Source: Octopus vulgaris (Eukaryota). Taken from it: a DNA stretch of 64,000 bases. Made by a program: the position numbers and the translations under genes. The stretch covers positions 70,432,001 through 70,496,000 of the forward strand of contig OX597815.1 of assembly GCA_951406725.2 (NCBI GenBank), in the 5' to 3' direction. This document shows, one piece after another, positions 1 through 64,000 of the stretch (positions within the stretch are counted from its first letter, which is position 1; the number at the start of each line of letters is the position of its first letter). The notes under the pieces are model-generated. The model was not told the origin of the DNA and searched no databases. It saw only the letters and a program-made list of their open reading frames with translations.

Positions 1-30
1 ACATACATGCATGCATACGTACATACATAC

Positions 31-122
<92 letters not shown>

Positions 123-309
123 ATAAGAGACAAGACATGAATAATGGTCAATACATATGTTTTTTTATTGTGGTCAGTTTGACTTACACCTGTTTCCAGT
201 AGTCAACATAGGTTCGTTATGATAGGTATACTCAATCGACCCACTGATCGTTTTAGAAACATTGGACGACCTAAAAAATTAATGCTACTCGCGTCAGTCA
301 TTCCATATA

Positions 310-427
<118 letters not shown>

Positions 428-905
428 CATACATACACCCGCTTATCTTATACACACACTAATCTGTGTATACAAATGAACGGCTGCCTTTGATTAAATG
501 CACTCATGTTCTTTCAATCTTTAAGTGCTTTGATTCCCAGAACTTGTGTCCCCTTCGAGTACATAAGGCAACTACTTCTATATCAGTATTTGACTTATTT
601 TATCGCCCTTGGAAAGATAAAAAGCAATGTCATCCTGGATGGATTTGAACCTGTAATATTAGGAGCTATAAGCTAATACCGCAAGGTATTTTGTTCAGCG
701 CTTCACCAGCCTTGCCATTCGGCTATCTGTGTATTAATACTAAAATCTTATATAACATGCACGCGCGTGTGCGTTTGTGTGTGCATGGGTGCATGTGTAA
801 CTGTGTGCATGTGCATCGTATCGTCAACCTTGTGCATTTTGGGGTACATACACCCATATATACATACACACACGCACATAAGCTCGACTGAAGTTTCGTT
901 ATCTC

Positions 906-1120
906 TATGTATGTATGTATGTATGTATGTATGTATGTATGTATGTATGTATGTATGTATGTATGTATGTATGTATGTATGTATGTATGTATGCATGCAT
1001 GCATGCATGCATGCATGTATGTATGTATGTATGTATGTATGTATGTATGTATGTATGTATGTATGTATGTATGTATGTATGTGTGTATGTATGTATGTGT
1101 GTATGTATGTATGTATGTAT
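906..1120. repeat. (TATG)n microsatellite, representative of dozens of (TA)n, (CA)n, (TACA)n, (TAGA)n and (AAT)n tracts
   Basis: Direct inspection. Other large tracts at 307-422, 13088-13335, 15519-15838, 16416-16544, 23950-24393, 37968-38033, 62480-62846. Confidence 0.98.
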
Positions 1121-2523
1121 TCGTTTCTCTCTCCAACTATCTATCTATCTAACAGGTTTTGTTGAATTTTCTGCTCCTTTAAATAAAGCATATTACTCTA
1201 CCACTGGTATTTGAGTACTCTTTTTTCCACCTTGTTTCACATTTATGTGTTTACTCCGGTATATATGTATATGTATATATATATACTAGTATACATACAT
1301 GCACGATTATATATTTGTATGTATGTATGTATGTATGTATGTATGTATGTATGTATGTATGTATGTATGTATGTGTGTATAGATTCGATTGTCTGAATTA
1401 CTTCTTGTTTTTAATCTCATCTATGAAGTTTACAAGAAAGTTAAAAACTTTGTTGATTATAAACATTATTTCATTAGTTGTAATGAATTGCTTATTTACG
1501 GGCCTTTCAGGTTTCATTTAATTGTAAAGTTCTTTTGCTCTTCCTCCTCGGTTAATTTCCTCCCGCAAAGAGAAAATAATTGAAAAGCTTTTCTCAAAGA
1601 AATAACAGACATTTAATTTTTTGTTCTTTATCAATACAAGCCAAATTAATGAAAATGAGGAATCAATCACTTATACTCTGAACCTGTATAGCTTTCTCAG
1701 TTTTAGATGCAGAAATAAATATAAAGAAAAACCATGGTATATTAGGAAGATCTTATGTATCTTGTTTGTAACCATTCTTTAATAGAAAAACTGCTATATT
1801 TTATGTAAACCATCATAAGATATAGTACATAATCTTCATAGGTTTATATTATAACTGAATATATATTAATATAATAAATCTTTGCACGTTAACGAAGGAT
1901 ATTAAGTAAAATAATGTTATAATTTTGTGAGTTGGAACTGCTTTCTATTTCTCCTTGCGCACAACACTCACCAGTAGTTATCATAGATTGAACTTACTTC
2001 TGTAGGTTGTTAGCCGAGTTTGCAGGATAAATGAATGCTAGAAATGTACTTGATAGTGATTTTATGGTAAATCGGAGTCATTAAATATATTGTGAAATAT
2101 ATATATTTCTATTATTTCAAAGCTTTATTGCAAATGTTGACATTCTAATTCGAGGGAAAATGGCGGCAGTCGGAGCAGTTGTGTTTCTCGTATCTTACTT
2201 CATCTCAACTTTACAGAGAGATTGTGCAGCCAAAATCTAGTTTAGAACCATATAATTAATTTTGTATCTATAAACTATTATCTGTACAAATTTTGTTAAA
2301 ATACATACATTAGTTTTTGAAATATAAAAATTAGAAGTATGCTAGCCGAGTTTTACAGTGTGAGTGGAGCTGACTAAATTTTAAAATAAACCTGCATAAA
2401 TAGCTGGAATGTGGATAAAAATTACTTAGAAAGAAAGTTTAATGTCTGCAGATGATGATTATCACTAAATAAAAATTTTTAATTAGTTCAATTATTTCCA
2501 ACCAACTGATGAAGTTGGTTAAT

Positions 2524-2618
2524 AAACACACTAGTTGTACAGCAGGCTACATTTCTAAGGTGAGCGCTAAGCAATGTTGTGTGTTTTCTGCTACGTCCGC
2601 GCGCTGCTTACATCAGTT
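2524..2618 (+). promoter_or_regulatory. H1 core promoter: H1 (AC) box, HINFP/H4-site-II-like motif, initiator
   Basis: AAACACA 2524-2530, inverted TGTGTTT 2580-2586, TACGTCCGC 2592-2600, TCAGTT Inr 2613-2618, about 180 nt upstream of the ATG. Confidence 0.6.
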
Positions 2619-2792
2619 GGTGGTGGCGGTTGTGGTTGATACTCTTATCTCATCCTGTAGGTGAACTTCGTTAGCTGGCTGCTGTTGTTATTACAACTAC
2701 TACCACTAGCTCGCTCGCTCTTTCTATTATTGTTTGTCTTTCGGTTTTTAACTTTTTACCTTCCCGACCAGTGTATTTCTGTCAAACCCGAC

Positions 2793-3329
2793 ATGGCTGA
2801 AGCAACTGAACAGAAGGCCGCCGCCACAACCAAAAAAGCAGCAAAAGCAAAAAAAGCTTCCAGATATCCGGCTTACAATACCATGATCACAGAAGCTATC
2901 ACTGCCCTTGCTGAAAAAGGGGGTTCTTCTCGTCAAGCCATTATCAAATATATTGTCAAACAGTACAAAGTATCTCCCGATGACAAAGGGGCTATAGCAC
3001 AGTTAAAATTGGGTCTTAAACGTGGTGTACGTTCTGGGGCCTTGAAACAATCCAAGGGATCCGGTGCATCTGGATCTTTCAAGCTCGGTTCAGCTAAAAA
3101 GGAAGAGAAAAAGAAGACAAAGGCCAAGAGCGCCGGTAAAACAAAACCAAAGAAGGCCAAGGCTCCGAAGAAAGTAACCAAGTCACCCAAGAAGACAGAC
3201 AAAAAAGTAAAGAAAGCGAAAGTTGCCAAACCCGTGAAAAAGCCAAAATCACCAAAGAAACCAAAAACAGCTGCCAAAAAAAGTACCAAATCTAAACCAA
3301 AGCCAAAGAAGTCTGCATCCAAGAAATAG
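2793..3329 (+). CDS. H1: Linker histone H1, replication-independent H1.0/H5/H1-delta-like (178 aa)
   Basis: ATG in good context (gacATGg) at 2793, in frame with the 2661 ORF. Winged-helix globular domain YPAYNTMITEAITALAEKGGSSRQAIIKYI...LKQSKGSGASGSFKL resembles H1.0/H5 (GSSRQSIQKYI...KGVGASGSFRL). Lys/Ala/Pro-rich tail with SPKK motifs. No introns. The upstream 44 codons of the track ORF are 5'UTR. Confidence 0.95.
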   Translation: MAEATEQKAAATTKKAAKAKKASRYPAYNTMITEAITALAEKGGSSRQAIIKYIVKQYKVSPDDKGAIAQLKLGLKRGVRSGALKQSKGSGASGSFKLGSAKKEEKKKTKAKSAGKTKPKKAKAPKKVTKSPKKTDKKVKKAKVAKPVKKPKSPKKPKTAAKKSTKSKPKPKKSASKK

Positions 3330-4044
3330 TTGCTGTTTAAAGGGAGTGAACTAATGTTTCTACAGAAATACTTTGTATACAGACTGCAGCCTCCAAGAAT
3401 ACAACAGAAAACAATCATTCTTCATTACTTTAACATCCTGATGTACATATATTATACACACATTGTCTGAGTTCTCGAGCTGCTATCCATCTCAACGACA
3501 GCTTCGATAACGTTAGTTGGTGTGAGGAAGTTTTCTCTTCTGATTGCCCCAACTATTTGGTCTGTTAATTCCAGAAACTTTTAAAATCTATATTTTTAGG
3601 GCAAAAAAAAAATGTATTTTGGCTCATCGCTGTATACAAAAATATTTCATCCACTTTTCAGCACATTTCCCATGAATACAAATTAGTTTTGTCATGTTCA
3701 TCATTCAACTCTCACCTCACCATAATATCTTCGGATATTAAAAAAAACATTTGTACTAAAAACTCATCACCTTAAACTTTTCTCATCGATCTTCATCGAT
3801 CGATTACTTTAGGGGAAAAACGTTAATATTAAACTTCACTCTGTGAGTGAATCCTGAACTAATCACGCCATTCATTATCCCTCATGAATAATCAAATGCG
3901 TATTTATTTAATCACAACACCAGTCCCAACACTGACACTAGTTCAAACTTGCATTATATCTCGCCCACGAACACTGTCTATTTGACTCTGAGAGGGTTCT
4001 TGTGGGGATTCATTTTGGAATTTGTCACGTTCCATGTACGTACA

Positions 4045-4050
4045 AATAAA
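4045..4050 (+). terminator. Probable polyadenylation signal of the H1 mRNA
   Basis: AATAAA about 715 nt after the stop, followed by T/GT-rich sequence. No canonical histone 16-nt stem-loop after the stop codon. Confidence 0.55.
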
Positions 4051-5900
4051 ATATGAACTTTATTTAATGAGTTTCGTTATTTCTTTTATATCCTACATTG
4101 AAGATGTCTGTTATAAACAAGATATATTACTACGTATTATTTATGTTTATCGGGTGGATAAGCTTCTTTAACCATTTTCCAACCAGTGTAAGATGTTGGT
4201 TATGACAGACATCGGAGCTATGATTATGTTATTTCATATTGCAGATATATTTTCATTTTTCCTCTTGATCACTAAAACTGGAACTGACGAAGATTTGTCC
4301 AATTCATGTCGATGTTAACAGGAAGCAGTCGTTTCAAACTGACCAACGGATGTAAACTTTTATTTTTCAAATCAAGTAAACCCTAAATATGCAAGGATTA
4401 ACGAGACTAAATTATTTAGTCTCGTTATACTCACAGTACTTAAATTGACTGGTTAAACATCTTAATGCGGGTTCCGAAGAGCCAACACTTTAAGGGCAAG
4501 TTTAGTCGGTTTAGAGGTGGCCTGTATTAGGCCTAGATATTGTCTTTTAGATTTCGTTCGCTGCGTGTCTTTTTTCCCCCCACGTCATCTGATCGAGTAA
4601 ACGTCAAGCGTCGAAAAATACCAGCAATTAATCTTCAGTAGATTACGCTATGAAAGGTATTCCTAGTAGTTGAGGCTGGGTATGATTTAGCTGCTATTTC
4701 GTTGTAGTCTGAGTCGTTAACGTTCGCCCCATGTATTTAAACACTGGTATTGCGGCTGCTTGTTTTCGTGCTAGGTCGAGGTAACAGCCAACCTAGTTAG
4801 CTCGATTTACTGTTCTGTAAACGTTGTGGGGAAGTGGTATGTCTTCTATCAGATATTTCGTTGTGTGAATAACAAACCGAGATAGAACAAGTTGATTATC
4901 GGAGAAGTGTTAATATCGAATATTTAAAATTTAAGGTTCTTTCCAGGTAGCCCTTCTCGGCTATTTTGAACATGTTCCAGATGGACAGCTGACTGCTGCA
5001 AACGGAAATCATCGGTTCACTGAAAGCTTAATTTTTTCCCCTCTAGACTACATCTAGAATTGCATTGTCTTGTCTTCGAAAGACACCAGTATTTCAAGGA
5101 TTTTAGCTGCTGTTTCTAACAAGTTTAGCGGCTACATAGACTCTAGTTTGTCTGTGATTACTGCTGAATTAATAGTTACTTTAATATTGTTTTGGATGGG
5201 AAGGTTGATTTTAAATGCGTTGTAAATTTCCTCCATCTTATGGAGTTGGGATGAAGGACTTTCCTCGAAGTTGGACCCCGGTTTGTATAACAAAATTTAG
5301 TGTTCGCACGTCATGTATTTTAATGACAAATAAGTATTACTATAAAACCATAATTTTGATATGTAATCAATGTTATGGACACGTTTGAGCGCTTCTCTAT
5401 TACGAAAATTAATGTTAGTTGGAAATAAAGGTTTGAAGAAATTTTCAAAGGACTCTATGCTAGTATTTTATTACTGGGCATACAGCGGAAATATTGAAGA
5501 CGCTTCTGAATTGAAAACCTGCAGCTATGTATTTTATCGACCCTAGAAGACTGAATTTACATTAACATAGCTTTGATTTTGAAAACAATGCTGTTAGGTA
5601 CAATATTGACCGGAAACTTATTTCTGAAAATATTTATTCCAAATTTTCGTAGATCCGTTAAATCGATTTTTCTAATCAACTGTTAGTTGCAACAGCTAAG
5701 GAAAAACTATAAGCTCAACCTCGGTGAGATAATGCAAGGCACAAAGGGACATAACTGAAGTACAAGCTGGCCGTTGCTCGTCAGCGGTTGACTTCTGCAC
5801 CAACCCAGCGCTTGTGTAGCCGCCTCTTTATACTTGATCATTAAATAAATGTGCTCAAGGAAAAACTCGCTGTCCGTTCAAGGAATTGAACCACTGAGCC

Positions 5901-6145
5901 CAGTGGCTCTCAACCATTTTTGCTTAAAGAACCCCTTGATTCTTATTTTACTCAGGTGGACCCACAAAGCCATTTGATGTTTTAATAAAATGCTATTATT
6001 TTTGATACAGAATATTAAGAATTGTATTAAAAATTCGTTTATTTTGTATATTGTAGAAATATAAGCGATTTATTGCAGATAAACCATAGCAACAAAATCC
6101 TATATTCCTCCCAAGGGCGATATGGACCCTGGTTGAGAACCATTG
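5901..6145. mobile_element. hAT-Charlie-like MITE
   Basis: 15-bp TIRs CAGTGGCTCTCAACC / GGTTGAGAACCATTG (CAGTGGTTCTCAA-type ends). 8-bp TSD eroded. Confidence 0.65.
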
Positions 6146-6234
6146 ATTTAATCACTTGATCTTGTTTCTTCACATCTAAGTACTTCAAATAAGGTATATT
6201 ATTGTAAATTGAGTACTACTGTTCAACTTTCAGT

Positions 6235-6733
6235 TATCGTAAATCCTCGAGTATAGTCCGCCCTTGAATATAATACGCAGGGATTTTTAGGGGGCTGTAC
6301 CTCTGAAAAACCTAAACCTTGTGTATAATACGCACTCCTAACTTGAGTCAAGGAGGTCTATATAACGTCCTTGGTTTGTAAAAATGTATATGGTAACGTC
6401 CTCTATTATTATTGTAGATATAACATGATGCAAACGTGTAGCTTTTTTGTGCATTTTGCTTGCAGAGAATAAAGAAATAACTAATAACTTTTAATAAATA
6501 TTGCTTACTGCATGTTATGAATGATTCTTTTATGACTTCATTGTTTTCTGGCTTAGGTGTTATTAAGGTATTTTCGCGCCCGACAACACAAAATGCGTCT
6601 GAATAAACATTGCCGGACAGGAAATAGAGACTCGGACATTGCTTAGAAAATAATTTTCATTTTTAACCTCGTATATAGGACGCACTTTAAATTTTGGGGA
6701 AAAAATGCGGATTATACTCGAGGATTTACGGTA
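6235..6733. mobile_element. TA-flanked Tc1/mariner-pogo-type MITE
   Basis: 27-bp inverted termini TATCGTAAATCCTCGAGTATAGTCCGC vs GCGGATTATACTCGAGGATTTACGGTA (2 mismatches), including the TA. Confidence 0.75.
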
Positions 6734-6859
6734 TATAATCACGAGACCAACGCAAATGACTAAATGCTGGAAGACAATCAAAATGCCACATTTCGTCTAG
6801 TGTACCAAACTGATCTTAGAATTATGTCTTGCTTGTTTTTAGATTTTAAGTTCACCTAG

Positions 6860-7640
6860 AAGGAATTTTTATCTCTTAATTATTTGGATAATCTCACTTC
6901 ATGAAATTTTCCAACTCTTTTATGTCACTCGCCTGTGGGTTATCAATCTTCCACCGGTATGTAAATCTGTCAAAATTTCTCGCCTATAGACAATCCCCAT
7001 CCATTCTCTCTTGGATCTATAGTTTCCTACCTGATCGCACCATCATGGTAACTACTGACGGAGTTCTTTCCGTCCTACTCTCAATCCACTTTGGTGTTTT
7101 CCAGAGTTCTGTTCTGTCTCCCACTCTCTTTTCCTTCTGTATATCTACGACCTGCTTGTTGCCACCTAACAACGCCTACTTTTATGAAGATGACATAACT
7201 TTTCATTACTCTCTATCCTTCCTCAAACATATCAACCACATGCAGCCAAACAAGTCCTGATTTAATAAACGGAGACCCTGAAAGAATACTTCAGTGGGGC
7301 CATACCAACATTTCTTTTCACAGTTTTCCGATGTCTGGGACGGTGTTGCTATGTTCACTGATACCTTGGACCACGTCCAGAGAAAGCCACTCAGTAAATT
7401 TGTATTCAATCACTTACAGATACACACCAACTTCTTCCCCATAAGCACATTGGCTCCTCCCCTGTCTTTTCTATCTATACTATAATGGCCTCTGTTCTTC
7501 AGAGCTGCCTAGTCTCCTACATCTATCTCTCGGGAATCCCAACCCAGTCTTCTTTCCATCTCTATTCATTTTTTGTTGAGTTCACCTATTTCGGACCTGC
7601 GCTGGTAGTTCAACCTACCCAGAACACCTCGCTGCTCAAG
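6860..7640 (+). mobile_element. Degenerate Jockey/CR1-group LINE reverse transcriptase fragment
   Basis: WIYSFLPDRTIMVTTDGVLS...GVFQSSVLSPTLF and YEDD (decayed GVPQGSVL.P.LF / YADD motifs), frameshifted. Confidence 0.7.
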
Positions 7641-7897
7641 TCTTATATGGTGCAGTAATAGCACCAGTCTCACTGATCTCGAAAGGCCCACAAAGTCATG
7701 AGCATTCTCCCTTCGTCCAGACTCAACAAGTAAAAAAACATGTGATACTCTGCCATTTATGTGTGTCTGTAGGGTATATCTTTCTATCTACACACATACA
7801 TACATTCATGCATACATACATACATACATACATACATACATACATACATACATACATACATACATACATACATACATACATACATACATACATACAT

Positions 7898-7968
<71 letters not shown>

Positions 7969-7994
7969 TACATACACAGATACATATATTATTA

Positions 7995-8313
7995 TTCTTT
8001 TCTACTCTAGGTACAAGGCCCGAAATTTTTTGACGGGGAGGGTGCCGGTTGGTTAGATCGAAAGTATGAAAGGCGGAATTTGACCTTAGAACGTAAAGAC
8101 AGACGAAATACCTATTTCTTTACAACCCACAAGGGGCTAAAACACAGAGAGGACAAACAAGGATAGACAAACGGATTAAGTTGATTTTATCGACCCCGAA
8201 AGGATGAAAGGCAAAGTCAACCTCGGCGGAATTTGAACTCAGAACGCAGCGGCGGACGAAATACCTCAAAACATTTCGTCCGGCGTGCTAACGTTTCTGC
8301 CAGCTCGCCGCCT
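7995..8313 (-). mobile_element. tRNA-derived SINE family A (head AAGGCGGCGAGCTGGCAGAA, core GCCTTTCATCCTTTCGGGGTCGATAAA)
   Basis: A/B-box-like head on the minus strand and a conserved core shared with many copies in the window. Confidence 0.8.
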
Positions 8314-9144
8314 TACATACTATAATTATTGCTATCATGATATAGTGAGAGAAAAAATGTAACATGCATTAAGAAAGAAAACAACAATGATTTTGCTATG
8401 GAATGGTGAAACTACTTTTTCGTTTTCTGAAAAAGCAACGTTTTGGGCTTACGACACTTTTGCATAAGAGCAATGATATACATATATATATTTATAAGAT
8501 CCTTACAGGTAAGAGATGGCTTCTTAGGAAGTACAAGGTACATACATTAAATCCTGACTAGTCTCTTCTACGAGTGATTTTATTGTGTCAACTTCAAAGT
8601 CAATGATTTCTCAGGAAACTGAAGGGTTTTCCTGCCATCCACCAATAAATCTTCCTGTCATCTTTCATAAAATGTTCTATAGAGTTCTTCTCTCACATTA
8701 AACTTAAATACGAAAATCTAGTTCTTAGCCTTTTTGATTTTAGCCACTGTCTTTACCACCAAAAGAAAGAGAAAAAAATTTTCATGTCCCTTCCTTATGA
8801 ACGGATGGCGAGTAAGAGATATTTTTGACATCTGGTCGGCAACCAAAGCCAACAAAAACACGATAGCAGCATTTAGAGATAATCTCTCAGGCCAATAACA
8901 TGTCAATTTTCGCATTTCCGGCTATAAGCATTACTATGCCTGTAAAGTTATTTCAAACCGGAAGCGCGATTTCATTTCGGAAGTAATTCCAGGTCAACGA
9001 TTCTTGACAAAATATCCATAAGCGCAGGCATGGCAAGATGGGTAAGAAGCTCGCTTTACAATCATTAGGTTCAGTGCCACTGTGTGGTATCTTGGATAAA
9101 TGACTTCTACTACCGCCCAGGTCGAACGATGCCTTGAGGGTGAA

Positions 9145-10063
9145 TTTGAAGAAAACAGCATAGCATGGTATGTAAAAAAATGCTACAGAATCGCTATTAT
9201 TGGAATTAAGAAGGTCAGGCTTGTGTAGGATGGAAGATTGCAAAGATAAAGCACTGTACGATGATTTGAGAATGAATGAAACTGAAAATAGGTGAATAAA
9301 GAAAAGAATGCATGGACAATTTCATAGGGGTGTTGAAGATAAGACAGACAGAGAAAAAAGATGACTGTAGATGACTAAGAGTGATTTAAAACCAGAAACG
9401 AAGGCTCTGATCTGTGTTGCCGAAGAGCAAGCATTAAGAACGAATTACATCAAATATAGATAACACATCAGAAAGTGATTAGTGTAGAATTTGTGGACAA
9501 AATGGTGAAACTGAATGACATATTACCAGTCAATGTACGCCACTAGCCCAGAAAGAATATAATAGACGTAATGACAATATAGCAGGGATTGTCTATTGGA
9601 CACTTTGCAACAAGTATGAACTTGACAGAGCAAAAAAGTGGTACGAAGATAAAATCAAAGGCATCATCGAAAATGATAATGCAAAGATCCTATGGGATTT
9701 TATGATTCAGTGCGACCATGAGATAGAGAACAGGAAACCAGACATAGTGGTAATTGAAAAAGAAAGCAAACTATGCTGGATCATAGTTATAGCATGCCCA
9801 GCTGACAACAAGGTATGCGATAAGGAAGAAAGGAAAGTCGATAGATATAACAAGTTGGCTTGGGAGGTTAAGCAGTTGTGGTCGCTGAAAAAGGTGGTAA
9901 CAGTACCAATAATTATCGGAGCCCTGGAAACAGTGAGTAAAGGTCTTGAGAAAATCTCGACATGGAATAAATAGGGGCTGCAATAAGAGTGGAGCACTTG
10001 CAGAAAAGCACTGCTTGGATCCGCTCGAATACTCCGGATTGTGCTCGAATAATAATAATAATA
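9145..10063 (+). mobile_element. R4/Dong-clade non-LTR retrotransposon, 3' part (copy 1)
   Basis: MHGQF, KPETKALICVAEEQALRTNYIK, decayed CCHC knuckle, ILWDFMIQCDHEIENRKPDIVVI (PD-(D/E)xK restriction-like endonuclease), VPIIIGAL. Ends in (AAT)5. Confidence 0.85.
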
Positions 10064-10640
10064 GATCCATTGGAATCTCTGTGGAAATCACAACCTACAA
10101 AGAGCAAAGGCGTTGTTTGAGTAAACCCCAGACGGAGTCACCGAGAATGAAAATTGCAAAGTCCTGTGGGATACAATGATTCAGTGCGATCACCTGATCA
10201 AACATCGGAATCCAGACATCGTTGTGATGAATAAAAAAGAAAGAACATGCATGATAATCGACATAGCATGTCCCGGTGACAACAGGATCAAAGAGAAAGA
10301 AGAAAAAATGAAGATTTATAACGATTTGAAGCGGGAAATACGAAGGTTGTGGTCAATGAGGAGAGTAGACGTGGTACCAATAGTAATTGGCGCACTTGGA
10401 AGAATCAGGACTCAACTACCAATATGGCTCAAAAAGATTGGTATATATGTGAAGGTAGAACACCTACAGAAATCAGCATTGCTTGAAACTGCAAGAATTC
10501 TTCGCAAGGTTCTTGAAGCATGACCAATAAAACAAGTGTCATCTTAGTCTGCTGGCTGTGACAGCTGATACTTTCCTTTATACCCAGTAATATAATTTGT
10601 GAGTTTTAATACAACAACAACAACAACAATAATAATAATA
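10064..10640 (+). mobile_element. R4/Dong-clade 3' end (copy 2)
   Basis: ORF 10176-10523: IQCDHLIKHRNPDIVVM...IDIACP...VPIVIGALG...LQKSALLETARILRKVLEA, then 3'UTR and (AAC)/(AAT) tail. Confidence 0.85.
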
Positions 10641-11127
10641 AAGGAGATGCAGTATGATTTTAAAAAGTGAGGGAAGAAATAGTGAGTGAGAAGCAGCCAG
10701 ATCTAAGACTAACTAGTGCATTAATGAGTAAAGTGTTGGGAAAAATGCCGAATTGGAAGGCCCAGGACCAGATTTAGGGTACTGGCCAAAGAAAATTAAT
10801 AGTTTACATGGGAGTCTGAGGGAAGAATTTCAGGATTGTATTAATGGAGGAATAATACTAGATTGGATGGCTAGATGGAGGACAATACTCATTATAAAAG
10901 ATAGAGCAAGGGTAATACACCTAGCAACTATAGACCAATCACTTGCTTACCTTTAGTGTGGAAGATATTAACAGGAATGCTTTCAGAAAGCATTTACGGG
11001 AAGCTTGACAACTAGAATTTACTGCTAGAAGAACAAAAAGGTTGCAGGAAGAAGGCTAGAGGAACGCATGATCTATTATATATAGACAAATCAGTTCTAA
11101 ATGAAGTAATAGCTAGAAAGAAAAATC
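10641..11127 (+). mobile_element. R4/Dong-clade RT N-terminal fragment (copy 3)
   Basis: KMPNWK.PGPD, SNYRPITCLPLVWKILTG, EEQKGCRKKARGTHDLLYIDK, across frameshifts. Confidence 0.8.
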
Positions 11128-11129
11128 GA

Positions 11130-11945
11130 ACACAGAATGAAGCCGCTTGGCACAGATTGACCTTGAACTCTGCAGTGCATGCACACCACGTTTTAACGTT
11201 CTAGCTCACTTCCGCTGTTTACAGCAGTACTTGGAAGGAAAGTGTGTAGCGTGTGATCGTCGCATTGACCATCACAGAGAAAGTTGTCATGGCGATACTT
11301 GCTCAGAGGCCTGCACAAAGTTTCAGAAAGTGTGAGAGGAGTGTATGTACCAAACACAAGTGTACGAGTGCTTCAGACGTTTCCAAATGTCGATATTGAC
11401 GAACGTTCTGGGAGACCCGCAAACAGAAGAACCGAGAGGAACATCGCAGCTGAGAGGAGAAATCGTCGAATCCCAATCCGTGAGTTATCAGAAGATGTGC
11501 AGATCAGTTACGGTTCAGTTCAGTCCATTATCACTGAAGATTTGGGCATGAACCGCGTTTGTGCCAAGTTTGTGTCAAAACTGCTTTCCGCTGACCGAAA
11601 AGACACTTCGGTTTCAGTTGCACAAGATCTCCTTGATTGTGTCGAGAACGATGAAAACATTCTGCAAACTTTGCGTAGGATTCTGAGCAGGTATCGCCAA
11701 GCTTTTGGCATAATTTTATGCAGATTCTCTGCTCAATTTTCTCTGTCATGGTCAATGCGACGATCATGTGCTCCACACATTTCTTCCAAGCATTACTGTA
11801 AACAGCGGAAGTGAACTAGAACGTTAAAATGTGGTGAGCATGCAGTGCAGAGTTCAAGGTCAATCTGTGCCAAGTGGTTTCACTCTGCGTGCTTAAACTT
11901 CGTTATTATGGCAACAGTCCGGATACTTATTGATCAGACTATGTA
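11130..11945. mobile_element. Mariner derivative made of two head-to-head 5' ends
   Basis: + strand transposase N-terminus (DERSGRP, IRELSEDVQISYGSVQSIITEDLGM.RVCAKFV) fused to a - strand copy (MTEKIEQRICIKLCQKLG). Arms 11130-11329 and 11661-11890. Mariner TIR plus TA at the right end. Confidence 0.8.
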
Positions 11946-12234
11946 TAGTGGACAAACGAAAGAAGGACACCCAACACATTTATTGGAAGTTACATGCATC
12001 GATCATGATTCATTGGTACTCCGAGAGTTTCATGTGTGATGCTATTCAGAGATTTTGAATTTTGTATTAAAAATGACTGAATGGCATCACGCTTTAAATT
12101 CTCAGACTACCGACGAATTTGAATCAAACTATTTTGATTCATATATATATATATATATATATATATGTAGGTCCCGGGTTGAGTCGGGGTTAACCACAGT
12201 AAATAAGGTACTCAATACATAGCAGAGTAAATTA

Positions 12235-12317
12235 ATTTATTTTATAGAAGGAGCTTCCTGATGATTTCTTTTGAATGAAACAGTTCTAGTCCTGTAGAAG
12301 CTCCTTCTATAAAATAA

Positions 12318-12319
<2 letters not shown>
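12235..12319 (+). ncRNA. Type I hammerhead ribozyme (intact core) in a (TA)n-embedded Penelope-like remnant
   Basis: Stem I 23 bp perfect (12235-12257/12297-12319), CTGATGA 12258-64, short stem II TTC-tttt-GAA, GAAA 12277-80, stem III ACAG/CTGT, GTA cleavage triplet (cut after 12296). Confidence 0.75.
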
Positions 12320-12355
<36 letters not shown>

Positions 12356-12462
12356 CATAAATGAGGGTGAACATTTAGATATTAATTTAATAATACCGTC
12401 AGTTTAACACCAAGTGGCCTAGCACATAGAAACCAGGGAGACAGTACAAATTTATACATAAA

Positions 12463-12979
12463 CTAGCAGTATCGCCCGGCGTTGCTCGAGTTTGTAAGGG
12501 AAATAACTATATAAGCATTTTTAGAGAGTTACTTCCTTTATAGATGCCAATTCGGGCTTTCTTAGCCATTTCTGTTTTGGTGTCTTCAAGCCATGAAGTC
12601 GTTGTTCTAAAAGAACGCTGGTCTCCTTGACAACGCATTACGACGTTGATTTCCTTAAACTCCCTTCCCCACAGCTTCACGAGGGAGGGAAGAAGGGGGA
12701 GAAGCAAACACAGGTGCAGGTGTTTGAGCGTGGACGCCAACTCCGCCGCCATCGACACACGAAAAATTATGCATTAAAATGGAATAAAAAATGATGTTAA
12801 ATTATTTTTAAAATCGTAGACTCATCGTAGACGTGCGCTAATAGCCAGACGGGCTCGATATTAATCACGACTATAAGATACCCGAATTTGGTTAAACTGC
12901 ACCGCAAAATGTGGGAGGAGTTAGGAATCTAAATCGTAGGAGACAGACACTCACACAACTACAGTTTTATATATATAGA
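12463..12979 (-). mobile_element. Non-autonomous Helitron
   Basis: On - strand: 5' TCTATATAT...3' hairpin (GAGCAACGCCGGG) plus CTAG, between A and T. Shares its 3' about 70 bp with the copies at 18846 and 45739 but has a different interior. Confidence 0.7.
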
Positions 12980-13109
12980 TATAAGAGAGTTAACGTTAAG
13001 TGGCTAACTCTAGTGCTAGAAATAGCTCCTTATTCTGGTATAGCCACCGAAGATTGTTTCCACAGAAGAAATAACATTACCTTCAACTGTATGTATGTAT
13101 GTATGTATG

Positions 13110-13268
<159 letters not shown>

Positions 13269-13338
13269 ATGCATGTATATATATATATATATATATATAT
13301 ACGTATACATATACATATCTATATATATATATACACAT

Positions 13339-13526
13339 ATACAAAATAAGAAAATGGAGAAATACATTTAAATCAAATATCAATTACCAGATAGTACTCA
13401 ATCACATACTTTATTAAACCACCACATATAGTTTCTTATGTGGTGGTTTAATAAAGTATGTGATTGAGTACTTTCTGGTAATTGATATTTGATTTAGACG
13501 TATTTCTCCATTTTCTTATTTTGTAT
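13339..13526. repeat. 90-bp-arm fold-back palindrome (Penelope-like inverted end)
   Basis: Arms 13339-13428 / 13437-13526 near-perfect, 8-nt loop TAGTTTCT, adjacent to (TA)n. Confidence 0.85.
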
Positions 13527-13816
13527 TATGAATTTGTGGTAAAACTTTTTACCTTTGCCCATATAATACAGTAATTGAATTGATTGCATCGCAATCCTTA
13601 ACATTTATGTATTAACCTTGTTGGGTACTTCACTAGCAGTATATTGGATATACGTTATCCCATGGAGGGTTGCATTTACAACCCCTATCTCAATTTGTAT
13701 ATACACATATACATATATGTATATATATATATATATATATGCGTGTGTATGTGTATATATATACATATATAGATACACACACACACACAGAAACACACAC
13801 ACACACATATGCATAC

Positions 13817-14160
13817 AGCCGCAGAAGTGGCTGTGTGGTAAGAAGCTTGCTCACCAACCACATGGATCCGGGTTCAGTCCCACTGTGTGACACTTTGGGT
13901 GTTTTCTACTATAGCCTCGAGCCGACCAAATCTTTGTGAATGAATTTGATTGACGGAAACTGAAAGAAGCCCGTCGTATATATGTGTGTGTGTGTGTGTG
14001 TGTCTTTGCGACTGTGTTTATCCCCACGTCCTCGTAACTTAGAAGACCGATAGAAAAAGTACTAGGCTAAAGAAATAAATCCGGGTGTCGATCTGATCAA
14101 TTAAGAATCCTTCAAGGCAGTGCTCCAGCATGGCTGAAACAAGTAAAAGAATAAGAGAAT
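13817..14160 (+). mobile_element. tRNA-derived SINE family B (head GCAGGAGTGGCTGTGTGGTAAG, tail ...CAGCATGGCCGCAGTC...GTAAAAGA)
   Basis: A box TGGCTGTGTGG, B box GGTTCAGTCC, central microsatellite. Matches the copy at 26221. Confidence 0.8.
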
Positions 14161-14672
14161 ATATATATATGTATATATATATTTGTTGTCTTTTATTTAA
14201 TCTTAATATCTATACATGTCTGTCCGCCTGTCTCTTTCTCTCTATCATCTATCTATCGGTCAATTGAATCTGAATATCGAAGACGTGTAACTCGGTCTAA
14301 ATATTTGCGAAGTTTTAGCTTGGAAATGATATATAATTCTCCCTGTTTCACTCTCCCTCTCTCTTTTCCTCTCTCTCTCTCTCTCTCTCCCCTCTCATTC
14401 TCCTTTTCTCTCTCCCTCCCTCACTCTTCACTCACTCACTCACTCATTCACTAACTCATTCACTCACTCACTCACTCACTCACTCTCTCGCTCACTTTCT
14501 TATATGAGTGAGCATATAAGAAAGTGAGCGTGTCTGTGCGTGTGTGTGTATAGAAACTATTATTTCGATGCAAAGCAGCAGTCAACTAAGGGGGACAACT
14601 ATGCAGTTCCAAACATTATTCACGTTATAAACAACACACACACACTCGTACACACACACACACACGCACAGC

Positions 14673-14703
<31 letters not shown>

Positions 14704-15406
14704 ACAACCCACACATGCATACGCACACGCGCGCGCATTTTTGTGTGCGTTGGTGTCTATGTGTGTGTATATGTATATATATATATATATATATGCATAT
14801 ATGCAAATTATATATAAATTATATGTTCCTATAATACCCACAATTGTATATGTATTATCTCTGGTTTCAGTCATTAGACTGTGGCCATGCTGGGGCACCG
14901 CCTCGAAGAATTTTTAGTCGAATGTATCGACTCCAGTACCTATTTTTTAAAGCTTGGTACTTATTCTATCGGTCTCTTTTGCCAGTTAACCACAAGCACT
15001 ATATACTTGGTCTTCACTTCGGCTTTATTATTCTTATCTTAGTGTTCCTTGTCTGAAATCTTTAGTCACACATCCTGTGACCTCTTTAGCGATTCTCCTT
15101 TCCTTGAGTCTCCTGTTCTGTTTAGTCCATTTTGTCTTTCAAGACACGTGGGATAGAGAGTCGCTGAAGAGGATTAGGATTCAGTCTAATTTGGATATAC
15201 GACTTAGGATGAAGGAATTTTAAAATTGCATTTATTTAAACTGTTCATCTGGAATATATATACATATACATACATACATACATACATATAGTATGGGAAT
15301 ATATTCGGTTTAAGTAATTGAGATTCAAGTGAATTCTAATGAATTCACATGACTATGGTCCTTAACTAGGATGCACTAGGATGTTTGGGAATTCTCTGAT
15401 GTTTTT

Positions 15407-15490
15407 TCGGCTGACGAGTACGAGCCATCTGTATTTACTGCATTTTTTGTAGCTTATTAAAGATGTCCTCGTACGAAACAATTGTACCGA
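15407..15490 (+). ncRNA. Type I hammerhead ribozyme (intact core, palindromic stem III)
   Basis: TCGG-CTGACGA(15411-17)-GTACGAG..CATCT/AGATG..CTCGTAC-GAAA(15475-78)-CAATTG-TA-CCGA. GTA cleavage after 15486. Confidence 0.8.
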
Positions 15491-15520
15491 GATTTTAATC
15501 CATTCTTGTTGCTTTTTTCC

Positions 15521-15582
<62 letters not shown>

Positions 15583-15697
15583 TGTATGTATGTATGTATG
15601 TATGTATGTATGAATGTATGTATGTATGTATGTATATATATATATATATGTATATATATATGTATGTATGTATATATATATATATATATATATATGC

Positions 15698-15738
<41 letters not shown>

Positions 15739-15779
15739 TTTAAATATGTATGTATATATATGTATATGTATATGTATAT

Positions 15780-15842
<63 letters not shown>

Positions 15843-15919
15843 AACTTTAGGTTAGTTAAAATATGTTTAACTATCTTAAAGTTCGCTTATGCCTAAGCCC
15901 TGCTTGGTGTTGATACTGC

Positions 15920-15975
<56 letters not shown>

Positions 15976-16413
15976 CACACACATACACACATATATATGC
16001 TCTCTTTGCTTATGACAGCCCATCAAAGGTGTTGACAGCGTCGATCCAAGACATTTATCCACCTCTAGCCTCCAGCACATTGTTTCTCATGGCAGCAAAC
16101 GTCTGGCTGACAAGACCGATACGAGATAAGCAGATCCTGTAGCTTGGAGGGTATGAAAGTGACACCAATCAACGACTGCAGAGAGTTCGTGACAACGTCT
16201 CCTCCTCTCTCTCCATGCAGTCTCCTGCGTTCGGTTTCAAAGCGCTCTACTCCAACACGACAAATGGATCTCCATGCCTTCCGATTAACAGCCAGGGCCT
16301 CCGGCCGATTGGGAAGAAGATCGCATAAAATGAGAGACCGCTCGAGATGATCATGGAAACGGAATTTTGGACGTCCATGAGACTTACTTCCATATTGCTT
16401 CTCTCGTTATTCG

Positions 16414-16550
<137 letters not shown>

Positions 16551-17221
16551 TGCCAGATCACGTGTTTTCGCTCTGTTTTGGCTCCCCGGTGCCAGATATC
16601 CGCTCACATGATAACAGCTTAATCTTTCCTGAACGATATAGAGAATATCAGTGTCTATTAGGCACTGATATTCTATTTATCGTTGACAAGAGATTCGGCT
16701 GTTATGACGCGACCGGATGTCTGTCCCTGAGGAGCTCAAAACAGACCAAAATCAAGTGATCTGGCAGTTCTGGCAGCCGTTGCAGACGGTTTTCGTCTGT
16801 CAACTATATAAATGAGTGTGTTTTTATCCACCACGAGTCCAGATGAGAAGTCCTCTCAGGAGAAATAACGCAGTATTATTTGTTCTAACACAACCTCCGC
16901 GTTAAGTTAGAGATAATGATAACCTTCTGGTATCGACACTACTTCTGTTAATATGAATTATTTCTTAATAAGCCCACTAGCTATTTGCGCCATCAGTGCC
17001 TAAATAGATACTGGCATTCTTTATATCGTTGATGGGATATTTGGCTGTTATGACGCGAAGGGATATCTGTAACTGAATTGTAGAAAACAACGAAATCATA
17101 TGATCTGAAAGTTACGGCGGCCATTGCAAACGGTCCTCCTCTGACAACGGTATGAATAAAACAGAATGATTCAGTGCACCACGAGTCCATATAAGAGCTT
17201 CTTTCAATGTAAATAACGCAG

Positions 17222-17260
<39 letters not shown>

Positions 17261-17290
17261 GTATGACTATATGTATGTATGTGTGTGTGC

Positions 17291-17345
<55 letters not shown>

Positions 17346-17348
<3 letters not shown>

Positions 17349-17646
17349 GGATCACGGGACCGACCAGACCATCAGATGTTGTTACACATAGCTGGTCACA
17401 ATGCGTTCGCATTGTTTTAGCCTTCAAATGACGCCACCCCGCTGGCTAAGCGAGTAGGCCAACAGAAGAAAGAGTGGGAGAAAGAGTGGTGAAAGAGTAC
17501 AGCAGGGATCACCACCCCCTGCCGGAGCCTCGTGGAGCTTTTAGGTGTTTTCGCTCAATAAACACTCACAACGCCCGGTCTGGGAATCGAAACAGCGATC
17601 CTGCGACCGGAAGTCCGCTGCCCTAACCACTAGGCCATTGCGCCTC

Positions 17647-17648
<2 letters not shown>
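17346..17648 (-). mobile_element. tRNA(Arg-like)-derived SINE family C (OK-like)
   Basis: Minus-strand head GGAGGCGCAATGGCCTAGTGGTTAGGGC...GTTTCGATTCCC (A/B boxes), complete body and tail between microsatellites. Confidence 0.8.
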
Positions 17649-17686
<38 letters not shown>

Positions 17687-17757
17687 CATACACACACATA
17701 TACACATATACATACACACATACATACATACATACATACATACATGCATTCATACAT

Positions 17758-17905
<148 letters not shown>

Positions 17906-18523
17906 CGTAGTAAGAAATTTGTTCGTACTGAATTCATCTTCCCTAATATGCGTAGCTTAGAGACAAATGTGTTTCGGTTGACTGACATGCAGTAATAAAA
18001 CGAAGTCTCTAGTGTACCACCTACAAATTCATTGAAATGTGGGACTTTTAGCAAGAAGAAAATTAATCAATCAGATTACATGATAGAAGTCCATAACAAC
18101 TCACTCAACATTTTACAGTTCTTTATTGTACAGTTCTCTCCTTATTTAAGAATAAACGAACTGGTAAGATTAAAGATTTAAATCTTATTTCTAGGTTTGG
18201 GCCAAAGATTAACAATACAAACAATTATCAACACATACTGAAACAAATATGAACGCAATGGGTTAAGTACTTTCAAATGATAACTCTAGCTCATTGGCTA
18301 GATCGGCTAATCAAAAGGGTGTGTAATATGATATATAAATATTGTATAAGCAACACTTCCAGTAAGAAGAAAATTGTCTGAAAAATAAGCTTCGTTATAA
18401 TTTTATTCCTTATCAGATGTCGGGCATATGTCAATCTGTTGTTCATTAGACCAGTGATTAAATAGGGGCAACAGAACAAGATTGGAGATCTCAGTGATTA
18501 TAGACTTTGATACTTTGTGTATA

Positions 18524-18572
<49 letters not shown>

Positions 18573-18845
18573 TGTAGTACAGGGGTTGGGGATAAATTTG
18601 AGTTTTACTTTTGTCTAAGTCTTCTTTCCGGTATAAGTAATGTTACAAGCATTATTATAACTATCTTCCTGATGTCCTGAGATTATATTTTTTCTTGCAC
18701 TTTTGCAAACTTGTAACAAAAATCCATAATGTTCATATTTCGAGCGTATGCACGTGATCAAAGTATGCGTATTAATATTCATACAAACATCCTTTATCAT
18801 ATTTCTAGTTTTTAATATTTGTCCTGATTGACATTACATTCTATA

Positions 18846-19229
18846 TCTCTCTATATATAAACGGCAGTTTGTCTGTGCGTGTTTCTGTGTGTCTGTTTGC
18901 TTGTACCCTCACCCTGACCACGGCTTTCAACCGATTCTGATGAAACTTGACACACACATAGCCCAATGTCATAATTCAAAACTAACGCAGCGAAAATTTT
19001 GAAAAGTTCCCCCAGTTCTGAAAAAAATCGATAAATTCGACATGGGGTCGAGAATCAGAAACACGAACCACAAACTGTCTAGGGGATGCAACTCCACCTT
19101 TTTTAAATCTCAAAAAAAATTTACCATCATTTTTTTCCATTTTTTTGCTATTTTTTGGCTATAACTCTCTAAAAATGCTTTATAGTTATTTCCCTTACAA
19201 ACCTGAGCAACGCCGGGCGATACTGCTAG
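18846..19229 (+). mobile_element. Non-autonomous Helitron
   Basis: 5' TC(TCTC)TATATATAAAC, 3' CCTGAGCAACGCCGGGCGATACTG-CTAG|T. Near-identical to 45739-46100. Confidence 0.75.
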
Positions 19230-20485
19230 TCACCAATAAATGTCAAATGTCATACCTTTCATAATTTTTATCTTTGTGTCAAGAAATAGGCAAGTACCCA
19301 TAACTCTTCACGGAGTCTCCAAATGTGATGGGACGGAAAGAGGAAGTTATACTCAAACCGGAGATCGGGCCTTAATGGTTGCAACAGAATGGAGTCCAGG
19401 TGATAATGTAAAATTTAGCAACGGATTAAATCTACCACACAAGTTGGCCATGGCGGGATTTCAATTCAGACAGAAAGAACTGAAACAAATAGTACAAGGC
19501 ATTCGTCTAATGTTCTTTCAGTACCACCAATCCATTACCTTGGATTGGAATTTTTTCTGTTTTCGACCCCGAAGAGATGAACAACCAAGTCGACATGTGT
19601 GACAGATGAACTCGGAGCGGCGAGTGTTAGAACTCGCGAACGACTCTGCCAGTTCGACTCCTGAGATTATTACTGTTGGAAAATCCCGGGCTCCCTTCAC
19701 ACACTGCCATATCCTATCATCGTTTGTCTATCCTTGTTCTTGTTTTTGTATTTAATAAAAATAATTACCTACGCTGCATGTCTATAATTCATTTTTTTTT
19801 GTATTTGCAGGGTGTTTTAGAGTTCTGTCTCTTGGCATTGGTTCAAGGTAAAATATTATCACCATCACAGCAATCCATTGATTAGATGTTGGTGTATGGT
19901 GAGAAGTCGAGATTCCTGGAATGCTGTTTATTCGTAGCTTATGTGTATGTGCATATATATATATATACAACAACAACAACAACAACAGATGCATTATTAT
20001 TATTCTTCTTCGCCTAACTCTTTCAATACGTTTGGATTTGGGCGTCTATATTCAGACAGGTGCAGGGCATGCATGATTTTGATGGAACGTTGTGTATTCA
20101 GTCGGTTATTTGTGAATGTATGCATAACTAGAGAACAAATCCGTAAGTACATATATGTCGTTTGCACATAGTCGCACTATCACCGACCCTGTCTTGTTTT
20201 TTTTTTCACTATTTCAATACCTGGTTCTCTCGAAACTATGAAATTATATATATATATATATATATTATATTATATTAAATTAGAGATAAAACCACTATTA
20301 GGCAAATCAAACAATGAGAAACATAAGCCAATACGTAAAATTAATTAATATATATTATTTTAAATATATATCAAAAGTATTAAAAGTTTAATAAAAGATA
20401 AAGAGTAAAACACTACGATCGTTTCATGGCTGTACAATTTGTAATAATTCGAGTATATATATATAAACATCTATATCTATATCTA

Positions 20486-20614
<129 letters not shown>

Positions 20615-20813
20615 TAAAAACGGTAAGATAACAAAAGAAGGAAAGAGACCTCAATATTATGTAAATAATCTCTTCAGTTATCCGGCCATCTACCATTAGT
20701 TCCTTTTACAAAGAATCTACCATTAGTTCCTTTTACAAAGTACGTGGAAATGATTCATTTATAACATTTTTTTAAAGTTAAGCCTCCGTGATAGATGATG
20801 ATAGACATAAGTA

Positions 20814-21247
20814 TTAACCCGTTTGACAGGAACCTGCCAAAGACCACAACTAATTTTATGATACAAATTTCCTGTTTTAAAATTGGCTCTGATTAAACGC
20901 AAGATCAGCATTTATGGAAGAAGCAGGTTAATCCATACTATCGACCCAGCGCTAGATTGGTACTTGTTTTATCGACTCCGGAAATATAAAAGGCAAAGTT
21001 ATCCTTGGCGAGATTTGAACTTAAAGCATAGAGAGCCGGAAGAAATATCGCTCGGTATATTATCCTATACTCCAACGATTTTGCCAGCTTGCGTTAGATT
21101 AAGAATGTTCCATGAAACCTTTTACTTTATGCTTTAAATAATAGTTTAACAATGACAAAGTTGTTTTATTAAATTCTTTATTATTTTCAAAATTAATTGG
21201 AACAAAAACAATGTATATCAACAGAAAAATGCCAACGAGAAAGTTAA
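20814..21247. mobile_element. TTAA-flanked (piggyBac-like) MITE with nested family-A SINE (about 20905-21095)
   Basis: TTAACCCGTTTG... / ...GAGAAAGTTAA ends. Interior homologous to 39984-40156. Confidence 0.55.
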
Positions 21248-21462
21248 TATTATTACTAGAAGCCAATAATCATTAATATCATTGGGTGCTGGTATGGTCG
21301 AATGCTTGGGATTTTGGAGTATTACTAATTATTGCGTTCAAATTTTGGCACAACACCAACAATTTCGTGGGGTGGGGTGAGGTTAAGTCGATTAAATCAA
21401 CCTCAGTGTTCAGTGACGTTCCCTGGTTCAATCCCAACGCGTAGCATCTAGAACACGTTTGA

Positions 21463-21685
21463 GTCGGCGAGCTGACAGAATCGTTAGCACACCGGGCAAA
21501 ATGCTTAGCGGCATTTCGTCCGTCTTTACGTTCTGGGTTCAAATGCCACCGACGTCGACTTTGGCTTTCATTCTTTCGGGGTCGATAAAATAAGTACCAG
21601 CCGAACACTGGGGTTAATTTAATCGACTTAACCTCATCCCTCCCGCCCCGAAATTGCTGGCCTTGTGCCAAAATTTGTAACCAAT
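21463..21685 (+). mobile_element. SINE family A
   Basis: GGCGAGCTGACAGAATCGTTAGC head, GGTTCAAAT B box, TTTCGGGGTCGATAAAATAAGTACCAG core. Confidence 0.8.
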
Positions 21686-22039
21686 AATTATTAATACCAT
21701 TCAAAAAAAAACCTGACGAAACAAATATGAAAGAATATTTTATCATCATTATAAATAAATGAATAAATAAGTAAATAAATAAACAAATGAAAGAAAATAA
21801 AGAATAAATAAAGTAAAAAAGAAAGCTGAAAATCCGTTTAGTTTTGCTGCAAATTAAATTTTGAACGTTTCCTGTCTATAATAAGGTGAGTTACGAAGGA
21901 GGAAATGCCGCTTATAGCGGCAATAAATGCCATTACGATTACACTCCTGTCAATTTTGTAAGTTAGCAAAGCATTTTATGTGTGGCTGTTGTTTCGTCAG
22001 GCTTTTAGTAATGGTATAGGGTTCTGTTGGTAATAGTAG

Positions 22040-22474
22040 TTTCAAATTTTGGCATAGGGCTATCAGTTTTAGCGGGAGAGGGCAAGTCGATTAGATCGAC
22101 ACCAATTCTTAACTAGTACTTAATTTTATCGACCCCAAAAGGATGAACGTCAAAGTTGACATTGGAGGCATTTGAACTCAGACCGTAAAGCCAGAAGAAA
22201 ACGGCGCTGAACATTTTGTCCGGCGGGCTAACAATTATTCCAGCTGACTGCCTTAATAATAATCAATCCTTCCTATAATAGGCACAAGGCCTGAAATTTG
22301 GCGTAAGGAAGGCTACTCCATTACATCGACCCCAGTTTCAGCCCGAAAGGATGAAAAGCAAAATCAATTTCGACAACCTTTGAACTTAAAGTGCAAAGAC
22401 GAGCGAAATGCTGCTAAGCATTTTCTGCGGTGCTCTAACGATTATGCCAGCTGGCTGCTTCAATAATAATAAGA

Positions 22475-22540
<66 letters not shown>

Positions 22541-22932
22541 TGATAATTACTATAGACACAATGCCTGAAACTTTGGAGGAAAGGGCCAAGTCGATTGCAT
22601 TGACCCCACTGTTCCACTGGTACTTATTTTATCAGTCCTGAAAAGGATGGAAGGTAAAGTTGAACTCGGCAGAATTTGAACTCAGAATCTAAAGATGGAC
22701 GAAATGTTGCCAAGCCTTTTGTCCGGAGTGCTAACAATTTTGTCAATTTCAGCACAAGGCCAGCATTTACAGGAGGAGGGATATAGCCGAATCCACCAAC
22801 TTAAGAGCTCAATTGTTACTTTTAGTAACGAACCCAAAAAGATGAAAGACAAAGTTGACTTCGGTGACATTTGAACTCAGAACACTAAACATTTCGTTCG
22901 GTATGCTATAGATTCTGCGAGCTCTTCGCCTT
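22040..22932 (-). mobile_element. Array of four diverged family-A SINEs
   Basis: Repeated ATCGACCCC..AAGGATGAAAG.CAAAGTTGAC...TTTGAACTCAGA units (about 22040, 22265, 22545, 22750), partly separated by (AAT)n. Confidence 0.75.
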
Positions 22933-23284
22933 CTATCGGTATAAATACTTATGTAAGTTTACTGCTGTGTGACCACTGTTAATCAGAGACATAGGTAGTG
23001 ATGTTTCTTGATCAATTAACCTTTTAGCAGAATCGCTAGCGTGTGGATAAAATATGCTTTGCGATATTTCCTCCAGCTCTTAAAGTTCCGGGTTCAAATC
23101 TCGATGAAGTCAACTTTGCCCTTCATCCTTTCAGGGTCGTTAAAATGAAATACCGTTTAAGAACTGGGATCGATTTAATTGAAAAGTCCCCTGACACCAA
23201 ATCTGTATGTATTAGAAATAAATATTATGATACTAGAGTTATCACATGCAAATTTAATCAGCAAAGGTGTTATTCTTAAAACTT

Positions 23285-23760
23285 AAAAATTCTTCGTAGG
23301 CTATATACTGAATACAGGATGGCACTTTTCTTCTTGCGTGCCTCAATTCCAATATCCTGCAGCCGCTTAGAGAGCAATTTGGGTGCGGTGCCGAGTGCTC
23401 CAATTGCTACAGGAACAAATTTTATCACTCTGTCCTAAAATATTTTCATTTCTATGGCTTGGTCCTCATATTTCCTTTTTATCTGTTCAACAATTATACG
23501 CAATTGCAAAGTCAATGACCTTACTCTGTTCTTTATGTCCTACGGTGAGATTGGTGGTTTTCTTGTTTTAATTGTTCTTCCGATCAAGCTACTCCTCGTG
23601 TTCTAGGGTGTGGAGCAGCTTGTACATATATTGTATATTTAAGCATATACATGCATATACAAACATGGTGATTGCTCCATCTTCACATACGATTCTGTCT
23701 CTTTGTGCTTCCTCGCTGTCAATGGCATTCCTAACTTTCTGTCAATGACCTCTCAGAAGA
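23285..23760 (-). mobile_element. R4/Dong-clade 3' fragment
   Basis: Minus-strand VIDFAI...PVAIGALGTAPKLLSKRLQDIGIE...KSAILYS, homologous to 10176-10523. Confidence 0.65.
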
Positions 23761-24521
23761 CTATTCAATCTCGATGCAGACTTGCATGTTTTGAGGTATA
23801 GGTAACAGACGAAAGCTGTAACTTCCACTGGATGTAGGTGACAGGCAATGTTTAATGCATGTTTTATGGCATCTTTGCAGGAATTTGGGTGAACTGTGTT
23901 CTCCCTAAAAAAGGTCTGCTCATGCATGCATAGAACATACATGTATGACATACATGCATGCATGCATACATACATACATACATACATACATACATACATA
24001 CATACATACATACATACATACATAATCAATGAGCATGTTTAGACATGCAAATATATGCATGAAATACATTCATGACATACATACATACATACATACATAC
24101 ATACATACATACATACATACATACATACATACATACATGCATGCATACATGCATACATATATACATACATACATACACACATACATACATACATACATAT
24201 ATACATACATACATACATACATACATACATACATACATACATACAAACATACATACATACATACATACATACATACATACATACATACATACATACATAC
24301 ATACATACATACATACATACATACATACATACATACATACATACATACATACATACATACATACATACATACATACATACATACATACATACATTTAAAT
24401 TGATATATACATATTCGCTATAAAGTATTGATTGAACCATTCAGTAAGACGTTCATTTTCAAATGAAACATTCTGCTGGGACTATCTTTTAAGAATCCAA
24501 ACTCATACTTCTAAATTACAA

Positions 24522-25480
<959 letters not shown>

Positions 25481-26029
25481 ATATCAAACATCCATTACTT
25501 CGTAGATTTGGAATCGTACAATCCTACAATCATTTCTCGCCAGCTATTTGGTGTATATTTTCTAAACTAAGTATCAAAGAATGTGAAGCATTCACTGAGG
25601 TGGGTCAGAAAAGGAAACTTGAGTTTAAACACGTCTGTCCTCGAATATACTATTCAGTAACAGGATATGTACTCATCGCTGACAAAGACCAACAATAGCT
25701 TAACTGTCTGTCAATGCTTCGGCCATAAATGTTATAAAGGGAGATAACTATTTAGGTCAGTTCTGCCGCCATTTTAATGAAACAGAATATACTGCAACTA
25801 AACGAATCTTTTGTTTGATCATATTTTAAAATTTGAAATTATATAACTAGTTGAGGATTATTTTCTGTTGACTTTAATAGAATTAGAACTTACGCTTTTA
25901 AATGCAATTTTTGTCCTTTCAGAATCTGAATTCATTTAACAGGTAAATAAATATGAGAAAAGAGTATTAGAAGTTATTGGTAAGAGGAATCACATATTAT
26001 ATGGTATATATATATATATATATATATAA

Positions 26030-26215
26030 AGAGAGTTTACGAAAAAAACAAAAGACGAAAACAAGTGGTGTACAAAACAAAGAGATGTATTAGTATAACG
26101 CTCAGGAATAGAAAAAGTCTTTTACGTTTCGAGCCTACGCTCTTCTACAGAAAGGGACACAGAAAAAACAAAGAGAGAAACAAGGAGAGAAAAAAAGGAG
26201 AGAAAAAATATATTA
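26030..26215 (-). mobile_element. (TA)n-inserted Penelope-like terminal fragment with variant hammerhead-like motif
   Basis: Same family at 33008-33170 (-) and 36225-36410 (+). Motif CTTT-CTGTAGAA-GAGC gtag GCTC-GAAA-CG-TA-AAAG at 26154-26119. Confidence 0.55.
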
Positions 26216-26220
26216 TATAT

Positions 26221-26386
26221 AGGCGCAGGAGTGGCTGTGTGGTTAGTAGCTTGCTAACCAACCACATCGTTCCGGGTTCAGTTCCACTGCGTGGCATCTT
26301 GGGCAAGTGTCTTCTGCTATAGCCCCGGGCCGACCAATGCCTTGTGAGTGGATTTGGTAGACGGAAACTGAAAGACGCCTGTCGTA

Positions 26387-26451
<65 letters not shown>

Positions 26452-26654
26452 TTGTGTTTATCCCCCTAGCATTGCTTGACAACCGATTCTGGTGTGTTTA
26501 CGTCCCCGTCACCTAGCAGTTCGGCAAAAGAGACCGATAGAATAAGTACTGGGCTTACAAAGAATAAGTCCCGGGGTCGATTTGCTCGACTAAAGGAGGT
26601 GCTCCAGCATGGCCGCAGTCAAATGACTGAAACAAATAAAAGCGTAAAAGAGTA
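26221..26654 (+). mobile_element. Full-length SINE family B
   Basis: Complete head, TTGGGCAAGTG core, internal (TA)/(TG) tract, 3' GTAAAAGAGTAA tail. Confidence 0.85.
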
Positions 26655-26665
26655 ATATACATACA

Positions 26666-26701
<36 letters not shown>

Positions 26702-27067
26702 TATATATATTTATAGGTATATATTACATATATAAGCTGTTTAAAATAAATGTTTGGAAGCACACATGTATTGTGCGGTCATCCTTATCTAAAAGCGTAG
26801 TCTTATACCTAATCACCAATGATATTACGATGACCAAAACCAAGAAGTTTAATAATGAGAAATGCAAGATCACCATGTGCTCGATTACCGTAATTCAATT
26901 TTAATTTTTAACAACATTCAGACATTTCCAAATACCGTTGATGTTGATTCAAAACATTCCCAAAATAATTTTTCCCTTGATCTCACATTACATCTTATTG
27001 ACGTCACCCTCTCAACTAAACAGTTATTTGTACACATTAATCAGACAGTACTGCTATAAAATCTTAA

Positions 27068-27569
27068 CACATTGCCTCCCATGGGAGTCACCAATGATTT
27101 CCCACTTTATATTCTTAATATACCATAGGAGTCACCGGTGACTTCCAATGGTGATGTTTTTTATGGAGCTAAACTACATTACTTGAATTTTAGGAAATGT
27201 ACAGAATACTGATACCAGAGGCGTGTAATTCACAGTTATCTCCATCATTAAAGATTATATAATATAATCTGAAATATAATCTGTTTAAAAATCACAAATA
27301 TATAAAAATGCGTAAACAGAAGTTTAGCGGATATTTTAACACTTTTAAACATATGTATCACCGGTAACTCCCGCAGTACAGAATGAATATTCGTTTTGTA
27401 CCATGCGAGTCACCGGTGACACCCATACCATAAATCAATGTTGTAGTTTATTTTATGGACTAGAACATAGAAACGGACGAAACATTTTTTTAAATGCATA
27501 ATTTATAACAAAATTAGACCGCTAATGCAAAAGAAAATATGTCGCAAAATGAGTTTGGTAGGCAAAGTG
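27068..27569. mobile_element. piggyBac-like MITE
   Basis: TTAA TSDs at 27064-67 and 27570-73. TIRs CACATTGCCTCCCA / TGGTAGGCAAAGTG. Internal GAGTCACCGGTGAC palindromic repeats. Confidence 0.75.
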
Positions 27570-28089
27570 TTAAAAGTCTCCTTGAACGAGAAAATAAACG
27601 GTCACGGTTATATATATTATATCACCGTTTTCTGTTTTCAAGGTTAAGTACTGTAAGCTTTACTGATTAAACCAAGTTGACATAATACTGATATACATAA
27701 ATAACTACAAAGTACAAGGTTAACTCAGAAATGCTGCTATCAGTTCAGATTTGCTTTAATGCGCTTAATCAGAGCTTAGTAATCAAGATTATGGCATGTT
27801 TATTTATCCCTATCCCCATCTTCACTCCTCAGCTTGTTTATTATATTTTAAATTTTAACTGACATTGTGATTTTAATGTTTTCCGAATCAGCAATTTTTG
27901 TGAGAACAATACAACACGACATGAAGTTTATTCATGTTTAACGAACTGAATTTCTCATGCGTAACGACGACTTGAAATTGGATGGTGATATTAGTGAGGG
28001 AACATGGATACTTGAAGAAGCTCCATTCTATGAACAAAGAATCTGGGAAATATAGAGCAGAATTAAACAACACAATTACAAAACGCTAA

Positions 28090-28860
28090 CGATGACCAAA
28101 TACCGAAAAAGGTAGCCAAAAATACATAGGTTGAAAGCAAAAGCAGAAGGAATTAGAACCTTGAAATATAGATGGCAGCAGAAACCTCTCCATGGCTAAT
28201 ACCTACTCTGAACTCAGGAAGCTGATATAGACTACTCAAAAACCTATGAGTGCATGCGAGGTTCGAAGGCAGAAACGGGAGGATTCTGCCCAGGACCAGA
28301 GTCTATACACAAAAAATTTAAAAGATGATATCCTCAAAAACAGAGCAGAGCCCAAGTATAGAGTCTGCAATGCATGTGATGAAACAACTGACCATAAAGG
28401 ATACCCAACCCTGGCTTCAATCAAATATAAAGCTAGACAGGTCAGAGTGAGCCAATACATTCACTGGACTTTGTGCAAAAGCCTTGGTACTGAACATGTG
28501 AAAAGCTTATATGAAGACCAACCTAAGCCAATAGTTGAAAGTAACGACATTACCATCCTTTGTGACTTCACAGTATATACCGATCGCACAATTTATGACA
28601 ACGGCACAAATGTTATAATACCAGGTCTTGTTTCTAGTGTTAAAGACAGAATAGAATAAACTTGCCAAGTATAAAGACTTTAAAATTGAAATAAGCAGGA
28701 TGTAGAAACCCATATGAGCTGTGATTGGAGCATTAAGAGTCATAAAAAAAAACACTCACTGGTTTTCTTGAAAAATTCTCAGAATAACCTAGCATATACG
28801 AAATCAAACAAAAAAAAAAGATAAAGAAAAATAGTGCTAAATGAAATAGCTCACACCCTA
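28090..28860 (+). mobile_element. Degenerate R4/Dong-clade 3' fragment
   Basis: WQQKPLHG, QDQSLYTKN, RVCNACDETTDH, IHWTLCK, ILCDFTVYTDRTI. Confidence 0.75.
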
Positions 28861-29799
28861 CTTGACCTCATAATCTATATTCTCATATCCTTTGACTGCA
28901 TTTGAACTTAAGGCGGGAAAAGGCAGAAGAAATGCTGCTGAGCATCCTGTCCGACGTGGTAACGATTCAGCAAGCTTTCCGCCTTAACAACAACAACAAC
29001 AACAATAATGCCTTGATGCATTACTAGGTAGTGGCTCTCAAGGTTTCTTATCTTAACTAATTGGAAGTGTTATCGTGTACATTGTTTTGTTTTGGTATAA
29101 AAGATGGGCTACAGCAAATAGTCTTCTCAATTTCACAGTCGTTTGACCATAACCAGTTGAGCATGTCCCTTAGTGGCAGATGATATGTACATCTCTAATC
29201 ACGAGCAGAAGTAGTGGGGAGCATCATAGCCATGTGATAAGAAGAATTCTTTGGGGTTTGGGTAATTCACCTTTGGAAACATGGGTATTTTGTTCAACAT
29301 CCTCAAACAAGCCTTATTCAGGGACTTTTGAGCGGGATGGGCTACTCGACCTGAAGAAAATTCTAACTGGGCCCCACCTGCAAGGTCATGTGCTGTTTAT
29401 CTTGATATGAGATCACCATGTCGCGCACATATGGTTGTGATGCATATGTCTGGTGTACTCTTATCAGACGGGTAGTCATGATGGGTATACTAGGCTTCGT
29501 ATATTATACCCCAATGTCACTGTGATGGCATGCACTGCTCTCATTCAATAATAATAATCCTTGAAATGTGGGAGAGGGACACTGTCTATTAGTTGGAAAC
29601 CAGTACTCAACTGATACTTATTTCATCGACCCCGGGAGGATGAAAGGCAAAGTCGCGCACATGTGGTTGTGATGCATGTGCCTGGTGTACCCTTATCATA
29701 CGGGTAGTCATGATGGTTATACTGGGCTTCGTATATTTTACCCCAGTGTCACTTTGATGGCATGCAATGCTCTCTCACTCAATAATAATAATAACATCT

Positions 29800-32440
29800 T
29801 TTATTATCCATAGGGGCATAAATGAGGGGTCAACACGAGGGCAGAAAACAATTTGTGTGGATATTTATATAAAGGATAGTGAAAAAGAAATGGAAAAGAC
29901 AGTGAAATACGATAAAGTTATACATAGTACATAAAGTGTGTGATAACTTGAAAGCTCTCCTCCTGATGCAAAGAGGAACATCGATTAGGACCAATCAAGA
30001 AACCTCACAGATCCACGATTATCCGATCTACGGGCGCATATTTCCAGAAATTCCCTGGGAAGTAGCACTTCCCACTCTACCCTCAACTTCCTTTCCAAAT
30101 GGAACGTAAAAAAGTCGATGAGAGCTTGACCGAAGAAGGTGTCTTTCCTTCATTCTTTCAGCTTCGTCCACCACAACCTCTTTTGCCATCGCCACTAGAC
30201 AGTCTTGTTAAAGGTGGGTGGTGATGAGATCCTCCCGATGGATCCGGCCGATATTCAGATTTGTCCCACGTAATAACAGCTGTTCGACATAATTCTACAA
30301 GTCAGCAGTACTCGGACTCTTCACAAGTGCATGCAGAACGGTTCCGTCGCTCTGTGCTCATTTCGGTCAGTCCCATCTAACAGTACTTCTCTGTGCCTGT
30401 ATAGTTTACCTCGATCTATTAATGTTCCTCGGTAGCACTGCTAGGCCAGAGATTTTTGGAAGTTAATCATGATAGTACCGGGTCTGAAATAGACCAGCTA
30501 GTTCATACTCTATTTCATTAAGATTTGCCATAAAGGCATCCAGCTAGTTCATACTCGACGGCACCAAGTGTTTCACTGAGAACGTCATTGCTCTTACCCA
30601 TCACTAGATTTCTATATATTGCTACCATAGAACTTCCACCGACCCTATTGACCGACTGGTAGAGAGCAGTGGGCGTGTGACGATATTCCAGCTCTTGACA
30701 GAATTTAAGATGCCGGGCGCCTAATCTTGATCTTTTCTTGACCTAGGATTGCAGCTCCGTCAAAGAGATAAGCCGAGGAAAAGCGTATTTTACAAACGGA
30801 GCGCGTGTCTGCGCGTTAGCAACCATGGCATGCCAAGCCCACCATCCAGAGGACGCTGGCAATAGATGGACCGCCGGACGAGCGGAACGCGTCCTTTCCA
30901 CAGGATACGGAAAGGTAAACTCCCCAGTTCAGCAAGATGTGGACTGGGGCAAGGTACAACGGTCAAGTGATAATTTATTGAAGAGGCGATGTGCGCATTC
31001 TCTACCGCTGCTTGACCTTTCAGACATAATATCCTCTCGGCCCATTTCTGAGTGAGATTGGCCACCCTGTTTGTAACCTCATCCCAGTTCCTGTTCACCT
31101 GGACGTCCGGGTCGAACTAGAAACCGAGGAATTTAACAGGTCCGTCTGTCCATCTGTTCGTTGGCATAGTCTTGCTTCTCCAGTTGCCAAGCTGCAGGCC
31201 TACCGATTTGTTCGGATTTATCTTAGCTTCTACTATAACTTTGTATTCCTATAAAATGGAATCTACTACCTAAACTTCCGCGGTGTCTGACACCATGATG
31301 TCATCAGCATATGTCGACACAACTCTCTCGCAACCCAGTTCGCAGCAAAGGCTCTAGCGCTAGAACATATAGAAGGGTGAGTGAGGACTCCCATGACGGA
31401 TCGAACGCGGGATATGAAACGGTTCTGAGATTTGACCGTTTACTTTTACCACTGATCAAGCACCAATATGCATTGCTGCGGTCCAGTTATGAAAACGGGT
31501 CCGAAACTGTCTGCTTTTAGACTGCCACAAAGTAGCGATGGTCGACCCTATAAAAGGCTTTGAACTGATTCAAATTGATTAGAGCTCCACCAATACCATA
31601 TTTACTATCCATTTCTAATATGATGCAGTGCATGAGATTGAGGTTATCGTAGATGGATCTTTTGGGGATCGCGCACATTTGAGCATCTCTGACTAAACCA
31701 TCCACGATAAGCTCCAACCTGTTTGCCAACACCTTGGGCCAAAATTTTATTGACTATTGCCCTCGTCAGATATCTCTTTACTAACTCGCTAATCCGGTCT
31801 CTGTTGGCTTTCCGGTAGCCAGGTCCCAATCTATGAGTCCTATGTAAGGCGACTGTGAAGATCACAAATTTGTGATCTGTATAACTGACCAGGTTGTATT
31901 GTGGACAGCCAAACTTATCTTTGTAAGTTGCCGTAAGGGATTCTCTAAGTACAAGCTAGAAGACATCGTGATTGCACCAAGTCTACATTGGTACATTTGG
32001 GAGAACCAGTCGGTGCTTGTCAAACAGTTGAAAACGTCTGAATATTTTTCGAGGCGTTTATATTCCCATCTATGGGTTAATCCGACACAATCTTAACGTG
32101 CATTCAAAATACCATTCCAGTTCCCTACGAGAACTAAAGTGCAGGATCTTCCTAGGAAGGTTTCAAGACGTCTAGAGAAATCTGGCCGTCCAACACAAGT
32201 AGGTGCATAGACGGCCGCTAGTCTGAAGCCACTACCTTTATTGTTACTTACATCTAGTAACACCAACTTACTTGCCGGATCCGAGAAGATCGTCTGCACC
32301 TCTAAACCTAATTTTTTTCGAAAAAGCACAACTACTCCACCGTTCGATCCTATCAAGCCACAAGATGAGTACATCTTGGGGCCGTCAAACATTAGGTTGA
32401 GTGCGTGCGTTCTAGAAATTAAACGCATATATGTCAAATC
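29800..32440 (-). mobile_element. Degenerate Tx1/L1-clade LINE ORF2 (EN + RT), internally deleted
   Basis: APE motifs GGVVVLFRK, AVYAPT, VLVGNWN. RT motifs LANRL, LNQFKAFYRVDH, YADD, GGLGMP. 3' AATAAA on - strand near 29800. Confidence 0.85.
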
Positions 32441-32581
32441 TTATACATATTCCATTACGTTTGTTTCTGTTTCTTGGCCTGTCTTTAATTGCTTTCTGGT
32501 CTGTTACAGAAATTCTTGGTATCAAACTTCAAACTCTTCATACTTAACCCGAAATTATTTCAGAAACTTTTCCGGAGAATC

Positions 32582-32776
32582 AGAGGAAGAATTCAGCGAA
32601 CACCAGAACCAACTTTGGCGGGCAGGACATATGAAAAATTATATAAATAACAGACTTAATATATATATATATATATATATTATATAATTTTTTATATAAT
32701 TTTATATAATTTTATATAATTTTTCATATGTCCTGCCCGCCAAAGTTGGTTCTGGTGTTCGCTGAATTCTTCCTCT
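32582..32776. repeat. Perfect 66-bp inverted repeat around a (TA)-rich spacer
   Basis: 32582-32647 is the exact reverse complement of 32711-32776. Confidence 0.9.
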
Positions 32777-32975
32777 AGAGAATTTCCCTTGTAGTTTGAT
32801 CGTTGATGATCTTTTTCTAGCATTCTGGCCGGCTACCTAGCAGGCCAGCCCTGCCAATATACACATATATTTGAATTTTCTCTGACTCCTCAGATTTTTT
32901 GAATGCTGGACTACTGGTTTTAAATTGATATTAAAATTAATATTAATTTATCTCCCTCAATTTTTAAATATTTAA

Positions 32976-33009
<34 letters not shown>

Positions 33010-33959
33010 GGAGAGTTCACGAAACAAAACAAAAGACGAAGACAGGTGGTGTAGAAAACAAACAGATGTATTAGTAAAACGCTCAGGAATTGAAAAAGTC
33101 TTTTACGTTTCGAGTCTACTCTTTTCTGCAGAAAGGGACACAGAAAAAAACAAGGAGAGAAAAAAAATGTATGTAGTGGCTACCGATCTATCATGGCGAC
33201 TGCCGGACTGAAGGGTCACACAGGAGAGCGAAGAAATAGGGGAGATAACAAAGTAAAGATGACCCCCACAACGAAGGTGCGTGCGTGTATGAGAGAGTAC
33301 GTGTGCGCGTGTGAAAGAGGGCTGGTGGTCTTGACGTGTGCGTGTGTGTATGTGTAGGTGTGAAAATGTGGAGATGGGAATTGGTCAGTGCTGGTGTGTG
33401 AGTGGTGTGTTGTATGGTGTAGTGTGGTGTATGCGTAGTGTTGTATGGTGTAGTGTGGTGTTGTGTGATGTTGTTGGGAGGTGGAGGAGGTGAGAGTGGG
33501 ATGTGGGTTAGGCAGAGGGTTGGCGTGGAGTTGGGTATGTGGGTATGCAGAGGGTTAGGGTAAAGGTGGGGCTTGTGGGTAGGCAGAGGGTGGAGTAGAG
33601 GTGGGGTATGTGGGAGAGGGTGTAAGGGATGGGATGGGAAGGATAGGGAAGGTGGAGTAGGAATGTGTAGGGGTGGGCTGGGCTTATGGGGGAGTGTTGA
33701 CGATGAAGGGAAAAGGGAGGTGGGTATGTAGGAAGAGAGAAAGAGAGTAAGAGAGAAGAGAGAAGAGAAAAAGAGAGTAAGAGAGAAGAGATATGAGAGA
33801 AGAGAGAAAGAGAGTAAGAGAGAAAGAGAGTAAGAGAGAAAGAGAGAGTGAAAGAGTAAGAGAGTAAGAGAGAAAGAGAGTAGGGGTATATATATATATA
33901 TATATTATAAAAATTTATAATATAGACAGCAGTTTGCAATGTTTTACCAAAAAGGAAAA

Positions 33960-34400
33960 CTATAATCGTCACTAAATATGACTAGGGTGTTAGAAACACC
34001 CACATTGCTAGAAATAAGAGCTAAAATGCTCTAATGTTGTAATCAATGCACATAATTATATACATATATAGTGACAGGGACTGTAATCGTCCGAAAACAC
34101 CGTTCGATAATTCCCTATTCTGATCGGTCAGTTTTGGTAATTTCCTTTACCTCATCAGTCGAGCTAGTCCTTACTGATGAGGCAACGGAAATTGCCGAAA
34201 CTGACTGATCACATAAAGACGCAAGAGGAAAAACTGCAACACATAAAGGATTCTCGAACGATGTCTTCGGACGATTATAGTCCCTGTCGCATATATGTAT
34301 GCAATTATGTGCTCTACTATAGCATTAGAACATTTAAGCTCTTATTTCTATCAATGAAGGTGTTTCTAACACTCTAGTCACAATTAGTGGCAATTATATA
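33960..34400. mobile_element. Head-to-head Penelope-like terminal repeats, each with a degenerate hammerhead
   Basis: About 200-bp diverged inverted arms. CTGATGA-GGCAA..TTGCC-GAAA at 34174-34200 (+), mirror copy on - from 34158. Confidence 0.65.
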
Positions 34401-35514
34401 ATTATATATATATATATATGTAAATGCTTTCCCAACTAAAATTGCACTTCAATTTTTAATTCCGATGAACCTATAGGGTTATACACTAGAACTCAACTAT
34501 GAGTGCATTGCATCTTATAGCAGAAATACCTGTAAGCTAATGAAGATCAAGAATAACGTCTTATTCCTTTTTCATTTTAATTCCTTATATGTACATTTGT
34601 ACATAAATGCATGTATGTATGTATGTATGTATGTATGTATGTATGTATGTATGTATGTATGTATGTATGTATGTATGTGTGTGTGTGTGTGTGTGTGTGA
34701 GTATATGTATCTGTGTGTGTGTGTGTAAAATGCAATCGATAAAATGAACCAGTTAATTTTGTTATAGACTCCCTATCCTATAAACATTAACCTCTGTGTG
34801 TTTAGTGTAAAGAAATCAATATCGCACTCAATTCAATCACATCTAAATAACAAATACATCGAACGATAGATAAACAGACAAAAATACTGGCTATCATTCA
34901 AACAAAATCAATTAAGAATTCGTTTGTAATTGCGAAACACGAAGCGGATTAAACTATAAACAAAAGCGTGTACATAATGAGTTTAAATAAACATCCCTTC
35001 GGATAGAAAAAAGAAATTCGACGGCTGCCCCTAGGAAACGAGTCCACATATTCTGAAAATATTTCAGACATTCTAACATTGGAAATTTTTTCACGTCTTT
35101 CGAAGTTTCCAAGTTTTTATGACGAAAACAATGAAGAATATACACAAACAGGGAATTTATGAAAAGGCAGCCATACTCCTACACAATATCAATAGACAGA
35201 ATAACAAACAGCAGAAATTATTCTTTTCTTTTATCTTTTTAGTTTTTATGCCATTTGACTGCGGCCATGCATGAGTATCACCTTGAAGGGTTTAGACAAA
35301 CAAATCGACCTACAGCTACTGATTATAAGTCTAGTGCTTACTCTGTCGGTTTCTTTTTGCTGAACCGGTAAGTTGTTGAGTGGTTGGAGAACATGCACAG
35401 ATGTGCACGCGCGCGCGCACGCACACATTCACACACAGATATACATGTTACTCTCTCTCCCTCTAAACACGCGCGCGCACGCACACAAGCACAACACACA
35501 TACACATACACACA

Positions 35515-35735
35515 ACTTCTTGGCTTGGCTGGCACGCTCGTAGCTGACAAAGCTAATGTGAGATGGGCAATTATGACCGCAGTGGTTGCAGTCGAAGGTG
35601 TGGTCAGGATTTGATGAGGTAGTGTTGCAGTTTTTCCTCTTGCGTCTGTTGTCCTTGAGAGTTACTCTGCAGGTGTTTTCGAAGGAGAAGACAGATGGTG
35701 AGGCATCGTAAATATAATGACTCAAAATGCTGTCA
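35515..35735 (-). mobile_element. RTE/BovB-like LINE C-terminal zinc-finger fragment
   Basis: SFENTCRVTLKDNRRKRK...TFDCNHCGHNCPSHISFVSYERA. Confidence 0.65.
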
Positions 35736-35814
35736 TCTCACTTCAACAACACTTAATAGGCTGTATCATCGAGGTATATAAAACAAGTCAACATAACAGC
35801 ATTGTGAGTTTTTA

Positions 35815-36190
35815 GATGACTAAAAAAGGTTCCTTCGCTATGTATTTACTTCAGTTTCTACGCATGGTCTATGAGGTTTGAACAATTACAGAATTTTCCG
35901 ACATAGTTTCCTTGCTTTTCGATGCATTTCTGCTAGCATTCTATAAAATTGCTTATTCCATCGGAGATTTTCGGTTGGTCGCCACATCATCGATGTTCAC
36001 TCGTCAGTTCTCTAGAATCATCTCTCGAGCTTGTAAAATCTTCCTATCAGTGGTGGAGATTTATGGGCGCATTGCTCCCTCTTTGTGTTTCATGTTTGTC
36101 CGGCCATGTTTAAACCTCTCGATCCGCTGAAGGCAGTGAGACCAGCCTAAAGAAAGTTTTTGCAAAAGTGCGGATAGTTATTTGATGTGT
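35815..36190 (-). mobile_element. Internally deleted mariner remnant
   Basis: ERFKHGRTNM...STTDRKILQAREMILEN.RV joined to the C-terminal KCIEKQGNYV. Confidence 0.55.
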
Positions 36191-36406
36191 GTGTGTGCGT
36201 GAATGTGTACATATTTATATATATGATACATTTTTTTCTCTATTTTTTTTCCTCTCTCGCCTCCCCATTTTTACTTTCCATTCATTTTTGTCGAAGAGCG
36301 TAGGCTCGAAACCGTCCAAGACATTTCTATTCTTCCCGAGCGTCAAACTAATACACCTGCTTGTTGTTTCCTGAATGGTCTTCGTCTTTTGTTTTCTTTG
36401 CATTTG

Positions 36407-36473
<67 letters not shown>

Positions 36474-36875
36474 TACATACATACATACGTACATACAAAC
36501 ACATACGTACAAACACATGCATACATACATACATACATACATACATACATACACACATACACACATACATACATACATAGAACAATATAAAGGATTCTGG
36601 AGAAAATTGGGTACTTAAATGGTATGCACCAGGTTGGGCTGATTTAACCCGTAAGCACCATCTTTAGTCGGATTAATATACTGGGTACTGAAGTAATCCA
36701 GTGAGATATTTAGGCTGTGCACACAGAGAAAATCCACCGCTACGAGTATTTAACGTCTAGGGGCTGGTCCAAATCATGTGTTGCGTGGATTACACGGTGT
36801 TTGGTATACTCTAGGTAGTCCAACAGGTCATGAATCCCTTTGGTATATTATTAGAAAAGAAAAACTTGACAGACG

Positions 36876-37153
36876 ATGGATAAACGTCAGTTTACAACTG
36901 TTTCTTACACATTTCTTTATTTGATGAGTGACTACATTATATCATATTAAAAAAAAAAACCGTATTCATCAGATGATCCATATAATTTCAAAAGAATAGA
37001 AAAACAATCCACTGCGCGAATAGATTGTTCTATTCATTTGAACTTATATGGATCATCTGATGAATACGATTTTTTTCACGATGATGTAATGTACTCACTC
37101 ATCAAATAAAGAAAGGCATAAGAAACAACTGTAGTAAACTGACGTTTATCCAT
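36876..37153. repeat. About 130-bp diverged palindrome with hammerhead-like halves
   Basis: Arms 36876-37009 / 37023-37153. CTGATGA 37057-63 and GAAACAACTGTA 37122-33, mirrored on the other arm. Confidence 0.75.
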
Positions 37154-37609
37154 TGTGTGTTGATTCGGATCAACCGGAACCCTCGTCGTCGTAACCGACG
37201 GAGTGCTTCCATATATAAGGAAAACAGATAAAATTGATGAATAATAATTGATTTACACCAATCATTTATTAATTAATCACAAAAAGACAAAATCTCGTCT
37301 TACAGCTGTTTCCGTTAGCGCCATTCACAGGCTTAACCACCACAATAATAATAATAATAGTTATCATTGAAATTAATTAATTAAGTACCAATTTGAATAG
37401 CGGAACTTGATCAGAGCAGTAAAGTAAAGAAAAATATAAAAAGGAAGAGGAAAGCAAAAAGAAGGAGAAAGCGAGAAAACGATGATATATCAGTTCATGT
37501 TACCTCATGCTGTCCCTCTGGGAAACTTTCGACCGACTAGAATTTTAGAAATAGAATTGGGATAGTTATAATGTTTAGTGTACATTCACCTTTGCTATAT
37601 GTATGTATG

Positions 37610-37641
<32 letters not shown>

Positions 37642-37680
37642 TGTATGTATGTATGTATGTATGGATGGATGGATGGATGG

Positions 37681-37735
<55 letters not shown>

Positions 37736-37970
37736 CAGGAACTCGTTATGTAATGTGTGCTCTTTTCCTAATATGCTGGAGAGTGATTTTAGTGAGATTT
37801 GGCAGATATTTCTTGCATGTCGCGCAACCATGTAGTGGATCTGATATAGGCTTAGTCTGAGATAGTTGACAGGTTGTGCTTTTATCCCACAATTTAACTG
37901 GTAATCGACAGAAGTAAGTCTACTTGAAAAATTGAGAGTTGTTAACAATATAGTTAGACAGAAATAATAT

Positions 37971-38038
<68 letters not shown>

Positions 38039-38044
38039 CAACAA

Positions 38045-38640
38045 CTCTGGTCAACAGCCAATTTTCCTCAGGGATATTATATGGTGTTTATATGTAGTTT
38101 TGTCTGCAGATTTCAAAAATGTAATCGGTTTCCTTCTATCAGGCACAGTTTTTCTGATGAGATAAGAGAAGTATATAACTCCCATTTGCAGTATCGCTAC
38201 ACATAAACATCTTATATAGGTAAATTCTGACTTCTGTTTTATAACTATTTGTATTTATTTTGTAATTTTAGGTTTTCATAATCTTTTCTTTTCATAAATT
38301 TTACTTTCTGTTCAAGGTGCCAAGTCATCATCATCATCAAATTCTACTCAGGATGTCGAGGCATTGCAAGAACAGTCCTGATATATTTTGTCATGTCTGT
38401 GGTTCATTTACCACCAAAGCTCAGCAACGTGCCATCACGAATGAAATCAAGAAGATCTACCAGTTATACTTTGGCTGCTCTCTCAGGGATCTAGATAAGA
38501 GTTGTGCCCCACACATCAGCTGCTCAGCTTGTTCAAATGGACTAAAATAATTGGCTAAATAAGAGGAAGAGAGCAATGCTGTTTGCAATACCTATGATAT
38601 GGAGAGAGCCAAAGGATCATTTCATGGACTGCTATTTCAA
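38045..38640 (+). mobile_element. Chapaev3-type (CMC) DNA transposon 5' fragment
   Basis: Terminus C(T)CTGGTCAACA. ATG at 38353: MSRHCKNSPDIFCHVCG...YFGC.L.DLDKSCAPH.SC..C, continuing past a stop/frameshift to FAIPMIWREPKDH..DCYF. Confidence 0.7.
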
Positions 38641-39983
38641 ACCTTTTCTACTGCCACTATAATGGCCACTGCTTCATGGATCTGACAAGATTCATCACCC
38701 CACCACTCAGGCATTCATGACCTATTCATCTCTCCTTCTCTTATCATTCATGCATTCAGCCCCACTAAACCTTTTACTAATCACTAAGCATAGGCTTTTC
38801 TACTCAGAATGTTAGCTATCAACAATTCTCTCCCTTCTCATCTCTTTTCCCACAGAGATTTGAGACAAACACTAAGAAATACTAAAGGGCATCTCTCACT
38901 GATTTAAGGGAGACTGTAAAGGTCAAAGGCACTGTCCCTTTCTCCAGACCCAATAAGTCAAAAAACATCACTATGATGCCATAATTATTAGTGTATGACT
39001 TCCATTGAAAATGTAATATAATAATAGGCAACTTCCTGTTGCCTTAATCACGAAATTTGAAGTATAGCTTTCCCTCCATACTGATACTTACCATCAACCA
39101 CAACCCCACTTTTGTTCATCATTGACTATAATCATTTCTACCCCCTTTTCTAATCATCTCCTCTCAAATTTCTATGAACTTACCCACCCACAACTCCTCA
39201 TCCTCTGCCTCTATTCTCTATTTTATTCATCTTCCTACACTTTGGGTGTATTCTCTAACATCTTGTCACAACCGTCTTAATCTTCCTTCCAGTTACTCTT
39301 ACCCATCCTTATATAATATAGGGCAGCTATGTATCTACTCTATAGCAGAAAACACATACCCATCCTTCTACCATACTTTAGTCTCTCATCATCTAGCATA
39401 AAGCCATCTTCCTCTCTACTCAGTTGAGGGGGCTTTTTCTTTGTCTTGTGTCATGAAAAAAAAGCTCTCAGTAATCTCTATAAAGTGACTGGCTTTAAGA
39501 AGAGTATCTATCCATAGAAACTGTGTCGAAGCAGACATTGGAACTCAGTGCAGCCATCCGGTTTGTGAAATCCTATCAAACCATCCAACTTATACCAGCA
39601 TGGAAGACAGATATTAAATAAGAATGATACATATATATGTATACACACACATATATACACAAGCATACATATATGTACATATCCACACATACACACACGC
39701 ACACATATGCACAATATACATATATATACACATATACACACTAAACATCATATATTACAATATTAAGTTATATGTGATGTATTAATTTAGATTCCAGATT
39801 TACATATTATATTGATATGTAACTTAGACTGTAAGCAATAAATCTATATGAGAAAGGAATGAAATTGTGTAATGTTCATGCCTTTCCCAACAGGTTTCAG
39901 CTGTATAAATAAAGACAATTGGATTTAACCAGAAGATGGAACTGGTTTTAACTGTTCTCATTAAGAATGCACCTCTCAATACT

Positions 39984-40156
39984 TTAACCCTTTTGATACC
40001 AACCAACAAAAGGAGCCTAAATGAAAGCTTTACATCAAAATTCCTTGTTAGTTTATATTCTAAACACCTTGATAACGACAATGTTATTTTACTAAATTCT
40101 TCATTATTTTCAAAACTAATTGGAACAAAGTCAGTGTATTTCATCAGAAAGGTTAA
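39984..40156. mobile_element. Short TTAA-flanked MITE
   Basis: TTAACCCTTTTGATA / CATCAGAAAGGTTAA. Interior matches 21150-21210. Confidence 0.6.
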
Positions 40157-40519
40157 ACTGATCTCCTCAAACAGAATCATTATATTGTCATTTTTGAGGA
40201 CCACAAGGATAATTATTAATATTGTGCCAACAAATGTGTCTTTATGTAAAGACTGGAGGGCCTTTTAAATATTACATCTGCACTCTATTGAATATTGGGA
40301 CCACTGTTGTCTCACCTTTCACACTACATTTTATTAATGTTTTTTATTCAAGTGTTTTTTGGTGTAAGTTTGATTCATATTCAACCCATATGTGTACAAA
40401 AGATAAATGAACTTTTTCCCATCTTATTTAATTGAGTAAATCTTCTAAGGTGATTTTATTCAGATATCTTATGCTCTAGAATTTAGAGTTTGGTTCTAAA
40501 ATAAGAACCATGGTCACTA

Positions 40520-41135
40520 GGACATCATTTCTTCCATTTTCTAGGGATATTGTGCATGACAGAAAATTGATTGCACAGGCAAAATTTATATATATATGAG
40601 ATTTTGTGTGCAAGAGAGAAGACCGTATTGGTTTGGTCATGTGATGCATATGGATGAGGACAGCTGTGTAAAGAAATGTCAAGCTCTAATTGTGGAAGGG
40701 GGAGATCCGTGAAGATGTGGGACAAAATGGTGAAAAAGAATCTTTGGACAATGGGCCTCACTGAGGAAAGGACAAGGGACTGGGAGATGTGCTGATTTGC
40801 TGTACTTGATAAGATGTGTCAAGCTAAGTAAAATTGTTGTCTTCTACACATTCAGGCTTGTCTTTTCAGGTGTTGGTTCCACTTAAAAAGTGCCCATGCC
40901 AGTGCTGCATTAAAGCACCAGTGCTGGTGCTGTGTAAATGCACCCATGCCAGTGGCACGTAAAAAGCACCACTGTTAAGTAGTTGGTGTTAGGAAGGCCA
41001 GCCAACCATAGAAACCATGCCACAACAAACAATTGGAGTCTGGACAGCTCCCTGCTAGCCAGCCCTATGTTGAACCGTCCAACCCATGCCAGCATGGAAA
41101 GCGGATGTTAAATGATGATGATGATGATGATGGGC
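40520..41135 (+). mobile_element. RTE 3' fragment plus RTE-associated 3' tail ending in (TGA)n
   Basis: RRPYWFGHVMHMDEDSCVKKC...WDKMVKK. Tail ACCCATGCCAGCATGGAAAGCGGATGTTAAATGATGATG, with a related - copy at about 39490-39625. Confidence 0.65.
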
Positions 41136-41509
41136 TTTCACTCAAGTTTCTTTCTACTAAATACACTCACAAGGCATTGATTGACTTGGGGTTATAATAT
41201 AAGAGACTTGTCGAAGGTACTGCACTGTTTGACTGGACCCAAAATCACATGATTGCCGAATTTCTTAAATACACAGCATGTTAATTTTGTTAAAATCAAA
41301 AATTCTGTTTCAAGAATCTTGTTTTTTGAACAAAAGTAGCCCATGTACCCTTGAGTCCTAAAAAAAGAATCAAATTAAAAATTTAGTTTTCCCATTAAAT
41401 ATTGTGATATTGTGATAAAATCTTTTTATGTATATATTAAGTATTAAATAATGATGTATAAAGAACTGTCTTTTTGATTAAAAAAAAAGGATAAAGATAC
41501 TTCCCAAGT

Positions 41510-41755
41510 CATATAGACTCATAGGGCAAGTTTCCCAGTTTCTGTGGTGGATATATTCCCTACATGGATGGGACGCCAGTCTGTCACAAGATTATTCACT
41601 TTTGCCAGCAAAGTGCACTGGAGCAAAATGAAATGACGTGTTTTGCTTAAGAACAGAATGCACTGCCTGGTCTAGGAACCAAAACCATGATCTTTCAATC
41701 ATAAGTCCAATGCTCTAACCCCACTAACCCCTAACCACTAAGCCACATGCCTCCA
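41510..41755 (-). mobile_element. tRNA-derived SINE family D
   Basis: Minus-strand head GGAGGCATGTGGCTTAGTGGTTAG, with GACAGACTGGCGTCCCATCCA core. Confidence 0.6.
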
Positions 41756-42199
41756 CTTTTTTTGGTAATAAATTTTAGCAAAAAAGTTTTGGTATTAACA
41801 AGCAAACTTATATTTTGAGGTAGCTTATAATGTAATGCTGTATTTAAACATATTTTATATGGAAAACCTGACAGATTTATGGAAAAATTTGGCAGTGAAT
41901 GATGTATTTCATTAAACATTTATTTGAGTAATACTGTTAGCAGATGATAAAATTACACATTTCACTAAATATCTCGCGTTACTATTAATTTAATAATGAT
42001 GAGGGTTTTTGACACTGGCACATAGCTGTATGTTTGTATGACAAGTATATATAATTAATGGAACTAGTTCCATTAAAAGACTTATTTATTTTATCCAAAG
42101 TCTGACTGAATATAGATATTATTACTTTGGAGAGTTTGAAATTGAAATACAATCTTTAGCTGTCTACTATCTTAAGTTTATGATATTTTAAATAAACAC

Positions 42200-42265
<66 letters not shown>

Positions 42266-43079
42266 TCATAAAAGTATCTTATTTAAAATAAATTATAAAT
42301 ATTAAGTATCATATAATATCACATTACATATCAACTGATATGCCATGTTATCACTGCTAAACATGGAATATTATATCTAAATGTGGGTTAATATACTTAG
42401 TGAGCTTCATATAAAATAAATATGCATAAAGATAATTTTATGGAAAATTGTATTACATACCATATTGAGACATTTATTGAAAATTAGCAATACGGGTAAC
42501 CAAGGTATTAATTGATAAGGTGGTTAAGGTAATGTGAACTTAAATTCACTGGAGCTAGACAATTTATTGTACCCACCACAAACTGGCTAGCTGTCTCCTA
42601 GAAATTCTAAGAATAGTTACTTGTTATAAACGATTATACCAAGTTGGTTTTATGGCTAACCTGTATAGAATTTCAAGGTTGCAATGCAAATTGAAACGAC
42701 AAAATGGCTTCAACTTTAACTGATTTAAGATTTACTCTTTTACTCTTTTACTTGCTTCAGTCATTTGACTGCGGCCATGCTGGAGCACTGCCTTTTAGTT
42801 GAGGAAATCGACCCCAAGACTTATTCTTTGTAAGCCTAGTACTTATTCTATCAGTCTCTTTTGCCGAATCACTAAGTTACAGGGATGTAAACACACCAGC
42901 ATCAGCAGCAAGTTCTCCCGAGAATTTGTGGAAATTCTGGAGAGAACTTAACCATAAGTAAGTTTAGTGGAGCAATTTGTGTTCCATTTAAAGATCCATT
43001 AAACAGAGCTTTATAGATGTTCTAATTAAAGCATTTGACAAGGAAGAGGAGAGAGAGAGAGAGGTATAGCATAGATGTA

Positions 43080-44563
43080 AACCGGGAAGTTTTTACAAGA
43101 CAACCTATAGAGGGCTACAAATCAAATCTGTGGCTGGGACAAAGATTCAGAAAGACTGAGGATGACATGGTAGTGGAACAGTGAGGTAGACAGAGCCATG
43201 AATGGGGAGTGATGGGCTTGGAAAGAAAGGAAAAACAGAAACAACAAAGTGCTATATCAGATAGCTTAGAAGGGAGCTAGACAATAGGTTTATTTAGCAA
43301 AAAGGAAGCATGATAATAAGAGGTGTGAGGTATTCTGGTTTGCATGACAGTGTATCAGAGAGAATCAAGATCTGGGAATGCTGTGTATGGATGAATAGTG
43401 GCATGCATGCACTTAGTGATTCTGAAAAGAAAGAGGCTACTATGAAAGATTATTAAATGGAAAATGCATGGGAGACAGTCTCCTCAACGTTGACCCAACA
43501 AAGGAACCAGCTATCCAAGTTGTAATATGATAGATAAGGCAATTAAGGATATGATGCCAGGGAAGGATCCTTGTCCATCAAGAATAATCACGGGGACTCT
43601 TAAAATAATTAGCAGAGTAGGTTACAGACAAGTCACTCATATAGTATAATCACACATTATTGTTAATCGGGTTATACAGAAAGGCATCATATCATTGACT
43701 AGTCTTGTAGCTCTATATTCAGCTTTTACAAGGTTAAATGCCATGCCTTGGATAGAAATAATTACAAAGGTATCAAGTTGTTGGACCAGGTCAAGTAAGT
43801 TTCAAAGAGAGTTACAGCCCAATTAATTAAGAACAGAATTAGATTAGATGAGATGCAGTTTGGGTTTGTACTTGGGAGAAGTACTACAGATGCTATTCTG
43901 GCTATGCTATTCTGGATGCAAGAGTACAAACCCAAACTGCATCTCATCTAATCTAATTCTGTTCTTAATTAATTGGGCTGTAACTCTCTTTGAAACTTAC
44001 ATGACCTGGTCCAACAATTTGATACCTTTGTAATTATTTCTATCCAAGGCATGGCATTTAGCTAAGAGTAAATCATTGTATTTGACTTTTGTTGAACTGG
44101 GAAAACCTTTGATAAAATCCCTCACTGTGTGATATGGTAAACTCTGAAGAAGCTAGGGGTAAATGAATGGCTTGTGAAAACTGTATATGCCAGGTACAGG
44201 GATGCAGTCAGTTAGGTGAAAGTTAGCCATGATTTCAGCAATGAAATTAGAGTATTGTTGGGAGTTTACCAGGGCATGGTTCTCATTGCTCTCCTATTCA
44301 TTGCTGTTACCCAAGTCAGTGGTGCAGTGGAATCATAGGAAGGTTTATGGAGAAAGTAGTGTTTATTGCTGGACCAATGAACACTGAGAACACAGGAAAT
44401 AGGTTTTTTTCGTATACTCTAGAAACTCCCTTGTGGTATTAGATAGTCTCTGCTACCTAGGTGACCTAATTAGCATTAAAGGAGTATGTTCTGAAAGTAT
44501 AGTTGCTAGAGTAAATATAGGATGGGGAAAGTTCAGAGAGTTATTACCACTGTTAGTATCAGA

Positions 44564-44628
<65 letters not shown>

Positions 44629-44850
44629 TCTCTCTCTCTTTCTCTCTCTCTCAGAGTGGAAGGCAGCTTGTATGATATTTCTGTACGAATAGCAATGTTA
44701 CCTGGCAGTGATATGTGAGTTCTGAATGCAGAGGACATGCGAAGATTAATGAGAAATTAAGTTGGTATGCCCCGTCACATGATGCATGTACGACGAAGTG
44801 TCAATGTTTCGACAGAAAAATTAGGCATAAGAGGAATTAGAATGTAACTG
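43080..44850 (+). mobile_element. Degenerate RTE-clade LINE (RT region) containing a 138-bp inverted duplication
   Basis: LDRNNYKGIKLLD, LDEMQFGF, LYLTFVELGKPFDKIP, VLDSLCYLGD, GWGKFRELLPLL. Confidence 0.8.
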
Positions 44851-44930
44851 CATACTTTGCGTGTGTTTACGATGCCGCAATTCGTCATCACTTCCTTCAG
44901 AAGCTGATTTATTTAAATGCATTCACACAT

Positions 44931-44993
<63 letters not shown>

Positions 44994-45276
44994 TCCATCC
45001 ATCCATACATACATACATACATACATAATCAGAATTATATTTGATCTGAGACTTAAGTGGAAACTGAAGCAAATATATTGTATAAGAATCTTCTTAGTAA
45101 TTTAAAAACTCACAAAGACGTTATTTTGGCTTGCTTTATGTCCCTCAATAATATAACCTATTAGGTGTTGTTGAAGCGAGATGACAGTATTTTGAACTAT
45201 CACATTCATATTTCTTAGCTTCGGACCACGACTGCAATAAAAGTCATTAAGCTCACATAATTGTGGCTCAGCCACT

Positions 45277-45459
45277 CAGATCGTAAAATGATTTATAGAA
45301 AGTTCTGGAACTTTTTTGCCCATGGTATATAAAAAGGCGGGCAAATGTAACAAATAAAAGGGGGATAGATACAACTATCAGATTTTTCCCGCCAAATGGT
45401 TTATAGAATGTTTTGAAACATTTTTGCCGACTGCTTATAAAGAGGTGAGCAAATCTAAC

Positions 45460-45490
<31 letters not shown>

Positions 45491-45580
45491 GGAGAAAGAG
45501 AAGGAGGGGAAAAGCCATCTGATCCTTCCCCCTAATTAGAATGTTCTGGAAGTGTTTTTACCGGTGATATTTAAAAAAAG
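45277..45580 (+). promoter_or_regulatory. Three tandem heat-shock-element + TATA modules
   Basis: aGAAagTTCtgGAAc 45297-311 with TATATAAAA 45326. Degenerate HSE 45405-19 with TATAAA 45436. aGAAtgTTCtgGAAg 45538-52 with TATTTAAAA 45568. Confidence 0.55.
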
Positions 45581-45738
45581 CATCGTTTTTCTCTGTGTGA
45601 GGGCTTCTCAATTATTCTATTTTCAAATATTAACGGCTGAAGACGCTATATGGAGTTATGTTGATAAATCTTGCGAAAAATCATTTTTATTTCTTTAACT
45701 TACTCTGTCCTCTCTAATTATGAATAATTGTAGTATTT

Positions 45739-46100
45739 TAAACGGCAGTTTGTCTGTGTGTGTTTCTGTGTGTCTGTTTGGTTGTACCCTCACTCTGACC
45801 ACGGCTTTCAACCGATTCTGATGAAACTTGACACACACATAGCCCAATGTCATAATTCAAAACTAACGCAGCGAAAATTTTGAAAAGTTCCCCCAGTTCT
45901 GAAAAAGATCGATAAATTCGACATGGGGTCGACAATCAGAAACACAAACCACAGATGGTCTAGGGGACGCAACTCGACCTTTTTAACTATCAAAAAAAAT
46001 TTACTATAATTTTTTTTGCTATTTTTTGGCTATAACTCTCTAAAAATGCTTTATAGTTATTTCCCTTACAAACCTGAGCAACGCCGGGCGATACTGCTAG
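45739..46100 (+). mobile_element. Non-autonomous Helitron (5' end slightly truncated)
   Basis: Near-identical to 18846-19229. Ends ...GGGCGATACTGCTAG|T. Confidence 0.75.
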
Positions 46101-46959
46101 TTCTTTATATATTTCGACAGATTCCAATGTAAATATGCTAATCGCTGTTGCGTTTCGTCACAGGAGAACAACTGATGAGACACAACGATAGCCAAACACT
46201 GGCTGTTCCCGATTCCTTTGCATTAATGAATCAAGCTTGCTATGAACATGGAAGGTATCCTCTTGTGGCGAAACACAACAGTAATTAACATATTTATATT
46301 CGAATCTGCCTGGACGTATTAGAATAAATATACAAGCTATCGTATATATATGCACCTGGTTGAATAAACAGAATGAAAAATTATACTCAAATTAGTGTGA
46401 TCTTGTGACTGTTATATGCAGCACATAAATGTCATTTATCACTGATTGTTCATTAACTACTTCACAACAATACCAAAGAATCAATATTTTTTTTTTAATG
46501 TTTACACTTCTGTCATTTAATCACCGATGCAATTTCGCTACATCCGTTGAAAATCAGTTCCAGGCTTCGGAAGGTGTCTTTTCTTTTTTAATTCTCTTCT
46601 TTTTCTTTTCTTTTGTTTTTGTTTGTTTTTGCTTAGTTATATTCAGCTTCAAGTGTGTCCGTTTTATATAGCGACTCTGTTGATCAGTTGTCCGTAAGGA
46701 TATGAATTGATTCGCATTTGCTGAAATTTGTATCTAGGAGCTTAATGTATTTTTGTTTATCGACTTTGGGCACTTTGGGTCTTTGGTCATTTTCAGATTT
46801 AATTCGTCTGCATTTTTTTATATATCTGTCTTATATATGTGAATGGACGTGCAAGGGTACACGTGTGTATGCATTTACGTACACACACGCACACACACAA
46901 ATGCACATTGTTTTGCATTTATGTGCTTACTCGTGTATGTATGTATGTATTCTCTTAAT

Positions 46960-47335
46960 CTTTAGCTTCTTTCAGTCATTTGACAGCGGCCATGCTGGAA
47001 CACCACTTATTCATGCTGGAACACCACTTATTCATGCTGGAACACCACTTATTCGGTCTCTTTTGCCGAGCAGCTAAGTTACGGGGACGTAAACACACCA
47101 ACATCGGTTGTCAAGCGATGGTGGTGAACAACCACAGATACACAAGCACACACACACACACACACACACACCCCACACGTACACACACACCACACACACA
47201 CACATATATACGACGGGCTTCTTTCAGTTTCCGTCTACCAAATCCACTCACCAAATCCGAGGCTATAGCAGAAGACACTTGCCTACTGAACCCGGAACCA
47301 TGTGAGTGGGAAGCAAGCTTCTTACCACACAGCTA
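46960..47335 (-). mobile_element. SINE family B with internal 21-bp triplication
   Basis: Reverse complement of 26221-26654. (CATGCTGGAACACCACTTATT)3 at 46991-47053. Confidence 0.8.
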
Positions 47336-47491
47336 CTCCTCATCTGCTTCACATATCTATGCATATATTTATATATTCACGTAGGCAGATATATATGGAT
47401 ATGCATACATACATACATACATACATACATACATACATACATACATGGCTACACGGACACGCAAACACACGCTCCAGCACCAACAGATATG

Positions 47492-47919
47492 CAGCTCTGG
47501 ATTAACCATTAAGCAAAATAAGCATGTGCTTAGGGCATCAAGGGAAGCGGGTATGGGGAGGGGGTCACCACAAAAATGGTTTATGACACAAAAGAAATCA
47601 CTTTAAACTTGCTAAAATAACATTCGAAGTCGTTTATGTGATTGGAAATATAATTTTGAAGTGTACATGGTGTCATAGTGAAGATTTGATCAAAGGCTTT
47701 TCAATTAAAAAAAAGTAGGAAAAAACTGTTCAAATATAAATAAAATGGAAGTATACAAAAATAAACATTATTTTCCATTTTATTGTTAGTTTTATTTCAC
47801 TTTGAAAAACAAAAATTTATTTCATTGTTTGTTATTACTTATATTTCGAATTACATATATATGAAGGCACCAAAATCTTTTAAGTGCTTGGGGCCTCTAT
47901 GGGTCTTAATCCGGTCATG
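47492..47919. mobile_element. hAT-type MITE
   Basis: 8-bp TSD CAGATATG (47484-91, 47920-27). TIRs CAGCTCTGGATTAA / TTAATCCGGTCATG. Empty site present at about 49361. Confidence 0.8.
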
Positions 47920-48711
47920 CAGATATGTGTGGAGTAGTTATATGCACAAATGCGTGTGAGTTTGCAACAATGATATACAATATCAATAACATAGTATAAC
48001 AAACAAATGTATGTATAACAAATGAAAAAAAGAGAAAAAGGAATTCACAAGATTCTTTATTAATCACAACGATCATTTCCACCCATCTTCCATCGGTCCG
48101 TCTCGGATGAGGTTCTGGACAACTGGTTGTAGTGCATCATTTGGTGTAGATGTGTCTTGTCAGGTGATTTTCAAAAGGTACATCGCTCTCGATTTCGTTT
48201 AGTTCGTTATTTGCCTGTAGCTGGTTGCGCACAGTGGGTATCGTGGTTTGGAATGACATGGACTGGAGTATAGTCAATCTTTTTAGAGATAATGGACCTA
48301 CTTATAGTTACTCATAAATAAAACACGTATATAATAATAAAAAAATTAATTTTTTAGACAAGTATACAATGAACAGGTACTATTCTTGGTTTGATAAAGA
48401 TAAAGCCATAAAATGATAAGACAATCAAATAGAAAACGAGCAGACAAAACACAACGATGCACTTGAGCGGTTAATTAGACATTTGGCGACTCGACTATGG
48501 AGTTCTATGGGATAAAGATAACACACACACACACACACAACATACAAAAACACATTCCCCTTCACCTCCAGCTCACAGATTCCCAACTGTTCGGCTAACC
48601 CTACCTTCCCCCATATACCATATAATCAGCAGGCTGTTGCGGTCATTCCATGTTGATTTACTACGGGACATCAACTGCACCGAGTATCTGCTTCACATAT
48701 CTATGTATATA

Positions 48712-49271
48712 TTGGGTTGACCGGAAAGTTCGTGCCGATTTATAGTAGCTTACCTTTCGACTTATTTTAGAACATGGTTGAGTCCATAAAATAGGATTTG
48801 ACTACACCTCCATTTAGAGCACAGTTTAATCTATCTTTTCGTGGAAGAGGGTTTATGTTCCTATAACCTGTGTTAATTATGTAACCGTTTAATATAGAAG
48901 ATAAGAAAGTTCATTTTCGGCACTTGATGCTTCGGGAACCAGACAAAAATTGCTGCAGCTCGGCTGGGATGTGTTACCCCACCCACCATATTCACCATAT
49001 ATTGCTCCTTCGGATTTCCACTTATTCAGGTCTCTGCAGAATAGTCTTAATGGTAAAAATTTCAATTCCTTGGATGACGTAAAAAGATACCTTGATGAAT
49101 TCTTTGCCATGAAACTGCCTCAATTCTGGGAAGAGGGTATTTTCAGGTTAAAGGAAAGACGCATTGTGCAACAAAATGGTTCATACTTGGTTGATTAAAA
49201 ATGTAATGGCAAGTATTTATTGACCTTTTTCTTTCCTTTAAAAATCGGCACGAACTTTCCGGACAACCCAA
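48712..49271 (+). mobile_element. Internally deleted mariner element
   Basis: About 30-bp TIRs TTGGGTTGACCGGAAAGTTCGTGCCGATTT, TA TSD, C-terminal LGWDVLPHPPYSPYIAPSDFHLFRSLQN. Confidence 0.9.
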
Positions 49272-50524
49272 TATTTATATATTCACATAGGCATATATAT
49301 ACGGACAGTATACATACTTACATGGCCTCACGGACACGCAAACACAGGCTCCAGCACCAACAGATATGTGTGGAGTAGTTATATGCATAAATGCGTGGGA
49401 GTTTGCAACAATGAGATACAATATCAATAACATAGTATATTGCTCAAGCAATAATAGCATTGTCAGTATACACATACATATTAATTGAATAAACAGTCAA
49501 TAAAATTTTTACTGTCTGATTTTGCATATATTCCATCTTACTGTTCATCGTTCAGTAACAAGTATTTTGTGATAACCACAAGTAAATATAGGACTGCATA
49601 CAGTTAGGTACAATATCAACTTAAAACAATACAGTAGGTCCGGAGCGAGGAACCTTTTAAAAAGTCCCCTGACGAGACACATCTGCACCAAATGATGTAC
49701 AGTTTTCCAGAATCTCACCCGCGAGGGACCGATGAAAGACGGGTGGAAACAATCGTTGTGATTAATAAAGAATCTCGTGAATTCCATTTTCTCTTTTTCT
49801 CATTTGTTAAATACTCGACGGACACGAAGAAATTCCTGAAGTAAATTAAAAGACACTTATATCAATACAGTTGATGATATCAAGTAGCCGATCACAGTGA
49901 ACATGCTTCAAACGGCATGCTATCAGGTGTATACTCAAGTTTAAAATAATTGCTTGCGCGCGTGCGTGCATTTTTTGCTGAAAAAGCACAAACGGGGTGA
50001 CGATAAGTGTATGTAGTTACAACAAACGATTGTATAATCTTGTCAGTTGATTTATTGAAACACGTGCGTGTTTTGTTTTATATACCCCAAAATACCAATT
50101 ATGTTTTCTGCGTTTTTTTCTTGATACACACACACACACACACATGATTTATATATATGCGTGTGTGTGTGAGCTAATATATATACGCAGGCCCACACAC
50201 GCCCACACATACATACATAATAGGATGTTTTCGTATCATTCCAGTTTCTACAGATAATACTTTCAAATAACTATAGAGCTATCTAGTTTATACATACTTA
50301 AACTTTTTAGAACTGTGTTGTATTATTGTATACAAATATACATTATTCAATTTATAATGTTGCTGACTAAAGCTTTATATACAAATTAGGATGGCTTTTA
50401 ATGGTACATCATTTATAGCCCTATGGCTGGTTAAAGAATGTGTGTGTGCGTGTGTGTTATGTGTGTTTGCGTATGTGTGTACATACAGACACACGCACAT
50501 AAATATATACCGCACACGCCTGCG

Positions 50525-50563
<39 letters not shown>

Positions 50564-51497
50564 CAGCATCGACAACAGCAACAGAAACGGTATCAACGCC
50601 AGCACAGCAGCAACAACGACGACAGCAGCACAGGCAACGCGCAGATACGAAAATATTACCGACGTCCTCATCCCTCGCCCAGCGACGCCAATACAAATAC
50701 CAACAGCAGCAGCCCCAACTCCATCAGCGACCACACCACCAGCGGCATCAGCATTAACAGCAGCAGCAGCAGCAGCAGCACATACAACAACAACAAGCGC
50801 ACCGACATCGCGCGCCCATAGAAATACGTGGGGTACACTGGGAATTCTCTCAAACAGCGTCTTTCCAATCATTTGTCCTCCTTCAGAGTCCCGGAAAGGA
50901 GATAGGTGACATCGCTGGTCAGCCATATCTGGCAACTAAGAGACGAAGGGATACCATACTCGATCGCATAGAAAATACTCAAGAACCCAGGGTCCTACAT
51001 CAACGAGACGAACTGTTGAAAGTTATGCATTGCCGAACGCTAGAGAATCCTAAAAGACTCGCAGCGTGCCAAACAGCATCCTGAACTCCAGGGCGGAGAT
51101 TTTCGGGCCATGCTTGCATTTTAGAAGATTCCTGCTGGTCTTTTGGAATCCGCAAGGCGATGCTACAGCCGGAAGCCAATAGCCAAGGCCGAAAGGAGAC
51201 ACTCGTTTACCTTCGTGGTTATTTGGTGTCTGCAAGATGGCGAAACGGCTGAAGCTCGATGGCCAATGGCAAAGGGAAATATTCAACTAGTGTTTACTTT
51301 TATAGCGAGGCATTTCCCACTCCATATTTTGAGGAGGTCTTAGGCCAGGTGTGTTTGGGGTCTGAAGATACGCCATAAGGCTAAACCCCTTATGAGCGAA
51401 AATCCCAGGGTAACACTACAAACCTCCCCCATTATAATATTAATTGCTCTACATCTTAGACTGTACTTCCCTTCCGGATTTATGTATTTCTACAAAG

Positions 51498-51534
<37 letters not shown>

Positions 51535-52910
51535 TGTTGTGTCTGGGGAGAGTCATTTTCTTTTTGTGCCTTACAATTTAACACACCGATAAAATTTCCA
51601 CTTATTTCTTATTTTTATTTTCCAAAAATTTTCGTTACGTCTTGCAACCTTTTCAATAGTCTTGACTCTGTCCGTTATTTACACTGCGTTCCTTTTTTGT
51701 TTGTTTGTGCGCATGTGTGTGTGTCAGTGTGTGTGTGTGTCAGTGTGTGTGTGTGCCTATGCATGCATGTACGTATGTATGTATGTATGTATGTATGTAT
51801 GTATGTATGTATGTATGTATGTATGTATGTATGTATGTATGTATGTATGTATGTATGTATGTATGTGTGTGTGTGTATGTATGTATGTATGAATGTGTGT
51901 GTATGTATGTATGTATGTGCATCCATCTGTGTGTACATATATTCTGCATATTCATGTACTTGCATGTCCGTGTTTGTGTATTTTCTATGTATGTGTGTGT
52001 GTGTGTGTGTGAGAGCGTGTGTTTGTATTTGTATGCACCTCTGTCTCCTTGTGTGCCACCCTGCTCGACACCTCAGCCCGGTTCTTCTCTACCTGGAGGT
52101 CTGGACCAAACCCGACCCTAGAAACTTAACCGGTCCCTCCGATCAACGTCTAACGACGCTGTCTGAAGGCATCGAAGTGGTGCCTCACTCGGGAGACTTA
52201 GGAAATCTTGTGGCGTCATAGGTTGAGGTGTCGTTGGTGTTATGGGTGAGCCTTCTGTTACACTTGACATATCGTCTATAGTATTGTCTGTGCTACCGCA
52301 CATTTTTCAAAATAATTATCCTCCACCCCACCCAATAGGGGAATAAAAACAAATGCTTTCAAAAAGCAATCAACAGTCTTTAACAGTAATCCAAAAATTA
52401 ACAATTGCCGCAAGGCAATATAAAGTCCAACAAAAGCGTCAACAAATACGTTTAACAATAAGTAAAATCACTCACAAAAACATATCCAAACGGTTGAATA
52501 ACAGAGAGAATTTTTCAAGAGTTGAAAATTTGAAACACAAGGTAATGAATTTATCATGAACAATTTTGGAAAAAAATAGTGAACTATTTCGTTTAAAAAG
52601 AGAGAGAGAATTGTCAACTTTACTAGAGAAAAATGTATCATCAAAAAAGAATAAGGAAAAAAAAGAGAAAGACTGTGTGAATGTAATCACTCGAGTTCGG
52701 GGGTCGAGTGGGCATTCCGCCTCATTGTATCATCTTTTCATAATTCATTCGTTTCTTTTGCTTACTTTTCTTAAATTTCTATTTTATAATTTTAGTTCCC
52801 CGAGTCTCTGTTATGTCTCGTTATGTGTTGTCTATATGTGTTGTATTTGTCGTTCCCGTTTCAATGTACGCCTTTTATAAGTAATAAAAAAAAACACAAC
52901 GAAACATTTG

Positions 52911-54514
52911 TTTCGGACAACTGTAATTCCCAGTAAGTGTTTGCTATTGTTTATTGAAAGGTGTTGCTTTGTTTTGTGCTGCTTTGCAGCTGTTGTATGA
53001 TTGGGCTGCCCCACAGCATTTTGAGGTGGCTGAATTTGAAAATGTTTTCTATTCGGACCTGACTGAAACGGAGATGTCGGCGACAGAATTGTCATCGCCT
53101 GAGGAAGAACTGGTCAGGGCTATCAACAAAATAGAAAATTCTTTAAAGGGGAAAGGTTTTGCAGAAGTGGCAGGTGTCTCTAAGAAGGAAGTGAGTCTGG
53201 AAAACCTAAATAATTTTGTGGAGAAGGAGGGTGGTGACGTGAAATTGTCACCACAGAATGAGGTACTTGGAAGAAAGCAGAATTGTTTATAAAGTATATT
53301 CAATCAAGGAGAGAAGAATTGAAAATGAGGCTACGGAGGAAATTGAGAAGGCATTGAGGCCAATCTGGCAAGATATATCATATCTTGCCAGAGGAAGCAG
53401 TTACGGCACAGTTGTTGTGCATTTCAAAGAGAAAGAAAAGGCAAAGGAGCACTCGGCAAATACGATGAAGACGGAAAGAGTAATCCTCTTACCAACATAC
53501 CATGGAAGAAGAACTTCCAGGGTTAGGGAGAGGGAATCCCCCTCGAAATAGACACGGCTTGGGTGGTGGCAGCAGTACTTCTTGGAAATGAGAAGGAAGT
53601 GGCCGTGCTCCAAGCCAAAGAAACAGAAGTAAGGAATTGGCGAGGCAAAGTTCTGGATGTATTGATCCAAATTTCAGTATAAAATATGGAGAGACTGGCA
53701 GAAACGGCGTCAGTAGGTGATACAGTAATGAAGGTGTTGGTAGAGGGCAGAACCCCTCGCTGCTACAAAGGTGGCCAAAAGGCCCACATTAGAGCAGACT
53801 GCCCTTAAAAAACCCAGCATGCACCGAAGGTCGAGAAGGAGAAGGAAATGGTGGAAGAGAAGGAGGAAACTGACGAGGAAGGATGGAGAGTAGCTGGAAG
53901 GAATGAACAGAGGAAGAGGAAGAAGGACAGTCAAAGTGGACCCCAACCCGTACCCACCCCCACAGACCCTCTCAACCCGACCCTCACACTGCAGACACCA
54001 AACCCAGCCATTCCCCACCGACGCAAAAACGAAAAAAAAAAAAGAAATGCAAACTTACGAAAATCATAAAGCTCCCTCCCATGTGTTATGCTTGTGCTTT
54101 CTGTAAAGGTGTGGATAGGAGACTGATAAAGAAGTTATCACAGTGGAAGGACCTAAGGACTGTAGATATGAAAGGAAGTAAAAAAGAAGATATGGTCGCA
54201 TGCGCATTGGTGTCGGAAGGTCGTATGAAAGAAATAATGGGATACAAAGAAGGTTTTAGATATAGAAAAGTGGTTTGTGATCTAAAGAAAATACCAAAAG
54301 AAGAACAACAGGGTATAAATATGAACTGGATATAAAAAGGAAGTAAATGATGTTGCTGAGGTGGGGTAAGTAGCATATTTTCATATATATCATTTCATTT
54401 TCATTCATGTTATCATAATTTTATTTTAATTGTTATATGTTCCCACATATTTTGTGCCGTCCTTTCGAAACGACGTTAATATCTATGTACGCCTTTTATA
54501 AGTAATAAAAAAAA
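52911..54514 (+). mobile_element. ORF1-only (HAL1-like) Tx1/L1-derived retroelement
   Basis: Frameshifted ORF1 from ATG 53074 to about 54333 with gag-like knuckle CYKGGQKAHIRADC (53761-53802). Short 3'UTR, AATAAA + poly(A). Flanked by 16-bp repeats (52895-910 / 54515-530). No ORF2. Confidence 0.65.
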
Positions 54515-55508
54515 CACAGCGAAACGTTTGGTGAGGAAATGACCAGTGAGTGGTCAACTCGAAGATGGTCTAAACGATTTCGCAGTGGAGACCTGAGCCT
54601 TGAAGATCGTGAGCATAGTGGACGCCCATCTGTCATTGATGACGGTCAATTAAAGACCGTCATTGAGAAAGATCCACGTAAAACCACTCGAGAAAACAGC
54701 CTGCAACCATTTGCATGCGATCGGAAAGTCAAAAAAGCTCAACAAATGGGTACCACACGATTTGAATGAAAATCAGAAAATGTGCAGATATGAAATTTGC
54801 TCATCGCTTCTTCTCCGTAATCAGACTGATCCATTTCTCGACCGTATTGTAACTTGCGATGAAGAGTGGATTCTGTACAATAATTAAAAAAGCGTTCTTC
54901 GCAGTGGTTGGACCAAAATGAAGCGCCGAAAACCTTCCCAAAACCCGAGCGCTTCAAAAAGAAGGTTATGGTGACTGGTGGTATACTGCTGGACCCATCC
55001 ACTATAACTTCTTAAAACCGGGAAAACCCATTACTGCAGAAACATATTGCTGTGAAATTGCCAAAATGAACGAAAAACTGCTACTCCTCCGTCCCAGACT
55101 GGTCAACAGAAGAGGGCCAATCATTCTTCATGACAATGCTCGACACACGTTTCACTAATTACGCTCCAGAAGTTGAGGAAACTTGGCTACGAAGTTCTTC
55201 CCCACCCAGCTTATTCCCCAGATCTTTCTCCTATAGACTACCACTTTTTCAAGCACCTTGGTGGTTTCCTACGAGAGGAGTTCAAATATTAAACCGATGC
55301 TGAAAGTACGTTCAAAGAATTCATCAGCTCCAGAACTCCAGAACTCCAGATTTTTATGTTGCCGGAATAAACAAACTTGTAACTCGTTGACAAAAGTGTG
55401 TTGATTGTAATGATACTTACTTTAATGAAGAAAAATTTCTGCATTGTTGAAATACATTGTGATGAATTTCATGTTTCAAAACGTTGCTTACTTTTTACTC
55501 AGCCTGAT
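54515..55508 (+). mobile_element. 5'-truncated mariner (DD34D) transposase pseudogene with right TIR
   Basis: RRWSKRFRSGDLSLED, WVPHDL, RIVTCDEEW, ILHDNA, HPAYSPDLSP.DYHFF. TIR GCTTACTTTTTACTCAGCCTGA-TA. Confidence 0.9.
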
Positions 55509-55850
55509 ATATATCTATGTTTGTATAATTACAATCATTTTAACAAAATGATTGTAATTATATATTATTCGATTCAAAATTAAAATATGAATGTCATGCG
55601 AAATATATATTTTCAAATCAATTTGATAAGTGTCATGTACAAAAAGCACAGACCTTGAGTAATTTTTTTGGGCTTTCTGCCGATTATGCTTTAAACACAA
55701 TTCAGCTTTAAAAGCATCTGCTATGGACGAAAAACCGTGCATATCCATTAAGTATGTCACATTGTTTACGCTAATTTAAAGTGGTTCAAACACGAATTCT
55801 AATTTTATTTTCCGTGTGCGACACTTTTGCCCGCCTGCAAATAGTTTTAC

Positions 55851-56017
55851 GCGCATGGCTGTGTGGTAAGAACCTTGCTTTCCAACCACATGGGCCCAGG
55901 TTCAGTCCCATTGCGTTGCACCTTGGGCAAATGTCTTCAACTAAAGCCTCGGGCTGATCAAAGTTTCCCTCTACCAAAGTAGATATGGTGGACAGAAACT
56001 GAAAGAAGCCCGTCGTG
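55851..56017 (+). mobile_element. SINE family B, 5' half
   Basis: Head and core as at 26221. The CR1 LINE begins in its internal (TA)/(GA) tract. Confidence 0.75.
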
Positions 56018-56052
56018 TATGTATGTATATATATATATATATAGAGAGAGAG

Positions 56053-56630
56053 AGTTGGCTTGCCGAAATGGCACATTGCTTCCCTTTCTTTATCCTTACC
56101 GAGACTCACCTGAACAACACCCATATGGACGCAGAGGTGAAAATAAAAGATTTCACCATTGTTCGTGCGGATCGCACAGACCGAAATAAGGGAGGGACAG
56201 CCATCTTTATCCATGACTCCTTTTCACTTGATGCCAAGGACACATTTTCCAATGGCTACTGTGAATCGGTATCAGTATACAACAAAGCCAAGGACATAAC
56301 CATTGTTGGTCTTTACAGGCCTCCCCAGGCACCTCTAAAGTACTTTGAAGAGTGCCTTAGCAAAGTCAAGTCCTTCCTTCGGAAGTACCACTCCGGAAAC
56401 ATAATAGTGATGGGTGATTTTAACCTCCCTCATGTGAACTGGCCCACAAATACTCCGAAGTTGGGCAAGTGCTCTACATCAGATAGGGCAGCAGCAGAAC
56501 TGCTCTTTAATCTGATGGATGAGTATTTCCTGACTCAGCTAGTGCTTGAACCAACGAGACAGAATAAAACGATCTTGGATCTGGTACTGACCAATCACTC
56601 TAGCTACGTTCACAGCATTTCAGTCGAAAA
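56053..56630 (+). CDS. LINE ORF2 APE endonuclease domain (N-truncated; frameshift at about 56628)
   Basis: LTETHL, RADR...GGTAIFI, GLYRPP, VMGDFNLP, EPTR..TILDLVLTN. SDH appears in the next frame. Confidence 0.8.
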
Positions 56631-56651
56631 ACTCTCCTCTCAGACCACGAC

Positions 56652-58940
56652 ATGGTACTCTGCAATCTTAATTCCCGACGTATAAAAACCAAACCAGCCA
56701 ATCCCACTCCATGGCACCCATTTGACAACATAAATTTCCACAAAGCGGACTGGGGAACAATCAGAAAGGATCTGTCTTCCATCGACTGGTCTTTTACTCT
56801 CAATTCCCCTCATATTGAGACCGCGTGGCAGCACTTTGAAACCATTGTCACCGACACATGCTCTAAACACGCTCCCAAGAAATCTACTAACACAAACAGA
56901 AACCGGCTCCCTAAAAAGAAAAAAACACTCATCAGGCGCATCAAAAGACTCAACAAAAAAATCAACCAATTAAAATATTCCCACACGCAACATCCACATT
57001 CAACAACAATGAAAAGACTAGAGCTGGAAAAACTTCATCTGCAGACTAACATGAAAACCTCCATTGAAAATCAAAGAGCTGTGGAGGAACAATGGGTAAT
57101 CAAAAACATCAAACAGAACCCAAAAGTGTTCTATTCTTATGCAAATAAGCATAGAACCACTGTCTCACCTATTGGGCCATTGATTGATGAAAACGGCATT
57201 CCCCAACACGATGCTAAAGAAATGGCAGAAATACTGCAGAAACAATATTGCTCTGTCTTCAGTGTTCCCACTGATATTGATGTGAGGGAAACGAACGAAG
57301 CTGACTCCCAACACAAAATCGCAGACATAACCTTCACTGCCACCGACATCGTAGCAGCAATAAATGAGGTCAAACATTACTCCGCTGTAGGCCCTGATAG
57401 ATTTCCCGCCAGTCTCCTGAAGGAATGTAGATATCAACTTGCAGTCCCTCTGACCAACCTCTGGAGAAACTCGTTAGACGCAGGTTATATACCGAAAAAG
57501 TTTCTATCCCAGTCGGTCATCCCGGTTTTCAAACAGGGAAACAGATCCCTCGCAGTCAACTATCGCCCAATCTCACTCACCTCCCACATCATTAAAGTGT
57601 TTGAAAGAGTGTTAAGATCAAGGATAGCTGACTTCCTGGAGACCCACAAACTCCTAAATTCAAATCAACATGGCTTTCGCTGTGGCAGGGACTGTCTAAC
57701 ACAGCTCTTACACCACATTGAAGATGTACTCAAAGCCTTGGGAACAGGTTCGAACTCTGACGTCATATACCTTGACTTCAGTAAAGCGTTCGACAGGGTA
57801 GACCATAACATCCTACTCTCAAAATTGGCAAATTTTGGAATCCGTGGAAAAGTTCTACACTGGATTCAGTATTTCCTAGCGAATAGAACACAACATGTTG
57901 TAGTTGATGGAGTCCACTCAAACCCAGCAAAAGTCACCAGCGGTGTTCCCCAGGGAACTGTTTTGGGTCCGCTACTCTTCATAATTTATGTAAACGACCT
58001 TTCCAGTGTCGTACATCACTGCAAAGTGAAAATATTCGCTGATGACACTAAGCTCCAGCAAATCGTCAATGAAGAAGCAGACCGAACTCAACTCCAGTCT
58101 GACCTATATGCTGTGAGTCAATGGGCAGACAGAAACAAAATGCAACTGAATGAGGGAAAATTTGAGCTGATGCATTTTGGAAGAAATTCCTCACTAAAAC
58201 AACCATACTCTCTTCCTTCAGGGGAACCGCTCACAGCCTCTAACAATATCAGAGACCTGGGTGTAATTGTTGATGACGATCTCAGTTGGAGCGCACACAT
58301 CAACAAGAAGGTCGATACAGCTCGTAGGATGAGTTCCTGGATCTTAAGAACTTTCCGGTCCAGAGAACAAGGTGTCATCATACCACTTTTTTCATCCTTT
58401 GTACGGCCACACCTTGAATACTGCTGCCCACTGTGGTCTCCTCACACAAGACAAAACATCTCCAGAATTGAGTCACCCCAGAGGGCTCTCACTAAACAAA
58501 TTGAAGGCATGGCTGCTCTCGACTATTGGGATCGCCTTAAAGCCTTGAAACTTTACTCCCTCCAGCGTCGCCGTGAGCGGTACATCATTTGTACGATGTG
58601 GAAAATATACCGCCAACTTTGCCCAAACGACCTAAACATTAGCTTCAAGGTTCATCCGAGACTTGGACCACGGGCTATACGTCCCCTGCCAAATTCAAGA
58701 TCACAACATACATGTACACTGCAACATAATTTCTTTTCCTCAACAGGCCCTGCCCTATTTAACATTGTCCCGAGGGAGATCAAAGAGGAAAAGGATCCCA
58801 TCAACTTCAAACAGAGTCTGGATAGATTCCTTCAAAGAATACCAGACAAGCCACCCATAATTGGATACAACTCACCCAACAAGAACTCACTACTTGAACA
58901 AAACTGGATACAACTCACCCAACAAGAACTCACTACTTGA
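56652..58940 (+). CDS. LINE ORF2 reverse transcriptase region (762 aa open frame)
   Basis: NYRPISLTS, NQHGFR, YLDFSKAFDRVDH, SGVPQGTVLGPLLF, FADDTKL, RDLGVIVD, VRPHLEYC. Confidence 0.92.
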   Translation: MVLCNLNSRRIKTKPANPTPWHPFDNINFHKADWGTIRKDLSSIDWSFTLNSPHIETAWQHFETIVTDTCSKHAPKKSTNTNRNRLPKKKKTLIRRIKRLNKKINQLKYSHTQHPHSTTMKRLELEKLHLQTNMKTSIENQRAVEEQWVIKNIKQNPKVFYSYANKHRTTVSPIGPLIDENGIPQHDAKEMAEILQKQYCSVFSVPTDIDVRETNEADSQHKIADITFTATDIVAAINEVKHYSAVGPDRFPASLLKECRYQLAVPLTNLWRNSLDAGYIPKKFLSQSVIPVFKQGNRSLAVNYRPISLTSHIIKVFERVLRSRIADFLETHKLLNSNQHGFRCGRDCLTQLLHHIEDVLKALGTGSNSDVIYLDFSKAFDRVDHNILLSKLANFGIRGKVLHWIQYFLANRTQHVVVDGVHSNPAKVTSGVPQGTVLGPLLFIIYVNDLSSVVHHCKVKIFADDTKLQQIVNEEADRTQLQSDLYAVSQWADRNKMQLNEGKFELMHFGRNSSLKQPYSLPSGEPLTASNNIRDLGVIVDDDLSWSAHINKKVDTARRMSSWILRTFRSREQGVIIPLFSSFVRPHLEYCCPLWSPHTRQNISRIESPQRALTKQIEGMAALDYWDRLKALKLYSLQRRRERYIICTMWKIYRQLCPNDLNISFKVHPRLGPRAIRPLPNSRSQHTCTLQHNFFSSTGPALFNIVPREIKEEKDPINFKQSLDRFLQRIPDKPPIIGYNSPNKNSLLEQNWIQLTQQELTT

Positions 58941-59051
58941 ACAAAACTTGACTTAAACAGGATTCGAATAATCCTATCAGGTGGTGCTATTAAGTTAGAC
59001 ATGGCCTGGACCAATCTCTGGTCGAAACATATCTAAGTTTTATCTAAGTTT

Positions 59052-59140
<89 letters not shown>

Positions 59141-59142
59141 AC

Positions 59143-59183
59143 TTACTTGGAAATGGATGCGTGGCGTTCAATGAAATAATGAT

Positions 59184-59221
<38 letters not shown>

Positions 59222-59856
59222 TATATATCCACACACACACATGCATATATGGGTACAGGTCGCCACCAACAGCAGACAACATGAAATACGAAAACAAATG
59301 AGTTCGATACGCAAGCAACGAGAGAAACAAATGGAAAACAGGACAAGTAACATAAAGAACGACCCTTCATTAGTTGTCGGCTGTCTATCTACTCCCCATT
59401 TCGAGCATTCAACGACAATATGAGTCTTCGAAGACAGTTGCTCCCATAAGTACCAAAATAAATTTGGAATTTATGGAGGATCAAAGTTGGGAACAAAAAT
59501 AGGACAGTGGTGACATACAAGGAATGTTAGACCAGAACGAGGGTAAAATAGTGAATGCTGGAGAAATATTTTCTTTGACAAGAGGAAAGATAGAAGAGAG
59601 AGATAGGATACGTCCAGTCCTGAAAGGAAAGAAAGATGATCACGTGAGGAAAAGAAAGATGGACAATGGTCACGTGTGAACAATGAGAGAAAGAACAGGA
59701 GAAAGAGGGGAGAGAGGGAGAACAGGAGAAAGAGGGAGAAAAAGAGAGAGACAGATAGAAAACGGTGAAGGGGAGAAAAACCGTATAGAGTCGCATCAAA
59801 AAGATTACGATAAAGTTACTGGGAAATGGATGCATGGCGTTCAATCAAATAATATA

Positions 59857-59951
<95 letters not shown>

Positions 59952-60320
59952 CACACACACATGCATGCATATATGAATACAAGACGTCACCAGCAGTAGA
60001 CAACATGAAATACGAAAACAAATGAGTTCGATACGCAGACAACGAAAGAAACAAATAGAAAACAGGACAAGTAAAATAAAGGACGACTCTTCATCAGCTG
60101 TCGGTTGTCTATCTACTCCTCATTTCGAGCATTGGACTGGCGGATCCTATCTCTCTTTTCTATCGTTTCTCTTGTCAAAGAAAATATTTCTCTCTTTCTC
60201 CCTCTTTCTCCTGTTCTCCCTCTCTCCCCTCTAACTCCTGTTCTCTCTCTTGTTGTTCACACGTAACCATCGTCCATCTTTGTTTTCCTCACTTAATCAT
60301 CTCTCTTTTCTTTCGGGACT
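59143..60320. repeat. (TA)n-associated direct + inverted repeat complex (Penelope-like terminal repeats)
   Basis: Direct copies 59143-59408 and 59816-60133. Inverted, rearranged copies 59563-59750 and 60134-60320. Confidence 0.65.
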
Positions 60321-61030
60321 GTCCTAAGGACTGGTCTATCCTATCTCTCTCTCTTCAAGGCGGTGCGCCATCATGGCCGCAGTCCAATGACTGAAATAAG
60401 TAAAAGATAAAAGACATGTTCATAAACACACTCACGCACACATATACACACACACGCGCGTTCATACATACACATATCTAAGATGAGGCCGATGCTTGAA
60501 ACACAAATTTCTTAAATCATATCAAAAATGGAGCCGTTCAGTAGATGCCCTCACTGACATAACTACCAACCGACATATGTAATCATTTCTCTGTGTCTCT
60601 TCTGCCCACCCTTTCATAATTGCTTCTGCTCCTCTGTATTTGCATAATACATTCCACTCAAATCCACCCGATATTTTGGCGTCTATTCGTTTCCATCAGT
60701 CCTGTGGTTTACACCCCTAATTTTCTCATTGAGCACTTTACTTAACTAACCCCAGTCACGCAAACTCTCTGTGAATCCCTAACACACACATGCACGTACG
60801 CACGCACGTACGCACGCACGTACGCACGCACGTACGCACGCACGTACGCACGCACGAGCGCACGTACGTACGTGCGCGCGCACACACACACACACACACA
60901 CATCTTTCTTTTCCAGTTATTTATTCTGCTGTAGTTCGTCCTGAATATAACTGTATCAACCTCACCATTTTGGAAGGATGTGCAGAGGTCATGAGTGCTG
61001 CTTCCTTTTTCAAATTAAATAAGAGAGATT

Positions 61031-61064
<34 letters not shown>

Positions 61065-61683
61065 GACAGAGAGAGAGGGTGAAAGAGGAGGAAGAGAGGA
61101 AAGGGAAGAGAGAAAGAAAGCGAGAGACAGACAGATGGAGCGGGCGAGAGAGAGAGAGACAGAGAGACAGAGAGTTCTTTTCACTATTTGTGCCATCAGA
61201 TTAAAAATCAGGAAAATGAACAATGCTCGTGACTCTAAAGATCCTCCGAAAGCTGGTATCATGGTGAGGGAGGTAACTACCTTTAAACCAGAGACCTGGC
61301 CTGAATGCTTCCAAAAAAGTGGACTCCGCTAAAGGCACTCAAACTAACCAATATGGCGGTGTTAAAGCGATCGATGAACAAAGTCTCCCATCAAACATTA
61401 AGTCCACCAACCAAAAACTGTTTAAGCAATCGAATCAAGAAATTGAAAATGCTAAGAGAATATCAATTTAATGAATTTGACGTAGTGGAAATCAATTGTG
61501 GGTGACCTGTCTGGTTGTCCGTAGGACAGAACGTTGGATAAGGGGATATAAATTTCATAATTTTATGTAATTTTCTTTCCGTTTCTTCTCGTTTAAAAAT
61601 CAATCTTTCGGAAGAATAGAGAATTGTTTTCTAGGGGCTGATAAGCATGAGAGTTTACCACATGTATATTCGCCGTAAATTGG

Positions 61684-61764
<81 letters not shown>

Positions 61765-62406
61765 CATCTGTTTGTCTGTCTGTCTGTCTGTCTCTGCCTA
61801 TCTATCAGGCTTTTGTATGTCTGTCAGTCTGTCTCAGTATGTTTGCGTGCGAGGGTGTAATGAATAAGTCATAAGCTAAAACGAATGTGGTACATTATAT
61901 AGATAAATAGAAAGATAGAAAAAAATGTGTGTGTGTGTGTGTGTGTAAAAACCAATGAAACTGGGTCAAGTTAAAATGTATACATACGTTCCACTATGTA
62001 TGAACGTTCCTACATACGAACGTACATACCTATCAGTATACATGCATACACACGCGATGAAATTAGGTCAGGATGTGCATAGGTGCGCATGAGGTTGTGT
62101 GTGTGTGTGTGCGCGCCATGGTGTGTATTCAGGTATACACGTACACGCCTAAAGTGGGAGTTACATGCATATATACAAACATATAGATATATAAAGATAT
62201 GGAAGTATGCGCGCGCTCATACACCTACAAACATTCACACACTCCATACAAACTTTAACCTCATCCAATTTCTTCGTATCGATTTAGAGACTGCGATATT
62301 GAACGCATTTAATATGCACCTAAATAGATAGTTTAAACATTATAGGTGAAAGAGAGGAAGAGGAGAATAGTGAGGTAGGTAGTTTGATGGATAAGTAGAA
62401 ACAGAG

Positions 62407-62445
<39 letters not shown>

Positions 62446-62549
62446 CAAAGGAAGTTGATAATAGAGATGGGGGATAAACAGATAGATAGATAGATAGATA
62501 GATGATAGATAGATAGATAGATAGATAGATAGAAAGACAGCCAGCCAGC

Positions 62550-62609
<60 letters not shown>

Positions 62610-62622
62610 TAGCCAGCCAGCC

Positions 62623-62700
<78 letters not shown>

Positions 62701-62768
62701 CCAGACAGACAGACAGATAGACAAATAGATAGATAGATAGATATATAGATAGATAGATAGATAAATAA

Positions 62769-62847
<79 letters not shown>

Positions 62848-63544
62848 TAAAGGCGATAAAGAAAACAGAGAGAGAGAGACAGACAGACAGAGATAAATGG
62901 ATGAGTGAGAAAAGAGAAGAATATTAAGTGGTGTACAAAGGGGGCGAACGAGACACGGGTAGATGTAAGAGAAAGATTTGGATATAAAGGAAATCTATAG
63001 GAGAAGGGTGGTCGAGATAAAGGAACAAAGGAAGAGGGGAGGTAAACAAATCGAGAGAGAAGGAAGAGAGATAAGAAAGAGACGTAAAGAGAAGATAGAG
63101 CAAACAGGAGGAGGAGCGAGAGAGAGACAGAAAGAGAGAGAGAAAGACTGAAAGAGAGAGAGAGAGAGGGAGAGAGAGAGAAAATGTGATTGTGTATTGA
63201 ACATAGGAAATGTGGAAACGCGAGAAATGATGTTTAACAGAGAGGAAGACGAGGGAAAAGGACGGGACAAGAGAAAGAGAAAGAAATACGGCAAAGAGAG
63301 AATGGGAGGCAGAAAAGAGAGTTAGAAGGGGAAGAATGAAGACGGAGAGGGAAGAGAGGGTGTCGGGGAAACGATGAAAAGACAGCGAAAGAGAAAAGAG
63401 AGAAAAAGGGATTAATACAAACACTTCATCAATAAATCAATAGTTTCTATATTGAATGAATAGAGAAAATAAAGATATAAAAACACCTGACATTATTCGT
63501 TTAGCGATAGTAAATCGGTTAAACTGCTCGGTGCAATGTGGCTG

Positions 63545-63770
63545 ACTTACCACAATGGCGGAGAGGAGTGGGGAAGTCAGGTGACTGAAAATATATTGGA
63601 CAACGAGTGATGATGGCGGAGGGAAGAGAAAATCACGGGTGATGGTTTGTAGAAACAGATAAAGGATGTCTAAACAGGAAGAATGCATACATAGATACGT
63701 ACGCGCGCGCACGCACACACACAAACAGTCATAGCAATCTTTCGAAATTTGTACATTTAAAATGGCGGGC
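63545..63770 (-). promoter_or_regulatory. Putative housekeeping promoter / first exon on minus strand
   Basis: Three CCGCCAT (YY1-type) motifs, polypyrimidine TCTCTTCCC start-like tract at about 63621-63632, GTG|GTAAGT donor at 63550. Confidence 0.35.
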
Positions 63771-63961
63771 AAAGTGAACCATTATATATATAATATGTGT
63801 GTATGTGTGTGTGTCTATGCGCGCGTGTTTGTATGAATGTGTGTATGTATTTTGAAGGGTGTTCATTCATGAATCCCCAAAAGGGACGAAAGCGCTAAAT
63901 ACTCTTTATCCAAATTCTGACTACCTTCTTTTTCTTTATATATATATATATATATATATAT

Positions 63962-64000
63962 ATGCTATTAAGTTAGACATGGCCTGGGCCAATAATGGCC
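63962..64000 (+). mobile_element. Extreme 3' end of a second CR1 copy
   Basis: TGCTATTAAGTTAGACATGGCCTGG matches 58984-59009. Confidence 0.7.

What the first reader, a model, noticed from the sequence alone, without database searches (positions are those of the whole stretch)
12235..12319. Hammerhead whose stem I is a perfect 23-bp fold-back ending exactly at the cleavage site
Seen: intact CTGATGA/GAAA core, ACAG/CTGT stem III and GTA triplet. The 5' arm is the exact reverse complement of the predicted 3' cleavage product. Stem II is weak (T-T first pair, then TTC/GAA). Inference: either an unusually long natural stem I, or an inverted insertion whose breakpoint was set by the ribozyme-generated RNA 5' end.
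Basis: partly seen in the sequence, partly recalled or inferred. Interest (0 to 1): 0.72.

Follow-up and report, generated by a model that had tools for sequence, protein, structure and literature searches.

The report
Penelope stub mimics long-stem hammerhead
The 23-base stem is not the ribozyme's own stem but a rare joint between two back-to-back copies of a jumping gene's front end; across the family, joints cluster 45 bases upstream of the predicted cut site, likely at the capped start of the element's RNA.

Summary
Window 12165-12319 is a 155-bp head-to-head insertion in (TA)n of a young Hydra-clade Penelope-like retrotransposon (5,876 exact matches to the hammerhead's 3' half). Uninverted copies have a 6-bp stem I. 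Every insertion joins an arm ending near +23 to one ending at +93 (from the cut site), which fixes the length 23. Breakpoints are not at the cut site: of 164 arm ends, 78 lie at -46..-39 and 1 at -2..+3. Position -45 lies 29 nt behind a TATA box, and arms ending there mostly carry a non-parental G (922 genome-wide): likely a capped RNA start. The window's junction is rare (29 exact sites against 673 for the commonest) and recurred in seven haplotypes. A 7-nt stem-I microhomology explains it without cleavage (about 65%; cleavage-set about 25%). A separate small class (17 of 60 short-spacer junctions) has both arms stopping at the cut site, which hints at occasional in vivo cleavage. No RNA data or assay. 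The scan reached the capped-start reading before on other DNA, in this and other genomes.

The parts
12138..12164 (.). Left (TA)n target microsatellite; no target-site duplication can be discerned
   Evidence: sequence
12165..12257 (-). Long arm: inverted copy of the element from about +1..+7 to +93 (numbered from the predicted cut site)
   Evidence: matches uninverted copies L094, L072, L069, L223
12165..12234 (-). 70-nt 'tail' (+24..+93), present on one arm only; lies between the two fixed 3' ends
   Evidence: 3,813 exact matches to a 28-nt tail word; the partner arm ends at +17..+31, mode +23, in 61 of 64
12251..12257 (+). Junction microhomology GAGCTTC: G12251 is non-parental (likely cap-derived) and 12252-12257 is the natural 5' strand of stem I; the same letters read as +1..+7 on the minus strand
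12252..12319 (+). Short arm: element from -45 (likely RNA start) through the hammerhead to +23
12258..12296 (+). Type I hammerhead core, stem II (U-U plus 3 bp, 4-nt loop), stem III (4 bp, 8-nt loop centred on CTAG), GUA triplet; predicted cut after 12296
   Evidence: core and stems are the same in all nine reference copies bar two single changes
12297..12302 (+). Natural 3' strand of stem I (GAAGCT)
12320..12354 (.). AAAT plus right (TA)n target microsatellite
   Evidence: sequence

Best explanation
This is a 155-bp head-to-head stub of a Hydra-clade Penelope-like retrotransposon in (TA)n, whose 23-bp 'stem I' likely arose when two cDNAs of the element's front end were joined through the ribozyme's own 6-bp stem. 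Shown: the parent is a 5.4-kb RT plus GIY-YIG element; the natural stem I is 6 bp; arms have fixed 3' ends near +23 and +93; 5' ends pile up at -45; both arms nearly always share a haplotype; this junction recurred in several subfamilies. Inferred: transcription starts at -45 behind a TATA box, so the RNA begins with the hammerhead. The enzyme would nick both strands of a (TA)n and prime internally at +23 and +93. The cDNA from +23 would run off the capped end and gain one C, ending GAAGCTC-3'. That end is complementary to GAGCTTC at +1..+7 of the sister cDNA (or of itself, by fold-back), so annealing there and fill-in would give the window's structure without RNA cleavage.
For: Parent: L223 holds a 5,387-nt tandem unit with hammerhead, tail, ATG at +138 and RT-EN frames; L095 has a 492-aa open frame with YRDD, CxCx5C and the CxxC..E..N..CxH end; Atlas hits at 0.94-0.98 carry RVT_1/GIY-YIG/HTH_animal. 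Sample of the first 100 of 3,813 tail matches: 64 have an adjacent inverted arm; of 164 arm 5' ends 37 lie at -45, 78 at -46..-39, 1 at -2..+3; 0 of 100 are window-type. Exact genome counts: window junction 29, -45/-45 AGCT junction 673, G at -46 922, extra G on both arms 185 strand matches, about 92 insertions. G at -46 in 21 of 27 truncated arms and 0 of 44 natural copies; TATA-like box exactly 29 nt upstream in 36 of 40 natural copies (binomial p 1e-8 at 25% G). Window-type copies: 30, seven haplotypes, tail on the inverted arm in 24 and on the hammerhead arm in 6, perfect length exactly 23 in 17. Other inverted repeats also seed joints with no cut site: 13 of 42 remaining short-spacer junctions overlap by 4 nt or more (stem III, CTAG, TTCTA). 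Arms share four markers in 22 of 23 pairs, chance 0.20. A model of two independent RNAs, some cleaved, predicts 7-10 single-arm stops at +1 among 64; 1 was seen. Two internal RT start sites, nicks on both strands and uncleaved RNA as main template are shown in vitro for the anole PLE (PMC11167929, parts 1-2 of 4).
Against: No direct RNA evidence for the start site or cap. The extra C is also the base that a one-nucleotide fold-back onto +7 would add, and an RT may add C without a cap. About two thirds of the 21 G cases could take their G from the sister arm (my reading), and the commonest filler (CT/AG) fits fold-back or repair synthesis. 17 of 60 short-spacer junctions have both arms at -2..+3, so cleaved RNA probably is copied at times and could feed this class. 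The 24:6 asymmetry is unexplained. One of 23 arm pairs is discordant, as is 1 of the 50 sites listed. That L1 elements copy the cap as an extra G is recalled; four searches gave no paper confirming it.
Confidence: 0.65

Rival explanations
1. Ribozyme cleavage set the end of the long arm: the +93 cDNA ran off a self-cleaved 5'-OH end at +1 and annealed, end to end through stem I, with a +23 cDNA made from uncleaved RNA.
For: Cleaved templates probably exist: 17 of 60 short-spacer junctions have both arms at -2..+3 against 2 at -7..-3 and 7 at -12..-8, and 12 of the 17 carry 3 nt or more of filler against 5 of the other 43 (the script printed 18 and 13, I removed L310, mis-scored through a point change). 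17 of 22 inspected arm hits really begin at +1. The two ends would be flush and need no trimming. The 24:6 bias could reflect an order of events.
Against: Single-arm stops at +1 are rare: 1 of 164 ends; 31 non-AG hits at +1, some of them point changes, against 14 at the -4 control. Arms nearly always share a source, and a cleaved RNA cannot template the hammerhead-spanning arm. Independent mixed templates are over-predicted (P(<=1) 0.0003-0.008). Cleavage did not affect insertion in the anole system (PMC11167929).
Confidence: 0.25
2. The 155-bp structure is a non-autonomous element that spreads as a fixed unit with a long stem I.
For: About 25 near-identical 155-bp copies (94-100%) were found by the first DNA search.
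Against: The junction occurs in seven haplotypes, six of which also occur in ordinary copies, and both arms carry the matching marker; it occurs in two opposite configurations. That means repeated de novo formation, not descent from one unit. It makes up about 0.5% of matches (29 of 5,876).
Confidence: 0.05
3. The -45 hot spot is a 3' splice site (pyrimidine-rich stretch then AG at -45/-44) rather than a start site, as in Drosophila virilis Penelope, where an intron ends at the 5' end of helix I.
For: All nine reference copies have a pyrimidine-rich stretch followed by AG there; precedent in PMC4209133 (part 2).
Against: A spliced template would give a constant upstream exon; only one base (-46 G) is constant and -47 varies (G12, T8, A7, C4 of 31). 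The TATA box at a fixed 29 nt fits a start site.
Confidence: 0.07
4. A natural hammerhead with a 23-bp stem I.
For: The perfect pairing itself.
Against: All uninverted copies have unrelated sequence beyond 6 bp; the 'arm' continues 70 bp as inverted element.
Confidence: 0.02

Closest known systems
Hydra clade of C-terminal EN+ Penelope-like elements, e.g. Hydra-1_Obim, Hydra-1_Amil, Penelope-1_HM (Craig et al. 2021, PMC8557442; passages, section 11 and supplement hits read)
   Same: DKT motif, CxCX5C linker, CxxC and CxH around E and N, C-terminal GIY-YIG, (TA)n target, type I hammerhead; U-U at the base of stem II in three listed Hydra hammerheads; ACAG/CTGT-A stem III as in Hydra-1_aMil.
   Different: RWR in place of RWK; unit 5.4 kb (3-kb microsatellite-rich 3' region) against generally under 3 kb; 8-nt loop III against 1-2 nt; a different family from Hydra-1_Obim (different hammerhead; compared by eye only). 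The passages that I read give no junction map or start site.
Inverted pLTR and 'tail' structures of EN+ PLEs (Arkhipova et al. 2013, PMC3846280, passages; Schostak et al. 2008, PMC2377424, abstract and passages)
   Same: Head-to-head 5'-truncated copies, palindromes at the junction, tail on one arm only, AT-rich targets, transcript starting in the upstream pLTR.
   Different: Tail of 70 nt against 30-40. Arkhipova et al. read the palindromes as self-priming on an antisense template; here the one-base G and the TATA spacing point to a sense, likely capped template. D. virilis Penelope has a TATA-less internal promoter.
Poseidon element of the green anole, PAc (Frangieh et al. 2024, PMC11167929; parts 1-2 of 4 read)
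   Same: Two internal RT start sites that define the tail, nicks on both strands of AT-rich DNA, uncleaved RNA as main template.
   Different: In PAc the ORF starts inside the hammerhead; here the ATG is at +138. The parts that I read do not treat the 5' junction of inverted stubs.
PLE minimal hammerheads (Cervera and de la Pena 2014, PMC4209133; parts 1-2 of 4 read)
   Same: Type I hammerhead in the pLTR, short helix I, palindromic loop III suited to dimers, pairs on opposite strands close together.
   Different: Here helix III is a full 4 bp and helix II is short, with U-U in place of G10.1-C11.1.

Membership tests
Type I hammerhead ribozyme | Core CUGANGA, GAA, A15.1-U16.1, NUH triplet | tested here: met
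   only N7 varies between subfamilies, one reference copy has G17
Type I hammerhead ribozyme | Three helices can form | tested here: met
   hammerhead fold -32.2 against minimum -32.5 kcal/mol, about 3% of the ensemble
Type I hammerhead ribozyme | Paired 10.1-11.1 (usually G-C) | tested here: not met
   U-U; the same is listed for Penelope-1_HM, Hydra-1_aJap and Hydra-1_cRog, so it is a clade variant
Type I hammerhead ribozyme | Compensatory changes in the helices | tested here: inconclusive
   subfamily changes fall in N7 and the loops; no compensatory pair
Type I hammerhead ribozyme | Match to an Rfam hammerhead model | tested here: not met
   no hit at gathering score or E up to 10
Type I hammerhead ribozyme | Site-specific self-cleavage | not testable with these tools
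   indirect only: 17 of 60 short-spacer junctions stop at -2..+3 on both arms
EN+ Penelope-like element | Single ORF, RT followed by GIY-YIG endonuclease | tested here: met
   L095 and L223 frames, Atlas; Pfam gave no real hit; L223 has a frameshift between RT and EN
EN+ Penelope-like element | Partial tandem (pLTR), inverted 5'-truncated copy, tail on one arm | tested here: met
Hydra clade | DKT in place of DKG | tested here: met
   SDKTKN in L223
Hydra clade | CxCX5C linker; CxxC and CxH flanking E and N | tested here: met
   L095
Hydra clade | RWK motif | tested here: inconclusive
   RWR in L223, a conservative change
Hydra clade | (TA)n insertion preference | tested here: met
Hydra clade | Placement in the Hydra clade on an RT tree | not tested
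   reference proteins were seen only in a paper's supplement
Neptune clade | CX2-5CxxC linker | tested here: not met
   the linker is CxCx5Cx5C; my first label 'Neptune' was dropped
Non-LTR retrozyme | Non-coding tandem monomers each with a hammerhead | tested here: not met
   the parent codes for RT-EN and the stubs are inverted, not tandem

The most novel reading that the evidence does not exclude
The junctions of this one family record the whole insertion pathway of a Penelope-like element in vivo: a sense, capped RNA that begins at the first base of hammerhead stem I is copied twice from two fixed internal sites, both cDNAs run off the cap, and in about half a percent of events the hammerhead has already cut, so that the ribozyme acts as a decapping switch ahead of the ORF and its stem I doubles as the glue that joins the two cDNAs.
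Probability: 0.4. Interest if true: 0.65.

Novelty: new member of a known kind. Interest (0 to 1): 0.42.

Why it matters
For the locus itself little: it is 1 of about 30 copies of a rare joint among thousands of stubs, and a warning that genomic 'long-stem' hammerheads in Penelope-rich genomes can be insertion artefacts. For the field more: how PLEs make inverted ends, which strand they copy and what the hammerhead is for are left open in the papers that I read (PMC3846280, PMC11167929, PMC8557442). The family gives exact, testable coordinates (start -45, priming +23 and +93, cut +1), favours a sense capped template over antisense self-priming, and suggests that cleaved RNA is seldom but sometimes copied.

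Tried and rejected
Rfam: no hammerhead hit; only sub-threshold microRNA hairpin models. Pfam: only weak chance hits below cut-off; PDB sequence search empty. The repeat finder was swamped by microsatellites. Ungapped arm mapping mis-scored indels and was replaced by blastn. Alignment A1 used wrong strand coordinates for three rows and was discarded. RNA: no RNA holder listed; contigs of four runs guessed to be RNA cover the region but cannot show starts or ends, so they are not used as evidence. A second hammerhead family in the window is too old and diverged to test the start-site rule. 'Neptune' was dropped for 'Hydra' on motifs. Fold-back as sole source of the extra base was considered and not excluded. 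Literature: searches listed no paper whose title or abstract start reports a capped-start or cut-site junction map for a PLE; searches found no paper on cap-derived G (that L1 fact is recalled). Subscription papers are not searched. The bioRxiv preprint 10.64898/2026.07.22.740005 was read in part 1 of 5 only and its supplements are closed; Repbase entries were not available and may already hold this family.

Full report
Observation. The hairpin is far more stable than shuffles (z -6.3). The hammerhead fold itself is within 0.3 kcal/mol of the minimum but about 3% of the ensemble. Rfam does not recognise it. In any type I hammerhead stem I begins at the cut site, so that end is uninformative. 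Below, positions count from the predicted cut (+1 = 12297, -1 = 12296).

What surrounds it. The left arm does not stop at 23 nt; it goes on for 70 more bases, and the whole 155 bp sits between two (TA)n runs. The own genome (G000, 2.8 Gb) holds 5,876 exact matches to the 28-nt 3' half of the hammerhead and 3,813 to a 28-nt word of the 70-nt extension. Many matches come as close pairs on opposite strands.

The parent. Uninverted copies have unrelated sequence upstream of AGCTTC, so the natural stem I is 6 bp in all subfamilies. L223 holds a 5,387-nt tandem unit: hammerhead, 93 nt, ATG at +138, RT and GIY-YIG frames (one frameshift), 3 kb of microsatellite-rich 3' region, next hammerhead ending at +23 in (TA)n. 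L095 has a 492-aa open frame whose nearest Atlas clusters carry RVT_1, GIY-YIG and HTH_animal. DKT, the CxCX5C linker, CxxC and CxH around E and N, and the (TA)n target match the Hydra clade as defined in PMC8557442 section 11; RWK is RWR here. Three Hydra hammerheads in that paper's File S2 also have U-U at the base of stem II, so the 'weak' stem II is a clade trait.

Where arms end. I took the first 100 of the 3,813 tail matches as a sample blind to the 5' side. 64 have an adjacent inverted arm whose 3' end lies at +17..+31 (mode +23) in 61. The 23-bp length is therefore the family's fixed short end; 17 of 30 window-type copies have exactly 23. Of 164 arm 5' ends, 37 are at -45, 78 at -46..-39, 1 at -2..+3, and 22 long arms reach -187 or beyond; none of the 100 is window-type. 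Genome-wide, the window junction has 29 exact sites against 673 for the junction in which both arms end at -45 and overlap on AGCT.

Why -45. In 36 of 40 natural copies a TATA-like box begins exactly 29 nt before the A at -45, across subfamilies that differ in between. Of 91 arms containing -45, 40 were natural, 20 were AGCT junctions and 31 other; I moved 4 of the 31 to natural on inspection. Of the remaining 27, 21 have G at -46, a base seen in 0 of 44 natural copies (p 1e-8 at 25% G). There are 922 such arms in the genome, about 92 insertions carry the G on both arms (185 strand matches), and in L264 the G abuts the (TA)n directly. Position -47 varies. The simplest reading is a capped RNA start with one base copied from or added at the cap (the L1 precedent is recalled, not confirmed by my searches). 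Against: about two thirds of the 21 G's could come from the sister arm, and the same base would be added by a one-nucleotide fold-back onto +7. A 3' splice site at -45/-44, as in D. virilis (PMC4209133), is a weaker rival because no upstream exon appears.

One source for both arms. In 22 of 23 short inverted insertions both arms share four markers, where chance is 0.20. In the 30 window-type copies both arms carry the same +16 marker wherever both are long enough (28 of 28), the copies fall in seven haplotypes, and the tail is on the inverted arm in 24 and on the hammerhead arm in 6. The junction was formed repeatedly, not inherited from one unit.

How the window's joint likely formed (inferred). 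The enzyme nicks both strands of (TA)n and primes at +23 and +93, as shown in vitro for the two internal start sites of the anole element (PMC11167929). The +23 cDNA runs through the uncleaved hammerhead and off the RNA start, ending GAAGCT plus C. That is complementary to GAGCTTC at +1..+7 of the sister cDNA: 7 nt, the longest overlap that I saw at any junction class. Annealing there, or fold-back followed by strand switch, gives the window's sequence. Shorter inverted repeats seed joints in the same way with no cut site nearby: 13 of the 42 other short-spacer junctions overlap by 4 nt or more, at stem III, CTAG or TTCTA.

Evidence that cleavage does happen at times. Among all 60 distinct short-spacer inversions (65 matches, less 4 double listings and 1 duplicate locus), 17 have both arms ending at -2..+3, against 2 at -7..-3 and 7 at -12..-8; 12 of the 17 carry filler of 3 nt or more, against 5 of the other 43 (after removing L310, which the script mis-scored). 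That is what copying a pre-cut RNA twice would leave, in roughly half a percent of insertions. Single arms stopping at +1 are only weakly enriched: 66 hits, 35 with the AG prefix of mostly window-type joints and 31 others; 17 of 22 inspected hits were real ends; the -4 control gave 14. If two RNAs were cut independently, 7-10 single-arm stops would be expected among 64 insertions and 1 was seen. A cleaved RNA cannot template the arm that spans the hammerhead, so the window's joint more likely comes from uncleaved RNA. I put microhomology at 0.65 and a cleavage-set end at 0.25. The 24:6 bias is unexplained.

Comparison and verdict. Inverted truncated copies, junction palindromes, one-sided tails, (TA)n targets and pLTR hammerheads are all described for PLEs (PMC8557442, PMC3846280, PMC4209133; passages or parts read as listed under Closest known systems). 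The locus is a new member of a known kind. The capped-start reading and the small cut-site class were not in the passages that I read or in search listings 8, 41-43, 55 and 80. I noted the capped-start idea, before any look-up; earlier AI notes of this scan reach the same reading on other DNA, which is not independent support. Nothing here is tested on RNA or at the bench.

Noticed in passing
window 33905-34420: A second, older head-to-head insertion in (TA)n with two diverged hammerheads (cores at 34174 + and 34158 -) of another family; the junction again lies within 20 nt upstream of the cores. 703 first-look candidates in the genome.
   Followed up: partly
L223 (G000:C1:68810000-68819900): Full-length 5,387-nt tandem unit of the parent; a subfamily with loop III change TT to TA improves the predicted helix-III dimer from -12.8 to -15.2 kcal/mol.
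   Followed up: partly
L005/L006 (G000:C17:54186373-54186748): Two identical window-type stubs 221 bp apart, separated by (TA)n; local duplication or assembly effect.
   Followed up: no
L295, L319 (both arms at +1); L225, L301: Stubs made only of the predicted 3' cleavage product on both arms, joined by short AT-rich filler: best candidates for copies of self-cleaved RNA.
   Followed up: partly
L075:~9500, L209:~5640, L201/L202: Arms ending at -45 or -20 are joined to unrelated sequence instead of a sister arm, in L201/L202 inside an 8-kb tandem duplication with gag-like frames (label from recall).
   Followed up: no
window 11269-11815: Decayed mariner-like transposase fragments on both strands (label from recall).
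   Followed up: no
window 9519-10523: Two similar non-LTR retrotransposon C-terminal fragments with a PD-like endonuclease motif in tandem (label from recall).
   Followed up: no
window 12462-12990: A repeat beginning ACTAGCAG that resembles non-autonomous Helitron-type elements (recalled, untested); a similar start interrupts a tail in L094.
   Followed up: no
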